A DNA stretch of 64,000 nt from Candidatus Caldarchaeales archaeon (GTDB lineage Archaea > Thermoproteota > Nitrososphaeria_A > Caldarchaeales > Calditenuaceae), in NCBI GenBank assembly GCA_039630085.1, contig JBCNVM010000003.1, positions 1 through 64,000 of the forward strand. The letters are read 5' to 3'. Made by a program: the position numbers and the translations under genes. The notes beneath the pieces were generated by a model, which searched no databases, was not told the DNA's origin, and saw only the letters and a list, made by a program, of their open reading frames with translations. Below, piece by piece: positions 1-64,000 of the stretch; within the stretch, counting starts at the first letter, position 1, and every line of letters starts with the position of its first letter.

Positions 1-321
1 GCGGCCGACGCGGTCTTCGTCCCCCTCGAGGACGGCGACAGGACCGAGAAGCTCGTGAGGATGGGGAAGGCTGTGATCGCGGTCGACCTTAACCCGTTCT
101 CGAGGACCGCGAGGGCCGCTACCATCACGATCGTCGACAACGTCGTCAGGGCGGTGCCCGAGCTGACGAGAGCGGTCCGGGAGCTGAGGTCCAGCCCGGA
201 GGATGAGCTGAGGGGCATCCTGAGGGACTTCGACAACTCGCTGAACCTCGCGCAGATGGTCTCGATAATCGCAAAGAGGCTCGAGTCGCTCGCGTCCTTC
301 GAGGAGTCGCTGGGGGATTGA
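1..321 (+). CDS. pps: 4-phosphopantoate--beta-alanine ligase (archaeal phosphopantothenate synthetase), 5'-truncated by window edge
   Basis: Frame open from position 1: AADAVFVPLEDGDRTEKLVRMGKAVIAVDLNPFSRTARAATITIVDNVVRA is the archaeal PPS C-terminal signature; overlaps panB. Confidence 0.9.
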   Translation, partial: AADAVFVPLEDGDRTEKLVRMGKAVIAVDLNPFSRTARAATITIVDNVVRAVPELTRAVRELRSSPEDELRGILRDFDNSLNLAQMVSIIAKRLESLASFEESLGD

Positions 322-1178
322 GGTTGGCTGAGAGTCCCGAGAAGCTGACCGCGCGGCACCTGATCAGGATGAAGTCCAAGGGCCAGAGGATCGCGATGAT
401 CACGGCCTACGATTACCCGACCGCGAAGCTCGTCGACGAGGCCGGCGCGGACGCGGTGCTGGTCGGCGACTCGGCGGCGATGGTTGTGCTCGGGTATCCG
501 GACACGAGGTTCGTGGGCATCGACGAGATGGTGACCTTCTGCAGGGCCGTGACGAGGGCCGTCAAGAGGGCTTTAGTCGTGGGCGACATGCCCTTCATGA
601 GCTATCAGGTCTCCGTCGAAGAGGCAGTCAGGAACGCCGGAAGGCTGGTCAGGGAGGGAGGTGTTGACGCGGTGAAGCTCGAGGGCGGGAGGGAGTACGC
701 GGAGGTGATCAGGGCGATCGCGAGGGCAGGAATTCCGGTTATGGGTCACGTCGGTATGACGCCGCAATTCTTCGTCACCAGCACGGGTTATAGGCTGCGG
801 GGGAAGAGGGCCGAGGACGCAGAGGCGGTCGTGAGGGACGCCGAGGAGGTCGCGAGGGCGGGAGCGTTCAGCGTCGTGCTGGAGTTCACGGTCTCCGAGG
901 TGGCGGAGTATCTCTCCTCGACGCTGGAGATCCCAGTGATCGGCATAGGCGCTGGACCGAAGTGTGACGGTCAGGTCCTCGTGCTGCACGATGTCGTCGG
1001 CCTCTACGAGCGCTCACCGCCTTTCAGCAAGCGATACGCCGATGCGGCGTCCGTCATCTTCAGAGCGGTCAGGAGTTACGTCGAGGAGGTGAAGGCCGGC
1101 TCTTTCCCCGGACTCGAGCACAGCACGTCGATGGAGCCCCGAGAGCGGGAGGAGTTCCTGAGGAGGGTGAGACGTTGA
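318..1178 (+). CDS. panB: 3-methyl-2-oxobutanoate hydroxymethyltransferase
   Basis: MITAYDY, LVGDS, GDMPFMSY, VKLEGG, PVMGHVG, GIGAG..CDGQVLV motifs. Confidence 0.97.
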   Translation: MRLAESPEKLTARHLIRMKSKGQRIAMITAYDYPTAKLVDEAGADAVLVGDSAAMVVLGYPDTRFVGIDEMVTFCRAVTRAVKRALVVGDMPFMSYQVSVEEAVRNAGRLVREGGVDAVKLEGGREYAEVIRAIARAGIPVMGHVGMTPQFFVTSTGYRLRGKRAEDAEAVVRDAEEVARAGAFSVVLEFTVSEVAEYLSSTLEIPVIGIGAGPKCDGQVLVLHDVVGLYERSPPFSKRYADAASVIFRAVRSYVEEVKAGSFPGLEHSTSMEPREREEFLRRVRR

Positions 1179-2065
1179 CGAAGAACTGGTCCAACGTCGG
1201 CAACGGGGTCTACCTGATCGACACGGTGGGCCCCTATTTCCCTAGGACGATCGCGTCCTACCTCGTGAGGTCGGAGAGGGGCTGGGTCCTCTTCGACACG
1301 GGCTACTCGAGCTCCGCGCACCACGTCCTCAGGGCAATAAGGGAGGTCGGCGTCGGACCGGGGGAGCTTAGGTTGGTGGTGGTCACACACGCACACCTCG
1401 ATCACTGCGGCGCGCTCGCGGAGGTCCTAGAGCGTCACCCTAAGGCGAAGGCCCTCGTCCACGAGAAGGCCTACAGGTACATGGTCGACCCTGAGAGGCT
1501 TCTGGAGTCGGTGAGGGCGCTCTTCGGCGAGGAGAACTTCAGGAGGATGGGGGGAATGAGGGGCGTGTCCGAGGAAAGGGTCGAGGTGGTCGACGACGGC
1601 GCCGAGCTGCCGCTGGGCGACAGGACGCTCAGGATATTCTACACGCCCGGCCACGCGCCCCATCACCTCTCGGTCTCGATCGATCCCCAGAGGTACGTCG
1701 TGACCGGCGACGCCGTCGCCCACAGGTCACCGCTCTTCCCGAGGCCCGTTCCTCCCACCGTGCCGCCCCGCTTCGACCTTGACAGCTATCTCAGGAGCCT
1801 GAGGAGGATCTTCGAGCATGAACCGAGGCTTCTTCTCAGACCCCACTACGGCCCTGGCACGACGCCCGAGGGCGCCCTCGAGGACGAGGTGGAGGTCGTC
1901 ACCCGGTGGATGGAGAGGGTGAGGGACCTTAAGAGGGAGTCGGCAGACCCGATCTCTATTGGCTGGAGGATACTAGACGAGGACTTCGGTGGCCGCGACA
2001 ACGTCGTCTCGTACGCGAGGGACGTGGTCCGCGTCTTCGTGCTGGGAGCCTACCTCTCGCTCTGA
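1175..2065 (+). CDS. MBL-fold metallo-hydrolase
   Basis: THAHLDHCG (HxHxDH), TPGHAPHH, TGD and PHYG motifs. Confidence 0.9.
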   Translation: MTKNWSNVGNGVYLIDTVGPYFPRTIASYLVRSERGWVLFDTGYSSSAHHVLRAIREVGVGPGELRLVVVTHAHLDHCGALAEVLERHPKAKALVHEKAYRYMVDPERLLESVRALFGEENFRRMGGMRGVSEERVEVVDDGAELPLGDRTLRIFYTPGHAPHHLSVSIDPQRYVVTGDAVAHRSPLFPRPVPPTVPPRFDLDSYLRSLRRIFEHEPRLLLRPHYGPGTTPEGALEDEVEVVTRWMERVRDLKRESADPISIGWRILDEDFGGRDNVVSYARDVVRVFVLGAYLSL

Positions 2066-2193
2066 CGGCCCAGCGCCCTCTTGCCGACGGACCTAGCCTC
2101 CTCTCGGAGCGCGGCCTTGAACTCCTCCACCAACCTCTTGGTCTCTGCGATGAGGCGCTCGATCTCCCTCCTGAGCTCCGATTCGGCGCTCAC
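2050..2193 (-). CDS. 47-aa coiled-coil microprotein (not in ORF track)
   Basis: GTG..TAG frame MSAESELRREIERLIAETKRLVEEFKAALREEARSVGKRALGRQSER with genome-typical codons; TTTAATAG TATA-like element ~25-30 nt upstream. Confidence 0.55.
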   Translation of the reverse strand: MSAESELRREIERLIAETKRLVEEFKAALREEARSVGKRALGRQSER

Positions 2194-2298
2194 GCTCCCC
2201 GACGCATGTCCCTCGCTATTAAACCCGAAAGCGTTCAGGTCGGTCCACGATGGCCCTCTCTCGAGGGCCGTGTCAGAGCGTCCGGGTTGGCAGTCAGG

Positions 2299-2946
2299 TC
2301 ACCTGAGCCCTAGGAGGAAGCTCGCGGAAATCAGCAGCAGGACCGCACCGCTGACCTTGGGAACGTAGCGCTCGTACCTCCCGATGCGCCGCTCGACTCT
2401 GTCGTACGTTCTCGCAGCGACGACCGTTACCCCGATGAGCCCCGCGGAGACCGCGGACGAGTAGACCAGCATGAGCCCCAAGGGGTCGATGCCGCCGACC
2501 GCGAGGGCCAGCAGCACGAACTCCTCCTCGTGAGCGAAGCCCAGGACGAACGCCGCGGCCGCCAGCCCCTTCAGTCCTATCAGCTCCGGGCCCCTGGAGC
2601 GATCATGGCCTCCGTGTCCGTGGTCCTGAGGGTTATCGTCGCGGCCCTCCTTCGTCAGGATCAGCTTAACTCCGAAGGCCAGGAGGACCAGCCCGGCCAC
2701 GACGTTCACGTACGGCAACGAGATGGGCATGAAAGCCCTTAGGACGACGTAGGCTAGCACCGCTGCCAGAGAAGATATTATGTGGAAGAACGATATAATA
2801 GAACTTCCGACGAGCGCCCTCAGGGTGCGCCTCGAGCCCCTGACCGCGTAAAGGATCGCGAGGGGCCAGCCGTGGCCCGGCTCCAACCCGTGAAGCATCC
2901 CGAGAGCGGCGACTGCGGCGTAGGTCGGCTCTATCACCGGCCTCAT
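2299..2946 (-). CDS. Nickel/cobalt transporter-like membrane protein (NiCoT/UreH/RcnA-related)
   Basis: LGMLHGLEPGHGW motif, His-rich loop DHGHGGHD, ~6 TM helices. Confidence 0.75.
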   Translation of the reverse strand: MRPVIEPTYAAVAALGMLHGLEPGHGWPLAILYAVRGSRRTLRALVGSSIISFFHIISSLAAVLAYVVLRAFMPISLPYVNVVAGLVLLAFGVKLILTKEGRDDNPQDHGHGGHDRSRGPELIGLKGLAAAAFVLGFAHEEEFVLLALAVGGIDPLGLMLVYSSAVSAGLIGVTVVAARTYDRVERRIGRYERYVPKVSGAVLLLISASFLLGLR

Positions 2947-3124
2947 GCCCCCGGCCCAATTAATAAACGGAGGAAGACGTCGCTTGAGCGCTCGACATCC
3001 CGATGGGACTGCTGGGGCCTAACTTCGTCCCTGTCCTCTTGGTATATCGCCGCCTGCAGGCCCGAGGACGTCCCGCAACGCATATAAGGGAGTGAAGTCC
3101 GTAGTAACGTAGGTATAAGGTCGT

Positions 3125-3601
3125 ATGAAAGTAAGGCTCCGGATACCGGTCCTAAGGGACTTCGCGTACGAGGTCGAGGTCGAAGATCCGTCGGAACTCA
3201 AACCGGAGGCGCTCCAAGAGGTTCACACCCGGGTTCTGGAGGTGCTCGAGGCCGTCAGGAGGCAGGCTCTGGTCACGCAGGCGCCCGAAGTCGAGGGCTG
3301 GTTCGACCTCACGGGAGACGTTCCGCACATGGGCAGGCTCGTCAGGGACCTTCCGCTCAAGGACCAGATACTTCTAGCATACTACGCCTGGGACCAGAAG
3401 GGCAGGAAGCAGTTGAAGCCCATAGAGGTCTACGAGTTCCTCAGGAACGACGGTTTTCCGGTGAACTACGGGAGCGTCGTGGCGAGGATAGCGGAGCTGA
3501 CTAGGGATGGCCTCCTGATCAGGGAGGCTGACGGGACCTACAGGCTGAGCAGGTACGGGACCGAGAGGGCCCAAACCCTGATCTCTCCGAAGCCCACATG
3601 A
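3125..3601 (+). CDS. Hypothetical protein with C-terminal winged-helix DNA-binding domain
   Basis: C-terminal SVVARIAELTRDGLLIREADGTYRLSRYG wing pattern. Confidence 0.6.
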   Translation: MKVRLRIPVLRDFAYEVEVEDPSELKPEALQEVHTRVLEVLEAVRRQALVTQAPEVEGWFDLTGDVPHMGRLVRDLPLKDQILLAYYAWDQKGRKQLKPIEVYEFLRNDGFPVNYGSVVARIAELTRDGLLIREADGTYRLSRYGTERAQTLISPKPT

Positions 3602-4149
3602 ACGCCCCGGCGCTGATCAAGGTCCTCACCGCGACCAGCCTAGCGTCCACGGCCCTCTTGGCCGCCTACGCCCTTGTCGTCTACGAGTCGCTCCCCGAAA
3701 GGGTCGCGATAGACTTCGACGCCGCTGGCAGGCCGACTAGGTACGCGCCGAAGCCCGAGCTCCTCACAATCCTCTACCTGTTGATCGGCGTCCTCGCGTC
3801 GGTCACGGCCCTCATTTCGGTGATCTCGGTCAAGCGGCACGCGATCGTCGAGCGATACCCCTACCTCGTCAACCTCCCCGCGCTGGCTATTCTCCTAGGA
3901 AAGCTGCCGGAGCAGATCAGGAGGACCTACGTCGACAAGATCTTCGTCCCCCTGCCTGCCGTCGGCATAGTCCTGAACGCGGGAGTCTTCTTCCCACTGG
4001 TCCACATATTGCTCGAGGCTGCCAAGACCGAGTACTTCACCCCACTCCTCCTTATCGCAATCGTGCTGACGTTCGCGCTCTCGATAGCACCTGCCATGAT
4101 ATTATATTATCGGAAGATTTACAGAGAACTGAAGGCGATAGTCACCTGA
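3598..4149 (+). CDS. DUF1648/SdpI-like membrane protein
   Basis: YESLPERVAIDFDAAGRPTRYAPK matches DUF1648 pattern (LPxxVxxHFxxxGxPxxxxxK); 4 TM. Confidence 0.75.
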   Translation: MNAPALIKVLTATSLASTALLAAYALVVYESLPERVAIDFDAAGRPTRYAPKPELLTILYLLIGVLASVTALISVISVKRHAIVERYPYLVNLPALAILLGKLPEQIRRTYVDKIFVPLPAVGIVLNAGVFFPLVHILLEAAKTEYFTPLLLIAIVLTFALSIAPAMILYYRKIYRELKAIVT

Positions 4150-4918
4150 TGTAGCCCGGAGGGGCCTCGAGCTCAAGGCCCTTTGGCATCCTGGACATGC
4201 TCGCGGCGGTCCTCCTCATCAAGTCCCTCAGCTGGAGCCTGATCGAGTCTGACTGCTCGATCAGGGGCTGGACGTTGAAGTCGGTCCCGAAGACCCTGTT
4301 GATGAAGGCGATCACCTCCGCGGATGCGCCGGGGTCGGGGTACTGGAGGTGGGACTGCGCCAGTACGAGCATCACCTTTAGACCGCGCTCTGTCCCCAGC
4401 TTGATCAGGGCCGCGTTGTGACCGGTGATGAAGCCCATCTCGAAAGCCTCCGCTTGACCCTTCCTCGTGAACTCCTCGGTGAGCGATAGGTCGTTGGAGA
4501 CGACGAAGACCCGCGGCTTCTCGATCTCTAGCCGGTTGGGCTCGGGGACGCCGCCGAGCGAGACCACGAGCTCCGATGAGGCCTCGACCGCGTAGTCGAC
4601 GATACCCTTCGCCGCGGACCAGATCAGCTGAGGGAATATCGGGATGTCGGAGTAGACAACCGAGAAGGCCGGTCTGCCTCCCACATCGACCCTGTAAAGC
4701 CTCACGGGCTCCAGTATCCTGCCCTCCTGCACAACGACGACGGGCGGAGCCTCGCTTAGGTCTATGCTCCCCAAGAGGCTCGACTGAGAGTTCGCGATGA
4801 TGTACGAGGTCGCGATCGTCCCTACGAGGCCGACGTCCGGAAGCCCCACGATCGTCGGCGCTCCCTTGACGGCCTTCCCCGAGAGCCTCAGCGCCACGGG
4901 CACCACTTCCCCTCTCAT
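4142..4918 (-). CDS. PAC2-family proteasome assembly chaperone
   Basis: GLPDVGLVGTIA, SLGG and YPDPGASA motifs; C-terminus PPGYIR. Confidence 0.88.
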   Translation of the reverse strand: MRGEVVPVALRLSGKAVKGAPTIVGLPDVGLVGTIATSYIIANSQSSLLGSIDLSEAPPVVVVQEGRILEPVRLYRVDVGGRPAFSVVYSDIPIFPQLIWSAAKGIVDYAVEASSELVVSLGGVPEPNRLEIEKPRVFVVSNDLSLTEEFTRKGQAEAFEMGFITGHNAALIKLGTERGLKVMLVLAQSHLQYPDPGASAEVIAFINRVFGTDFNVQPLIEQSDSIRLQLRDLMRRTAASMSRMPKGLELEAPPGYIR

Positions 4919-5988
4919 TTCTTAAAGGTATCAGGCCACCGGAGTTTCAGAGGGTACGACTCCGGGTCCTCGGGGAGCGACGGGTAGTCGGGCGGCCACA
5001 CGGACGGGTTGACCGAGTCGAGCTCCGCCAGCGCCTCCTCGATCTCGCGCCTCCTCGGCTCGAGCCACGGCGGCAGGACCAGCCTCGTCCCCAAGCTTTC
5101 CGAGGGCTCGTCGACCGCGTATCCCGGCCCCGCAGTAGCGACCTCGAGGAGGTTTCCCTCAGGGTCCCTGAAGTAAAGCGACCTGAACCAGAACCTGTCC
5201 ACGACCCCGGAGTTCGGTATGCGGGCGGAATTCAATCTCCTCAGGATCGCCCGCTGGTCGCGCTCGTCCTCGACCGCGAAGGCGACGTGGTGTATCGAGC
5301 CCCTCCCGACGAGCCCGTAGTCGGCGTCAGGCTCGACGACGTAGTGCAGGTAGTCGTCGCTCTCCTCCTCTGATGCCACGAGGTAGAACCTGCCGCTCCG
5401 GTCCCTCGCCCTCTCCCAGCCGGTCACGCCGAGGAACTTCTCGTAGAACTTCTCAACGACCTCGGGGTCCGTGGCCAGTATGGTGGCGTGGTCGAAGCTG
5501 ATCAGCCTCATCGATCCGCCGACTCCGTCCACGTCGACTCTTTCAGTCAACAGCTCCCTGACGTAGTCGAGTGAGGCGCCCTCCTTCGGCGCGACGAGCT
5601 CTATCACCGCTCCGTCGGGATCCGGAAGGTAGATCGAGAACCCGTAGAACCTCTCGAAGGGCCCCTCGACCGGGACCCCATTTTCTCTCAGCCACCAGTA
5701 CCAGTCCCTGAGCGACTCGACGGACCCGACTCGGTAGGCGACGTGGTGCGGTGACCCGAGCCCCGGCCTCCCCAACGGCAGGTGCGGCCACTCGAAGAAG
5801 GTGATCGTGCTCCCCACGGTCGATTCGGGGTTCGCGTAGAAGGCGTGCCTGTGGTAGACGTCGTCCTGGTTGACCGAGAGCTTCACCCTCCTCAGCCCGA
5901 GCACGTCGACGTAGAACCTCGCGTTGACCGAGTGGTTGCCCGTGACCAGAGTCACGTGGTGCAGGCCTCTGATCTCCGACCCGTTCAC
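4915..5988 (-). CDS. VOC/glyoxalase-family ring-cleaving dioxygenase (MhqA/MhqO-like)
   Basis: GLHHVT, FYVDVLGLRRVK.SVNQDD, TFFEWP, GSIHHVAF, DRFWFRSLYFRDPEGNLLEVAT.GPG, LGTRLVLPPWLE. Confidence 0.9.
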   Translation of the reverse strand: MNGSEIRGLHHVTLVTGNHSVNARFYVDVLGLRRVKLSVNQDDVYHRHAFYANPESTVGSTITFFEWPHLPLGRPGLGSPHHVAYRVGSVESLRDWYWWLRENGVPVEGPFERFYGFSIYLPDPDGAVIELVAPKEGASLDYVRELLTERVDVDGVGGSMRLISFDHATILATDPEVVEKFYEKFLGVTGWERARDRSGRFYLVASEEESDDYLHYVVEPDADYGLVGRGSIHHVAFAVEDERDQRAILRRLNSARIPNSGVVDRFWFRSLYFRDPEGNLLEVATAGPGYAVDEPSESLGTRLVLPPWLEPRRREIEEALAELDSVNPSVWPPDYPSLPEDPESYPLKLRWPDTFKK

Positions 5989-6013
5989 CGCGTTCCCGAC
6001 GGAGGGGCGGCTA

Positions 6014-6610
6014 ATGAGCTTGCGCGGACTTCCCGAAACGGTGAAGAGCTGCCCGGAGCCTCAAGAGGTCGTGATCTTCGAGGAGTACCTCGGCTACAGG
6101 ATACTGGTTTGCGGGATGAGGGTCGGAGTCGAGGACCCGGTCGGCGCGCTTTCGGCGCTCGAGCTCCCCGAGGGCGTCAGGGTCCAGCTCTACGACCCGC
6201 GCGCCGCGGCCTCGGAGAGGCAGATCGCCCTCGCCTTCCTCTGCGCGGTCGACTCGTTCCACACGGGGACGAACAGGGCCAGGAGGATTGAGGTAGAGGT
6301 GCTCAGGTACCTCGCCTGCTCGACCCAGATCGAACAGGCCATCGCGAGGGCCGGCGTGAGGGAGGGCACGAGGGAGGTGGGCGTGATGGTGATCGCGGAG
6401 CAGGGGAGCGACCCCAAGCCCGTCCTCAAGGAGGTCGAGAGGGCCCTGCGGGGCGAGCTGGCCCCCGAGTTCACCCTCCGCGCCGAGCCCTTAGAGCTGT
6501 TGAAGAATTACGGCATTGACCCAAGGAGGGCCGATCGCCTCCCCGAGTCTGAAGGTGCCGAACGGGAGGAGCTCCTGCTGCTCGAGGAGATGGTCGCTCT
6601 CAGGGTCTAG
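6014..6610 (+). CDS. cgi121: KEOPS complex subunit Cgi121
   Basis: QIALAFLCA..F..GTNRARRIEVEVLRYLACSTQIEQAIARAG..LLLEEMVAL pattern; start uncertain. Confidence 0.75.
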   Translation: MSLRGLPETVKSCPEPQEVVIFEEYLGYRILVCGMRVGVEDPVGALSALELPEGVRVQLYDPRAAASERQIALAFLCAVDSFHTGTNRARRIEVEVLRYLACSTQIEQAIARAGVREGTREVGVMVIAEQGSDPKPVLKEVERALRGELAPEFTLRAEPLELLKNYGIDPRRADRLPESEGAEREELLLLEEMVALRV

Positions 6611-6612
6611 GG

Positions 6613-7833
6613 CTATCTGTCCCACTCGACGGGCCACATGTTGTGCGACCAGTAGATCACCGGGATGTCCGCGATCCTCTTCCCCTTCGCGAGGTAGGGC
6701 ACCAGCAGCAGGTTCCTGAAAGAGGGCGTCATGATCCTGACCCTGTAGGGCCTGTCTGCCGCGTCAGACCTGACGTAGTAGGTCATCTCGCCGTGGGCCG
6801 CCTCAACCCTCGCGACCGCCTCGCCCGGAGGGACCCTCAGGTTGATCGGGTGCTGCTTGTTCTTGACGGGGCCCTCGGGCATCATCTCGACCGCCTGCCT
6901 GATGATCCTGACGCTCTGGAGCATCTCCTCGTAGGCGACCCAGGCCCTCGCGTAAGAGTCGCCCTCGGTCCTCACCGGGACCTCAAAGCTGAACTTGGAG
7001 TAGGCGTCGTAGGGCTCGTCGACCCGCATGTCCCTCCTGAACCCGGAGGCCCTGAGGCTGACCCCGACGGCGCCGAGCTCCGCGGCCATCTCCCTCGTTA
7101 GGACGCCGACTCCCCTCGTCCTGTCGATGAAGATCGCGTTCTCGAGGATCAGGTCCCTGTAGTTCTCGAGCCTCGCGTCGAGGAAGTCCATCACCCTGAG
7201 GACGTACTTCGGGAAGTCGTCGGTCAGCTCGCCGTCCTTCGGGGACTTGCCGGTCGCGTCCCTGTACCATGCCCTGAACCTCTGGACCAGCTCGGTCGGG
7301 ACCTTCTTCGGGACGTCGTTCCTCACGCCCCCCGGAACGAAGTACGAGAGGGTGATCCTCTGGCCCCCGATGAACTGGACCAGGTCGACGACGAACTCGC
7401 GGTCGCCGAAGCACCAGAGGAAGGGCGTCGTGAGCCCGAGGAAGACGCCGTAGAGCGCGAAGTAGTAGAAGTGCGAGCCTATCCTGTTCAGCTCAGCCAC
7501 TAAGGGCCGGATGTACTTCGCCCTCTCGGGCGGCTCGACCCCCATGAGCCTCTCGACCGCGAGGCAGTAGGGATAAACCACCCCGGCCGCGTCGAGGATC
7601 GCGGGCCTCTCGAGGTGCGGAATGTTCGTGATCCAGGTCTTGTACTCGCACATCTTCTCCTCTCCCCTGTGGACGAAGCCCGGGTCCGGGTCCAACTCGA
7701 CGACCGTGTCGCCGATCACCCTCGCGATCATCCTGAAGTGCCCCGTGCCCGGGTGCTGGGGACCGTACGAGAAGACCAGCCCCTCGCCGGTCTCGAGTAT
7801 CGAGACCTCCCTCGCCTCGGTCTCGGCGGTCAT
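6613..7833 (-). CDS. nuoD: NADH:quinone oxidoreductase subunit D (complex I 49-kDa type), stand-alone
   Basis: GPQHPGTGH, GFVHRGEEK, ELNRIGSH, RASG, GDSYAR, EAAHGE, PYRVRI; no CxxC Ni ligands; probable start ATG 7833 (ORF-track extension overlaps trpE). Confidence 0.9.
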   Translation of the reverse strand: MTAETEAREVSILETGEGLVFSYGPQHPGTGHFRMIARVIGDTVVELDPDPGFVHRGEEKMCEYKTWITNIPHLERPAILDAAGVVYPYCLAVERLMGVEPPERAKYIRPLVAELNRIGSHFYYFALYGVFLGLTTPFLWCFGDREFVVDLVQFIGGQRITLSYFVPGGVRNDVPKKVPTELVQRFRAWYRDATGKSPKDGELTDDFPKYVLRVMDFLDARLENYRDLILENAIFIDRTRGVGVLTREMAAELGAVGVSLRASGFRRDMRVDEPYDAYSKFSFEVPVRTEGDSYARAWVAYEEMLQSVRIIRQAVEMMPEGPVKNKQHPINLRVPPGEAVARVEAAHGEMTYYVRSDAADRPYRVRIMTPSFRNLLLVPYLAKGKRIADIPVIYWSHNMWPVEWDR

Positions 7834-8002
7834 CGCACGTGAGACGTTGCCCCGCGCTATAAGCGTAGGTTCTGACCTCGGCGGAGGGCCGATGGCGTTC
7901 GAGGCCTCTACCGCTTCCTCGCTGAGAACTCCGAGCCGCGTCCCGAGGACCTCACGGGCAACGTTGAAATAACGGCGAGGAGTCGCAGGCCCGCAATGAA
8001 CG

Positions 8003-9409
8003 GTGGTCGTCTTTGGACGGGAGCTGATTGACCCGTCCTTCTCGGTCAGGCGAGTCGACGAGCGGATAGACCTCCTCTCGCTGGTCTCGGTCCTGAGGTC
8101 GGAGTTCGAGGACGTGGTCTTCCTGGAGTCTGCTGAGGGGCCCTCGCCTCTAGCCGAGTACAGCTTTCTCGCCTTCGACCCGGTCGCGGTGCTGGAGGTC
8201 CCCGAGGTCATGGACCGCTCGAGGCTCTACGTCGACGGCTCTCTGGTCGAGGAGCTCGACGACCCGCTGGGCCACCTGAGGTCCCTGATCGGGAAAGGGC
8301 TTCCGGCTGCTGCGACGCCGAGGCTCGCGGGAGGCGCGATCGGGTTCGTCTCCTACGACTCGGCTAGGGCGTGGCACGAGTTCGAAGGCCGGAGAGACAT
8401 CAGTTCGGGGTTCCCGGCGATGAGGTTCGGCGTCTTCAGGTCGATAGTCGTCCACGACCACAGGACCCGCGAGACCTACGTCTGCTCGGTGGGGTCCGAC
8501 GGTCCTGATCCGGAGCTCCGGAGGGCCCTGAGGGAAGCGGAGGGGCGAGACGCGTTCGACGGCGAGGGCTTCAGGCACGAGGAGGTAGGGGCTTCGCTCT
8601 CCGAGGCCGAGTTCGTCGAGGCGGTGGAGGCTGCGAAGGAATACATCTCGAGCGGCGATGTCTTCCAGGTCGTACTCTCGAGGAGGGTCGACCTGAGGGT
8701 CTCCGGCGACCTGATGCGGGTCTACGCGGCCCTCAGGAGGATAAACCCGTCGCCCTACATGTTTCTTCTCAGGCTGGGGGACGTCGAGCTAGTTGGTTCG
8801 AGCCCCGAGATGCTGGTCCGCGTCGAGGGCGACAGGATTACGACCTTCCCGATCGCGGGGACGAGGAGGAGGCTGGAGGACCCGCTCGAGGACTCTGCCT
8901 CTGACATGCAGCTGCTCTCGGACGAGAAGGAGCTCGCGGAGCACGTGATGCTGGTGGACCTCGCCAGGAACGACCTCGGAAGGGTCTGCAGGCCCGGGAC
9001 CGTCAATGTGGCCGAGAGGATGAGGCTGGTGAAGTACAGTCACGTCAAGCACCTCGTCTCGAGGGTCGAGGGGTCCCTGAAGCCCGGCCTAGACGCGTTA
9101 GACGCGTTCGTCTCGGTCTTTCCCGCAGGCACGGTCTCCGGAGCCCCGAAGCTGAGGGCGATGGAAATCATCGACGAGCTCGAGCCGGTCGCGAGGGGGC
9201 CGTACGCGGGCGCAGTCGGATACGTCTCCTTCAACTGGTCCGCGGACTTCGCGATCGCGATCAGGACCCTCTTCAGGAGGGGAGAGATGGCCTTCGTGCA
9301 GGCCGGCGCGGGCGTCGTCTGGGACTCGGTGCCGGAGAGGGAGTACGCGGAGACCGAGGCGAAGCTCTCAGCCCTGAGGGCGGCCCTGAGGGAGGCCGAT
9401 GGCACGTGA
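8003..9409 (+). CDS. trpE: Anthranilate synthase component I
   Basis: FLESA, GDVFQVVLS, NPSPYM, GSSPE, PIAGTR, EHVMLVDLARND, FPAGTVSGAPK, GPYAGAVG. Confidence 0.97.
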   Translation: MVVFGRELIDPSFSVRRVDERIDLLSLVSVLRSEFEDVVFLESAEGPSPLAEYSFLAFDPVAVLEVPEVMDRSRLYVDGSLVEELDDPLGHLRSLIGKGLPAAATPRLAGGAIGFVSYDSARAWHEFEGRRDISSGFPAMRFGVFRSIVVHDHRTRETYVCSVGSDGPDPELRRALREAEGRDAFDGEGFRHEEVGASLSEAEFVEAVEAAKEYISSGDVFQVVLSRRVDLRVSGDLMRVYAALRRINPSPYMFLLRLGDVELVGSSPEMLVRVEGDRITTFPIAGTRRRLEDPLEDSASDMQLLSDEKELAEHVMLVDLARNDLGRVCRPGTVNVAERMRLVKYSHVKHLVSRVEGSLKPGLDALDAFVSVFPAGTVSGAPKLRAMEIIDELEPVARGPYAGAVGYVSFNWSADFAIAIRTLFRRGEMAFVQAGAGVVWDSVPEREYAETEAKLSALRAALREADGT

Positions 9410-9990
9410 GGGTCCTCATACTGGACAACTACGACTCCTTCGTCTGGAACTTAGCCGACTACGTCGGGAAACTGGGCGCGGAGCCGGTCGTCAGGAGGAG
9501 CATGAAGCTGACGCTGGAGGACGTCGCGTCGCTCGGACCCGAGAGGATCATCATATCCCCTGGCCCGGGGCATCCGTCCGAGAGGAGGTTCACGGGCGTC
9601 TCGGCCGACGTGGTGCTGTGCTTGGGAAGCCGGATCCCGGTGCTCGGCGTCTGCCTCGGGATGCAGCTGATCGGGCACGCGCTCGGCGGGAGCGTCGTAA
9701 GGGCGAGGAGGGTCGTCCACGGAAAGGCCTCGAGGGTGGCACACGTCGGCGAAGGTGTCTTCAGGGGCCTCGAGAACCCGCTCACGGTCGGGAGGTACCA
9801 CTCGCTGGTCGTGAGGGGGGACGACTTGCCGAAGGACCTTGAGGTGATCGCGAGGGACATCGAGGACGGCGAGCCGATGGCGATCAGGCACAGGAGGTGG
9901 CCCCTGGTGGGGGTGCAGTTCCACCCAGAGTCGGTCCTCACGCCGAGGGGGATCGACCTGCTCAGGAACTTCCTCATGGGTGAGCTGTGA
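9406..9990 (+). CDS. trpG: Anthranilate synthase component II (class I GATase)
   Basis: DNYDSFVWNL, SPGPGHP, GVCLGMQ, RYHSL, QFHPES. Confidence 0.97.
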   Translation: MRVLILDNYDSFVWNLADYVGKLGAEPVVRRSMKLTLEDVASLGPERIIISPGPGHPSERRFTGVSADVVLCLGSRIPVLGVCLGMQLIGHALGGSVVRARRVVHGKASRVAHVGEGVFRGLENPLTVGRYHSLVVRGDDLPKDLEVIARDIEDGEPMAIRHRRWPLVGVQFHPESVLTPRGIDLLRNFLMGEL

Positions 9991-9991
9991 G

Positions 9992-11029
9992 ATGATCGTC
10001 GAGGTCATCGCGAGGCTCGTCGAGGGGAAGTCCGTCACAGCGGAGGAGGTCGGAGCGTGCGTCGACGAGATGGCCGAGGGCGTTGCCACTCCGTCCCAGG
10101 TCGCGGCCTTCCTCACGGCGATGAGGATGAGGGGCGAGTCCCCTGAGCACCTAGCCGCGATGGCGCGGGTCCTCAGGAGGAGGGCCGTGAGGGTCAAGAC
10201 CGGCGGAGGGGTGATCGACACCTGCGGGACTGGGGGCGACTCGCTCAAGACGGTGAACGCGAGCACGATCGCGGGGCTGGTCGTGGCCGCCGCCGGCGGA
10301 AGGGTCGCGAAGCACGGGAACAGGTCCTTCACGGGCCACACGGGGAGCGCCGACCTGCTCGAGGAGCTGGGGGTCAACGTCGACGTGGGGCCGGAAGTCG
10401 TCGAGAGGTGTGTCGAGGAGGTGGGGTTCGGGTTCATGTTCGCGCCCAGCTACCACCCCTCGGTGAGGACGGTCGCCGCGGTGAGGAAGGAGATCGGGAT
10501 AAGGACCGCATTCAACCTCCTCGGGCCCCTGAGCAACCCCGCCGACACGAGGGCACACTCGATGGGCGTACCGTCCCGGAACCTCCTGCCGGTGATGGCT
10601 GAGGCCTTGAGGCTGCTCGGCGTCGAGAGGGCCGCGGTCTTCCACGGGCTGACGGGCATCGACGAGGTCTCGCCGTGCTCTCCCACCGATGTCTGCTGGG
10701 TCCTCGAGGACGGCGTCCGCTACGCCAAGGTCCATCCCGAGGACTTCGGGTTGACCGGCACGACCCCGGAGAGGTTGAGTGTGAGGTCGAGGGCCGAGGC
10801 GGTCCGGAGGGCCGAGAGGGTGCTGCTCGGGGAGGCTGACAGGGACGACCCGGACGTACAGCTGGTCCTCTGCAACGCCTCGGTGGCGCTGGTGGTCGCG
10901 GGCCTCTCCGACGACCTCAAGCACGGAGCCGAGCTCGCGTGGGAGGCCCTCTCCTCGGGCAGGGTCGAGAGGGTCCTGAGGGAGGTCGTGAGGTTGACGG
11001 GCGGTGACGGGTCGAGGCTCGAGCGGTGA
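9992..11029 (+). CDS. trpD: Anthranilate phosphoribosyltransferase
   Basis: DTCGTGGD, NASTI, KHGNRS, GSADLLE, RTAFNLLGPLSNP. Confidence 0.97.
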   Translation: MIVEVIARLVEGKSVTAEEVGACVDEMAEGVATPSQVAAFLTAMRMRGESPEHLAAMARVLRRRAVRVKTGGGVIDTCGTGGDSLKTVNASTIAGLVVAAAGGRVAKHGNRSFTGHTGSADLLEELGVNVDVGPEVVERCVEEVGFGFMFAPSYHPSVRTVAAVRKEIGIRTAFNLLGPLSNPADTRAHSMGVPSRNLLPVMAEALRLLGVERAAVFHGLTGIDEVSPCSPTDVCWVLEDGVRYAKVHPEDFGLTGTTPERLSVRSRAEAVRRAERVLLGEADRDDPDVQLVLCNASVALVVAGLSDDLKHGAELAWEALSSGRVERVLREVVRLTGGDGSRLER

Positions 11030-11801
11030 GGGCGTCCCGTACTTAGAGAGGGCGTGCGAGGGGGCCATGAGGAGGGCGAGGTCCGGTTACTACTCGGCCG
11101 CGTGGGAGCTCAAGGCTGCGAGGAGGAGCCTCACGGGCTCGCTGAGAAGCAGGGTCTCCGTGATCGCGGAGCTCAAGCCAAGTTCTCCGACCGCGGGGTC
11201 CATAAGGTCCGTCGACGACCCGAGGGCACTGATCGCGAAGATGATCGAGGGCGGCGCCGACGCGATCTCCGTCCTAACCGTTCTCGACGACTTCGGCGGC
11301 AGACCGGAGTACCTGAGGGTCGCTTCGGAGTTAGGTGCGGCGACGCTGATGAAGGACTTCGTCGTCACAAGGGCGCAGCTGGAGTTCGCCGCGAGGTCTG
11401 GCGCGAGCGCGGTCCTTCTGATCGCGAGGGCCTTCAGGCTCGGGCTCTGCGAGCTCGACGTGGACGGGATGATCGGGGAGGCCCACGACCGCTGCCTAGA
11501 GGTCCTCTTGGAGGTCTACAGGGCCGAGGACTTGGACTTCGCTCTCCGCACCGATGCGGACCTGATCGGCGTCAACTCGAGGGACCTCGAGACGCTTGAC
11601 CTGAACCTCGAGAAGGCAAGGGCGATCGTGGCCGAGTTGCCCGAGGGCGAAAGGTGGCGGACGGTCGTCGAGAGCGGCATCGGCTCCAGGTCGGACGTCG
11701 AGCCCTTCCTCGGGATGGGCGTGAACAAGTTCCTCGTCGGAACCGCGGTCATGAGGTCCCAAGACCCCGCGGCCGCGATCAGGGCGATCAAGGGTGAGTG
11801 A
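11004..11801 (+). CDS. trpC: Indole-3-glycerol phosphate synthase
   Basis: IAELKPSSPTAG, ISVLT, LMKDF, IGVNSRDL, VESGI, LVGTAVM; exact start uncertain. Confidence 0.93.
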   Translation: MTGRGSSGEGVPYLERACEGAMRRARSGYYSAAWELKAARRSLTGSLRSRVSVIAELKPSSPTAGSIRSVDDPRALIAKMIEGGADAISVLTVLDDFGGRPEYLRVASELGAATLMKDFVVTRAQLEFAARSGASAVLLIARAFRLGLCELDVDGMIGEAHDRCLEVLLEVYRAEDLDFALRTDADLIGVNSRDLETLDLNLEKARAIVAELPEGERWRTVVESGIGSRSDVEPFLGMGVNKFLVGTAVMRSQDPAAAIRAIKGE

Positions 11802-12408
11802 GGTGGAGCTCTTCGTGAAGGTCTGCGGGATCACGAGGCTCGAGGACCTGAGGGCGTTGACGGAGGCCGGCGCGGACGCCTTTGGGCTTGTCATCGGGTT
11901 CCCCAGCTCGCCGAGAAACCTCAGCCTCGAGACCGCGAGGAGGATCGCGAAAGAGGCGAGGGGAGGGGCTTCGCCGATCGCCGTGTTGAACTGCTCCGAT
12001 CCGAGGCTCGTTGAGAAGGTCTGCTCGGCCCTCGAGCCGTACGGTGTCCAAGCCTACGGCCCCGCGGACCCCGACGACCTGAGGTCGTTGGGCGTGAAGT
12101 TCCTGATCAGGCCGGTCGCGCCTGAGGTTCGGGAGCTCCCGGAAGGCTTCGACGCGGTGCTGCTTGACAGGAGCCGAGGGAGGGGGTTGCCCATCGACCT
12201 CGGGGCCGCTGCAGCGTTCGTGAGGTGGTCGAGGCTCCCCGTGATCCTCTCGGGAGGCCTGAACCCCGAGAACGTCGCCGAGGCCGTCAGGAGGGCGAGG
12301 CCCTTCGGCGTCGACGCGTCGTCCGGGCTCGAGTCGGCTCCGGGGATTAAGGACCCCGCGAAGGTCAAAGCGTTCGTCGAGGGGGCGAGGCGGGCCCATG
12401 ACGGCTAG
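11794..12408 (+). CDS. trpF: Phosphoribosylanthranilate isomerase
   Basis: [32 protein letters not shown]. Confidence 0.95.
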
Positions 12409-13582
12409 GGTCAGGTTCGGCAGGTTCGGGGGGAGGTACGTCCCCGAGACGCTGGTCGAGGCCCTAAACGAACTCGAGAGGAGCTACGAGGAGCTGAGGG
12501 ACGACCCCTCGTTCAGGTCGGAGCTCGAGAGGCTGCTGAGGGACTACGCCGGCAGGCCGACCCCGCTCTACTTCGCCTCGAACCTGACGAGGCTTCTGGG
12601 AGGGGCGAGAGTCTACCTGAAGAGGGAGGACCTCCTCCACGGCGGTGCCCACAAGATCAACAACGCGCTCGGCCAGGCCCTCCTCGCGAAGAGGATGGGG
12701 AAGGGGAGGGTGATCGCGGAGACGGGCGCCGGTCAGCACGGAGTCGCCACCGCGATGGCCTGCGCGGTCCTCGGCCTGAAGTGCACGGTCTACATGGGCG
12801 AGCTGGACGTCGAGAGGCAAGCCGCGAACGTGAAGAGGATGAGGCTGCTCGGGGCTGAGGTCGTTCCGGTTAGGTCCGGGACCAGAACGCTGAAGGACGC
12901 GATCAACGAGGCGATCAGGGACTGGGTCACGAACGTCGAGACCACCTACTACCTCCTGGGGTCATGCGTCGGCCCGCATCCCTATCCCACGATCGTGAGA
13001 GACTTCCAGTCGGTGATCGGGAAGGAGTGCAGGTCCCAGGCCATCGAGGCGGAGGGTAAGCTCCCGGACTGGGTGGTCGCGTGCGTCGGGGGCGGGAGCA
13101 ACGCGATCGGGATCTTCCATCCGTTCCTCGGCGACCCGGTGAGGCTGGTCGGCGTCGAGGCGGGAGGTAGGGGCGAGAGGATCGGCGAGCACGCGGCATC
13201 GCTCTGCAGGGGGACCGAGGGCGTCCTCCACGGAGCCTACACCTACGTCATCCAGGACGAGGACGGTCAAGTGGGGGAGACTTGGAGCGTAGCGCCCGGC
13301 CTCGACTACCCGGGCGTGGGGCCGGAGCACGCGTACCTGAAGGAGACTGGGAGGGTGGAGTACGTCGCGGTCGACGACGCCAGCGCGCTGAGGGCATACC
13401 TGACGCTCGCGAGGGCCGAGGGGATACTCCCGGCGCTCGAGCCGGCCCACGCCCTCGCCTACGCAATGGAGCTGGCACCGACGCTCCAGAAGGACGAGGT
13501 GGTCGTCGTGAACCTGAGCGGCAGGGGAGACAAGGACCTAGACACGGTCCTGAGGTGGATTGAGCGTGAGGGAGCTGGCTGA
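12398..13582 (+). CDS. trpB: Tryptophan synthase beta chain (TrpB1)
   Basis: [55 protein letters not shown]. Confidence 0.98.
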
Positions 13583-14363
13583 GGCCTTCGAGAAGTCTAG
13601 GTCGGAGGGAAGGGCCGCCTTCATAGGGTATCTCACCGGGGGGTATCCAGATGCGGCCCGGTGCGTCGAGGCGCTGGTCGCGATGGCCGAGGAGGGCGTT
13701 GACGTCCTCGAGATCGGGATCCCGTTCTCGGACCCGATAGCGGACGGCGCGACGATCCAGGAGGCGACGGCGGTGGCGCTCAGGAACGGCACCAGGCCCT
13801 CGGACGTCCTCGAGATCGTTCGGGAGGTGAGGTCCCGGGCCGGAGTTCCGGTCGTGCTGCTCTCGTACCTGAACGTCCTGTTGAGGCAGGGGCTCGAGAG
13901 GTTCGCGGCGAGGGCTAAGGAGTCGGGCGTATCGGCGGTGATCGTCCCTGATTTACCGCTCGAGGAGTCGGGGCCGGTCGCTCGGGCGATGAGGGTCTCC
14001 GGGATCGGGCTGGTCCTGCTCGCCTCCCCCACAACGGGCGACTTGAGGCTCGCGAGGATCCTCGAGGCCAGCGACGTCTTCACCTATCTGGTCTCTGTGA
14101 CCGGAATAACTGGGGAGAGGGCAGAGGTTCCGAGGAGCGCGCTCCAGCTGGTGAGGAGGGCGAAGTCCCTGAGGCCTTCGGCGAGGGTCGCAGTCGGGTT
14201 CGGAGTCTCGGCGCCGGAGCACGGCAGAGTCCTCGCGTCGGAGGGAGCAGACGGTGTAGTCGTGGGGAGCAGGGTCGTCTCGCTGATGAGGGAGGGCGGA
14301 GTCGGGGCGGTCAGGGAGTTCGTCAGGGGCTTCAGGCGGTCGCTCTTCCGGGGCCTCCGCTAA
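13560..14363 (+). CDS. trpA: Tryptophan synthase alpha chain
   Basis: [47 protein letters not shown]. Confidence 0.97.
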
Positions 14364-14396
14364 GGCTTATCCGCGGCCTGCTTCCTCGACCTCCGG

Positions 14397-15275
14397 ATGG
14401 AGAGGCCGCCCTGGCTTAAGGTGGTCCTGCCCCACGGCCCGGTCTACGAGAGGGTGAGGGAGGTCGTAAGGAGGCACGGGCTCCACACGGTCTGCCAGTC
14501 CGCTGTCTGTCCCAACCTGGGGGAGTGCTGGGGTTCCGGGACCGCCACGTTCATGATCCTCGGGGACGTCTGCACTAGGGGCTGCAGGTTCTGCGCGGTC
14601 ACCCACGGCAACCCGAGGGGGGCGGTGGACCTCGTGGAGCCCGAGAGGGTCGCTGCGGCGGTCTCCGAGCTCGGCCTCAGCTACGTCGTCATCACGTCGG
14701 TCTGCAGGGACGACCTCCCCGACGGGGGCGCCTCGGCCTTCGCGGAGACCGTGAGGGCGGTGAAGCGGAGGAGTCCCGGCGTCCTGGTCGAGGTTCTGAT
14801 TCCGGACTTCGGGGGCGAGAGGGGCGCGATCGAGGAGGTGGTGAGGGCGGGGCCGGATGTCGTCGGGCACAACGTCGAGACCGTGAGGAGGCTCACGCCT
14901 GTCGTCAGGGACAGGAGGGCTTCCTACGAGAGGTCGCTGGATGTCCTCAGGACGGTAAAGGAGGTCGACCCGAGGAGAATCACCAAGTCCTCGATAATGC
15001 TGGGGCTCGGCGAGACCGACGACGAGGTCATAGAGACGCTGAGGGACCTTAGGGCCGCGGGCGTGGACGTCGTGACCATGGGCCAGTACCTGAGGCCGCT
15101 CGACTCGCCCCTCTACCTCCCGGTCGTCGAGTACGTGAGGCCCGAGAGGTTCAGGGAGCTGGAGGAGGCCGCGTACCGCATGGGCTTCCTCTACGTCGCC
15201 TCCGGGCCGCTCGTCAGGAGCTCCTACAGGGCCGCAGAGGCCTTCGTCGCCTCGCTGGTGAGGGGCGTTGCGTGA
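14397..15275 (+). CDS. lipA: Lipoyl synthase
   Basis: CX4CX5C (CQSAVCPNLGEC), radical SAM CTRGCRFC, HNVETV, RSSY. Confidence 0.97.
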   Translation: MERPPWLKVVLPHGPVYERVREVVRRHGLHTVCQSAVCPNLGECWGSGTATFMILGDVCTRGCRFCAVTHGNPRGAVDLVEPERVAAAVSELGLSYVVITSVCRDDLPDGGASAFAETVRAVKRRSPGVLVEVLIPDFGGERGAIEEVVRAGPDVVGHNVETVRRLTPVVRDRRASYERSLDVLRTVKEVDPRRITKSSIMLGLGETDDEVIETLRDLRAAGVDVVTMGQYLRPLDSPLYLPVVEYVRPERFRELEEAAYRMGFLYVASGPLVRSSYRAAEAFVASLVRGVA

Positions 15276-15957
15276 GGCCAGGAGACTCCTCTTCTGCGAC
15301 CTCGGGAGGACCGATTACGACGACTGCCACAGGCTGATGCTGGGGCTGGTCGGACTCAGGTCAAGGGGGGAGGTCGGGGACGTCGTCCTCATCACGGAGC
15401 ACGAGCACGTCTACACGCTCGGGAGGCACTCGAGACCCGACCAGGTGATCGACGGCTCCGTTACGGTGAGGGCCGTCGAGAGGGCTGGAGGGCCTACCTA
15501 CCACGGTCCAGGTCAGCTCGTCGCCTACCCGGTGATCAGGCTCGCGGACTGGGGGCTGGGGCCCGCGGACCTAGTCAGGGCCTTGGAGGCCTCGGTGGTC
15601 TCCGTTCTCAGGGAGCTGGGGATCGGTTCGGAGCCGGGGAGCACCTCGGGCAGGCCGGGCGTCTGGGTCGACGGAAGGAAGATCGCCTCGATCGGTATGG
15701 CGGTCAGGGACGGAGTCGGCTTCCACGGCGTCGCGCTCAACGTCTCTGTCGATCTCACGAAGTTCCACGGGATCTTCCCCTGCGGCATGCCGCCCGACGT
15801 GATGACCTCGGTCGAGCGGGAGCTCGGCGGTCGGGTCGATCTGGATCGCGTCAAGCTGCTTTTCGTCAGGGAGTTCTCGGCGCTGCTCGGCGCCGAACCC
15901 GTCCCAGTACGGAGGGAGGATCTCGTCTCCGGGGCGATCCGAACGCTGTTCACGTGA
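15268..15957 (+). CDS. lipB: Lipoyl(octanoyl) transferase
   Basis: EHEHVYTLGR, RAGGPTYHGPGQLVAYP, KIASIG, FHGVALNV, PCG. Confidence 0.93.
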   Translation: MREARRLLFCDLGRTDYDDCHRLMLGLVGLRSRGEVGDVVLITEHEHVYTLGRHSRPDQVIDGSVTVRAVERAGGPTYHGPGQLVAYPVIRLADWGLGPADLVRALEASVVSVLRELGIGSEPGSTSGRPGVWVDGRKIASIGMAVRDGVGFHGVALNVSVDLTKFHGIFPCGMPPDVMTSVERELGGRVDLDRVKLLFVREFSALLGAEPVPVRREDLVSGAIRTLFT

Positions 15958-16054
15958 AGCCGGTCCTAAGACGGTTCGAGGCGCGCTCCGGACATGGACG
16001 CTCGTCCTGAGGCGTAATACCCTGAAATTTCGAACGTCGACGAGGTGCTAAACC

Positions 16055-16064
16055 GAATTATATC
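16055..16064 (+). promoter_or_regulatory. TATA box upstream of candidate ncRNA
   Basis: GAATTATATC in an AT-rich patch ~22-28 nt before the GC-rich structured element; no plausible + strand gene downstream. Confidence 0.5.
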
Positions 16065-16080
16065 GGATACATCAATTACC

Positions 16081-16266
16081 CCGCTGGGCGGGCCGGGAGA
16101 GGTGGTGCCTGGTTCGTGGGGGAAGCCTCGCGGGCTGGGTGCCTCGCTCGGCCCCGGAGGCCCGAAAGGGCTGCTGCGTCCGGGCGGGGCACGGGGACGC
16201 TCTGCCCACCGGCGGCGACCGGGAAGGTGGGCGTGAGGGCCTGCCCCACCGAAAGCCCGCCCGTGG
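16081..16266 (+). ncRNA. Unassigned structured ncRNA candidate (~185 nt, multi-way junction)
   Basis: Terminal helix GGGCGGGC(16086-93)/GCCCGCCC(16255-62), GGUGG/CCACC and three internal hairpins rich in G-U pairs, one with a GAAA tetraloop; upstream TATA. Confidence 0.6.
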
Positions 16267-16283
16267 TTTCTCCGAAGTTCGCT

Positions 16284-18590
16284 TCACCCACTCCTCGATC
16301 TCATCAGGGACCAGAGGTAGTCCGGGGTCAGAGGCGTCCTCTCAATCGCGATGCTCAAGTGGGAGAGCGCGTCCTCGACCGCGTTCACGACGGCCTGTGC
16401 GAACCCGATGGTCGCCGCCTCGCCGACGCCCTTCGCGCCGAGCGGGTTGGGTGCCGGCGTGACCGTCCTCTCCAAGACGAACTCCGGGACCTCGCACGCG
16501 GTCGGTACGAGGTAGTCGGCGAGGCTCTCGGTGAGGAGGTTGCCTTCCGGGCCGTAACGGACCTCCTCGAGGAGCGCTTGGCCGAGGGCCTGGACCGCGC
16601 CCCCGACGATCTGGCCCTCGACGAGCATCGGGTTGACGACGTTGCCCGCGTCGTCGACGAGAACAGCCCTCTTCACCTCCACCCGACCGGTCTCAGGGTC
16701 GACCTCGACGACCGCGACGTGAGCCCCGAACGGGTACGTCAACTTGGGGACGTGGTGGGCGTACGCCTCGAGCCCCGCCTCCTCTCCGTCCGGCAGCTCC
16801 GACTCGTCGTAGGCTGCCCTCGCGACCTCCTCGAAGCCCACCGACTTCTCGGGCACCCCCTTCACGCTGAACCGGCCCTCGACGAGCTCCACGTCTTCCG
16901 GCCTCGCCTCAAGGAGGTGAGCCGCGATCCTCCGCATCTTCTCCGTGACCCGCCCGCACGCCGAGAGTATCGCAGCGCCGCCCGAGACCAAGGTCCAGCT
17001 GCCCGCAGTACCGCTCCCGTATGGCGCGCTCTCCGTGTCCCCGAAGGCCAGGCTCACGTCCTCGATCCCGATCCCGAAGTAGTCTGCCACGAGCTGCGCG
17101 AAGGCCGTCAGGTCTCCCTGGCCGTGCGGCGACGTGCTGGTGAAGACGGTCACCTTCCCGTCGGGCTCGACCCTAACCTTCGCAGATTGTGAGGCGAAGT
17201 TGCAGACCTCGACGTAGCTGGAGATCCCGAGCCCGATCATCCTGCCCATCTCCCTAGCCCTCTTCTTCTCCTCCCTCCACCTCTGGTAGTCGACGAGCTC
17301 CAGCGCCCTGCGCAGGGCCGCCTCGTAGTCGCCGCTGTCGTACTCGTGCCCGCCGACCGTCCTGTAGGGGAACTCGTCCCTCCGGATGAAGTTCCTGAGC
17401 CTCAGCTCCGCGGGGTCGATCCCCAGCTCCCTCGCGAGCCTCTCGACGCTCCTCTCGATCAGGAACGACGCCTCCGGCCTCCCGGCTCCCCTGTAGGGCG
17501 CCGTCGGAACCTTGTTGGTGAAGGCCCCGACCACCCTCCCCTCGAAGCCGGCGAGCCTGTAGACGCCGGGCACCATCCCGAGCATCCCGGTGAAGACCGA
17601 CTGAGTCAGGTTGTAGAAGTAGGCCCCGACGTCCCCGATCGCCTGCACCCTAACGCCCAACAGCCTGCCGTCCGCCTTCACGGCCAGCTCCACCCTTGCT
17701 ACCAGTCCCCTCCCGTGCGCCGTCGATGAGAGGTTCTCGCGCCTCGTCTCGACCCACTTCACCGGCCTCCCGAGCGCGACCGATGCCGCGGGGACCGCGA
17801 CGTCCTCGGGGTACTGGGGGATCTTCGACCCGAATGCGCCCCCGACGTCCCTGACCACCACCCTTACCTTGTTCTGGGGAATCCCCAAGGCCTCAGAGGT
17901 CCACTCCCTCAGCGAGTGCGGGAACTGGTGCGACGCGTGCACCTCGAGCTGGCCGGTCGAGGGGTCATAGCTCGCGAGGACGCTCCTGGGCTCGATCGGA
18001 GTCGCCGCGACCCTCTGAACGACGTATCTGTACCTCGCCACTTTGTCCGCGGACTTGAAGGCCCCGTCCGCGTCGCCGCCCGTTCTCGTGTAGGTGAAGG
18101 CGACGTTGTCTCCGAACTCCTCGTGGACCAGAGGCGCGCCGGGCTTGAGGGCCTCCTCGGGGTCCACGACTGCCTGCAGGGGCTCGTAATCGACCTCGAC
18201 TAGATCCGCCGCGTCGTAGGCCGCATAACGGTCTTCCGCGACGACCATCGCGACCGGTTCGCCAACGTACCTGACCTTCCCCTCAGCTAGCGGCTTGACC
18301 TGAGGTATCTTGGAGTACTTGGGGTTCGCGTTCACGGCCAGAGGTCCGACCCTCGGGTTCAGGTCGGCGCCCGTGAAGACCGCGACGACCCCCTTCGCCC
18401 TAAGGGCCCTGCTGACGTCGACCGACTTGATGACCGCGTGCGGGTACCTGCTCCTCACGAAGGCCGCGTGAAGGGTCCCTTGGAGCCAGAGGTCGTCGAC
18501 GAACCTGCCCCTCCCTGTCAGGAGCTTTCGGTCCTCGATCCTGGGGACGGGCCTCCCGACGTAACGCGATGCGGCCAGCCTGATACTCAT
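16284..18590 (-). CDS. Xanthine dehydrogenase-family molybdopterin-binding large subunit (CoxL form II / aldehyde oxidoreductase-like)
   Basis: RIEDRKLLTG, DVGGAFGSK, APYRGAGRPEA active-site loop (not form I AYXCSFR), PHGQG, GQIVGG..Q, GAKGVGE. Confidence 0.92.
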   Translation of the reverse strand: MSIRLAASRYVGRPVPRIEDRKLLTGRGRFVDDLWLQGTLHAAFVRSRYPHAVIKSVDVSRALRAKGVVAVFTGADLNPRVGPLAVNANPKYSKIPQVKPLAEGKVRYVGEPVAMVVAEDRYAAYDAADLVEVDYEPLQAVVDPEEALKPGAPLVHEEFGDNVAFTYTRTGGDADGAFKSADKVARYRYVVQRVAATPIEPRSVLASYDPSTGQLEVHASHQFPHSLREWTSEALGIPQNKVRVVVRDVGGAFGSKIPQYPEDVAVPAASVALGRPVKWVETRRENLSSTAHGRGLVARVELAVKADGRLLGVRVQAIGDVGAYFYNLTQSVFTGMLGMVPGVYRLAGFEGRVVGAFTNKVPTAPYRGAGRPEASFLIERSVERLARELGIDPAELRLRNFIRRDEFPYRTVGGHEYDSGDYEAALRRALELVDYQRWREEKKRAREMGRMIGLGISSYVEVCNFASQSAKVRVEPDGKVTVFTSTSPHGQGDLTAFAQLVADYFGIGIEDVSLAFGDTESAPYGSGTAGSWTLVSGGAAILSACGRVTEKMRRIAAHLLEARPEDVELVEGRFSVKGVPEKSVGFEEVARAAYDESELPDGEEAGLEAYAHHVPKLTYPFGAHVAVVEVDPETGRVEVKRAVLVDDAGNVVNPMLVEGQIVGGAVQALGQALLEEVRYGPEGNLLTESLADYLVPTACEVPEFVLERTVTPAPNPLGAKGVGEAATIGFAQAVVNAVEDALSHLSIAIERTPLTPDYLWSLMRSRSG

Positions 18591-18626
18591 CAGCGTGTCA
18601 GAGGACCGCACGAGATAACTGTTCCC

Positions 18627-19430
18627 TCAGGTGCCGTCGGGCGGGCCCCTGACTTTCGTCGCGCCCTTCAGCCTGCCGTGGACCAGTCCCAACCTCCCGA
18701 CCTCGGAGGCCCTGAGCAACCTCTCGCAGGCCCTGATGTACCTCCTGAGGGCGGCCCGCGCGGAGCCGGACGTCATCACGAAGTCCTCGTAGAAGGAGCT
18801 GGACTCGTTCAGCGCGACCTCGGCCAATTCCTTCGCGAGCCTCACGCTGTTCGTGGGGAGGACCGCGGGAGACCCCGAGAGCGCATCGGCAAGGGCCAAC
18901 CCGACGTAATGCGTCAGGGAGACCGAGACCGCGACGGCCCTGTCGTGGTCCCTCCAGTTCATCCTGATCAGCTTGGTCCCTGGGATGAGGGCGCGTATCA
19001 GCTCCTCCTCCCGATCTGCGTCGATGGGCTCGACGTGGGCGGTGTAGGTCCCCTCCGTCGACTCAGTCCTAGGTCCGAAGAGCGGGTGCGCCAGCGCCAC
19101 AATCACGCCCTTGGACCTGAGGAGCCCCGCGGGTCCGACCAGAGGGCCCTTCAGGGCCGAGACGTCCATCAGGGACCTGAAACCGGGTTCGGACCTCGCC
19201 AGCGACCTCATCAGCCTCTTGGCCTCCCTGATCGGGACGGCCAGGAGCACCAGGTCCGCTCGCCGGGCGGCCTCGAAGACCTCGCCGACGACCTCGCAGC
19301 CCAGCTCCCTCGAGAGCTCGGCTGCGGCCTCTGACCTGCTGTCGTGAAGGAGGAGCGAGTGGCCCCTGGCCGCCAGCCTCCTCGCGAACCAGCTGCCCAT
19401 CTGGCCGCATCCGACCAACAGGACCCTCAA
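18627..19430 (-). CDS. tyrA: Prephenate/arogenate dehydrogenase
   Basis: VGCGQMGSW Rossmann motif, LLAVPI, DVSALK, HPLFGP, HDRAVA. Confidence 0.85.
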   Translation of the reverse strand: MRVLLVGCGQMGSWFARRLAARGHSLLLHDSRSEAAAELSRELGCEVVGEVFEAARRADLVLLAVPIREAKRLMRSLARSEPGFRSLMDVSALKGPLVGPAGLLRSKGVIVALAHPLFGPRTESTEGTYTAHVEPIDADREEELIRALIPGTKLIRMNWRDHDRAVAVSVSLTHYVGLALADALSGSPAVLPTNSVRLAKELAEVALNESSSFYEDFVMTSGSARAALRRYIRACERLLRASEVGRLGLVHGRLKGATKVRGPPDGT

Positions 19431-19451
19431 ACCCTCTCCGCTCGGTAGGAC

Positions 19452-20255
19452 TCACTTGATGTAGGAGGGCTTGTCCTCCTGCTCCTCGTACTCGGCCTCG
19501 AGCCTCCTGACCAGCTCCTTGAGGTCCTCGTCGCTCTCCACCAGCGAGTTGACTTTGCTCTCGAAGATCGTCGCGTCGAAGTAGAGCCTCTCCAGCCTCA
19601 GCGGGACCTCCACGATCGTCGCGAGCTTCTCTAAGACGGCCAGCACGGCCCTCGGGTTCGGGATGTTCAGGTAGGAGGGCACGTGTCCCCAGAGTGAGAC
19701 CGCCTCCAGCCCCCTCAGCGCCGAGTTGTACATGATGAAGCTGTGCATCGAGGCCGGGCCCCTGTAGTTGGAGGGGTTCAGGCCGTGAAGCATGCACTTC
19801 GCGTAGAGCCGCTCGCTGGTCGTCAGGAACGAGATCCTCACCGGCTTGGTGTGGGGCGTCCTGTCGATGAGCCCTCCTATGGTCACCAGCAGCCTCGAGC
19901 CGACCGCGTCCATGAGCTCGAAGAGGTTGTCGATGAACTCCTTCCAGCTGTGGGAGAGCTCGTATCCGTTCACCAGCACCAAGTCCCTGTCTTTCTTGAT
20001 CGCGTAGTGTATCTCGAACGCCGGCATCTTCAGGTCCCTGATGAACCCGCCCTCGATCGTGACGATAGGCCTGTGCTGCGTGTGGTCGATCAGGTCGGCG
20101 ACCTCCATCCTCCCCATCTCGGCGGCGCCCTCGGACTCCCTGAGGTACGCCAGGGAAAGCGTCGAGACGTTCCCCGCGTCGGCCCAGCCCCCGAAACCGA
20201 CTATCGTGATCGGGTCCCTCAGCTGCGGCACCTTGATCAAGTTGAGCCTTTTCAA
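19452..20255 (-). CDS. PAC2-family protein (second paralog)
   Basis: GFGGWADAG, RP, TPHTKP, YRGP, SLWGHVPSYL..PNPRA; C-terminus KPSYIK. Confidence 0.85.
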   Translation of the reverse strand: MKRLNLIKVPQLRDPITIVGFGGWADAGNVSTLSLAYLRESEGAAEMGRMEVADLIDHTQHRPIVTIEGGFIRDLKMPAFEIHYAIKKDRDLVLVNGYELSHSWKEFIDNLFELMDAVGSRLLVTIGGLIDRTPHTKPVRISFLTTSERLYAKCMLHGLNPSNYRGPASMHSFIMYNSALRGLEAVSLWGHVPSYLNIPNPRAVLAVLEKLATIVEVPLRLERLYFDATIFESKVNSLVESDEDLKELVRRLEAEYEEQEDKPSYIK

Positions 20256-20324
20256 TCCCGTTGACGGAATACGGGCCGGTCTAAAAGGTCTTGTGCCGTG
20301 AAAGCGGTCGAGAGGTTCCTTATC

Positions 20325-21179
20325 CTACGAGACGCGGCCGCTGATGTACGCCTCAGTCCTAGAGTCCCTCGGTGACGTGAAGATCTCCTTCGTCGGCCCG
20401 AACTCGATCAGCCTCCCCACGAGGTTCTCGTCGGGCATCATCACCGCGGTGTAATCAGAGACCCTGGCGGCCTGCTGCATGTTGTGGGTCACGATGATGA
20501 TCGTGTAGTCGTGCTTGAGGGCGACGAGCAGCCTCTCGATCTTCGATGTCGATATGGGGTCGAGGGAGACGGTCGGCTCGTCGAGGAGGAGGACCTCGGG
20601 CTCGACCGCTAGGGCCCTAGCTATGCAGAGCCTCTGCTGCTGGCCGCCGGAGAGGGAGTAGGCGTGGGCGTCGAGCCTGTCCTTCACCTCGTCCCATAGC
20701 GCCGCCTTCACGAGCGCCTCCTGGACCCTCCTCCTGAGCTCGTCCCTGGAGAGCTTGAAGCCGTTCACCCTCAGCCCGAAGGCGACGTTGTCGAAGATGC
20801 TCATGGGGAACGGGTTCGGCCGCTGGAAGACCATCCCTATCCTCGATCTGATGTAGACCGGGTCGACCTCCCTCGAGTAGATGTCGATACCGTTGAAGAA
20901 CACCTTCCCCCTAACTGCCGCGCCGGGTATCAGGTCGTTCATCCTGTTGAGGGACCTGAGGAGCGTCGACTTCCCGCAGCCCGACGGCCCTATGATCGCG
21001 GTGATCGCGTTCCTCCTGAACCTAATGGTGATGTCCTCGATCGCGACCCGACCGTGGTATGAGACCGAGAGGCCCTCGGTGACTATCGCCGCGTCCCTCT
21101 CCACGACCTCTCCCAACTCGTCCTTCCTCTCTGAGATGATAACCTTTATCCGCTCCAGGACCTCCTCCTCTGCCGTCAC
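20325..21179 (-). CDS. pstB: Phosphate ABC transporter ATPase
   Basis: [45 protein letters not shown]. Confidence 0.97.
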
Positions 21180-22072
21180 GCCGCCTCCAGCCTCCTGTAC
21201 AGCCTGTACCTCAAGTAAATTGCGACGGAGTTGAGTGCCAGTAGAATCAGCAGCAGGACGATTATCGCGGCCGCGGAGAGCTCCTGGAAGGCGGGCAGTG
21301 GTCTCGAGATCCAGTTGAAGAGCTGGAGCGGGATCACCGTGAACCTGCTGAAGAGCGAGACCGGGTCCTCCCTGATGAAGAGGAGGCCGCTGATGATCAG
21401 TATCGGCGCCGCCTCCCCTATCGCCCTCGAGATGCCTAGGATTCCGCCCGTGAGCATCATCGGGAGGGCCCTGGGGAGGATGATCGACCTGACGACCTGG
21501 AGCCTAGTAGCTCCCAGCGCGTATGCCCCGAACTTCAGGTCCTCCGGGACCGTCTTGATCGCCTCGACGCAGGTCACCGTGACGTAGGGCAGCGTCAGTA
21601 TGGCCAAGGTGAAGGCCCCCGCGATCACGCTCCGTCCTAGGCCGAGCCCGTAGACCAGGAACCCGAGCCCCACGATCCCGAAGACGACCGACGGGACGCC
21701 CGCGAGGTTCGCGATGTTGTACCTGAGGACCTCGGCCCACCTCCTCCCTCCCGCGTACTCGACGAGGTAGATCGCGGACGCGATGCTCAGGGGGATGCAG
21801 ATCAGCGCGGAGAGTCCCACGGTGACGACCGTTCCCAGCAACGCGGACCTCATTCCGGCCTCCGAGGGGTTGGCCGAGGGGTACTCGGTGATCAGGTTGA
21901 GGTTCAGCCTGTCGTACCCCGTCGTCACCACGTCGAAGAGCAGGGCCGCCAGCACCGTGACGCCGAGGAAGACGCCGAGGCTTAGCACCACCGGCACGAC
22001 CCTGTCGAGTGTTCTCTTGAGGTCGGACCTCTTCCGGGCCAAGTCCTCGTACCTCAGTACCTGATCTCCCAT
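21176..22072 (-). CDS. pstA: Phosphate ABC transporter permease
   Basis: [34 protein letters not shown]. Confidence 0.95.
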
Positions 22073-22974
22073 CTCCTGATCACCTTCAACCCGACGAAGT
22101 TCAGGGTCGCCGTTATCACGAGGAGCAGGAACCCGACCGCGAAGAGGGACTGGTACTCGATCGTGCCGTGTGGCGCGTCTCCCGTCGCTACTTGGGCGAG
22201 GTAGGAGGTCATCGTCTGCATCGACTCACCGACGTTGAACGAGAGGACCGGCCTGAAACCTCCGGCGATCGCCGCTATCATCGTCTCACCCATCGCCCTC
22301 GCGAACGCCAGAACTATCGAGGCGACGATGCCTGAAAGCGCCGCCGGCAGGACCACTCGGAAGACAACGTCGATCTTCCTCGAGCCGAGCGAATACGCCG
22401 CGAGCCTGAGGTCGTAGGGGACGGCCTTCATCGCGTCGTCGCTTATCGAGACCACGATGGGCAGCGTGAGGACGCCGATCATCAGGCCGACGGCGAGCGC
22501 GTTGTGGATCGAGAGGTCCTCCCAGAACGCTCTCAGGAAGTTCGGGGTGACGAAGTAGAGGGCGAAGTAGCCGTACACCACCGTCGGTACCCCTGAGAGC
22601 GTCTCGATCACAGGCTTCATAAAGTTCCTGAACCTCTGGGACGCGTACTCGCTCAGGTAGATGGCTGCGGCGAGCCCTGCAGGCCCGGCGACCGCTATCG
22701 CGATCGCGGAGGTCGTCAGCGTCGCGTTGAGCAAGGGGAGGACGCCGAAGTGCTTGTCCGCGAACAGCGCCGTCCACTTAGTACCGGTTAGGAACTCGAT
22801 GATGCTGACCCGCGTGAAGAAGCTGACCGACTCGACGGAGAGCGTGACGAAGATCACGATCAACGCGAGGGTCGAGACTAGGGTTGCCGCAAGGACGATG
22901 ACCATGAAGAGCCTGTCCTGTGCCCTCCTTCTCCTCACGGACCTGAGGAACTGGTCAGACGAGAGGTAACCCAA
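22054..22974 (-). CDS. pstC: Phosphate ABC transporter permease
   Basis: AIYLSEYA, GVPTVVYG, RAMGETM. Confidence 0.95.
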   Translation of the reverse strand: MGYLSSDQFLRSVRRRRAQDRLFMVIVLAATLVSTLALIVIFVTLSVESVSFFTRVSIIEFLTGTKWTALFADKHFGVLPLLNATLTTSAIAIAVAGPAGLAAAIYLSEYASQRFRNFMKPVIETLSGVPTVVYGYFALYFVTPNFLRAFWEDLSIHNALAVGLMIGVLTLPIVVSISDDAMKAVPYDLRLAAYSLGSRKIDVVFRVVLPAALSGIVASIVLAFARAMGETMIAAIAGGFRPVLSFNVGESMQTMTSYLAQVATGDAPHGTIEYQSLFAVGFLLLVITATLNFVGLKVIRRWEIRY

Positions 22975-23019
22975 AAATTCTCACCGGACTCAGGAAAAAT
23001 TTAGCATAATAACCGTTGT

Positions 23020-24177
23020 TCAGCGCGGGCCGGCGTTCCTGAGCGCGATCTGCGTCAGCCCGTAGAGGCCGTCGGTCACTCCGGACTTCAGCAGGTGCGC
23101 AGCGAGCTCGTAGTAGACCGTCGGGAGCGGCGTGTACTTCACCTTCTTGGCGAAATCCGCGCCGTTCTGGACGTAGAAGATCACGAACTCCCTAAGGGCA
23201 GGCTTCTCTTCGTACTTCTTCTTGTTGACGTAAATGAACAGCGGCCTCGAGAGCGGGTACCTGAAGGTCGAGACGGTCTCGTCGTTCGGCTCGACGCAGG
23301 TCGAACCAGCGACGGCGTCGTCCCTGACGGGCACGACCTTCACCCTCCCCGCGGCCTCTGCGACGTAGGCGTACGGGATGTAACCGAGGGCGAACCTCTC
23401 AGCCGCGACGCCGGCGATCAGGACGTTGTCGTCCTCGGAGGCGACGTAGTCGGTCCTGGATGCCTTCGCCTTGCCTACGACCCTCTCGGTGAAGTAGTCG
23501 AACGTACCCGAGTCGGGGCCGGCTCCGTACAGCTTGATCGGCTGGTCCGGCCAACCACTCCTGACCTGACTCCACTTAGTTATCTTGCTGTCGGGCTTCC
23601 AAATCTCCCTCAGCTCGGAGATCGTGATGCAGTCGACCCAGGTGTTGGTCGGGTGGACGACGATCGCGAGTCCCTCAAGGGCCAGCGGGACCTCGAACCA
23701 CACGATCCCGTTCTTCGCTGCGGACTCGGCCTCGGCCTTGGTTATCGGCCGGGAGGCATCGTTTATGTCGGTCTCGCCCACCACGAACCTCTTGAAGCCG
23801 CCGCCGGTCCCGGAGATCCCGACGGAAATCTTCACTCCAGGGTGGAGCTTCATGAAGGCCTCTGCCGCTGCCTCGGTGAGCGGATAGACGGTGCTGGAGC
23901 CGTCGATCTCAATCGTGCCTGTCAGCCTCGGCGGCTGCGGAGGCGTTGGTGTCACGGTGACCGTCGCGGTCAGGGTGACCGGCTGCGTCACTGTCCTCAC
24001 GACCGTTGCGCCGCCGGCGGTCACCGTCTCGACCCTCGTCACGGTCACTCCGGCCGGTCCCATTCCTCCGACGAAGAACATCGCCACTGCTCCGACGACG
24101 AGCCCCACGACGAGCATCACGGCGGCCATCGCGGTCGGCGTCGCCCCCTTCACTCCTGACTTGGTTCCCGATGCCAT
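23020..24177 (-). CDS. pstS: Phosphate ABC transporter substrate-binding protein with N-terminal membrane anchor and Thr-rich linker
   Basis: IDGSSTVYP, SGTGGGFKRF, ASRPI, SGTFDYF, SEDDN, YPLSRPLFIY. Confidence 0.95.
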   Translation of the reverse strand: MASGTKSGVKGATPTAMAAVMLVVGLVVGAVAMFFVGGMGPAGVTVTRVETVTAGGATVVRTVTQPVTLTATVTVTPTPPQPPRLTGTIEIDGSSTVYPLTEAAAEAFMKLHPGVKISVGISGTGGGFKRFVVGETDINDASRPITKAEAESAAKNGIVWFEVPLALEGLAIVVHPTNTWVDCITISELREIWKPDSKITKWSQVRSGWPDQPIKLYGAGPDSGTFDYFTERVVGKAKASRTDYVASEDDNVLIAGVAAERFALGYIPYAYVAEAAGRVKVVPVRDDAVAGSTCVEPNDETVSTFRYPLSRPLFIYVNKKKYEEKPALREFVIFYVQNGADFAKKVKYTPLPTVYYELAAHLLKSGVTDGLYGLTQIALRNAGPR

Positions 24178-24216
24178 CTCGGCGGGCCGACGTTCTGGGT
24201 CAAATAAGTAGATTCC

Positions 24217-24308
24217 CTAAATTCTATATAGACTAAGCAATATTCTAAATAGAACACATAGATAAATGGCCAAATCATCCCTAAATAGTGAAGATCGGTT
24301 CTATATAT
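24217..24308. promoter_or_regulatory. Repeated CTAWATAK elements in the divergent pstS/phoU intergenic region (candidate operators/TATA boxes)
   Basis: CTATATAG 24224, CTAAATAG 24245, CTAAATAG 24281, CTATATAT 24301. Confidence 0.5.
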
Positions 24309-24312
24309 ACCG

Positions 24313-25344
24313 ATGAGGGTTCACGTCAGGAGGGTTCAGCAGACGGGAGGTGCGACCCTCACAGTCTCGCTGCCAAAGCTCTGGGCCGAGAAGTACGGGC
24401 TGGGCAGGGGGAGCGAGCTGATCGAGGTCGAGGGCGAGGACGGGCCCCTGATCCTGATGCCGAAGGAGGTGGCGCTTTCGGACGGGGAGCTGGTCATCGA
24501 GCCCGGGACCACTCTGGAGCAGGCGACGAGGAGGCTGATCTCGCTCTACTTGGCAGGGTACGAGACGATCGTCGTCAGGGAGAGGGGAGGGGTCGCGATA
24601 CAGAGGGCCCTGAAGAGCCTGATCAGGAGGTGGCTGGTCGGAGTCGAGGTAGTCGACGAGAGGCTTGACGGGATGGTCCTGAGCGTGATGAGGCTCTACG
24701 AGAACCTGACGCCACTGACCGTCCTCGAGCGGATGGGGACGATGGCCGCGAACATGGTCCACGACAGCCTCTCGCTACTGGAGGACCCGTCGCCGGAGGA
24801 GGCCGCGGACCTGCTCGACCGTGACGACGAGGTCGACCGGTTCTACCATTACCTTCTGAGGTGCGTGAACGTCTCCCTGATAGACCCGAGGACCCTGAAG
24901 GCCGTCGAGGTGAGCGACCCGCAAGCCCTGATAGGGTACACGCTGGTCGCGAGGAGCTTCGAGCGGGTCGCGGACCACGCGACGACGATCGCCTCGATAT
25001 CGCTCGACAAGTACTGGTCCTTCGACCCGATAAGCGACTTCTACCCGATCTGCCTCGAGTCCGAGCACGCGTTCAGGAGGGCCGTCGACCTGGTCCTGAG
25101 GCCTGACCAGAGGACGGCGCTGAGGTCCCTCGAGGAGACCGACGAGCTGCTGGCCAAGCTGGAGTCCGGGTTCTCCGAGGTCCAGGCCAGGTGCTCGAGG
25201 AACGACCCGATGGTGCTGTACAGGATGCTCTTCGACAACGTGAGGAGGGTCGTCGAGTACTCAATGGACGTCTACGAGATCGCGCTCAACCTCACGACGC
25301 CTAAGCCCAAGCTGGTGCCGACGAGGCGTCCCGGGCCGACCTGA
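24313..25344 (+). CDS. phoU: Archaeal phosphate uptake regulator (AbrB-like N-terminus + PhoU domains)
   Basis: RRVQQTGGATLTVSLPKLWA, YLAGY, DDEVDRFY, ERVADHA; divergent from pstSCAB. Confidence 0.92.
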   Translation: MRVHVRRVQQTGGATLTVSLPKLWAEKYGLGRGSELIEVEGEDGPLILMPKEVALSDGELVIEPGTTLEQATRRLISLYLAGYETIVVRERGGVAIQRALKSLIRRWLVGVEVVDERLDGMVLSVMRLYENLTPLTVLERMGTMAANMVHDSLSLLEDPSPEEAADLLDRDDEVDRFYHYLLRCVNVSLIDPRTLKAVEVSDPQALIGYTLVARSFERVADHATTIASISLDKYWSFDPISDFYPICLESEHAFRRAVDLVLRPDQRTALRSLEETDELLAKLESGFSEVQARCSRNDPMVLYRMLFDNVRRVVEYSMDVYEIALNLTTPKPKLVPTRRPGPT

Positions 25345-25357
25345 TGCCGGATAGGGG

Positions 25358-25504
25358 TCACTTCTTGACGTATCTCGCCGGGTCTCTCCTGAACTGGTCG
25401 AGGCACTGCTGCCTGCAGAAGTAGTAAGTCACGCCCTGGTGCGTATACGTGAACCTGCTGGACTTCTCGTCGACCTTCATGCCGCAGACCGGGTCTATCG
25501 CCAC
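25358..25504 (-). CDS. YHS/TRASH domain metal-binding microprotein, 48 aa (not in ORF track)
   Basis: MAIDPVCGMKVDEKSSRFTYTHQGVTYYFCRQQCLDQFRRDPARYVKK; TTATAA box ~25 nt upstream. Confidence 0.92.
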   Translation of the reverse strand: MAIDPVCGMKVDEKSSRFTYTHQGVTYYFCRQQCLDQFRRDPARYVKK

Positions 25505-25568
25505 GGACGCACCTCGACCACGGCCGTTATAAGGCTTGTCGGGCGCCGGCGCGTGCTCGACCGGTCTC

Positions 25569-26183
25569 TCAGCCGTACCAGGGCCTCCACCTAGCCCCGA
25601 GGGCCCCGGATCTCCTAATTGCGTCGATAACGGCCAACGATGCGCCGATGCTGAGGGCCGTGTGGAGGGCGTTGAAGACCGCCGTGTAGAGCAGGACCAG
25701 CGCGATCCCGTGATCGTCGGGGTTCAGGGGCGTCCCGGTGAAGGCCGAGAGCGTCGAGACCGAGAACCGCAGGAAGTCGGGGAAGAACACCACCAGCACG
25801 AGGTAATTGGTCGCGCTCATCACGGCGACCCTCGCGAGGCAGCCGGCCGTCCAGCCCGTGAGCTTCATCGCCAGCGGGGGGTTCCTCCTCGTGAAGTGGA
25901 AGACCGCCCAGATGCCCCCCATCGTGGATATGACGGCCAGGAACTTCATCAGCGGGCCGAGCGGCGAGAACTGGCCGATGACCAGCAAGCCGAAGAAGTA
26001 GATCGTGGACGCGAGGAGGCCCGCGGAGGGCCCGAAGCCCAGCGCCGCCACGAATGCCGGGACCTCGGCCAGATCGAACCTGAGATACGGGATCGGGGGA
26101 TACGAGAAGCTGAGCGGAAGGACCGCCATCGCCGCCGAGATCACGCCTAGGGAGGCTCCGGTCGCGGTCTTTAGGGCGTCCAC
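25569..26183 (-). CDS. ECF transporter S component (RibU-like)
   Basis: PPIPYLRFDLAEVP..GP..G, MKF, RVAVM..NY, VFNALH; ~6 TM. Confidence 0.8.
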   Translation of the reverse strand: MDALKTATGASLGVISAAMAVLPLSFSYPPIPYLRFDLAEVPAFVAALGFGPSAGLLASTIYFFGLLVIGQFSPLGPLMKFLAVISTMGGIWAVFHFTRRNPPLAMKLTGWTAGCLARVAVMSATNYLVLVVFFPDFLRFSVSTLSAFTGTPLNPDDHGIALVLLYTAVFNALHTALSIGASLAVIDAIRRSGALGARWRPWYG

Positions 26184-26205
26184 ATCAGAGCGTTGCTCTG
26201 CCTAC

Positions 26206-26221
26206 TACTCAATATTGAGTA
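26206..26221. promoter_or_regulatory. Perfect 16-bp palindrome, candidate operator
   Basis: TACTCAATATTGAGTA. Confidence 0.55.
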
Positions 26222-26330
26222 AGTAACCAGTTATGAGTGACTAGGTTACGTTTTTATGGAACCATTGATCCAAAATGGTTTCACCGTTCGGGTAAAAACA
26301 TTATTATTGGTGGGGTGATAACTGAATCAC

Positions 26331-26624
26331 GTGAGCAGCGAGGAGGACGGCTTAAAGGACCTGGCGAAGGTCCTGAGCGCGTTGGGGAACATCACGAGAT
26401 TACGGATCCTCAAGCTGGTATCCGAGACTGACAGGCCGCTCCACATCAAGGCGCTCTCGAGGGCCCTCAAGGTGAGGTACAGCGCGGTCTACAGACACGT
26501 CGTTACGCTCAGAAAGGCCGGGATCGTGACGGTTCATGAGGTCGGGAGGTCCCGCGTCGTCGCGATCCGTCGCAAGAGAGAGCTAGATGACTTGCTAAAG
26601 ATCGTTGAATTATTTGCGAGATAG
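26331..26624 (+). CDS. ArsR/SmtB-family wHTH regulator
   Basis: LSALGNITRLRILKL..HIKALSRAL..SAVYRHVVTLRKAGIV..GRSR. Confidence 0.88.
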   Translation: MSSEEDGLKDLAKVLSALGNITRLRILKLVSETDRPLHIKALSRALKVRYSAVYRHVVTLRKAGIVTVHEVGRSRVVAIRRKRELDDLLKIVELFAR

Positions 26625-26717
26625 TGATCCATAGCTTAGCAGAAAATGATCAAATCAGCCAAACCCTTGCCAAGCCATTAACAAGTCTTAAATCGATCAT
26701 TTTCGCGGTCGTAAACG

Positions 26718-27371
26718 ATGAACCGGCAGCCCGACAGGTTCCCTAGGACAATATGGATCGCGGGCGTGGCGGCGCTGGGAGGCGCGGCGATCGCGGCGGG
26801 AATCGCGAGGCTCAGCACGCCGTTTCCGCTGTTGCCGTTCCTGAGGTTCGACGCCGCGGAGATCTTCGACGTCCTCTCGATGCTGCTCTTCGGGCCGATC
26901 GGGGGCGTTGTGACGACGCTGGCCCACTGGTACGGCCTGCTGCTCAACGGCGGCGCGTTAGTGCCGGGCGTCAGCGAGACGATGAAGCTGGCCGCGGTCC
27001 TCTCGATGCTGCTGGGACTCTATCTGGGCGTGAGGCTGAGCAGGGGTTCTGTGTGGTGGGGGATGGTCGGCGCCATCGCCTCTAGGACGCTCGTCATGGC
27101 CCTGGTGACCTTCCTGCTCTACTACGTGCTGCTGCCGGGCGTCTACCTGCCGTTCGGCGCGAGGGCGCTCCAGAGGGTAGGGATCACGGTTCAGGGGGAG
27201 CTGACGCTCGCTCTTCTGATGACGGTCCTGAACGCGGTCTTCAACCTGCTCCACGTCTTCGTCAGCGTCGTCCCGGCCTACGCGATACACCGCTCGGTCC
27301 TGAGGGCGCTGCCGTTCTTCAACAGGTACTCTTGGATCCCTGGGAACGCGAAGAAGGTCCTGCCCGGCTGA
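26718..27371 (+). CDS. ECF transporter S component (paralog of 25569..26183)
   Basis: PFPLLPFLRFDAAEIF..FGP.GG, MKL, RTLVM, VFNLLH. Confidence 0.8.
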   Translation: MNRQPDRFPRTIWIAGVAALGGAAIAAGIARLSTPFPLLPFLRFDAAEIFDVLSMLLFGPIGGVVTTLAHWYGLLLNGGALVPGVSETMKLAAVLSMLLGLYLGVRLSRGSVWWGMVGAIASRTLVMALVTFLLYYVLLPGVYLPFGARALQRVGITVQGELTLALLMTVLNAVFNLLHVFVSVVPAYAIHRSVLRALPFFNRYSWIPGNAKKVLPG

Positions 27372-27417
27372 GACTTCCTCTGAACCCTAAATTCACCTCG
27401 TTTTTCCGGACTCATGG

Positions 27418-27987
27418 ATGCGGCGGAGGCTCAACCCCTTCGTGCCCTCGCCCCGCGACGTCCTCGTCAGGGCGCTCAGCGAGGCCGGCGTAGGTCCGGA
27501 CTCGTTCGTAATCGACCTCGGCAGCGGCGACGGCAGGGTTCCGATGCTGGCGGCGAAGGAGTTCGGAGCCAGGGCGGTGGGCGTAGAGATCGACGGCGCC
27601 CTAGTCGAGCACGCGGAGAGGACGAGGAAGGCATCGGGGCTGAAAGGGGTAAGGTTCGTCAGGGCCGACGCTCGCAGGGTCGACTTGGGCTCGGTGGACT
27701 TCGTCTTCACGTACCTCACGACGGACGCCCTCGAGGCGATCAAGCCCGCGCTCCTGACCGCAGATGAGGAGGCCGTGGTCATCGCGCACGACTATCCGGT
27801 GAAGGGATGGACGCCCGCGGAGGTCCTGAGGCTCTGGTCCAGCTCGACGGGAAGGCATCACGTCTTCTACCTCTACAGGGTCGGGGAGGTCCTCAGGGCG
27901 CAAGTCCCGAGTGGGTCGTCCTCGGGAGCCGTCATGGGTTCGGTCCGACCGGGCCTGAGGATCAGATCCCTCCTCGAGAACACGTGA
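27418..27987 (+). CDS. Class I SAM-dependent methyltransferase (FAM173/aKMT-like)
   Basis: PFVPSP, DLGSGDGR, GVEID, FTYL, HDYP..GW. Confidence 0.85.
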   Translation: MRRRLNPFVPSPRDVLVRALSEAGVGPDSFVIDLGSGDGRVPMLAAKEFGARAVGVEIDGALVEHAERTRKASGLKGVRFVRADARRVDLGSVDFVFTYLTTDALEAIKPALLTADEEAVVIAHDYPVKGWTPAEVLRLWSSSTGRHHVFYLYRVGEVLRAQVPSGSSSGAVMGSVRPGLRIRSLLENT

Positions 27988-28022
27988 AACCCTAAAAGCC
28001 TCAGGACGACTGGCCTGACGCG

Positions 28023-28505
28023 ATGGGCAGGACAGGCCGGGAGATCGTTAAGGCGGACATCAACGAGGTCCTCAACGACCTCCTTCAGGCCTACGCCGAC
28101 GAGTGGCTCGCCCACTACCAGTACTGGCTCGCGGCTCAGTGGATAAGGGGGATCGACGCGGACACCCTCAGGCCGGTGCTGATGAAGCAGTCGATGGACG
28201 AGCTGAAGCACGCCGAGAGGCTGGCCCAGAGGATCATCCAGCTCGGGGGAAGACCTGTGATGGACTTCGCGAAGCTCCTCACGACCTCGAGGTGCGGTTA
28301 CATCGCTCCGCCCGAGGACCCGACCGACATCAGGAGGGTGATCGAGGACGTCCTGAAGTCCGAGCAGTGCGCGATCAGGTTCTACAACCAGATGGTCGAG
28401 AAGTACAGGTTCACCGACGTCCTGACGTACGAGATCTTCGAGGAGCTCCTCGAGGACGAGGTCGAGGACGAAGAGGAGTGGGAGAAGTTCCTCGCGAAGC
28501 TCTGA
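28023..28505 (+). CDS. DPS-like (DPSL/thioferritin) ferritin-family protein
   Basis: ADEWLAHYQYW, ELKHAERLAQRIIQLGG, Cys pair (SRCGY, SEQCAI), LEDEVEDE. Confidence 0.88.
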   Translation: MGRTGREIVKADINEVLNDLLQAYADEWLAHYQYWLAAQWIRGIDADTLRPVLMKQSMDELKHAERLAQRIIQLGGRPVMDFAKLLTTSRCGYIAPPEDPTDIRRVIEDVLKSEQCAIRFYNQMVEKYRFTDVLTYEIFEELLEDEVEDEEEWEKFLAKL

Positions 28506-28543
28506 GCGGTTAGCCTTAACGGGGACGCAGTCTTTTTGAGGGC

Positions 28544-28966
28544 GTGAGGCCGAGCCGGGACCCTGCTGCGGCGTACTTCCCGAGGGACGTCACCGAGAGG
28601 GAGAGGGCCGCCTTCGAGGCGGGGATAGCGCTGGCAACGGTATACCGGGCGCTGGTCGGGCTACCGGTGCCCAGGACCGACGGCGAGCTCGAGGGCCTGG
28701 CGAGAGGGGTGGCGTCGGCGGTGCTCTCGCAGCCGTTCAGGGAGGAGGTCGAGGTCAGAGTGAGGAGGCCCAGGGGTCGGAGGGGGAAGGGCCCTTACTC
28801 CTACGGCGAGATAGGCCCCTCGGAGGTCTACGCGAGGGTCAGGGTGCGGTACGGCGAGGCCGAGGTCGTCGGGGAGTTGAGCTTCGTGAAGGAGCTGAAC
28901 TACCCGCTGATGAGGATCGTCGAGATCGGTCCGCGCTCCGGAAGCCCGAAGCGGGTTAAGCATTAA
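28544..28966 (+). CDS. mptD: Archaeal dihydroneopterin aldolase (MptD)
   Basis: TERERAAFEAGIAL...G.PV, QPF, Y.E, YPLM. Confidence 0.8.
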   Translation: MRPSRDPAAAYFPRDVTERERAAFEAGIALATVYRALVGLPVPRTDGELEGLARGVASAVLSQPFREEVEVRVRRPRGRRGKGPYSYGEIGPSEVYARVRVRYGEAEVVGELSFVKELNYPLMRIVEIGPRSGSPKRVKH

Positions 28967-28991
28967 TGGCCTCCGGACCGATGCGCTGCGG

Positions 28992-29678
28992 ATGATCGTG
29001 GTCGACAGCAACGAGGCCGCCGAGGCACCGGAGATCTGTGAGGCGCTCAGGAGGAGGGCGGAGGTCGCGGTGAGGCCGCTCGAGGCCGGGGACTACTTCG
29101 TCCTCGGGTCGCAGGGGAGCGTCCTGATTGAGAGGAAGAGGGTCCTGGACTTCCTGAGCAGCCTGAAGGGCAGGCTCTGGGACCAGCTCGACCGAATGAG
29201 GCAGCACGAGGGCCCGAAGCTGATCCTGCTCGAGGGGAACATCGCGGGCTACAGGAGGACGGGATGGAACGAGACCGCGGTCCTCGCCCTGATGGACAAA
29301 ATCGTCCTCGAGATGGGGGTTCCGATCGTCCCCGTCCCCGACTCGAACGCCACGGTCACCTACATCCTCTGGAAAGACAGGAGGCTCGGGAGCCCTCCGG
29401 AGCGGAGGGAGTACCCGCTGAGGGTCGCCCGGAGGGACATGACGCCGGCCGAGAGGGCCCTCTACGCCCTAGAGGGGATGTGCGGCCACAAGACCGCGAT
29501 CGCGCTCCTGAATCACTTCGGGACGCTCGGCGACCTGATCTGCTTCGTCAGGTCGAACCCGTTCCCCGTGGTGGAGTCGAGGCTCGGCGAGGTCAAGGTC
29601 GGGGGCAGGAGGATTCCCTACAGCATCGTGAGGACGATATACGAGACGGTCAACGCGGCCTTCGGGACCGGAGGATGA
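28992..29678 (+). CDS. xpf: Short-form XPF/ERCC4 structure-specific endonuclease
   Basis: VVDSNE, GDY, IERKRVLDF..S..GRLWDQ, LLEG; degenerate HhH region. Confidence 0.82.
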   Translation: MIVVDSNEAAEAPEICEALRRRAEVAVRPLEAGDYFVLGSQGSVLIERKRVLDFLSSLKGRLWDQLDRMRQHEGPKLILLEGNIAGYRRTGWNETAVLALMDKIVLEMGVPIVPVPDSNATVTYILWKDRRLGSPPERREYPLRVARRDMTPAERALYALEGMCGHKTAIALLNHFGTLGDLICFVRSNPFPVVESRLGEVKVGGRRIPYSIVRTIYETVNAAFGTGG

Positions 29679-29679
29679 G

Positions 29680-31461
29680 ATGAGGGGCGCGATAGTGGTC
29701 GCGGAGAAGCCGTCGGTCGCGAGGGCCATCAGGGAGGCGCTCGCGTCGATCGGCGAGGAGGTGACCGTGGCCAGCGTCAGGGGGCACGTGCTGGACGCTG
29801 ACCTCCCCGAGGAGTACCGCTCATGGAGCAGGGTCGACCCGCTGCAGCTGATCAGAGTCAGGAGGTTCAGGTACGTCGTCAGGGACCCCGAGTCCTACAG
29901 GGCCCTCTCCGAGCTCTTCAGGTCCCACTCGCCCCTCGTGATCGCGACCGACAACGACCACGAGGGCGAACTGATCGGGAGCGAGATCCTCGCGATATAC
30001 AGGGGCGTGAGGGGCGAGAGGAGCGCGTTCCACAGGATGAGGTTCAACTCCGTCGACCGCGACGAAATACTGAAGGCCTGGAGGAGCCTCGAGCCGGACC
30101 TCAGGTGGAGCTGGGTCCACAAGGCCGAGTTCAGGAGGACCTTCGATCTCCTGACGGGCGCGGCGTACACCAGGTTCCTCACGCTGAAAGCCAGGAGGCT
30201 CGGGCACAGGGGGCTGATCAGTTGGGGCTCCTGCCAGACCCCGACCCTGAACTTCGTCGTGAAGAGGGACGCCGAGGTCGAGTCGTTCAAGCCGAAGCCC
30301 TTCTGGTACATCGAGGCGGAGCTCAGGACGAGGTCCGGCGAGGTCCTCGCGGCCAGCTCAGAGAGGTTCTGGGAGGAGGAGGTCGCGAGGGAGACATTCG
30401 CGGCGGCGAGAGGTGCGGAGGAGGCGGTCGTCGTGGAGTACTCGGAGAGGACGGTGACCGTTCAGAGGCCGACGCCGCTCAGGACCGATGACGCGCTGAG
30501 AGACCTGGTGAAGCTGACCGGGAGGAGCGCGAGCGAGGTCCTCGACGCGATGGAAAGGCTCTACTCCGAGGGGTACATCTCCTATCCCAGGACCGACACG
30601 AACAGGTACTCGGGTGGGTTCGACTTCAGGAGGCCGCTCTCGGCCGTGATCCAGTCGGGAATCCTCGAGGGGCGCGAGCTCAGGCCGGTCCCGAACCCGA
30701 GGCAGGGCAGGCACGACGACGGCGCCCATCCGCCGATATACCCGATCAGGCCCTTCAGGTCCGGAGGGCTCCTAGGGACGATCTGGGAGTACGTCGCCAG
30801 GAGGTTCGTCGCCAACGCGTTCCTCGAGGACGCCGCGGTGCTGAGCCAGGAGGCGGCGTTCGACCTCGCAGGGGTCAAGCTCGGCGCTTCCGGGAGGAGG
30901 GTCGTGAGGACGGGCTTCCTCGAGGTGTACGTCTACCAGAGGGTCAGCGACGAGCCGATCCCGAGGCTCTCGAAGGGCGAGAGGCTGGAGGTGGTCGAGG
31001 TGAGGCTCCGGAGGGGCCTGACTTCACCGCCTCCCAGGATGACGGAGTCCGAGCTGATCTCACTGATGGAGCGGAGCGGCATAGGGACCGACGCGACCAG
31101 GGCCACGTTCCCCTCGCTGATAGTCGAGAGGGGCTACGCCGCGAGGGTCGGCAGGAGCCTTATCTCGACGGAGCTCGGGAGGTCGCTGATCTCGGCCCTC
31201 GAGCGCGTTGACGAGAGGCTCGTCTCCCCCGAGACGAGGAGGCACGTCGAGGAGATGATGGCGCTCGTCGAGAGGGACGGCCGGGACTGGAGGTCGTTGC
31301 TGGACGAGAGCGTCGCTCGCTACGAGGAGCTGCTCGAGAAGCTGGTCTCCTCGTGGCCGGTTGTTGGAGGCGACGTGACGAGGGCGATAACGGGCGCTCC
31401 AGCCGACTCGGGATTCCCTCGAAGGAGGAGGGCGCGCAGGGGTACCGCTAGACCCTCCTGA
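29680..31461 (+). CDS. topA: Type IA DNA topoisomerase (archaeal Topo III type), no Zn-ribbon tail
   Basis: AEKPSVA, GH, ATDNDHEGELIG, GSCQTPTL, GYISYPRTD (catalytic Tyr), AHPPIYP, GIGTDATR. Confidence 0.95.
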   Translation: MRGAIVVAEKPSVARAIREALASIGEEVTVASVRGHVLDADLPEEYRSWSRVDPLQLIRVRRFRYVVRDPESYRALSELFRSHSPLVIATDNDHEGELIGSEILAIYRGVRGERSAFHRMRFNSVDRDEILKAWRSLEPDLRWSWVHKAEFRRTFDLLTGAAYTRFLTLKARRLGHRGLISWGSCQTPTLNFVVKRDAEVESFKPKPFWYIEAELRTRSGEVLAASSERFWEEEVARETFAAARGAEEAVVVEYSERTVTVQRPTPLRTDDALRDLVKLTGRSASEVLDAMERLYSEGYISYPRTDTNRYSGGFDFRRPLSAVIQSGILEGRELRPVPNPRQGRHDDGAHPPIYPIRPFRSGGLLGTIWEYVARRFVANAFLEDAAVLSQEAAFDLAGVKLGASGRRVVRTGFLEVYVYQRVSDEPIPRLSKGERLEVVEVRLRRGLTSPPPRMTESELISLMERSGIGTDATRATFPSLIVERGYAARVGRSLISTELGRSLISALERVDERLVSPETRRHVEEMMALVERDGRDWRSLLDESVARYEELLEKLVSSWPVVGGDVTRAITGAPADSGFPRRRRARRGTARPS

Positions 31462-31705
31462 GTCTCGCGAGGAACTCCTGCTGGATCCCGGTCGCGGGGC
31501 CTATCAGCTCCCCCCGCTCGTCGTACATCAGGACCTCGTCGTCCCGTTCCCTCGCGACCAGCCTGTGCCTCCCGGAGCAGATCGGGTAGGTCTCAGAGAG
31601 GCCGCACATGCAGATCCAGACCTCCTCGCCCTTCTCCGTGACGTACCTGTAGGGCCTCTTCGCGGCGTGAATGACGAGCCTGGGCACGGTTCGCCTCCGC
31701 GACAT
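31448..31705 (-). CDS. CDGSH-type iron-sulfur protein
   Basis: WICMCGLSETYPICSGRH. Confidence 0.85.
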   Translation of the reverse strand: MSRRRTVPRLVIHAAKRPYRYVTEKGEEVWICMCGLSETYPICSGRHRLVARERDDEVLMYDERGELIGPATGIQQEFLARLRRV

Positions 31706-31795
31706 CTCGGAGATTAAACTTCCGGTCGGTCTCGGGGCCGCGTTTGGATTTAATATTATATAGGTGATGGCGATTTGAAGTATTCAGGACGAAGG

Positions 31796-32053
31796 ATGAC
31801 CGATACGGTCCTGCTTCAGGTCCGGGTGAGCGCCTCGCTGCTGAGGCGCGTCGACGAGCTCTGCGCCGAGGGCCTCTTCAAGAACAGGAGCGACGCGGTC
31901 AACGACGCCCTCAGGTATCTCGTGCTGAGGTACTCCAGGACATCGCCGGAGGGGAAGCTCACGTCGCTCTACCTCGGTGGCAGGCTCCCGAAGTCCGGCT
32001 CGCCGTCGGACATGGTCTTCAGGGCGAGGAAAGAGGTGGAGGTAGAGTTCTGA
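31796..32053 (+). CDS. Ribbon-helix-helix (CopG-type) antitoxin-like regulator
   Basis: LQVRVSASLLRRVDEL..EGLFKNRSDAVNDALR; TTTAATATTATA upstream. Confidence 0.85.
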   Translation: MTDTVLLQVRVSASLLRRVDELCAEGLFKNRSDAVNDALRYLVLRYSRTSPEGKLTSLYLGGRLPKSGSPSDMVFRARKEVEVEF

Positions 32054-32054
32054 G

Positions 32055-32495
32055 TTGGACGCGCTCGGTTCGGATGTCCTCACCCTTCACCACCTCTCGC
32101 TGGAGTCCGACCTCAGGTACCGGGATAACGAGCTCTACCTCCAGTCGGTGAGGGGCGTGACGAAGGCCGTGACCGTCTACGACCTGCTCAACTTGGTGGC
32201 AGCGGTCGCTGACGCGGTCGGCGAGCGGGAGGCCCGGGAACTCTACGCCGCTTACCTGAGGAGCGAGGAGCACGTCGTCCTCTTTCCCAGGCCGCCAGGA
32301 TCCTGGGAGGAGCTGATGGAGGAGGTGATGCCGTACGTCCTGAAGGGCCTCGACCACGACGGCGCGCTGATCGCGCTGGCCGTAGCCTCGCACCATGAAG
32401 TGAGGAGGTACGTCACTTGGAAGAAGTCCTACAGGGGAAAGATGCCGGTGACGGTGGTATCACCTAGAGAGTGTTTGGGTAGTACAAGGGTATGA
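32055..32495 (+). CDS. Degenerate PIN-domain (VapC-like) protein
   Basis: LGSDVL, TVYDLLNL, GLDHDGALIALAV, YVTWKK..VVSP follow the PIN layout; immediately downstream of RHH gene. Confidence 0.55.
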   Translation: MDALGSDVLTLHHLSLESDLRYRDNELYLQSVRGVTKAVTVYDLLNLVAAVADAVGEREARELYAAYLRSEEHVVLFPRPPGSWEELMEEVMPYVLKGLDHDGALIALAVASHHEVRRYVTWKKSYRGKMPVTVVSPRECLGSTRV

Positions 32496-32543
32496 TCGGG
32501 CGCGCTCAAACTTATCTCCGCTCAAGTCCGGCCGATCGAGGGG

Positions 32544-33182
32544 TTGGAGGTTCAGCAGGTCCTCGAGCAGCTCAGGTCGAAGGACCCGAAGGAGGTATCG
32601 AGGAGGTGCGAGGTCGCCTTCCTCCCCCCTAAGGAGGGCGCCGGGGCCCGATACCTCGTCAACGTCTTAGACCTGACGTACTGTGTTCACTTGGACAGCG
32701 GGGTCGCGGAGGAGGTCATCACCGAGGACGAGGCCGACGAGGGCCTCACAAGGGTCCTCCTGAAGTACCTCGTCTTCCAGTGCTCGGTCGAGCAGGAGAG
32801 GGGCTGGGTGGGGATCGACAGGTTCGCGGGAGCATCGCAGCACCACGGCGAGTTCGTCAGGAGGGTGATGAGGCCCTTCCTGGAGCACTTCGGTAGCAGC
32901 GGCCAGCTCTTCGAGGCGACCTCGAGGCAGATCGGCGGGACGCAGGAGAGGCTCGGCGGCATCGCGTTCAGCTTCAGGTTCCTGCCGCGGGTGCAGGCGT
33001 TGGTGCAGCTGTGGCCCGGCGACGAGAGGGGCCTCAGGAGGCCCTCCGCGAACATCATGTTCTCCTCCCACAGCGTCAAGATCTGGGACGGAAGGGACGC
33101 GGTCGCGGCCTCGGAGTTCCTCGTGAGGAGGCTGAGGGGATCGAGGAGGTCCAGGAGGAGGAGCGCTAGGGCTCAGGAGTAG
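32544..33182 (+). CDS. DUF3786 domain protein
   Basis: LLKYL, WV...F.G, FLPRV...QLWPGDE....SANIMF. Confidence 0.7.
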   Translation: MEVQQVLEQLRSKDPKEVSRRCEVAFLPPKEGAGARYLVNVLDLTYCVHLDSGVAEEVITEDEADEGLTRVLLKYLVFQCSVEQERGWVGIDRFAGASQHHGEFVRRVMRPFLEHFGSSGQLFEATSRQIGGTQERLGGIAFSFRFLPRVQALVQLWPGDERGLRRPSANIMFSSHSVKIWDGRDAVAASEFLVRRLRGSRRSRRRSARAQE

Positions 33183-33733
33183 CCCCTTCCAGGCCAAACG
33201 TCCTCGCGCCTCCCCTCCCTCTCGTTGACGAACCTCGCCAAGTAGAAGAGCAGCGTCGAGAGCCTGTTCAGGTACCTAATGACCTGAGGGTTGACACTCT
33301 CCCTGTCCGAGAGCACGACGACGTGTCGCTCCGCCCTCCTCGCAACCGCCCTCGCGAGGTGGAGCATCGAGCCCGCCAGCGACCCCGAGGGGTAGACGAA
33401 ATGTCTCAAGGGCTCTAAGGACCTGATGTAGCGGTCCAGAGTTTCCTCGAGGGACTTCACGTCGTCCTCGGTGACCACGTCGACGCCCAGCGACTTCGGG
33501 TCCTCAGCAGCGAGCTCGGCGCCGATCCTGAAGAGGACCGACTGGACGGACTTGAGGAGCTCATCGATGTCAGCGTGCCCTTCCCTCAGCACCGCCCTGC
33601 AGACCCCGATCAGCGAGTTGAGCTCGTCGACCTCGCCGAGGCAGGTCACCCTCAGGTCGTACTTCCGTACCCTCCTCCCCTCGAGCAGCCAGGTGCTCCC
33701 GTCGTCGCCGGTCCCGTAGAGCTGCCCGGTCAA
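33173..33733 (-). CDS. PduO-type ATP:cob(I)alamin adenosyltransferase
   Basis: GTGDDGST, RV.K, GEVDELNS.IG, LHLARAVARRAER, YLNRLS. Confidence 0.93.
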   Translation of the reverse strand: MTGQLYGTGDDGSTWLLEGRRVRKYDLRVTCLGEVDELNSLIGVCRAVLREGHADIDELLKSVQSVLFRIGAELAAEDPKSLGVDVVTEDDVKSLEETLDRYIRSLEPLRHFVYPSGSLAGSMLHLARAVARRAERHVVVLSDRESVNPQVIRYLNRLSTLLFYLARFVNEREGRREDVWPGRGYS

Positions 33734-33789
33734 CCCGGTGTCCCGGGGATCGCGAGGTATATTTAGGGAGAGCAGCGCTGCGCAGCTGG

Positions 33790-33981
33790 ATGTCGAGGCC
33801 GGGTTCGACCTACCAGTGCGTCAGGTGCAAGTCGCTCTTCGAGGCCGACATCGGGCCGAAGGCGGCGCAGCTGAAGTGCCCCAACTGCGGCTTCACGGTC
33901 GTCAGGAAGCCAAGGCCGTCGGTCGCCAGGCTGGTCAGCTCCTCGAAGCTCTCGGAAGAGGTCAAGCTCTTCCACACCTGA
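33790..33981 (+). CDS. rpo12: RNA polymerase subunit Rpo12 (RpoP)-like Zn ribbon
   Basis: YQCVRC...LKCPNCGFTVVRKPRP; TATATTTA box upstream. Confidence 0.75.
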   Translation: MSRPGSTYQCVRCKSLFEADIGPKAAQLKCPNCGFTVVRKPRPSVARLVSSSKLSEEVKLFHT

Positions 33982-34022
33982 GGGTCAAACGTATATTCAG
34001 TGTCGCGAAAAGTAAAACACGG

Positions 34023-34667
34023 ATGAGGTTCAGGGACAGGTGGGAGGCCGGCAGGAGGCTGCTCCCGCTCGTGAGGGGCAAGGTGGGACGCGAGAGCGCA
34101 GTGCTCGCGATACCCCGGGGGGGCGTGGTGGTGGGTTACGTGATCGCCGAGGGACTCGGCGCGCCGCTCGACTTGGTGATGGTGAAGAAGATAGGCGTGC
34201 CGGGAAACCCGGAGCTGGCCGCGGGCGCGGTCGCGGAGGGAGGAGAGGTCTACGTCGAGGAGGAGGTCGTTCAGCTCTACGGTCTGGAGAGGCAGTACGT
34301 TTTCAGGCGGGCCGAGTCGGAGCTCGAGGCGCTGAGGAGGAGGGCATCTGAGTTGAGGGGAGGGCTCGACCCGATACCGGTGAGGGGGAGGGACGTGGTC
34401 CTCACCGACGACGGCATGGCAACCGGATCGACGGTGATCGCGGCCTGCAGGCACGTGAGGGGGAGATCGCCTAGGAGGCTGATAGTGGCCGTGCCAGTCG
34501 CGTCCGTCGAGGCCGCCAACAGGGTCTCCCAAGAGGCCGACGAGCTGGTGGTCCTGGAGGTCCCGGAGGAATTCATCGCGGTCGGGGAGTTCTACGAGGA
34601 CTTCGGCCAAGTCGAAGACAGCACCGTCAGGGAGCTGATCGCCCGCTCGAGGTCGAGGATGCCTTGA
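34023..34667 (+). CDS. Phosphoribosyltransferase family protein
   Basis: MRFRDRWEAGRRL, AIPRGGV, KKIGVPGNPELAAGA, LTDDGMATGST, AVGEFYEDF.QV.D. Confidence 0.92.
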   Translation: MRFRDRWEAGRRLLPLVRGKVGRESAVLAIPRGGVVVGYVIAEGLGAPLDLVMVKKIGVPGNPELAAGAVAEGGEVYVEEEVVQLYGLERQYVFRRAESELEALRRRASELRGGLDPIPVRGRDVVLTDDGMATGSTVIAACRHVRGRSPRRLIVAVPVASVEAANRVSQEADELVVLEVPEEFIAVGEFYEDFGQVEDSTVRELIARSRSRMP

Positions 34668-34879
34668 GGGACCCGCTTCTGATCACGGGCCTCGTCCTCA
34701 CCGCGCTGGGGATATCGCTCGTCATCCTCTCGCTCCTGCCGAGGGTCCTGCCCAAGCTCGAGGAGGTCCACCCGCTGCTGCTGGTGACCGTGAGGCTCGA
34801 CGGGCTCACCGTGGGGACCTCGCCGCTCCTCCTGATCGTCCTCGCGCTCGTTTACCTGCTGCTCCTCCTCCGGCAATGA
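34664..34879 (+). CDS. Small two-TM membrane protein (DUF2905-like)
   Basis: Two hydrophobic segments; overlaps upstream stop (TTGA). Confidence 0.6.
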   Translation: MRDPLLITGLVLTALGISLVILSLLPRVLPKLEEVHPLLLVTVRLDGLTVGTSPLLLIVLALVYLLLLLRQ

Positions 34880-34940
34880 CGGGAGAAGCGCAGGTTAAGG
34901 CTAATAGGACGGTCCCGGAGTTGTATCTACTGAGGGCGCT

Positions 34941-35025
34941 GCGGGGGTAGCCAAGCCTGGTCAAAGGCGCAGGGCTCAGGGCCCTGTCCCGTAGGGGTTC
35001 GTGGGTTCGAATCCCACCCCCCGCA
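34941..35025 (+). tRNA. tRNA-Leu (CAG), long variable arm, CCA not encoded
   Basis: GCGGGGG/CCCCCGC acceptor, CAGGG-CT-CAG-GG-CCCTG anticodon arm, GTGGG-TTCGAAT-CCCAC T arm. Confidence 0.97.
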
Positions 35026-35032
35026 CCGCGTC

Positions 35033-36235
35033 CTATCCTAAAGCCTCGAAGGACTGGAGGACGGTGCCCGCGTAGACCGACCGGATCTGGAGGAAACAGG
35101 TCTCGCTGTAGGTGACGAGCGGCTGCCGGAGCCCCGCGGTTAGCCTGCGGCAGAGCTCGACCGCTTCAGCCCTGTTCCTCGCGAACATACCCCAGACCCC
35201 TCCCATCCCGCAGCACTCTCCCCTAACCTCCCGCACCGTCGCTCCCGCTGCCCTCAGGGCCCTAGCTATCTTCTCGGTGAGTCCCAAGAACTGCGATAAG
35301 CAGCTCGAGTGGAGGACGACTTCCTCCGCCCTAGGCGCGAGGGACCCGGGCCTGGACTCGGCCAGCTCGAGGAGCAGCTCGTTGACGTCGACGACGCTCT
35401 CAGCCACCGACTCGGCCTCTCGGGTCCCGAGGACCTTCGGGTAGACCGACCTGAGTATCATCGTCGACGCCGGTGAGCAGGTGAGCACCCTCTCGCCCTC
35501 CCTGACCCTCTCCGCTAGGCTCCGCACGTTGGTCGCCGCGACCTCCTTGAGCTCGTCGAGGAAGCCGTGCTCGTACAGCAGGACACCGGAGTCCGTCTGG
35601 GGCGGCAGCGAGACCGAGAACCCGTTGCGCGAGAGCAGCTCGACGACCCTGAAGGCCGAGGAGGGCCTCACGTACCGATAGAAGGTGTCCGCGAAGAGAG
35701 CAAACCTCACGGCCCCTCGGTCACGGCGTAGCCCTCGCAGGAGGTCGTCAAGGCTTCCACCCTCCGGGAGGGGAAGGGGCGCGTCCCGCGACGTCCCGAT
35801 CGCCCACTCGAGGAGGACCCTGCCCGGCCTCTTAGCGAGGGCGCCGAGCAGGGGACGCGGCAGCCTCGAGAGGAGCGGCGCGTACCTGTGATAGATGAGG
35901 GCGAGGGCCTCCTCGCGGCGGACGCCGACCGCCTTGTGGTACGCGTGCCGGTATCCCCTGATGACGTCGGGGATCGGAATGCCAGCGGGGCAGACCTTCA
36001 CGCACCTGTTGCACCCGAAGCAGAGGTCCATGAGCTCCGCGAGCTCCTCGTCGAAGACCTCCTCCAGGTGGCCGTCGAGGGCCGACTGGATCAGCACGAT
36101 CCTTCCGCGTGAAGTCCTCGAGGGCCTGTAGGCTGACCTGACCAGGCTGGTCGGGCAGACCGAGTTGCAGAACCCGCACCGGACGCACCTCTCCGCGAGG
36201 AAGGCGTCGCCGCCGAGCAGCTCCCTGAGGCTCAA
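35033..36235 (-). CDS. Fe-S oxidoreductase subunit (GlcF/HdrD-like, 2x[4Fe-4S] + CCG domains)
   Basis: CVRCGFCNSVCP, CFGCNRCVKVCP, HSSC, ECCGMGG. Confidence 0.85.
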   Translation of the reverse strand: MSLRELLGGDAFLAERCVRCGFCNSVCPTSLVRSAYRPSRTSRGRIVLIQSALDGHLEEVFDEELAELMDLCFGCNRCVKVCPAGIPIPDVIRGYRHAYHKAVGVRREEALALIYHRYAPLLSRLPRPLLGALAKRPGRVLLEWAIGTSRDAPLPLPEGGSLDDLLRGLRRDRGAVRFALFADTFYRYVRPSSAFRVVELLSRNGFSVSLPPQTDSGVLLYEHGFLDELKEVAATNVRSLAERVREGERVLTCSPASTMILRSVYPKVLGTREAESVAESVVDVNELLLELAESRPGSLAPRAEEVVLHSSCLSQFLGLTEKIARALRAAGATVREVRGECCGMGGVWGMFARNRAEAVELCRRLTAGLRQPLVTYSETCFLQIRSVYAGTVLQSFEALG

Positions 36236-36328
36236 GCGCGACGAGACCTCGGTCCCTCGGGATATCCCTTCCTCCCGCCTCCAAGCGGCGTGAAGGCTTT
36301 ATCGGATGCCCGTCGAGGTCTCGACCGG

Positions 36329-36889
36329 TTGAGGGCCTACCGGGTCCGCGTGACGGGGAGGGTGCAGCGGGTCGGTTACAGGAGACACGTCCTCGAGGCG
36401 GCCCAAGAGCTGGGCCTGGCCGGCTTCGTCAGGAACGATGAGGACGGCTCGGTCTCGGTCTTCGTCCAAGGCGAGGAGGAGGCGGTCGAGGCGTTCCTCG
36501 AGAGGATCAAGTCTCCGCCGCCGCCGGCCTCCGTCAAGGACCTCTCGGTGAAGGAGAGCAGGCCTAGGAAGGGGCTGAAGTCCTTCAGGGTGGTCTACGG
36601 CAGGCTCGCCGACGAGCTGCAGGAGGGTTTCGGCGCGATGCAGTCGATCTTCATGGACTACTGGGGTGAGTTCAGGGACTTCCGTCAAGAGTTCAGAGAC
36701 TATCGTCAAGAGTTCAGGGACTACCGCCAGGAGTTCAGGGAGTTCAAGGAGGCCTCTCTGAAGCTGAGCGAGCAGACGCTAGAGGAAGTGAGGGCGGTGA
36801 GGCAGGACCTAAAGGCGATACTCGACGAGCGGCTCGCCCGGATCGAGAGGGACATCGCGGAGATCAAGGCCCGGCTTGGACTCGCTTGA
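36329..36889 (+). CDS. Acylphosphatase fused to heptad-repeat coiled coil
   Basis: GRVQRVGYR and GFVRNDEDGSV (catalytic Arg/Asn) followed by EFRD(F/Y)RQ repeats. Confidence 0.85.
   Translation: MRAYRVRVTGRVQRVGYRRHVLEAAQELGLAGFVRNDEDGSVSVFVQGEEEAVEAFLERIKSPPPPASVKDLSVKESRPRKGLKSFRVVYGRLADELQEGFGAMQSIFMDYWGEFRDFRQEFRDYRQEFRDYRQEFREFKEASLKLSEQTLEEVRAVRQDLKAILDERLARIERDIAEIKARLGLA
36668..36741 (+). repeat. 21-bp intragenic tandem repeat, ~3.5 copies
   Basis: GAGTTCAGGGACTTCCGTCAA / GAGTTCAGAGACTATCGTCAA / GAGTTCAGGGACTACCGCCAG / GAGTTCAGGGA. Confidence 0.9.
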
Positions 36890-37019
36890 TCGGTCCTCCG
36901 CTGCGAGAGCCGAAGCAGTTGGACGACGTCGGCGTTAGCTAGGACACCTGTTCCCTCTGAGCATCGCAGCGCGTCGACGGCGCTCTGTTAAGTCCGAGTC
37001 CGACCTTTGCGAGCTAGCG

Positions 37020-37205
37020 GTGGATGCCCCCAGGAGGACGGTGCTGCTCGAGCTGTTGCTCTGCGGCAGGTACGCGACGTCGAGCCTCTGGGAGACGGTC
37101 AACCACCTCTGAGAGGTCAGGACGAACCCGCCGGACTTCCCCGAGGAGGAGCTCGAGTCAATCGCCAGAGTGCCGCTTCAAGAGGGAGCTCAGGGCGTTG
37201 GCTAA
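37020..37205 (+). pseudogene. Possible small ORF interrupted by in-frame TGA
   Basis: GTG frame with genome-typical codons on both sides of TGA 37110-37112; TTAAG box ~30 nt upstream. Confidence 0.25.
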
Positions 37206-37934
37206 GCTGGGCGAGAACTCGACGCCTCTCCTCTCCCAGACGGGATCCGGCCGATTGCCCACAAGCACGCACCTGACTCCAGCCCTAACGGCCATCTCCG
37301 CGTCGGTCTCCGGGTTGTCGCCGATCACCATCACCTCGTCCCTCTCCAGCCCCATCCTCCCCATCGCCATCTCGAGCATCCTGATGTTCGGCTTGCCCAC
37401 CACCACGGGGCTTCTGTTTGTCGCCGCCTCGATGAAGGCCACGATCGACCCGGCGCCTGGGATGCCACCCTCCTCGAGCGGCAGGTACCTGTCCCTGTTC
37501 GTCGCGACGAACTCCGCGCCCCTCAGGACCGCCCTGCAGGCTTCGGCGAGCTTCGAGTACGTGACGTTCCTGTCGAGCCCGACCACGACGACCTCCGACT
37601 CCGCCGCTCCCACCACGGAGTGCCCCGACCTCACCAGCTCCTCGATCAGCCCCGCCTCGCCGATCGCGAAGGCCCTCACCTCGCCGTAGTTCTCAAGCAG
37701 ATGCTTCGCGGTCGCGTAGCTCGAGGTGATTATCTCGTCGATCCTGCAGTCGAGGCCCAAGGAGCGGAGCTTCCAGAGGACGTACCTTACGCTGTAGGTC
37801 GAGTTGTTCGTGAGGAACGTCAGCTTCAGCCCCGCGTCCCTCCAGGCAGCGATCGACTCCGCCGCCCGCTCAACCAGCCTCGAGCCCACGATGACCGTTC
37901 CGTCCAGATCCAGAACGAGGCCTCTGACCGACAT
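37158..37934 (-). CDS. HAD-IIA (NagD-like) hydrolase
   Basis: LDLDGTV, LTNNS, ATNRD, PGAGS, GKPN, IGDNPETD; real start ATG 37934, not 40613. Confidence 0.93.
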   Translation of the reverse strand: MSVRGLVLDLDGTVIVGSRLVERAAESIAAWRDAGLKLTFLTNNSTYSVRYVLWKLRSLGLDCRIDEIITSSYATAKHLLENYGEVRAFAIGEAGLIEELVRSGHSVVGAAESEVVVVGLDRNVTYSKLAEACRAVLRGAEFVATNRDRYLPLEEGGIPGAGSIVAFIEAATNRSPVVVGKPNIRMLEMAMGRMGLERDEVMVIGDNPETDAEMAVRAGVRCVLVGNRPDPVWERRGVEFSPSLANALSSLLKRHSGD

Positions 37935-38063
37935 CCGGAGATCTTCGAGCCGGGCGCGGTCTTTACCTTTCGCCGCCGCGGGGATGACGCGAGTCCGACA
38001 GGAAAGCGCTGCCTCGGGGCCACAATATTTTTCAGATGGGGAGCAAGAGCTATAAACTGAGCC

Positions 38064-40724
38064 ATGCAGAAGCGGTACGTTTACCTCTTCGAGGAGGCGA
38101 AGGGTCTCACGAGGTTCGAGCTCGGGGGGAAGGGATACGGACTCGTCGAGATGAGCGCCGCCGGGCTGCCGGTCCCGCCGGGCCTCGTGATAACGACGGA
38201 GGCGTGCAGGGAGTACTACCGGAACGGAGGCACGATGCCGGAGGGGTTGATGGAGCAGGTCACGGAGAAGCTTAGGCAGCTCGAGGCGAAGACCGGGAAG
38301 AGGCTCGGGGACCCCGAGAGGCCGCTGCTGGTCTCGGTCAGGTCCGGCGCGCCGTACTCGATGCCGGGGATGATGGACACGATCCTGAACGTCGGGCTGA
38401 ACGACGGGGTGGTGAAGGCGCTCGCGAGGGCGACTGGGAACGAGAGGTTCGCCTACGACGCGTACCGCAGGCTCCTCCAGATGTTCGGGAGGATCGTCTT
38501 GGGCATCCCCGGCGAGAGGTTCGAGTCGGTGCTGAGGCAGCGCAAGGAGAGGGAGGGGGTCAAGCACGACCACGAGCTCCCGGTCGGCGCGCTGAAGTCG
38601 ATCGTCGAGGAGTTCAAGGCGATCATCAGGGAGCACTCCGGGAGGGAGTTCCCCCAGGACCCGCAGGAGCAGATCAGGATGGCGATCGAGGCGGTCTTCA
38701 GGTCCTGGAACAACCCGAGGGCCGTCGAGTACCGGAGGTACTACAAGATCAGCGACGAGCTGGGGACCGCGGTTAACGTTCAGACGATGGTCTTCGGGAA
38801 CATGGGCTTCGACTCCGGGACCGGCGTGGGGTTCACTAGGGACCCGTCGACGGGCGAGAAGAGGCTCTACGGGGAGTACCTGCCCAACGCGCAGGGCGAG
38901 GACGTCGTCGCCGGGATAAGGACGCCCCTGCCGATCGAGAGCGTCGAACCCGAGCTGAGGGCGAAGCTGGAGGAGGTCGCGGGCCTGCTGGAGAGGCACT
39001 TCAGGGACATGCAGGACTTCGAGTTCACCGTCGAGTCCGGGAAGCTCTACCTCCTCCAGACGAGGAACGGCAAGAGGACCGCGCAGGCCGCGGTGAAGAT
39101 AGCGGTCGACATGGTCAGGGAGGGCCTGATAACGGTCGAGGAGGCGCTGATGAGGGTCGAGCCCTCCGAGCTCGTCCACCTGCTCCACAGGAGGCTGGAC
39201 CCGCGGGCAAAGGTTCAGCCGATAGCGAAGGGACTCAACGCGTCGCCCGGCGTCGCGACCGGCAAGGTCGTCTTCACCGTCGAGGAGGCGGTCAGGCTGG
39301 CGTCCCAGGGCGAGAAGGTGATACTCGTGAGGCCGGAGACCACCCCCGACGACATCAAGGGGATCATCGCGGCCCAGGGAGTCCTGACCAGTAGGGGAGG
39401 GATGACCAGCCACGCCGCGGTCGTGACGAGGGGCATGGGCAAGCCCGCGGTGGTGGGCTGCGAGAGCATCAGGATCGACCTGGAGGCGGAGCAGTTCGTG
39501 ACCGAGGGCGGAGTAGTGGTGAGGAGGGGCGACGTCATCACCATCGACGGGTCGACGGGCAACGTGATGCTGGGAGAGGTCCCGACCGTCGAGCCCGAGA
39601 TGACGGAGGAGCTGAGGACGCTGCTCGGATGGGCCGACGAGGTGAGGAGGCTCGGGGTCAGGGCCAACGCGGACACGCCCGAGGCCGCGAGGAGGGCGAG
39701 GGAGTTCGGGGCCGAGGGCATCGGCCTCTGCAGGACCGAGAGGATGTTCAACGCGCCCGAGAGGCTCCCGATCGTAAGGGAGATGATAATGGCGACGAAC
39801 GAGGAGGAGAGGAAGAGGGCCCTCGAGAAGCTCTTCCCGCTTCAGCTGGGCGACTTCAAGGAGATCTTCAGGGCGATGAAGGGGCTTCCGGTCACGGTGA
39901 GACTGCTCGACTTGCCGCTCCACGAGTTCCTCCCGCCCATGGAGTCCCTCCTCACCGAGATCTACGAGGCCAAGCTGAGGGGCGTCCCGGAGGAGCAGCT
40001 CGCGGATAGGAGGGCGGTCCTCGCGAAGGTTGAGCAGCTCAGGGAGCACAACCCCATGATCGGGCACAGGGGATGCAGGCTCGCGGTCACGTACCCCGAG
40101 ATCTACAGGATGCAGGTGAGGGCGATACTGCGGGCCGCGATAGAGCTCCTGAGGGAAGAGGGCGAGACGGCGGAGGTCCAGATCATGACGCCGCAGACGT
40201 CGATGGCCTCGGAGCTCGCGTACCTGAGGAGGCTCGTGGAGGAGACCGCGGAGGAGGTCTTCGCGGAGATGGGGATCAGGATACCCTTCAAGTTCGGGAC
40301 GATGATCGAGACGCCGAGGGCCGCGCTCACGGCCGCGGAGGTCGCGAAGCGCGTCGACTTCTTCTCCTTCGGGACCAACGACCTCACCCAGACGACCTTC
40401 GCGTTCAGCAGGGACGACGCGGAGGCCAAGTTCCTCGCGCCGTACCTCGAGAAGGGGCTGCTGAAGGAGAACCCGTTCGAGGTCCTGGACCAGGAAGGCG
40501 TAGGGAGGCTCGTCAGGATCGCGACCGAGGAGGGGAGGGCCTCCAACCCGAGGCTCGAGGTCGGCATCTGCGGCGAGCACGGAGGCGAGCCGAAGAGCAT
40601 CGAGTTCTTCCACTCGGTAGGCCTCAACTACGTCAGCTGCTCTCCGTTCAGGATACCGATAGCGAGGCTCGCGGCCGCGAGGGCAGCGCTCAGGGGGAAG
40701 GTGGCCCAGGCGATAACGGTCTAG
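38064..40724 (+). CDS. ppdK: Pyruvate, phosphate dikinase
   Basis: LGGKG, LVSVRSGA..SMPGMMDT, NAQGEDVVAGIRTP, GGMTSHAAVV, EGIGLCRTE, FSFGTNDLTQ, GICGEHGG. Confidence 0.98.
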   Translation: MQKRYVYLFEEAKGLTRFELGGKGYGLVEMSAAGLPVPPGLVITTEACREYYRNGGTMPEGLMEQVTEKLRQLEAKTGKRLGDPERPLLVSVRSGAPYSMPGMMDTILNVGLNDGVVKALARATGNERFAYDAYRRLLQMFGRIVLGIPGERFESVLRQRKEREGVKHDHELPVGALKSIVEEFKAIIREHSGREFPQDPQEQIRMAIEAVFRSWNNPRAVEYRRYYKISDELGTAVNVQTMVFGNMGFDSGTGVGFTRDPSTGEKRLYGEYLPNAQGEDVVAGIRTPLPIESVEPELRAKLEEVAGLLERHFRDMQDFEFTVESGKLYLLQTRNGKRTAQAAVKIAVDMVREGLITVEEALMRVEPSELVHLLHRRLDPRAKVQPIAKGLNASPGVATGKVVFTVEEAVRLASQGEKVILVRPETTPDDIKGIIAAQGVLTSRGGMTSHAAVVTRGMGKPAVVGCESIRIDLEAEQFVTEGGVVVRRGDVITIDGSTGNVMLGEVPTVEPEMTEELRTLLGWADEVRRLGVRANADTPEAARRAREFGAEGIGLCRTERMFNAPERLPIVREMIMATNEEERKRALEKLFPLQLGDFKEIFRAMKGLPVTVRLLDLPLHEFLPPMESLLTEIYEAKLRGVPEEQLADRRAVLAKVEQLREHNPMIGHRGCRLAVTYPEIYRMQVRAILRAAIELLREEGETAEVQIMTPQTSMASELAYLRRLVEETAEEVFAEMGIRIPFKFGTMIETPRAALTAAEVAKRVDFFSFGTNDLTQTTFAFSRDDAEAKFLAPYLEKGLLKENPFEVLDQEGVGRLVRIATEEGRASNPRLEVGICGEHGGEPKSIEFFHSVGLNYVSCSPFRIPIARLAAARAALRGKVAQAITV

Positions 40725-41041
40725 CCGCAGCCGGCCTCGACGCTCAAGAGTATTGCGTAACCCCTGTAGGAGAACCTCACGGGCAGCCCGCCCCCCAACC
40801 CGACCTCCGCCAGCGCGGAGCTGAACTCGTTCAAGTCGACCTCCCTCACGACCGGGTCAGGAAGGACAGAGGGCACCTCGTCGCCGAACCTCTCGACCAG
40901 CGACCTCCTCGTCCCGAACCTCTCGACCGCCGTCCTCACCGCCTCGACGAGGCCGAGCCTGCGGAGGTCCTCCTCATCGAGCTCGGGCAGCGAGTCGTCG
41001 CCGAAGGTGGCCGTGACCTTCACCCTTACTGGCCGCGACAA
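40721..41041 (-). CDS. Hypothetical protein
   Basis: Genome-typical codon usage; fills the gap between neighbouring genes. Confidence 0.55.
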   Translation of the reverse strand: MSRPVRVKVTATFGDDSLPELDEEDLRRLGLVEAVRTAVERFGTRRSLVERFGDEVPSVLPDPVVREVDLNEFSSALAEVGLGGGLPVRFSYRGYAILLSVEAGCG

Positions 41042-41049
41042 GGGCCCCG

Positions 41050-42084
41050 CTACCGCGACCGGAGTTCCCGGATATCAACGTCCCCGCTGCCGCGGCCGGG
41101 CTGGGCCTGCCGCAACTGTTCCGCACCGGACCTGAGGGCCCTGAGACCCCTACCAATGCACCCGAACTTCGTGCTCATGTACGAGGAGAAGGCCGCGTTG
41201 CCCACCGAGGCCGCGAGCAGCAGCAGGCCCACTGCGTCTCCCGGGTCCCTGAGCAGGAGCACCGCCGGCACCGCGAAGGGGAAGGCCATGGACGCGATCG
41301 CGCCGGCGAAGTACATCGCCGCGTAGCCACGGTTTCCGGCCTTGCTGGACCTCCTGTCGATCCTTATGCCGAGGGCCAGCACGAGGGGCTTCAGCTTCGA
41401 GGGGAAGAAGGGAGCCTTGACCATCGCGGATATCCCGAGGAAGTAGTGGCTGAACTTCACCCCGACGAGCTCCCCGACGGCCCAGTGCATGAAGTCATGG
41501 GTGAAGAACCAGAGGAGGAACCAGGCCGCGAGCTTTCCGAGGGGATAGAGGGGCCAAGGCAGGTCAACGAACGCCAGGGCGAAGGCCAGGGCGATCATGA
41601 GGGCGCTGAGCGCGTTCCCTATGCCGAGCGGTATCCTGAAGGGGTCCCTGAAGGCCGGCCTGACGTCGACGCCGAAGAAGCTCCTGACAGCATCGATCCT
41701 GTAATCGAGGGCCCTCCTGAGGACCCGCTCCGCGACCGGCCTCAGAGGCATGCCCCTCACCTCGAACTCCTCGTGGACCCGGGTGGAGTTGCCCGCAGGC
41801 TCGAAGCGCTGCCTGTGCCAGAGCCTCCCGAAGGGGAACTCGTGGGTCTCGTGGACCGATCCGAGGTCGTCGAGCTGGACGATCCTGAAGGCCGCGGGGA
41901 AGTCCTGGTTGAGCAGCCTCACCGTCACCCTGTACTCGGCGCCCTCCCTGAGGGGCGTTGGGTCGCTGAGGAGCTTGATCCTGAACTGACTCGGCCAGAC
42001 CCTCTCGAGGTTGCGAGGGTCGTAGAAGAACCTCCTGACCTCCTCGACCGGTGCCGGAAGGACGTACTCGTACCTCAGGGTCAA
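41050..42084 (-). CDS. SRPBCC/START-like domain fused to M50-like membrane domain
   Basis: N-terminal APVEEVRRFF.DP.NL..V.P and PF..WH...F; C-terminal TMs with FFTHDFMHW and AG...S. Confidence 0.65.
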   Translation of the reverse strand: MTLRYEYVLPAPVEEVRRFFYDPRNLERVWPSQFRIKLLSDPTPLREGAEYRVTVRLLNQDFPAAFRIVQLDDLGSVHETHEFPFGRLWHRQRFEPAGNSTRVHEEFEVRGMPLRPVAERVLRRALDYRIDAVRSFFGVDVRPAFRDPFRIPLGIGNALSALMIALAFALAFVDLPWPLYPLGKLAAWFLLWFFTHDFMHWAVGELVGVKFSHYFLGISAMVKAPFFPSKLKPLVLALGIRIDRRSSKAGNRGYAAMYFAGAIASMAFPFAVPAVLLLRDPGDAVGLLLLAASVGNAAFSSYMSTKFGCIGRGLRALRSGAEQLRQAQPGRGSGDVDIRELRSR

Positions 42085-42251
42085 ACCCGATCCGTCTCCG
42101 CGCCCCCGAGAATAAGAGGCTCTCAGCTCGACGCCGTGCTGGATGGAGAGGTTACGGGTCGGACCGCGGGCGCGTCCCCGTCCGTACGCTGGCCCCGCGG
42201 AGCTGCTGGGCGGCCAACAGGTTTATGGGGCCGCGATCGGGGGAGGGCGGG

Positions 42252-42407
42252 ATGAGCGGCGCTCCAGGCGATCTCGAGCGGAGGCTCTCGCAGCTCGAGG
42301 CGGAGCTCAGGCAGCTGAGGGAAGCGGTGGAGAGGTTGGAGGACGAGGTCAGGGAGATCAGGTTGGAACTGGAGGACCTCTCCGCGAAACTCGAGGGAAG
42401 GGCTTGA
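42252..42407 (+). CDS. 51-aa coiled-coil protein
   Basis: Leu heptads LERRLSQLEAELRQLREAVERLEDEVREIRLELEDL; GGAGG upstream; overlaps next start. Confidence 0.65.
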   Translation: MSGAPGDLERRLSQLEAELRQLREAVERLEDEVREIRLELEDLSAKLEGRA

Positions 42408-43312
42408 GCGCCGTCGGGACCGGAGACCCCCTCGCTGCAGCGGACGCGGAGTTCTTCTGCAGGGACGAGTACTTCGACCACGTCGTCTACAGGGAGCTCG
42501 CGAAGGTCGAGAGGAACGGCCCCAGGAGGGAGCTGTTAGAGCGGCTCTCGGAGATGGAGGAGAAGCACTACAGGTTTTGGAGCGGTTACGCGGGCCCTGC
42601 CAGGGTGAAGGGCCTAAGGCTCAGGCTCTTCCTGATACTGCTCCTCAGGAGGCTGATGGGGGTGGTCTTCGTCATCAAGCTGCTCGAGCGTCACGAGTCC
42701 GAGGTGGTCGCGAGGTACAGGAGGCTCCTCGAGGGGCTCGACGGCGAGGTCCGGGAGAAGGTCGAGGAGTTCCTCAGGGACGAGGAGGTCCACGAGAAGT
42801 CCCTCATGTCCCAGATCGACGAGCCGGTCCTAAGGTACATCGGGTTCGTCGCCCTCGGCCTCTCCGATTCGATCATAGAGATCACCGGCGTCCACGCGGG
42901 CTTCTTGGGCGTGACCGCCTCCACGCTCGTGGCCGGCGTCGCGGGCCTGATAGTGGGCTTCGCGGCCTCGATCTCGATGGGGGTCGCGGCCTACCTGAAG
43001 GCTAAGAGCGAGCTGAGACACAGGCCGATCAGCTCGGGGCTCGTGACGGGCCTCGCGTACATGCTGAGCACCGTCCTGCTGGCCTCACCGTACTTCCTGA
43101 CCCACGAGATGCTGGCGGCGTTCGCGGCCTCCGTAGCCATCGCCGTCCTCCTCGCGACCGTGTTCACGTACTACGTCGCGGTCGTCCAAGACTTGGGCTT
43201 CAGGCGTGAGGCGCTGGAGAACACCGCGCTCTTGATGGGCACCGCTGCGGCCACTTACCTCTTCGGGGAGGCCCTCGGGACGGCCTTCGGGATACGGGCC
43301 GCGATCACGTGA
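42404..43312 (+). CDS. Rubrerythrin-domain VIT1/CCC1 family iron transporter
   Basis: DE...VY..LA, EEKH..FW, E..E, DEEVHE, LGLSDSIIE.TG..AG, AASISMG.AAYL. Confidence 0.88.
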   Translation: MSAVGTGDPLAAADAEFFCRDEYFDHVVYRELAKVERNGPRRELLERLSEMEEKHYRFWSGYAGPARVKGLRLRLFLILLLRRLMGVVFVIKLLERHESEVVARYRRLLEGLDGEVREKVEEFLRDEEVHEKSLMSQIDEPVLRYIGFVALGLSDSIIEITGVHAGFLGVTASTLVAGVAGLIVGFAASISMGVAAYLKAKSELRHRPISSGLVTGLAYMLSTVLLASPYFLTHEMLAAFAASVAIAVLLATVFTYYVAVVQDLGFRREALENTALLMGTAAATYLFGEALGTAFGIRAAIT

Positions 43313-43315
43313 GGC

Positions 43316-44794
43316 TCAGGCGATCCCCAGCCTCTCGTTCGCCTCGCGGAGCTCCCTCAGCAGCTTGACCCTCCACCTCCCGAAGCCCTCGGGCCTCTCG
43401 GGGTAGTCGAGGTAGTGCGAGATCAGCCTCCTGCTCTTGTTAGCGACGTAGCTCAGGCCCCTCGCGAGCTTGGGCCTCTCCCTCACCCTCCTCCTCAGCT
43501 CTCCGTCCATGAGCACCCGCAGGAAGTTCGTCAGCAGGGGGAACCTCGGGTGCTCCCTCCTCTTGATGCTCTCGATGTCGTCCTGGGAGAGGAAGTGCTT
43601 CATACCGAAGGAGATGTCGTCGTTGGGCAGGGTCTGGAGGTACCTCCTGAGGACCTCGAAGCTCGCCATCTGGTAGCCGTACTCGCGGACGTAGTTGACG
43701 TTATAGCTCCAGAGCCCGGCCTCGCTGACGTCCTTCGACTCGACGGCCTCAGCAAGCGTCCTCCCGAGTATCACGGAAGCGTAGAGGGCCGGCCCGATCC
43801 CTCCCGCGTCGATCGGCCTCGGCATCCAGGCCGCGTCGCCGACCACGACGAAGCCGTTCCCGACCAAGCAGTCGTTCTGCCTCCTGACGGGGACCTGCCA
43901 GACGCTGTAAACGTTCCCCCTGTCCGCCTCGCCCTCCGGGGGACTGGGGTTCGAGATCGCCCTGTTGGCTTTGACGTACTGGTCGATCAGCGAGGCGAGG
44001 TTGTCCCTCAGGCCGTGGGCCGCGTTCCTCCTGTCCAGAGCGGCCTTCTGGACTCCGAGACCGATGTTGACCTTGTTCTCGCCCTTCGGGAAGGTCCAGC
44101 AGTATCCTCCGGGCGCGAGGAACTGGTCGAGGTGGATGATACAGTACCTCGGGTCGAACCAGGTGTGGTCCTCGACGGCCCTCTCGAACTCGAGGATGTA
44201 CCTCCCGGTCCCCTCCATGTCGTGCTCCTTGTCGATCTCCCTCTCCATCTTCGCCTCGATGGGGAGGTTGGTCCTCAGGACCGAGGCCGAGCCGGACGCG
44301 TCGACCACGACCTTCGCCCTGACATCGAGGATGCTTCCGTCCCGCGAGGTGCACCTGACTCCCCTGACGAAACCGTCCTCCGCGATCAGCGACCTCGCGT
44401 CCACGCCGAACATCACTTCTACCCCGAACCTCTCCAGGTGCCGGAGCATCTTCTGGGGCCAGAGCCTCCTGTTGAGAAGATACCCCTCGCCGTCGAAGAG
44501 GACCTCCGTCTCGTGGTCGGGGGAGATGACCAGAACGCCGTCCACCTGGTGCTCCACCTCCGGCCACTCGTACCTGATGCCGAGGGAGTTCATCACGTGC
44601 TCGAGGCTCCTTTTGCTCACCGCGTCCCCGCAGGCCCACCCGCTCTTCGTCTTCTTCCCGAACTCCTCCCGGACGTTCCTGTCGATCAGGAGCACCCTCG
44701 CGTTCCCCTTCGAGAACTTCGCGACCGCCATCGCGGTGTGGGCTCCCGCTGGCCCGCCGCCGATGACCGCGACGTCGTATTCCAGCTTCATCAC
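43316..44794 (-). CDS. Digeranylgeranylglycerophospholipid reductase (GGR family)
   Basis: IGGGPAG, CGDAV, DASG, PGGYCWTFPKG, VGDAA..P...GGI. Confidence 0.88.
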   Translation of the reverse strand: MMKLEYDVAVIGGGPAGAHTAMAVAKFSKGNARVLLIDRNVREEFGKKTKSGWACGDAVSKRSLEHVMNSLGIRYEWPEVEHQVDGVLVISPDHETEVLFDGEGYLLNRRLWPQKMLRHLERFGVEVMFGVDARSLIAEDGFVRGVRCTSRDGSILDVRAKVVVDASGSASVLRTNLPIEAKMEREIDKEHDMEGTGRYILEFERAVEDHTWFDPRYCIIHLDQFLAPGGYCWTFPKGENKVNIGLGVQKAALDRRNAAHGLRDNLASLIDQYVKANRAISNPSPPEGEADRGNVYSVWQVPVRRQNDCLVGNGFVVVGDAAWMPRPIDAGGIGPALYASVILGRTLAEAVESKDVSEAGLWSYNVNYVREYGYQMASFEVLRRYLQTLPNDDISFGMKHFLSQDDIESIKRREHPRFPLLTNFLRVLMDGELRRRVRERPKLARGLSYVANKSRRLISHYLDYPERPEGFGRWRVKLLRELREANERLGIA

Positions 44795-44904
44795 AGGGCC
44801 GGCTCGGGAGATGTTATAAAACGTGATCGCGGCGACCGGGAGAGGCCGCGACCCGCGGGCATCGGATACGACCTTATAGCCCGAGCGGGCCTTCGGAGCC
44901 CGAG

Positions 44905-46176
44905 TTGGACAGGTACGACGTCGTGGTAGTGGGCGCTGGCGCCTTCGGACTCGGGTCGGCTTACCACTTGGCGAGGAGGGGCGCGGGCAGGATAGCGCTC
45001 GTGGACTCTCTCCCGGGACCCGGACAGGGGAACACCGGCAGGAGCGTCGGGGGGTTCAGGAAGGGCCTCTTCACGTCGGAGCTGAACAGGATGCTCTCGG
45101 AGTCGACGGTCGCGTTCCTCAGCGACCTCCAGAGGTCCGGAGTCGACCTGGGAATGCACAACGTTGGGTACCTCGTCCTCCTGAACGGGCCCCAGCTCGA
45201 GGCGAACGAGCGCGCCATCGGGGAGCTGGTGAGGAGGGGGAACGCGAGGCTCATCCGAGCGGAGGAGCTGAGGGAGCTCGTGCCCTGGATGAGGCTCGAG
45301 TTCGATGGCGACGAGGAGGCCGCGATCCTGGGTCTGAGGGACGTCGAGGCCGCGCTCTTCTCCGGCCAGTCGGGTTACCTAGATGTCGAGAAGCTCGTCA
45401 ACTACCTCCACGGTGAGGCCCTAGACGCGGGAGTGGAGCCGAGGTTCAGCGAGCGGGTTAGGAGGCTGAGGCTAGGGCCGGTCGTCTCGATAGGCCACCC
45501 GAGGGAGCCCTTGGCTTGGCAGGAGAAGAGGGTCGAGGCCCTCGAGACCGACAGGGGAGAGATAAGGGCGGACGTCGTTGTCCTGGCGACCGGCGCATGG
45601 ATCAACGAGCTCCTGGACCCGATAGGGATAGACTCGCACGTTAAGCCGAAGAAGCGCCAGGTCTTCTCGATCGAGGCCAAGGGCGATCTTAGGAGGTTCT
45701 TCGAGGTCGAGGGCTTCAACGAGTACTCCTCGCTCCCGATGACGTTCTTCCCGAGGGGTCCCTACGTCGTCCCGAGGGTGAGGGAGAGGGTCCTCTGGAC
45801 CGGGATGAGCGACGACGTCGGCAGGCCCTGGGGGATAGACTTCTCGCCCGAGGAGACCTTCTACCTCGACAACATCTACCCGACGCTGAGCAAGGTCTTC
45901 CCGGTCCTGAAGGACGTGAGGCCGACCAGCATGTGGGCCGGCTGCTACTCGATCAACGCGATCGACGAGAACCCTATCGCCTTCAGGTGGAGCAACCTGA
46001 TCGTGGTCACCGGAGGCAGCGGAAGCGGGGTGATGAAGTACGACGCCATGAGCAGGGTGGTCGCCTCGCTCGCGTTCGGTGAGGAGGAGGCGGTGCTCTA
46101 CACCGGTGAGCGTCTGCCGGTCTCTTGGCTGGGGATAAGGAACAGGAGGGCGGAACCGGAGTCGTTCGTCTTCTAG
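44905..46176 (+). CDS. FAD-dependent oxidoreductase (DAO/sarcosine oxidase beta/proline dehydrogenase-like)
   Basis: VVGAGAFG..AYHLA, NTGRS.GGFR, ATGAW, WAGCY, GGSGSGVMK. Confidence 0.85.
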   Translation: MDRYDVVVVGAGAFGLGSAYHLARRGAGRIALVDSLPGPGQGNTGRSVGGFRKGLFTSELNRMLSESTVAFLSDLQRSGVDLGMHNVGYLVLLNGPQLEANERAIGELVRRGNARLIRAEELRELVPWMRLEFDGDEEAAILGLRDVEAALFSGQSGYLDVEKLVNYLHGEALDAGVEPRFSERVRRLRLGPVVSIGHPREPLAWQEKRVEALETDRGEIRADVVVLATGAWINELLDPIGIDSHVKPKKRQVFSIEAKGDLRRFFEVEGFNEYSSLPMTFFPRGPYVVPRVRERVLWTGMSDDVGRPWGIDFSPEETFYLDNIYPTLSKVFPVLKDVRPTSMWAGCYSINAIDENPIAFRWSNLIVVTGGSGSGVMKYDAMSRVVASLAFGEEEAVLYTGERLPVSWLGIRNRRAEPESFVF

Positions 46177-46209
46177 CGAAGTGAATTCAATAGAACACGG
46201 AGCGGAGTT

Positions 46210-47613
46210 TCAGACGCCCTTTAGGTAGGGGAGGCCTTTGACCCAGGGGAGTTCTCGCTCGAGCTTCCTCAGGGACTCCGCGATCTGCTCCTCCGGGTAA
46301 TCGTAGGCCTGAAGCCTCCCCTCGAGGTGCTTGCCGTAGGCCTGGAGGTCGAAGTAGCCGTGCCCCGAGAGGTTGAAGAGGATGACCTCCTCCTCTCCGG
46401 TCCTCTTGCACCTTAGGGCCTCCTCAATCGCGAACTTGATCGCGTGCGAGGACTCGGGGGCGGGGACGATGCCCTCGGTCCTGGCGAAGAGCGTCGCGGC
46501 CTCGAAGACCTCGGTCTGCGTGTAGGCGCGGGCCTCGACCAGGCCCTTCTTCAGCAGGAGACAGAGGGTGGGCGCGTCCCCGTGATACCTGAGGCCGCCG
46601 GCGTGGATGGGAGGCGGCACGAAGTCGGACCCGAGCGTGTACATCGGGAGAAGCGGCGTGAGCTTCGCGGTGTCGCCGTAATCGTAGGTGTAGACGCCCT
46701 TGGTGAGCGTAGGGCAAGCGGTCGGCTCGGTCGCGACGAACCTCGTCCGCTTCGGGGCCTTCTTGGTTACGTGAACGTCGTAGTAGAAGGGCCAGAAGAT
46801 CCCTGAAAACGAGCTACCTCCTCCAACGCATCCGGCGATCACGTCGGGGTACTCGTCGAGCTTCGCGAGCTGTTCCTTCGCCTCGAGGCCGATGACCGTC
46901 TGGTGGATCAGGACGTGGTTCAGGACGGACCCGAGGGAGTACTTCGTCCCGTCGTGCTTCACCGCGTCCTCGAGGGCCTCGCTGATCGCGATCCCCAGGC
47001 TCCCGGGGTGCTCGGGGTCGGACTTCAGGAGGCTGCGGCCGTACTCGGTCCTGTCGCTGGGGCTCGGGTGGATCTCGGCCCCCCAGACCCTCATCAGGAG
47101 CGACCTGTAGGGCTTCTGCCTGTAGGAGGCCCTAACCATGTAGACCGTGCACCTCAGCCCGAAGAGCATCGTCGCGAAGGCGAGCGCCGAACCCCACTGG
47201 CCCGCGCCGGTCTCGGTCGTGAGCCGTTGGACGCCCTCCTTCGCGTTGTAGTAGGCCTGCGCGACCGCGGTGTTGGGCTTGTGGGACCCCGGGGGGCTGA
47301 CGCCTTCGTACTTGAAGTAGATCCTCGCAGGCGTCTTCAGGTGCCTCTCGAGCCGCTCGGCCCTGTAGAGGGGCGTCGGCCTCCAGATCCTGTAGACCTC
47401 CCTCACCTCCTCGGGGATCGGGATCCACCTCTCGCGGCTGACCTCCTGCTCCACCAGCTTCCTGGGGAAGATCCGCTCGAGGGCCTTCGGGTCGACCGGC
47501 CCCCTCGTCGTCGGGTCGATCGGCGGCGGCAGCGGCGACGGAAGGTCTGGGACCAGGTTGTACCACGACTTCGGGAGCTCGTCCTCGTTCAGTAGGACCT
47601 TCCTCTCGGCCAT
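46210..47613 (-). CDS. trpB2: Tryptophan synthase beta chain type 2
   Basis: [64 protein letters not shown]. Confidence 0.97.
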
Positions 47614-47701
47614 GTGCGTCCGTCGGCCCGAAGCCTCCTATTCAAATCTGTCACGCTCCGGGGACAATCTTAAATGCTCAGGTGAGGAATCGGAGCCCGG
47701 G

Positions 47702-47773
47702 GCCCGGGTGGCCGAGCGGCGAGGCGGCGGCCTGCAGAGCCGCTTCACGCGGGTTCGAATCCCGCCCCGGGCT
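47702..47773 (+). tRNA. tRNA-Cys (GCA), U73 discriminator
   Basis: GCCCGGG/CCCGGGC acceptor, GCGGC-CT-GCA-GA-GCCGC anticodon arm, GCGGG-TTCGAAT-CCCGC T arm; TTAAA box upstream. Confidence 0.97.
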
Positions 47774-47853
47774 AGGCGGATCCGGACCCTCCGACCGAAC
47801 GCCCTCCGCGAATCGCCAACCGTCCCGGGGCTCTCGCGCGGCCCCAGTCCGGC

Positions 47854-48423
47854 TCAGAGGGCCATCAGCATGACCTCGGTCGCCTTCACCACGACCGCGA
47901 CCCTGCTCCCCTTCCTCAGGCCGAGCCTCTCGACCGACTGGGTCGTGACGACCGCCCTCACCTGCTGCGCGGGCTCCAGCTCGACCTCGACCATCGAGAC
48001 GACGTCGCCCCTCGTCACGGAGACGACCCTGCCCGCGAGCCTGTTCCTCGCGCTGAAGACCTCCTCGATCAGGGAGGCGACGAACCCGGGCCTGACGACC
48101 GACATCGCGCCGTAGTAGGCGACCAGGAGCTCGCTGCCCCTCTCGGTTAGTTGGGCTCCGCCTCCACCCCTTCCGCCCCTCGACCTGACGACCAGCCTGA
48201 GGCCGGTGGCCGCCTCCCCGGACCTGATCCAGCCCAGCCCCGTCTTCAGGGTGACTCCCAACGCCTCGCAGGCCCTCGAGACCGACCCGAACCTCCTGAT
48301 CCCGTCGAGCAGCTCGAAGAGGTCCCTCCTCAGCCTCACGGGTCTGCCCGGGAGCTCGACCTCGACCCACCTGCCCTCGACCCTCGCGACCGTCATGTAC
48401 CGTTGGGTAATTTTCCGCCCCAT
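47854..48423 (-). CDS. modE: ModE-like molybdate/tungstate regulator (HTH + TOBE/Mop)
   Basis: LLDGIRRFGSVSRACEALG, RGGRGGGGAQLT, SARNRLAG.V, VTTQSVERLGL..G..V...VKATEV. Confidence 0.85.
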   Translation of the reverse strand: MGRKITQRYMTVARVEGRWVEVELPGRPVRLRRDLFELLDGIRRFGSVSRACEALGVTLKTGLGWIRSGEAATGLRLVVRSRGGRGGGGAQLTERGSELLVAYYGAMSVVRPGFVASLIEEVFSARNRLAGRVVSVTRGDVVSMVEVELEPAQQVRAVVTTQSVERLGLRKGSRVAVVVKATEVMLMAL

Positions 48424-48439
48424 CCTTAAATCTCTACCC

Positions 48440-48466
48440 CCGTAATACCGCCTGGCGTTGTTACGG
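48440..48466. promoter_or_regulatory. Candidate ModE-type operator (inverted repeat)
   Basis: CCGTAATA-N11-TGTTACGG between the TTAAA box and the start of the ABC binding-protein gene. Confidence 0.5.
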
Positions 48467-49324
48467 ATGAGGCTGATCTTCGCGGTGGCGGTCGGGCTCG
48501 CGGTCGCGGCGGCGCTGGCCGCATTCGCGTCCCACAACGCGGACCGGGGGAGGGTCGTCGTCTTCGCGGCGCCGACGCTCTACGAGCTGGCCTCGGAGGC
48601 GGCGAGGATCTCGGGCGGGAGGGTCGACGTGGTCTCAATCGGGAGCGTGGCCGCGGTCAGGCAGGTCCAGCTCGGAAGGGTCCCGGACGCGCTGGTCAGC
48701 GTCGACGCGGAGCTGGTCCAGTTCCTCCCCTACTTCAGGAGGGTCGAGGCGCTGGGCGGGTTCAGGCTGGTCCTCCTCTGCAGGGACCGGATCGACCTGA
48801 CGGACCTCAAACGCGTGAGGATCGGCCTGGCCGACCCCAACACGGCCCCGATCGGGTACAGGGCGGTCGCGGCGCTCTACTGGCTCGCGTTGACGAGGAA
48901 CTCGGTCGACGTCGCGGAGCTCGAGAGGGCCCTCTCGGTCAGGTTCGTGCGCTCTGCCGACGGGAGGGAGGTCGTGATGCGGCTGGATTCCTTCAGGCCC
49001 GCCGGCAACTTCCTAGCTAGGGACGACCTCGCAGGGGCCTTCCTGCTACTCGAGAACGGCGCGGTCGACTGCGTCTTCGCCCACTCGCCCTTCGTCGTCT
49101 CGAGGAGGCTCGAGGGGAGGTACGCGGTGGTAGAGATGCCGGAGGAGCTGACGTTCCTGAGGGACCCGCCGGTGAGGTTCGTCGCGGTGACCGAGCTCGG
49201 CGCGGTCGAGGTGAGGAGGTTCGAGGCGGTCGCGGTCTCCCTCACCGAGGCCGGCGACTCGTACCTGAGGGTTCTGGCCTCCCTCGACGCGGAGAGGTTC
49301 GGGCTGGTGGCCCGGGATGGATAG
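48467..49324 (+). CDS. Tungstate/molybdate ABC substrate-binding protein (WtpA-like, divergent)
   Basis: Signal peptide, GSVAAVRQ, PD...SVD, IGLADPNTAPIGYR, LENGAVD; ModE and permease context. Confidence 0.75.
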   Translation: MRLIFAVAVGLAVAAALAAFASHNADRGRVVVFAAPTLYELASEAARISGGRVDVVSIGSVAAVRQVQLGRVPDALVSVDAELVQFLPYFRRVEALGGFRLVLLCRDRIDLTDLKRVRIGLADPNTAPIGYRAVAALYWLALTRNSVDVAELERALSVRFVRSADGREVVMRLDSFRPAGNFLARDDLAGAFLLLENGAVDCVFAHSPFVVSRRLEGRYAVVEMPEELTFLRDPPVRFVAVTELGAVEVRRFEAVAVSLTEAGDSYLRVLASLDAERFGLVARDG

Positions 49325-50015
49325 GATCCAGGCCCTCTGCTTGGGCGTCTCGCTGGCCTATTTCTCCCTCCTCACGGTCCCCGCGCTGCTGACCTACAGG
49401 CCCGAGTTCGAGCCCGCCTTCTTCGAGGCGCTGGTCAACACGGCCCTCCTCGCGACCGTCGCGACCTCGGTCTCCGTCCTCCTCGGCGTGGTCCTGGCCT
49501 ACGGAACGCTCCCAGCTCCCTGGAGGCTCCTCGCGCCGGTCGTGACCTTCACGGTCTCGGTCCCCCACACCGCGATCGGGGTGCTCCTCGCACCCGCGGT
49601 CTTCGGAGCTGGGCTCGCGGACACGGCCCCCGCGATAGCGCTGGCGATGGTGGTGGTCTCGACGCCAATGAGCTTCTCGGTGCTGAGGGGAGCCTTCGCC
49701 TCGCTGGGCAGCGGTTACGTCGAGTTCCTCAGGGCGATGGGGCTGAGGGGTCTCGGCGCCGCCGCTATGATGCTCAGGTCCACTAGGACAGCGCTCGTCT
49801 CCGCCTCCGTCCTCGCGTGGTTCAGGTCCTTCTCCGAGCTCGGGGCGCTGCTGATCCTCGCCCACAGGCCGCTCACGGTCGGCGTCTACGTCTACGAGGA
49901 GTTCCTGAGGAGGGGAGCGGGGCCGGTGATCGGGGCCTCGCTGGCCCTCGCGCTGGTGGCCCTCGCGGTCGCCTTCCTCCTCGAGAGGTGGTCCGGAGAC
50001 GCTGGAGGTCGTTGA
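49317..50015 (+). CDS. Tungstate/molybdate ABC permease (WtpB/ModB-like)
   Basis: SVPHTAIGVLL, AWFRSFSELGALLILA..P. Confidence 0.82.
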   Translation: MDRIQALCLGVSLAYFSLLTVPALLTYRPEFEPAFFEALVNTALLATVATSVSVLLGVVLAYGTLPAPWRLLAPVVTFTVSVPHTAIGVLLAPAVFGAGLADTAPAIALAMVVVSTPMSFSVLRGAFASLGSGYVEFLRAMGLRGLGAAAMMLRSTRTALVSASVLAWFRSFSELGALLILAHRPLTVGVYVYEEFLRRGAGPVIGASLALALVALAVAFLLERWSGDAGGR

Positions 50016-50667
50016 CTACCTAGTGAAGGCCTACGGCCACTCCGTCTCGGTCGAGGAGCTGAGGGTGAGCGGGACGACCGCGCTGCTGGGGAGGAACGGA
50101 GCGGGGAAGACGATCCTCGCGAGGTCCCTGATGGGCTTCCTCAGGCCCCTAAAGGGCAGGGTCTACGTCGAAGGCGAGGACGTGACGGACCTTCCTCCCG
50201 AGGAGAGGCCGATCGGCTACCTCCCACAGACGCAGGTCGCGCTCCCCCTGAGGCCCGAGTCCCAGCTCGCGCTCTTCGCGAGGCTCCACGGCTCGGACTG
50301 GAGGCAGATCGTCAAGGGGCTGGGGCTTCAAGGACTGCTCCGGAAGGGCGGACTCTCGGGAGGGGAGAGGCAGCTACTGAACCTCGCGACGGTCCTCCTG
50401 AAGAGGCCTAAGGCCCTGATCCTCGACGAGCCCACCTCGCACCTCGACTTCGTCAACAGGGCGATGGTCCTCGAGGCCCTAAGGTCGATCGACGTCCCCA
50501 AGCTATTTATCACCCACGACCCTATAGAGGCCGCCTACATCGCCGACGAAGTGGTCTTCCTGAGGGACGGTAGGCTGACCGGTCCCGTGAGGAACGACAT
50601 GAGGGGGTGGGCGGAGGAGGTTCTGAGGGAAGCCGGAGAGGTCCTGAGGGGCCGCCCGGGTCCCTGA
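49999..50667 (+). CDS. ABC ATPase (WtpC/ModC-like); start uncertain (ACG 49999 / CTG 50002 / GTG 50023)
   Basis: GRNGAGKT, DVTDLPPEERPIGYLPQ, LSGGERQ, LILDEP, ITHD. Confidence 0.85.
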   Translation, partial: TLEVVDYLVKAYGHSVSVEELRVSGTTALLGRNGAGKTILARSLMGFLRPLKGRVYVEGEDVTDLPPEERPIGYLPQTQVALPLRPESQLALFARLHGSDWRQIVKGLGLQGLLRKGGLSGGERQLLNLATVLLKRPKALILDEPTSHLDFVNRAMVLEALRSIDVPKLFITHDPIEAAYIADEVVFLRDGRLTGPVRNDMRGWAEEVLREAGEVLRGRPGP

Positions 50668-50671
50668 GCGC

Positions 50672-52861
50672 TCAGGCCTCCTCGATGTAGTCCTCGACCG
50701 CGGGGAGCTTCAGCGGCATCCCCTTCCTCTTCCTGATGTCGGCGACGACCTTCTCGAAGAGCGAGGCCGGCACCGGGCGCCAAGCGGCGAACTCCATGCC
50801 CCAGAAGGCCTTTCCCATCGTCGCGGCCCTCATCTGGTCCGCGAGGTCTCCGGCCTCTGCAGCGGGTATCTCGCCGATCACGGTCGTGACGTACTCGGTC
50901 TGGACGACGTTCGCGATCCTGCCGCGCCTGGAGGAGATGATGGAGGTCACCGCGCCCATGAAGTCCTGAGGTACCTTCACGTCGATCCTCATTATCGGCT
51001 CCAGCAGCGTCGGCTCAGCGGTCAGCATGCTCGCGTAGATGGACCTCCAGGTCGCGGGCGCAATCTGGGCTAGGCCCCTGTGGACCGGGTCCTCGTGGAG
51101 GTCGACGTTGACAAGGACCGCCTTGAGACCCCTGACCTTCTCGCCGGCGAGCGGACCCTCCTGGACGACCCTCTGGAACCCGCTCAGGATGTAGGCCTTC
51201 GTCTCGTGGAGGTACTGGGCGCCCTTGGTCATGTCGACGAAGATGTTCCCGTTCGGGTCGATCGACCAGACTCCCCTCGCCTCGTCCGAGTCCCACCCGT
51301 GGTCCCTCAGGATCTTCGCGATCGTCCTCCTGTCCATCTCCTCGAAGAGCTCTCCCCTCCTGATCAGCTCGACAACTTCGTCCTCGAGCTTCTCGACGTA
51401 GATGTAGATCCTGTTGTGCTTGTTGGGCGACTTGCCCTCGAAGACCTTCCCCCGCTTCAGCACCGACTCCCTGTAGAGGATGATCGGCTTGCCCGCGACT
51501 ACCTCCAGGCCGGCCTTCTGGATCCACGTCAGGGCGATCTCGAGGTGGAGGGTGCCCATTCCGCTGATCAGGTACTCCCCGGTCTCCGGGCGTATCGTCG
51601 TGACGAGGGTCGGGTCCTCGATCGTGAGCCTGTTCAGGAACTCGACGAGCTTCGGGAGGTCCCTGCTGTGCTTCGGCTCTATCGCGACCGTCACCACGGG
51701 GTCGGAGACGTACTTCAGCGACTCGAACGGCACCATGTCGATCGTCGAGATCGTGTCCCCGGCCCTCGAGTCCTCTATCCCCAGGAGGGCAGGAATGTTG
51801 CCCGCGGGGAGCTCGTTGACTATCTCCCTGTTCGGACCCATGTAGACCGTGACCTGCTGGACCCTCGACTCGATGTTCCTCCCCACCAGCTTGACGACGT
51901 CGCCGTCCCTGATGGTCCCGCTGAAGAGCCTGCCAGTCGCGACAACTCCCGCCTGCGGGTCGACCTTGACGTCCGTGACGATCATGACGGGGACGCCGGA
52001 GTCGTTGCACTCGATCATGTCCTTCCCGACCTCAGACTCGATGTCGCCCTTCCAGATCTTCGGGATCCTGTAGCGCTGCGCGACGTTGGGAGGCGGGTGG
52101 TTCCTGACGACCATCTCGAGAACGGCCTCGTGGAGGGGCAGGTTCTCCCTCAGCCAGTCCATGTTACCCTCGTTGAAGGCCCTGACGATGTCGCTGAACT
52201 TGATCCCCTTCCTCTGGGCCTGCTGGAGCGTGAAGCCCCACCTGTCCTTCGAGCTGCCCATCGCGACCGTCCCGGCCTGGAAGCTGACCTTCCACGCGTC
52301 CCTGTACTGGGGCTCCGCGTACATCTCGATCAGCCTGTTGACCTCCAGAACGATCCTACTGATGATCTCCTGTATCTTGTCCGGCGTCAGCCTGAGCTCC
52401 TTGATCAGCCTGTCGATCTTGTTGATGTAGAGGACGGGCCTGACCCTCTCCGCGAGGGCCTGCCTGATGACGGTCTCGGTCTGGGTCATCACGCCCTCCA
52501 CCGAGTCGACGACCACGATCGCGCCGTCGATCGCCCTGAGGGCCCTCGTCACCCTTCCGGAGAAGTCGACGTGGCCGGGCGTGTCGATGAGGTTGATCAC
52601 GAATGGCTTTCCGTCCATCTCGTAGTAGAGCGAGATGTTCGCGGCCTTTATCGTCATCTGCCTCTGCTGCTCCTCCTCGAGGTAGTCGAGGGCCAGAGCC
52701 CTCCCCGCGAGCGCCGGCGAGAGGAGGCCGGCCGCCGCCAGCAGCGAGTCGGTCGTCGTGGTCTTGCCGTGGTCGACGTGGGCTATGATCCCTATGTTCC
52801 TGATCTGCTCCTTGTTTCGCAGTATCTCCTTTACCTCCGAGATCTTCTTCACCCTAGGCAT
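50672..52861 (-). CDS. fusA: Archaeal elongation factor 2
   Basis: IRNIGIIAHVDHGKTT, LIDTPGHVDF, NKIDRL, KSPNKHN, diphthamide loop HEDPVHRG.AQ. Confidence 0.98.
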   Translation of the reverse strand: MPRVKKISEVKEILRNKEQIRNIGIIAHVDHGKTTTTDSLLAAAGLLSPALAGRALALDYLEEEQQRQMTIKAANISLYYEMDGKPFVINLIDTPGHVDFSGRVTRALRAIDGAIVVVDSVEGVMTQTETVIRQALAERVRPVLYINKIDRLIKELRLTPDKIQEIISRIVLEVNRLIEMYAEPQYRDAWKVSFQAGTVAMGSSKDRWGFTLQQAQRKGIKFSDIVRAFNEGNMDWLRENLPLHEAVLEMVVRNHPPPNVAQRYRIPKIWKGDIESEVGKDMIECNDSGVPVMIVTDVKVDPQAGVVATGRLFSGTIRDGDVVKLVGRNIESRVQQVTVYMGPNREIVNELPAGNIPALLGIEDSRAGDTISTIDMVPFESLKYVSDPVVTVAIEPKHSRDLPKLVEFLNRLTIEDPTLVTTIRPETGEYLISGMGTLHLEIALTWIQKAGLEVVAGKPIILYRESVLKRGKVFEGKSPNKHNRIYIYVEKLEDEVVELIRRGELFEEMDRRTIAKILRDHGWDSDEARGVWSIDPNGNIFVDMTKGAQYLHETKAYILSGFQRVVQEGPLAGEKVRGLKAVLVNVDLHEDPVHRGLAQIAPATWRSIYASMLTAEPTLLEPIMRIDVKVPQDFMGAVTSIISSRRGRIANVVQTEYVTTVIGEIPAAEAGDLADQMRAATMGKAFWGMEFAAWRPVPASLFEKVVADIRKRKGMPLKLPAVEDYIEEA

Positions 52862-52980
52862 CCCGCACCGCCGATCCTCCGCCCCGCTCACTTAAAAACT
52901 GAAGGACGATGTGTGGTGTGAGGGCTGGATGGCGTGAGGAGGTGAGTGCCGTCAGTTGTCCACCTTACCACTTCGCCGTT

Positions 52981-53055
52981 TAGCGGGGGGTGGATTTGAA
53001 CCACCGATCTCCGGGTTATGAGCCCGGCGGGTTAACCTGGCTACCCTACCCCGCT
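52981..53055 (-). tRNA. Initiator tRNA-Met (CAT)
   Basis: AGCGGGG...CCGGG-CT-CAT-AA-CCCGG...GGTGG-TTCAAAT-CCACC-CCCCGCT-A; A1:U72 and three G-C anticodon-stem pairs. Confidence 0.96.
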
Positions 53056-53641
53056 ACTCGTTCATTCGCGATCCCAGCATTTAAACTTCGCAAGCCGTTG
53101 CGCGTCGACAGGGCGACGTAAGAGTGAGACCATGCGCTCCGGCCGGAGAGGAGGCCCAGGCCCCGACGTACCACTCGGAGACCGGCTCGGGCCTCGAATT
53201 TCTCTTCCTGGCTCTCCCGAGCGGGCTCGGCGGGCCTCTTCTTACTGGCAAGCGTCCTGATGACGATGTGCCCGGCGATCTCCAAACCAGCGCTTTCTGT
53301 TGAGACGACACATGACATAACACCGAGCGATGGACTCTCGCCACATCAGCGCGAGCGGAACGCTTCCGGGTCTTGAACCGTTCTCATCCAGCGCACAGGT
53401 GAGGACGGGATCGCCGGCCGGCAGCGCGCCCCTTTTCAGATGACGGCCTCATGGGACTGGGTGAACTTTCGCATGGTCCGCCACCTTCGCTAAACGGATG
53501 TCCAATCGCTATAACTTCATTTGTCAATCAAAATGCGGATTTAATGTGATTAGATCGCGGTAATGAAGGATGACTAGATTCAAACGTATTTCATACGGGC
53601 GCCTCCTTTGAATTTTGTCCACTATCCCGAGAAATTAAACA

Positions 53642-53661
53642 GTATCACAGATCTGTGATAC
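53642..53661. promoter_or_regulatory. Perfect 20-bp palindrome upstream of glutamate synthase-like operon
   Basis: GTATCACAGATCTGTGATAC, ~14 nt before TAATATAT. Confidence 0.65.
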
Positions 53662-53752
53662 AATTCGGCAAGACTAATATATCGACAAAGACCGGCGGCG
53701 CGGCAGCGAGGCATAAGGACGCCCAAATTGCGGCGGGAGGTGTCTGTCGGCC

Positions 53753-55045
53753 ATGAGAACAGCCGTCTCCCTGTCGGAGGGACGGACGGTCATTAACAGT
53801 TACCTGAGGCTTCCTAAGAAGGACACGATCGAGTTCTGGAACGACAACCGTATAATGCATATTAGAGCTTTGGCGACAACTGGAAAGCCGCAATACGTCT
53901 GGGACCCATGCAAGGAGGGGTCGCGGAGGGTCCTCGACAAGGTGAGGTTCAGGGCGGAGCTCGAGGAACGCGGGGGCCGAGTGGACGCGACGGAGCCCGG
54001 CGACGAAGCGGACGTCTCGGTCGAGATCGGGTACGGGAGGATCTGGATGGCGGCCCCCCTCTACCTCGGCGACATGTCGTTCGGCGCGCTGAGCGGCGTC
54101 CCGAACGTCGCGCTAGCGAGGGCCGCGGACGAGACCGGCACCCTCTGCGGCATCGGAGAGGGAGGAGTCCACCCGGACGTAGGGAGGTGCAGGAGGATCC
54201 TCGTCCAGTGGGCCTCGGCGAGGTTCGGGCTGGACTTGGGAGCGATCAGGCTCGGGATGGGCACGGTCATCAAGATCGGACAGGGTGCGAAGCCGGGGAT
54301 AGGAGGACACCTGCCCGGGACCAAGGTCGTGGATGTCATCTCGAGGACGAGGAGGATCCCGGTCGGGGTCGACGCGATCTCTCCTGCGCCTCACCATGAC
54401 ATCTACTCGATCGAGGACCTAGAGCAGAGGATCTGGGCCCTGAAGGAGGCTACGGGCAAGCCGGTCTTCGTGAAGGTCGCCGCGACCAATTACGTCCCCT
54501 ACGTCGCCGCCGGAGTCGCGCGGATGGGCGCCGACGGGATCATCATCGACGGCCACGGCGCGGGGACCGGTGCGGCTCCGTGGGTCGTGAGGGACAACGT
54601 CGGCATACCGATAGAGCTCGCGGTCGCCTCCGTGGACAGGATGCTGAGGAGGGAGGGGATGAGGGACGGCTTCACGGTCATCGCGGCGGGGAGGGTCAGC
54701 AGCGCTGAGGACACCGCGAAGCTGATCGCGCTCGGGGCCGACTGCGCCTCGATAGCCACCGCCGCGCTGATCGCGATGGGCTGCGTCATGGTCCACAAGT
54801 GCCACCTGGGCTTCTGTCCCGCGGTCCTGACCAACAAGATAGAGGACGACCCGAGGAAGGTTCTCTCGCTCGAGGTGGCGACGAGATGGGTAGTGAACCT
54901 GATCAGGGGTTGGTCGGCGGAGCTGAAGCTGATCCTCGAGAGGCTCGGGGTGGACAGCGTGAGGGAGCTGGTCGGGAGGAGGGATCTGCTGGTCGCCGAC
55001 GGCGTCTCAGAGGACGCGAGGAGGGCGATGGGCCTCGAGGGATGA
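53753..55045 (+). CDS. FMN-binding glutamate synthase family protein (GltB2-type)
   Basis: [75 protein letters not shown]. Confidence 0.92.
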
Positions 55046-56060
55046 GGTCTGGACGAAGGAGCTCACGTCGAGGCTCAGGCAGCTTTCCGGGGCCGAAGGC
55101 AGGGTGCCCGGCGAGCCCCCGATCGTCAGCATGGGCTCGACCGCACCGCCCACAGTCGACGAACCCAAGTTCATCGTCGACCACATCGTCTCGGACGGCG
55201 CCCAAGTGACCAGGCCCAGCATAGACCCGTACAGGGAACCTGTCGAGACGCACCTCCACCTCTTCGGCGGATTCGTGAGGCTCTCGATGCCTGTCGCGGT
55301 CGGGGGACTCGCGGAGCTGAAGGCCGATGAGGTCTCAGCGGTAGTGAAGGCCTGCTACAGGATGGGCGTCCTCGCCGACCTCCACGGCCTCAGGGAGATC
55401 CCCGAGGAGGCTGTCAGGAGGGGGTCCCACGTCATAGCCCCGCTCGACGCGGTCGACTCGGGAGGCTTCGTCGCGGTCCAGGTGACTATCGGAGGCCCCG
55501 AGGCCCTGAGCGGGATCTCCGGCGCTCTGCCCCTCGGCCGGAGGCCGGTGGTCGCGAGGGTGCCGCCCCTGGAGGACTTAGAGTTCTATAAGAGCCTCAG
55601 CGCAGCCGGCTTCAGCGGGATAATCGTCGACGAGGAGATCGGTCACCGGGACGCGGTGGAGCTCGAGGTGGCGACTTCGGCGTGCGACAGGGCCCTGAAG
55701 GTCCCCGGGCCCGACGGGCTTCCTTTGAGGAACCGCGTGAACCTCATGGTCTCCTCGGAGAGGATCAGGTCCTCGGCCGACGCGTTCAAGCTGATCGGGC
55801 TGGGAGCGGAGGTTGTCGCGCTCACGAGGTGCTGGAAGGTCGCGGTCGACTACAGCCCGGGGACTAACGTGTCCCAGTTGGCGGAGAGGTTGGAATATTT
55901 CCTGGTCGGCGTGCAGAAGGAGCTCAAGCTGCTCGCCGGAGCCGCGGGGGTTAGCTCGCTCTGGACCTCGCTGACCGGGTCGAGGGAGCTCTTCAGGTCC
56001 ATCGAGCTCGACAGGTCCGTCAGGCTGAAGCTGGGGGTGAAGTCCGCGGGTGAGTGGTGA
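55041..56060 (+). CDS. Second, degenerate glutamate synthase FMN-like domain; probably the frameshifted continuation of the upstream gene
   Basis: [18 protein letters not shown]....[35 protein letters not shown]; coding-like frame from ~55041 but first canonical start only at 55104. Confidence 0.7.
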
Positions 56061-58131
56061 GCCGATCGAGCTCTCCCACGTCAAGTCCGGATGCGGGGTC
56101 TTCGGCGTCCTGAGGAAGAGGGGGGCCCCGCCCATCGGCCCCGAGGTCGCGCTGACGGGGATAGAGTGCGTCAAGTACAGGGGGAGCAGGTTCGGAGCGG
56201 GCTTCGGGCTCGTCAAGTTGGGCCAGCGCAGGAGGAGGATCAAGGCCTTTGCTGCATCGGAGGAGGTCGCGGAGGAGCTGAGGGAGGAGCTCCGGAGGAG
56301 GGTGGGCGAAGTCGAGCCGATCGGGCAGGAGTACGCCTCCGACGGGAGGGTCTACGCTTCCTACGCCTTCGAGCTCGCCGACGACCCCGGAGAGGGGCAG
56401 CTGAGGAGGGCAGTCAACGAGGTCAACCGGGCCTTCTCGAGGCCGAACCTGAGGGCGAGGGTCTACTCCTGGGGAAGACACGTCGAGGTCTTCAAGGGCG
56501 TGGGGTACCCCTCGGACGTCTACGAGCTCTACTCGCTGGGCGAGCGCGTGGAGGCCGCCGACGTCTGGGTATCCCACACGAGGCAGCCGACGAACTCCCC
56601 GGGAAGGCTCCCGATCTGGTCCCACCCGTTCTCCTCTGGCGAGTGGGCGATCGTCCACAACGGCGACGTCAGTTCCTTCGGCGCCAACATGGAGTTCCTC
56701 TCGGCGCTCGGCGTCGACAGCTTCGTCGGGACAGACAGCGAGGTCATCGCGCTCCTGCTCGACTACCTCACGTCGGAGGTCGGGATCGGACTCGAGGAGG
56801 CCTGCAGGGCCCTCGTCAACCCCTTCGAGTCCTCAAGGGACGGACTGCCGGTTCAGCGGCTCAGCGCCCTCAGGGGCTCCCAGCTCGACGGCCCCTTCTC
56901 GGTCGTCGCGGGCTTCTCCGACGGCACCGAGGCCTACATGGTCGTGCTCGTGGACCGGTTCAAGTTCAGGCCGCTCGTGGTCGGCGAGGACGAGCACTAC
57001 GTCTACGCGGCGAGCGAGGAGGCCCAGATCAGGCTCGTCTCCCCCGACGCGAGGGTCTGGACGGTCGAGCCGGGCGGGTACATGATCGCCTCGACCGGGA
57101 GGGGCGTGATCAGGCACGGGAGAAGGGCCGTGGAACTCTTCACGAGGTTCAGCTCGACCGTGAGGCCTCCGAGCCCCTCGGGGGTCGTGATAGACGCGCT
57201 CGGGCTCAGCTACGCCAAGATCAACGCGACGCTGAGGGAGCTGGCGGCGCAGGGACACCCGGAGGTGAGCCTGCTCAACGTCTCCGGCCAGAGGTACATC
57301 GGAGTGGGCGTCGACAGGCCGATCAGGGTCAAGGTCTACGGGACGCCCGGCAACTGCCTCGCGAACCTGAACGACTGCGTCGACTTCGAGGTCTTCGGCT
57401 CCGTGCAGGACGACGTCGCTGACGTGATGCACGGCGGGAGCGTCGTGGTCCACGGCGACGCGAGGGACGTGTTGGGCCAGGCGCTGCAGGGCGGGCACGT
57501 CTTCGTCAGGGGCAACGCGGGGAACAGGTGCGGGATCCAGATGAGGGAGTACGCGCACAAGAGGCCGTATCGGGTGGGCGGCAGGGTCGACGACTACCTC
57601 GGCGAGTACATGGCCGGAGGCGTGGCGGTGGTGCTCGGTATGGGCTACGTCGAGGGCGGGATCGTTCCGGTGGGCAGGTTCGTGGGCTCGGGGATGGTCG
57701 GGGGCAGGATCCTGGTCAGGGGAGAAGTCCCGAGGGACATGATAGGCTACCTCCCGCCGAGGGAGGACGTGATCCAGTACCTGAGGGGCCTCCTGCTGGA
57801 CGGCGATCTGGACCAGGACACCTACCGGAGGCTCGCCTCAGAGCCGCACCTGGACTACGACGCGCTCAGGGCGATCTTGCCCCAAGACCTCCTCAAGCGG
57901 GTCGCGAAGCTCTTCGAGCACAAGTACTTCCGGAGGCTGAAGGTCGAGCGGATCTCGCTCGACGATGAAGGGTTCGCGGAAATCAGGTCGGTCCTGGAGG
58001 AGTTCGGGAGGAAGTTCTCGATCGAGCGCGAGGTCAGAGCGGCCCTCGCGGAGGACTTCACGCTAGTCGAACCGCACCGCGACGCGAGAGCCGCGACTCC
58101 GAGAGCCGAGGAACCGAAGGAGGAGGGATGA
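56050..58131 (+). CDS. Glutamate synthase-like class II GATase + GXGXG domain fusion (GltB1-GltB3)
   Basis: SGCGVFG, RG...GAG, VFKGVG, SHTRQPTN, HPF, HNGD, TDSEV, GQRYIG, GNAGNRCG, GEYMAGG. Confidence 0.88.
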   Translation: MSGEPIELSHVKSGCGVFGVLRKRGAPPIGPEVALTGIECVKYRGSRFGAGFGLVKLGQRRRRIKAFAASEEVAEELREELRRRVGEVEPIGQEYASDGRVYASYAFELADDPGEGQLRRAVNEVNRAFSRPNLRARVYSWGRHVEVFKGVGYPSDVYELYSLGERVEAADVWVSHTRQPTNSPGRLPIWSHPFSSGEWAIVHNGDVSSFGANMEFLSALGVDSFVGTDSEVIALLLDYLTSEVGIGLEEACRALVNPFESSRDGLPVQRLSALRGSQLDGPFSVVAGFSDGTEAYMVVLVDRFKFRPLVVGEDEHYVYAASEEAQIRLVSPDARVWTVEPGGYMIASTGRGVIRHGRRAVELFTRFSSTVRPPSPSGVVIDALGLSYAKINATLRELAAQGHPEVSLLNVSGQRYIGVGVDRPIRVKVYGTPGNCLANLNDCVDFEVFGSVQDDVADVMHGGSVVVHGDARDVLGQALQGGHVFVRGNAGNRCGIQMREYAHKRPYRVGGRVDDYLGEYMAGGVAVVLGMGYVEGGIVPVGRFVGSGMVGGRILVRGEVPRDMIGYLPPREDVIQYLRGLLLDGDLDQDTYRRLASEPHLDYDALRAILPQDLLKRVAKLFEHKYFRRLKVERISLDDEGFAEIRSVLEEFGRKFSIEREVRAALAEDFTLVEPHRDARAATPRAEEPKEEG

Positions 58132-58172
58132 CGGGGAAGTTCCTTAAGTGATACCGTGAAGCTTCGCGGGAT

Positions 58173-58472
58173 GTGGCCGAGATCAACGGGATTTCAACGG
58201 TTAAGTGCGGACCTTTCGGATGTCACGCCGTGAACGGAGCTAAGCTCGGGCTGGTGCTCTCATTCGCGGGGATCGCCCTCTCGCTGGGGCCCGTGCTCTC
58301 GGGAGCGATGCTCTTCCACGCCGGACTCCACGGCCTCTACGAGCTCATAATCGTCGGGAACGCCTCGACGCTCCAGGTCCCCCTGTCTCTCTTCCTCTCG
58401 CTGCTCGCGGCTCCGCTTACGCTGGTCGGGCTCTGGGTTTTCAGGAAGGGCGTCAGGGAGAACGGGAGCTAG
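58173..58472 (+). CDS. Small membrane protein
   Basis: Two hydrophobic segments; start uncertain. Confidence 0.5.
   Translation: MAEINGISTVKCGPFGCHAVNGAKLGLVLSFAGIALSLGPVLSGAMLFHAGLHGLYELIIVGNASTLQVPLSLFLSLLAAPLTLVGLWVFRKGVRENGS

Positions 58473-64000: not shown

Follow-up and report, generated by a model that had tools for sequence, protein, structure and literature searches.

The window, by which we mean the whole stretch of 64,000 nucleotides analysed, almost certainly contains a real gene for a structured RNA at positions 16084 to 16264 of the + strand. The RNA, about 180 nt long, probably stands alone and acts in trans; its boundaries are predicted ends taken from the match to our covariance model R1. 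Upstream lies a lipB-like gene of the LplA-B_cat type (15268-15957, + strand), and the next real gene is a coxL-like gene (MoCoBD/Ald_Xan_dh_C, 775 aa; 16284-18611, - strand), which is convergent with the RNA. This is the placement between lipB and a coxL-like gene that had been given in an earlier note on this DNA. An A-rich, BRE-like stretch, AAACCGAA, stands directly before the TATA box TTATAT at 16058-16063; together they occupy 16050-16063 (+ strand), and their centre is some 25 nt upstream of the RNA 5' end. The earlier note had seen a TATA-like sequence at this position, and the box is confirmed. The spacing between box and RNA is unchanged among relatives in the genus, and TATA boxes occur 25 to 30 nt upstream of the RNA in every lineage with homologues, including other genera and classes. 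Transcription of the RNA gene is predicted from the sequence. A pyrimidine- and T-rich tail, GGTTTCTCC (16265-16275, + strand), follows the RNA and is a putative archaeal terminator; T-rich tracts are also present 3' of the RNA in AT-rich relatives. No gene was found downstream of the RNA on the + strand among the flanking ORFs of the window, which agrees with the earlier preference for a trans-acting RNA over a riboswitch. The feature is present as a single copy in the host genome.

The MFE fold of 16084-16264 (+ strand) has 69 pairs, of which 13 are G-U. A terminal helix, P1, of 9 bp leads through an asymmetric purine-rich internal loop (7 nt/4 nt) to P2 and then to a four-way junction with the hairpins P3 to P5. 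P1 is formed by UGGGCGGGC (16085-16093) and GCCCGCCCG (16255-16263), and 7 of its 9 pairs show double changes among 25 sequences. The internal loop reads CGGGAGA on the 5' side (16094-16100; family consensus C-G-R-N-A-N-A) and GAAA on the 3' side (16251-16254; consensus G-A-R-N). P2 pairs GGUGG (16101-16105) with CCACC (16246-16250); 99.2% of its alignment cells are paired, with two of the five pairs covarying and three invariant. The G-U-rich P3 hairpin (16107-16138) consists of the helix 16109-16121/16126-16138 closed by a GAAG loop, with the apex GGGG-GAAG-CCUC, and 14 of its 14 pairs show double changes. The P4 hairpin (16139-16192) has the helix 16139-16151/16180-16192 and an upper stem capped by GAAA at 16164-16167, while the apical part of the P5 hairpin (16194-16242) differs among genera. 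All of these elements lie on the + strand, and the fold reproduces almost base for base the helices P1 to P5 that had been proposed by eye.

The free energy of this fold was compared with that of dinucleotide shuffles, a check suggested in the earlier note. The + strand of 16080-16270 folds at -124.3 kcal/mol (z = -3.20) and none of 200 shuffles was as good, whereas the - strand reaches -94.0 kcal/mol (z = -0.59), a value that 58 of 200 shuffles equalled or bettered. The fold thus exceeds what chance would give, and does so only on the + strand. The same preference is seen in two distant homologues, L049 (-122.5 kcal/mol on the assigned strand versus -98.2 on its complement) and L125 (-121.3 versus -101.1). 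These values bear out the proposal that the element is a + strand RNA, not a DNA cruciform. The proposal of a stand-alone gene with its own archaeal promoter is also supported, the BRE/TATA element lying about 25 nt upstream of the strand-specific fold.

A blastn search of 61 relatives, the RNA's own genome included, detected it in that genome and in four others of the genus. The five sequences are 77 to 93% identical and share a single RNAalifold structure of 68 pairs, 11 of which have compensatory changes; the two most distant of them fold alone to the common shape with z scores of -4.0 and -6.5. R1 was built from these five sequences of one genus, and all of our model searches rest on it. 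The window copy scores 170.2 bits with R1, full-length matches were found in a second family of the order and, with laxer filters, a second genus of its own family was also recovered. A pattern for the conserved-loop motif matched 32 of 76 genomes of the order as compared to 6 genomes for a reversed-pattern control, and 29 of the 32 had either a complementary P1 or an adjoining gene for the partner protein discussed below. The other three pattern matches (G054:C1, G069:C2 and G074:C58) were rejected with only 2 to 4 of 8 P1 pairs, as was a match in genome G005 at E 0.94 that had neither motif nor promoter. With R1, the motif pattern and inspection by eye combined, the RNA is present in 44 of the 76 Caldarchaeales genomes, and the family extends to Nitrosocaldus, other Nitrososphaerales and Bathyarchaeia. 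In 401 genomes of the phylum, matches to the Caldarchaeales motif pattern outside the order were no commoner than those to the reversed-pattern control, and the 10 such loci that we examined had only 1 to 4 of 8 P1 pairs each. A Nitrososphaerales-type pattern matched 4 of the 401 genomes, none of them convincingly.

The covariation in this family is strong. When 25 sequences were aligned to R1, 92.8% of cells were paired and 62 of 67 pairs had changed on both sides, although these counts come from an alignment fitted to R1 and so favour the structure. None of 500 column shuffles reached any of five measures, and sliding the partner by one to three columns left 40 to 47% of cells paired. P1 and P2 can be read without an alignment, anchored by the loop motifs, and about a dozen fully complementary sequence versions of these helices occur among the homologues. 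Thus, the covarying homologues that the earlier note had asked for are found both within the genus and beyond it. All homologues examined fold to one common four-way junction. In AT-rich relatives the RNA forms an island of 61 to 70% G+C with a strong BRE/TATA box 25 to 30 nt upstream. The window copy has every feature by which we define the family, namely a P1 of at least 8 of 9 bp, a purine-rich 7/4-nt loop, P2, a three-hairpin junction, a length of 165 to 245 nt and an upstream promoter box.

Strong sequence conservation is limited to the P1/P2 internal loop. The hairpin tips vary and carry only stable caps (GNRA, UUCG, GAAG); in relatives the P4 cap is a GNRA or UUCG-type tetraloop and is not sequence-specific. 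The P3 apex of Caldarchaeales, Nitrosocaldus and other Nitrososphaerales repeatedly resembles GGGRAAGCC. Conservation of the apical part of P5 does not reach beyond the genus of the window. The earlier note had read the P1/P2 loop as a kink-turn and a potential L7Ae site. Kink-turns have a 3-nt bulge followed by tandem sheared G-A and A-G pairs, with a G-A pair directly beside the bulge and the canonical stem. If loop positions 1 to 3 formed the bulge, position 4 would have to be G; across 43 distinct homologues it is mostly A (26), with G in 15 and C in 2. The cross-strand partner for the second pair would also have to be G; 36 of the 43 have A there, 5 have G and 2 have C. The other register, which would leave two extra nucleotides between the GA and P1, has a G at position 6 in 17 of 43. 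As the loop descriptor for these homologues fixed A5, A7 and the 3' GA, only the free positions are informative. The loop is therefore not a canonical kink-turn, as the defining G-A pair is not conserved: the required G is present in 15 of 43 (or 17 of 43) and its partner is A in 36 of 43. Position 5 of the loop is U in two Nitrosocaldus copies. The RNA does share with the kink-turn RNAs of archaea (the L7Ae-bound box C/D, H/ACA, RNase P and SRP RNAs) an asymmetric purine-rich loop between helices, an A-G juxtaposition beside P2 and an archaeal host, but differs in the unconserved G-A pair, in two extra nucleotides on the short strand before the flanking helix, and in lacking C/D boxes, ACA boxes and any Rfam match.

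A second structural suggestion, that P5 resembles the T-loop module of cobalamin riboswitches, is not supported either: the P5 apex is not conserved beyond the genus and no Rfam cobalamin model scores at E <= 10. The helix-closed four-way junction and the GGGAA- and GCCAC-like strings in some members are reminiscent of the cobalamin aptamer, whereas the absence of an Rfam score at E <= 10, the lack of a downstream gene and the genus-specific P5 element are not. As a class, cobalamin riboswitches, which are recognised by the Rfam aptamer models, a conserved B12 box, T-loop elements and a gene downstream, are excluded, with no match from the clan at E <= 10 in the region or at E <= 5 in five homologous loci and no downstream gene on the + strand.

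Other known RNAs fared no better. Scanning the entire window with cmscan and the Rfam 15 models, as the earlier note had proposed, gave three tRNAs elsewhere at the gathering score and nothing at the RNA. At E <= 10, nothing was found on the + strand of 15900-16400; matches to mir-2774, c-di-GMP-II-GCG, CRISPR-DR29 and snoU83B were far below the gathering score and on the - strand, and we take them as chance. Eight related loci matched no family at the gathering score, and five homologous loci from five lineages gave nothing relevant at E <= 5. RNase P RNA is excluded, as the RF00373 match in this genome lies elsewhere (G000:C12:108011-108299, 142.7 bits), and SRP RNA is excluded likewise, the best and only RF01857 match being full length at G000:C34:49772-50096 (75.1 bits, E 3.4e-17). 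tRNA, 5S, box C/D and H/ACA RNAs are excluded by the lack of any Rfam match on the + strand inside the RNA. Twister-sister and other self-cleaving ribozyme models gave no match in the window, the region or the five loci. The earlier failure to match the element to tRNA, 5S, SRP, RNase P, C/D or H/ACA consensus hence holds, with the RNase P and SRP RNAs on other contigs. In a full-text search of the published literature, the titles and abstract openings returned contained nothing relevant to the RNA or to the protein described below. We conclude that the RNA represents a new family, distinct from riboswitches and guide sRNAs and from a reduced form of RNase P or SRP RNA.

The RNA is linked to a gene for a PD-(D/E)xK-fold protein. 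This linkage went unnoticed in the earlier note, the protein gene lying outside the window. In the genera that we label g3, g4, g6, g9, g12 and g14, an ORF of about 220 to 235 aa lies on the opposite strand, tail-to-tail with the RNA, and its end is separated from the RNA 3' end by 5 to 25 nt or overlaps it by 26 to 49 nt (g12 and g14). The other flank of the RNA varies by genus and may be a coxL-like gene, an SBF transporter or an M50 peptidase. A profile search found the protein in 48 of the 76 genomes of the order, and all 44 RNA-positive genomes carry it. The two genes are convergent neighbours in 38 genomes and lie at the ends of two small contigs in one genome. All five genomes from the genus of the window (g1) have the two genes unlinked; in the genome of the window the RNA is on contig C23 and the protein on contig C34 (G000:C34:61910-62530). 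Four protein-positive genomes have no detectable RNA: three near-complete ones from genus g5, which is very AT-rich, and one that is 66% complete. Conversely, no RNA was detected by the motif pattern or R1 in the 28 genomes of the order that lack the protein, nor in 10 of these with lax filters; both the pattern and the one-genus R1 miss variants, as in genus g9, which was missed by both. One genome of the otherwise negative family f4 has both genes on a 3.1-kb contig resembling genus g3, which is probably contamination.

Beyond the order, a scan of species-representative genomes with Nitrososphaerales members of the protein family yielded 80 loci with the protein, from Nitrososphaera, Nitrosocaldus, Nitrosopumilales, Nitrosomirales, Geothermarchaeales and Bathyarchaeia. 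A strict motif descriptor found nothing at these loci; inspection and a structural descriptor then revealed homologues. The RNA directly adjoins the protein gene in 14 of the 80, being in tandem downstream of it in 11 (six Nitrosocaldus-type and five from other Nitrososphaerales, Nitrosomirales or 'Nitrosopumilales' MAGs) and convergent in three (Bathyarchaeia). The tandem homologues are 217 to 229 nt long, follow the protein gene on its own strand at a distance of about 60 to 90 nt, have the same architecture and possess their own TATA box at about -27; two of them score 30.7 and 22.7 bits with R1. No RNA was found beside the protein at the other 66 loci; every locus with a Nitrososphaera or Nitrososphaeraceae label, about half of the 80 in all, is among them. 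Genome-wide searches with R1 in five genomes from these 66 loci (three Nitrososphaera-type, one Bathyarchaeota and one Geothermarchaeales) found nothing, and a loose pattern gave only coding-looking matches in the same five. At these 66 loci, either the RNA is too diverged for the narrow R1 or the protein works without an RNA.

The partner protein belongs to a large family. At least 4,339 homologues at E <= 1e-3 were found among 8,000 candidates scored; all are annotated as 'hypothetical', with source labels such as Nitrososphaerota, Aigarchaeota and Caldarchaeales. Searches against Pfam, NCBIfam and PDB sequences gave nothing significant, with one of eight members hitting the YraN model at E 0.022, and the Atlas returned only clusters of 'hypothetical protein' and a lead of 0.85 to PDDEXK_14. 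An AlphaFold model from an alignment of 82 sequences has a pLDDT of 94.4 and a pTM of 0.91; a first model from 8 sequences (pLDDT 62.3) was not used. The best VIA-align matches among representatives were 3dnx (Z 9.6), the XisH-like 2okf (Z 9.4) and AF1548 (1y88; Z 9.1), with rmsd values of 3.0 to 3.2 A over 104 to 113 residues and coverage of residues ~46 to 204, followed by AF2093, PaqCI, NucS and Can2. Foldseek gave a weak list of the PD-(D/E)xK superfamily; its best match was a CdiA-CT nuclease toxin domain at E 1e-3, with no PDB match below that value. The fold assignment hence rests on the consistency of the match list and on the VIA-align Z scores.

Residues 1 to 46 form a helical hairpin in the model. 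Residues E55, D82, E95, E97 and K120, together with K48, N50, H51, R116 and R123, are invariant in the 82 sequences. The PD-(D/E)xK core is an alpha-beta-beta-beta-alpha-beta fold; its strands 2 and 3 bear acidic residues, and a lysine is catalytic. By fold and by D82, E95, E97 and K120 the protein belongs to this superfamily, with the lysine outside the canonical E-x-K position. The invariant residues would fit an intact metal-binding nuclease centre with a lysine supplied from the following helix, as in known variants of the fold; with Glu-x-Glu in place of Glu-x-Lys, the protein is a candidate nuclease. Compared with SPO1766 (3dnx), the XisH-like proteins (2okf, 2inb), AF1548 (1y88), NucS/EndoMS and Can2, the partner protein shares the fold over residues ~46 to 204 (Z 9.6 to 7.0) and has the acidic triad on the expected elements. 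It differs from them in a sequence identity of 10 to 19% without any sequence-level match, and in its extra N-terminal helical hairpin, its Glu-x-Glu and its invariant lysine on the following helix. We know of no RNA partner for these relatives.

Our results suggest, with a probability that we put at about 0.6, that the RNA works with the PD-(D/E)xK protein as an RNP. The adjacency persists in three classes and has survived changes of orientation and of neighbouring genes, and the RNA-positive genomes are nested within the protein-positive ones; together these observations point to a joint function. Physical binding, nuclease activity and a cellular substrate would be properties that we infer for the predicted RNP. 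The protein may dock on the P1/P2 internal loop, the sole part of the RNA conserved in sequence, possibly together with the junction, and the RNA may then scaffold, target or gate the predicted nuclease activity. A more specific version, that the pair is a housekeeping RNP nuclease of Nitrososphaeria, Caldarchaeales and Bathyarchaeia in which the four-way junction activates, targets or gates the cleavage of DNA or RNA, is tentative and we regard it as doubtful. The PD-(D/E)xK fold includes junction- and structure-specific nucleases, and the presence of an RNA four-way junction beside such a fold is suggestive, no more.

It is unlikely, in our view, that this is a genuine non-coding RNA unrelated to the neighbouring protein, with the adjacency reflecting inherited gene order. 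Such a reading would account for the split of the pair in the window's genus, where both genes are kept, for the protein without a detectable RNA in genus g5, and for the lack of the RNA beside the protein at most Nitrososphaera loci; moreover, convergent genes are not co-transcribed. However, the adjacency is kept over three classes at a protein identity near 50% while the other flank and the orientation change, and the RNA is found in protein-positive genomes in 44 of 44 cases but in none of the 28 genomes without the protein. An RNA that regulates the nuclease-like gene as an antisense or from its 3' end is highly improbable. The overlap of 26 to 49 nt on the opposite strand between the RNA 3' end and the end of the ORF in g12 and g14, and the short gap of 5 to 25 nt elsewhere, are the kind of arrangement it would predict, but the RNA and the protein gene share a strand in Nitrososphaerales and lie on different contigs in the window's genus, and the conserved features of the RNA are structural and not complementary to the mRNA. 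A fold arising by chance from the high G+C content, or an element that acts as DNA, is in our view a negligible possibility: the region has about 70 to 78% G+C and shuffles already reach -109 kcal/mol, yet the fold is strand-specific here and in two distant homologues, covariation is massive (62 of 67 pairs) and the GC island with its promoter boxes is conserved in AT-rich genomes.

Two further explanations were considered. The RNA could be an inhibitor, either antitoxin-like or a gatekeeper, of a toxic PD-(D/E)xK nuclease, in a type III-like toxin-antitoxin or defence module. The tight linkage of the genes and the best Foldseek match, to the CdiA-CT toxin domain at E 1e-3, speak for this, but we consider it very unlikely: the pair occurs once per genome and has been passed on vertically among small, streamlined genomes, no mobile-element genes adjoin it in the inspected loci, the RNA is without the repeat array of known type III antitoxins and the genes are unlinked in g1. 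It is also very improbable that the RNA is self-sufficient and has no dedicated protein, as an orphan ligand-binding aptamer or a ribozyme. Its compact multi-helix junction with a conserved loop by the closing helix recalls four-way-junction riboswitches and twister-sister, and the earlier note had remarked on a cobalamin-like flavour. Against this, no gene lies downstream on the RNA strand here or in relatives, no Rfam riboswitch or ribozyme model scores and the tips are only GNRA/UUCG caps without conserved loop-loop partners. Twister-sister ribozymes are built from P1, a conserved internal loop, P2 and then a four-way junction of three hairpins. The order of elements is the same in the present RNA, but the RNA is two to three times larger, has no Rfam match and has terminal loops that are not conserved.

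To our knowledge, large structured RNAs known from archaea are very few apart from rRNA, tRNA, RNase P, SRP and guide sRNAs. The RNA described here has no Rfam family and is conserved with strong covariation over three classes of Thermoproteota, including relatives of the ammonia oxidisers, a globally important group. Its partner, an uncharacterised nuclease-fold protein, belongs to an unnamed family with more than 4,000 homologues in databases. The pair could turn out to be a new RNP enzyme or to exemplify a new form of nuclease control, and could give a function to a large family of archaeal 'hypothetical proteins' that is at present dark matter. If the reading as a housekeeping RNP nuclease were true, the pair would represent an RNA-dependent nuclease of a new class, one without relation to CRISPR, OMEGA or Argonaute systems.

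Non-coding RNAs with a dedicated neighbouring protein gene include HEARO/omega RNA with IscB, OLE RNA with OapA and Y RNA with Ro60. The present RNA has a different fold from these and occurs in archaeal hosts, no guide-like variable segment is evident in it, and the partner has a PD-(D/E)xK fold in place of RuvC/HNH, a membrane protein or TROVE. It resembles them in being a large structured RNA with its own promoter that travels and co-occurs with one protein gene.

In the window's genus, the convergent neighbour of the RNA is a coxL-like MoCoBD gene (window 16284-18611, minus strand), and in genus g3 such a gene lies upstream of the RNA on the same strand (2-1420 in locus L036 and 1745-3163 in locus L038). 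As a coxL-like gene adjoins the RNA in both genera, the gene order suggests that a local inversion moved the RNA away from the partner-protein gene in the lineage of the window's genus. At three loci of genera g14 and g12 (L042, L054 and L056), the final 26-49 nt of the RNA gene overlap, on the opposite strand, the sequence that encodes the partner protein's C-terminal extension. The overlapped segment corresponds to the 3' strands of P2 and P1, so that the RNA and partner-protein transcripts would be complementary at their 3' ends.

P1 of the RNA is weakened, with about 4 of 8 pairs left, in genome G009 (contig C13, 3902-4766; loci L029 and L097), where the partner-protein match also contains an in-frame TGA; the two genes may be decaying together. 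Only one family f4 genome, G054, carries the pair (locus L108). This copy is probably a binning contaminant, because its contig (C46) is only 3.1 kb long and the RNA resembles that of genus g3.

A 190-nt stretch immediately upstream of the partner-protein gene in a Geothermarchaeales MAG (L121, 1175-1364, plus strand) folds far better than its shuffles (z = -4.7) and has a P3-like GGGGAUGCC apex. Its predicted fold is a long rod with an internal loop different from that of the RNA; this stretch could be a homologue that has diverged. In a Nitrososphaeraceae MAG (L122, 2847-3131, plus strand), an archaeal RNase P RNA (164.7 bits) was detected approximately 700 nt downstream of a partner-protein homologue and on the same strand. 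This proximity may be a coincidence, as two Nitrososphaera-type loci were scanned and only one showed it.

In the window, an 85-nt tRNA gene (34941-35025, plus strand; Rfam tRNA model, 55.1 bits) has a 12-nt insertion relative to the model, directly 5' of the T arm. These extra nucleotides may form a long variable arm or represent a small intron. A mir-2774 match (window 15906-15949, minus strand; E = 0.0098) falls within the lipB-like coding region and scores 21.1 bits, far below the model's gathering score of 51; it was taken as chance.
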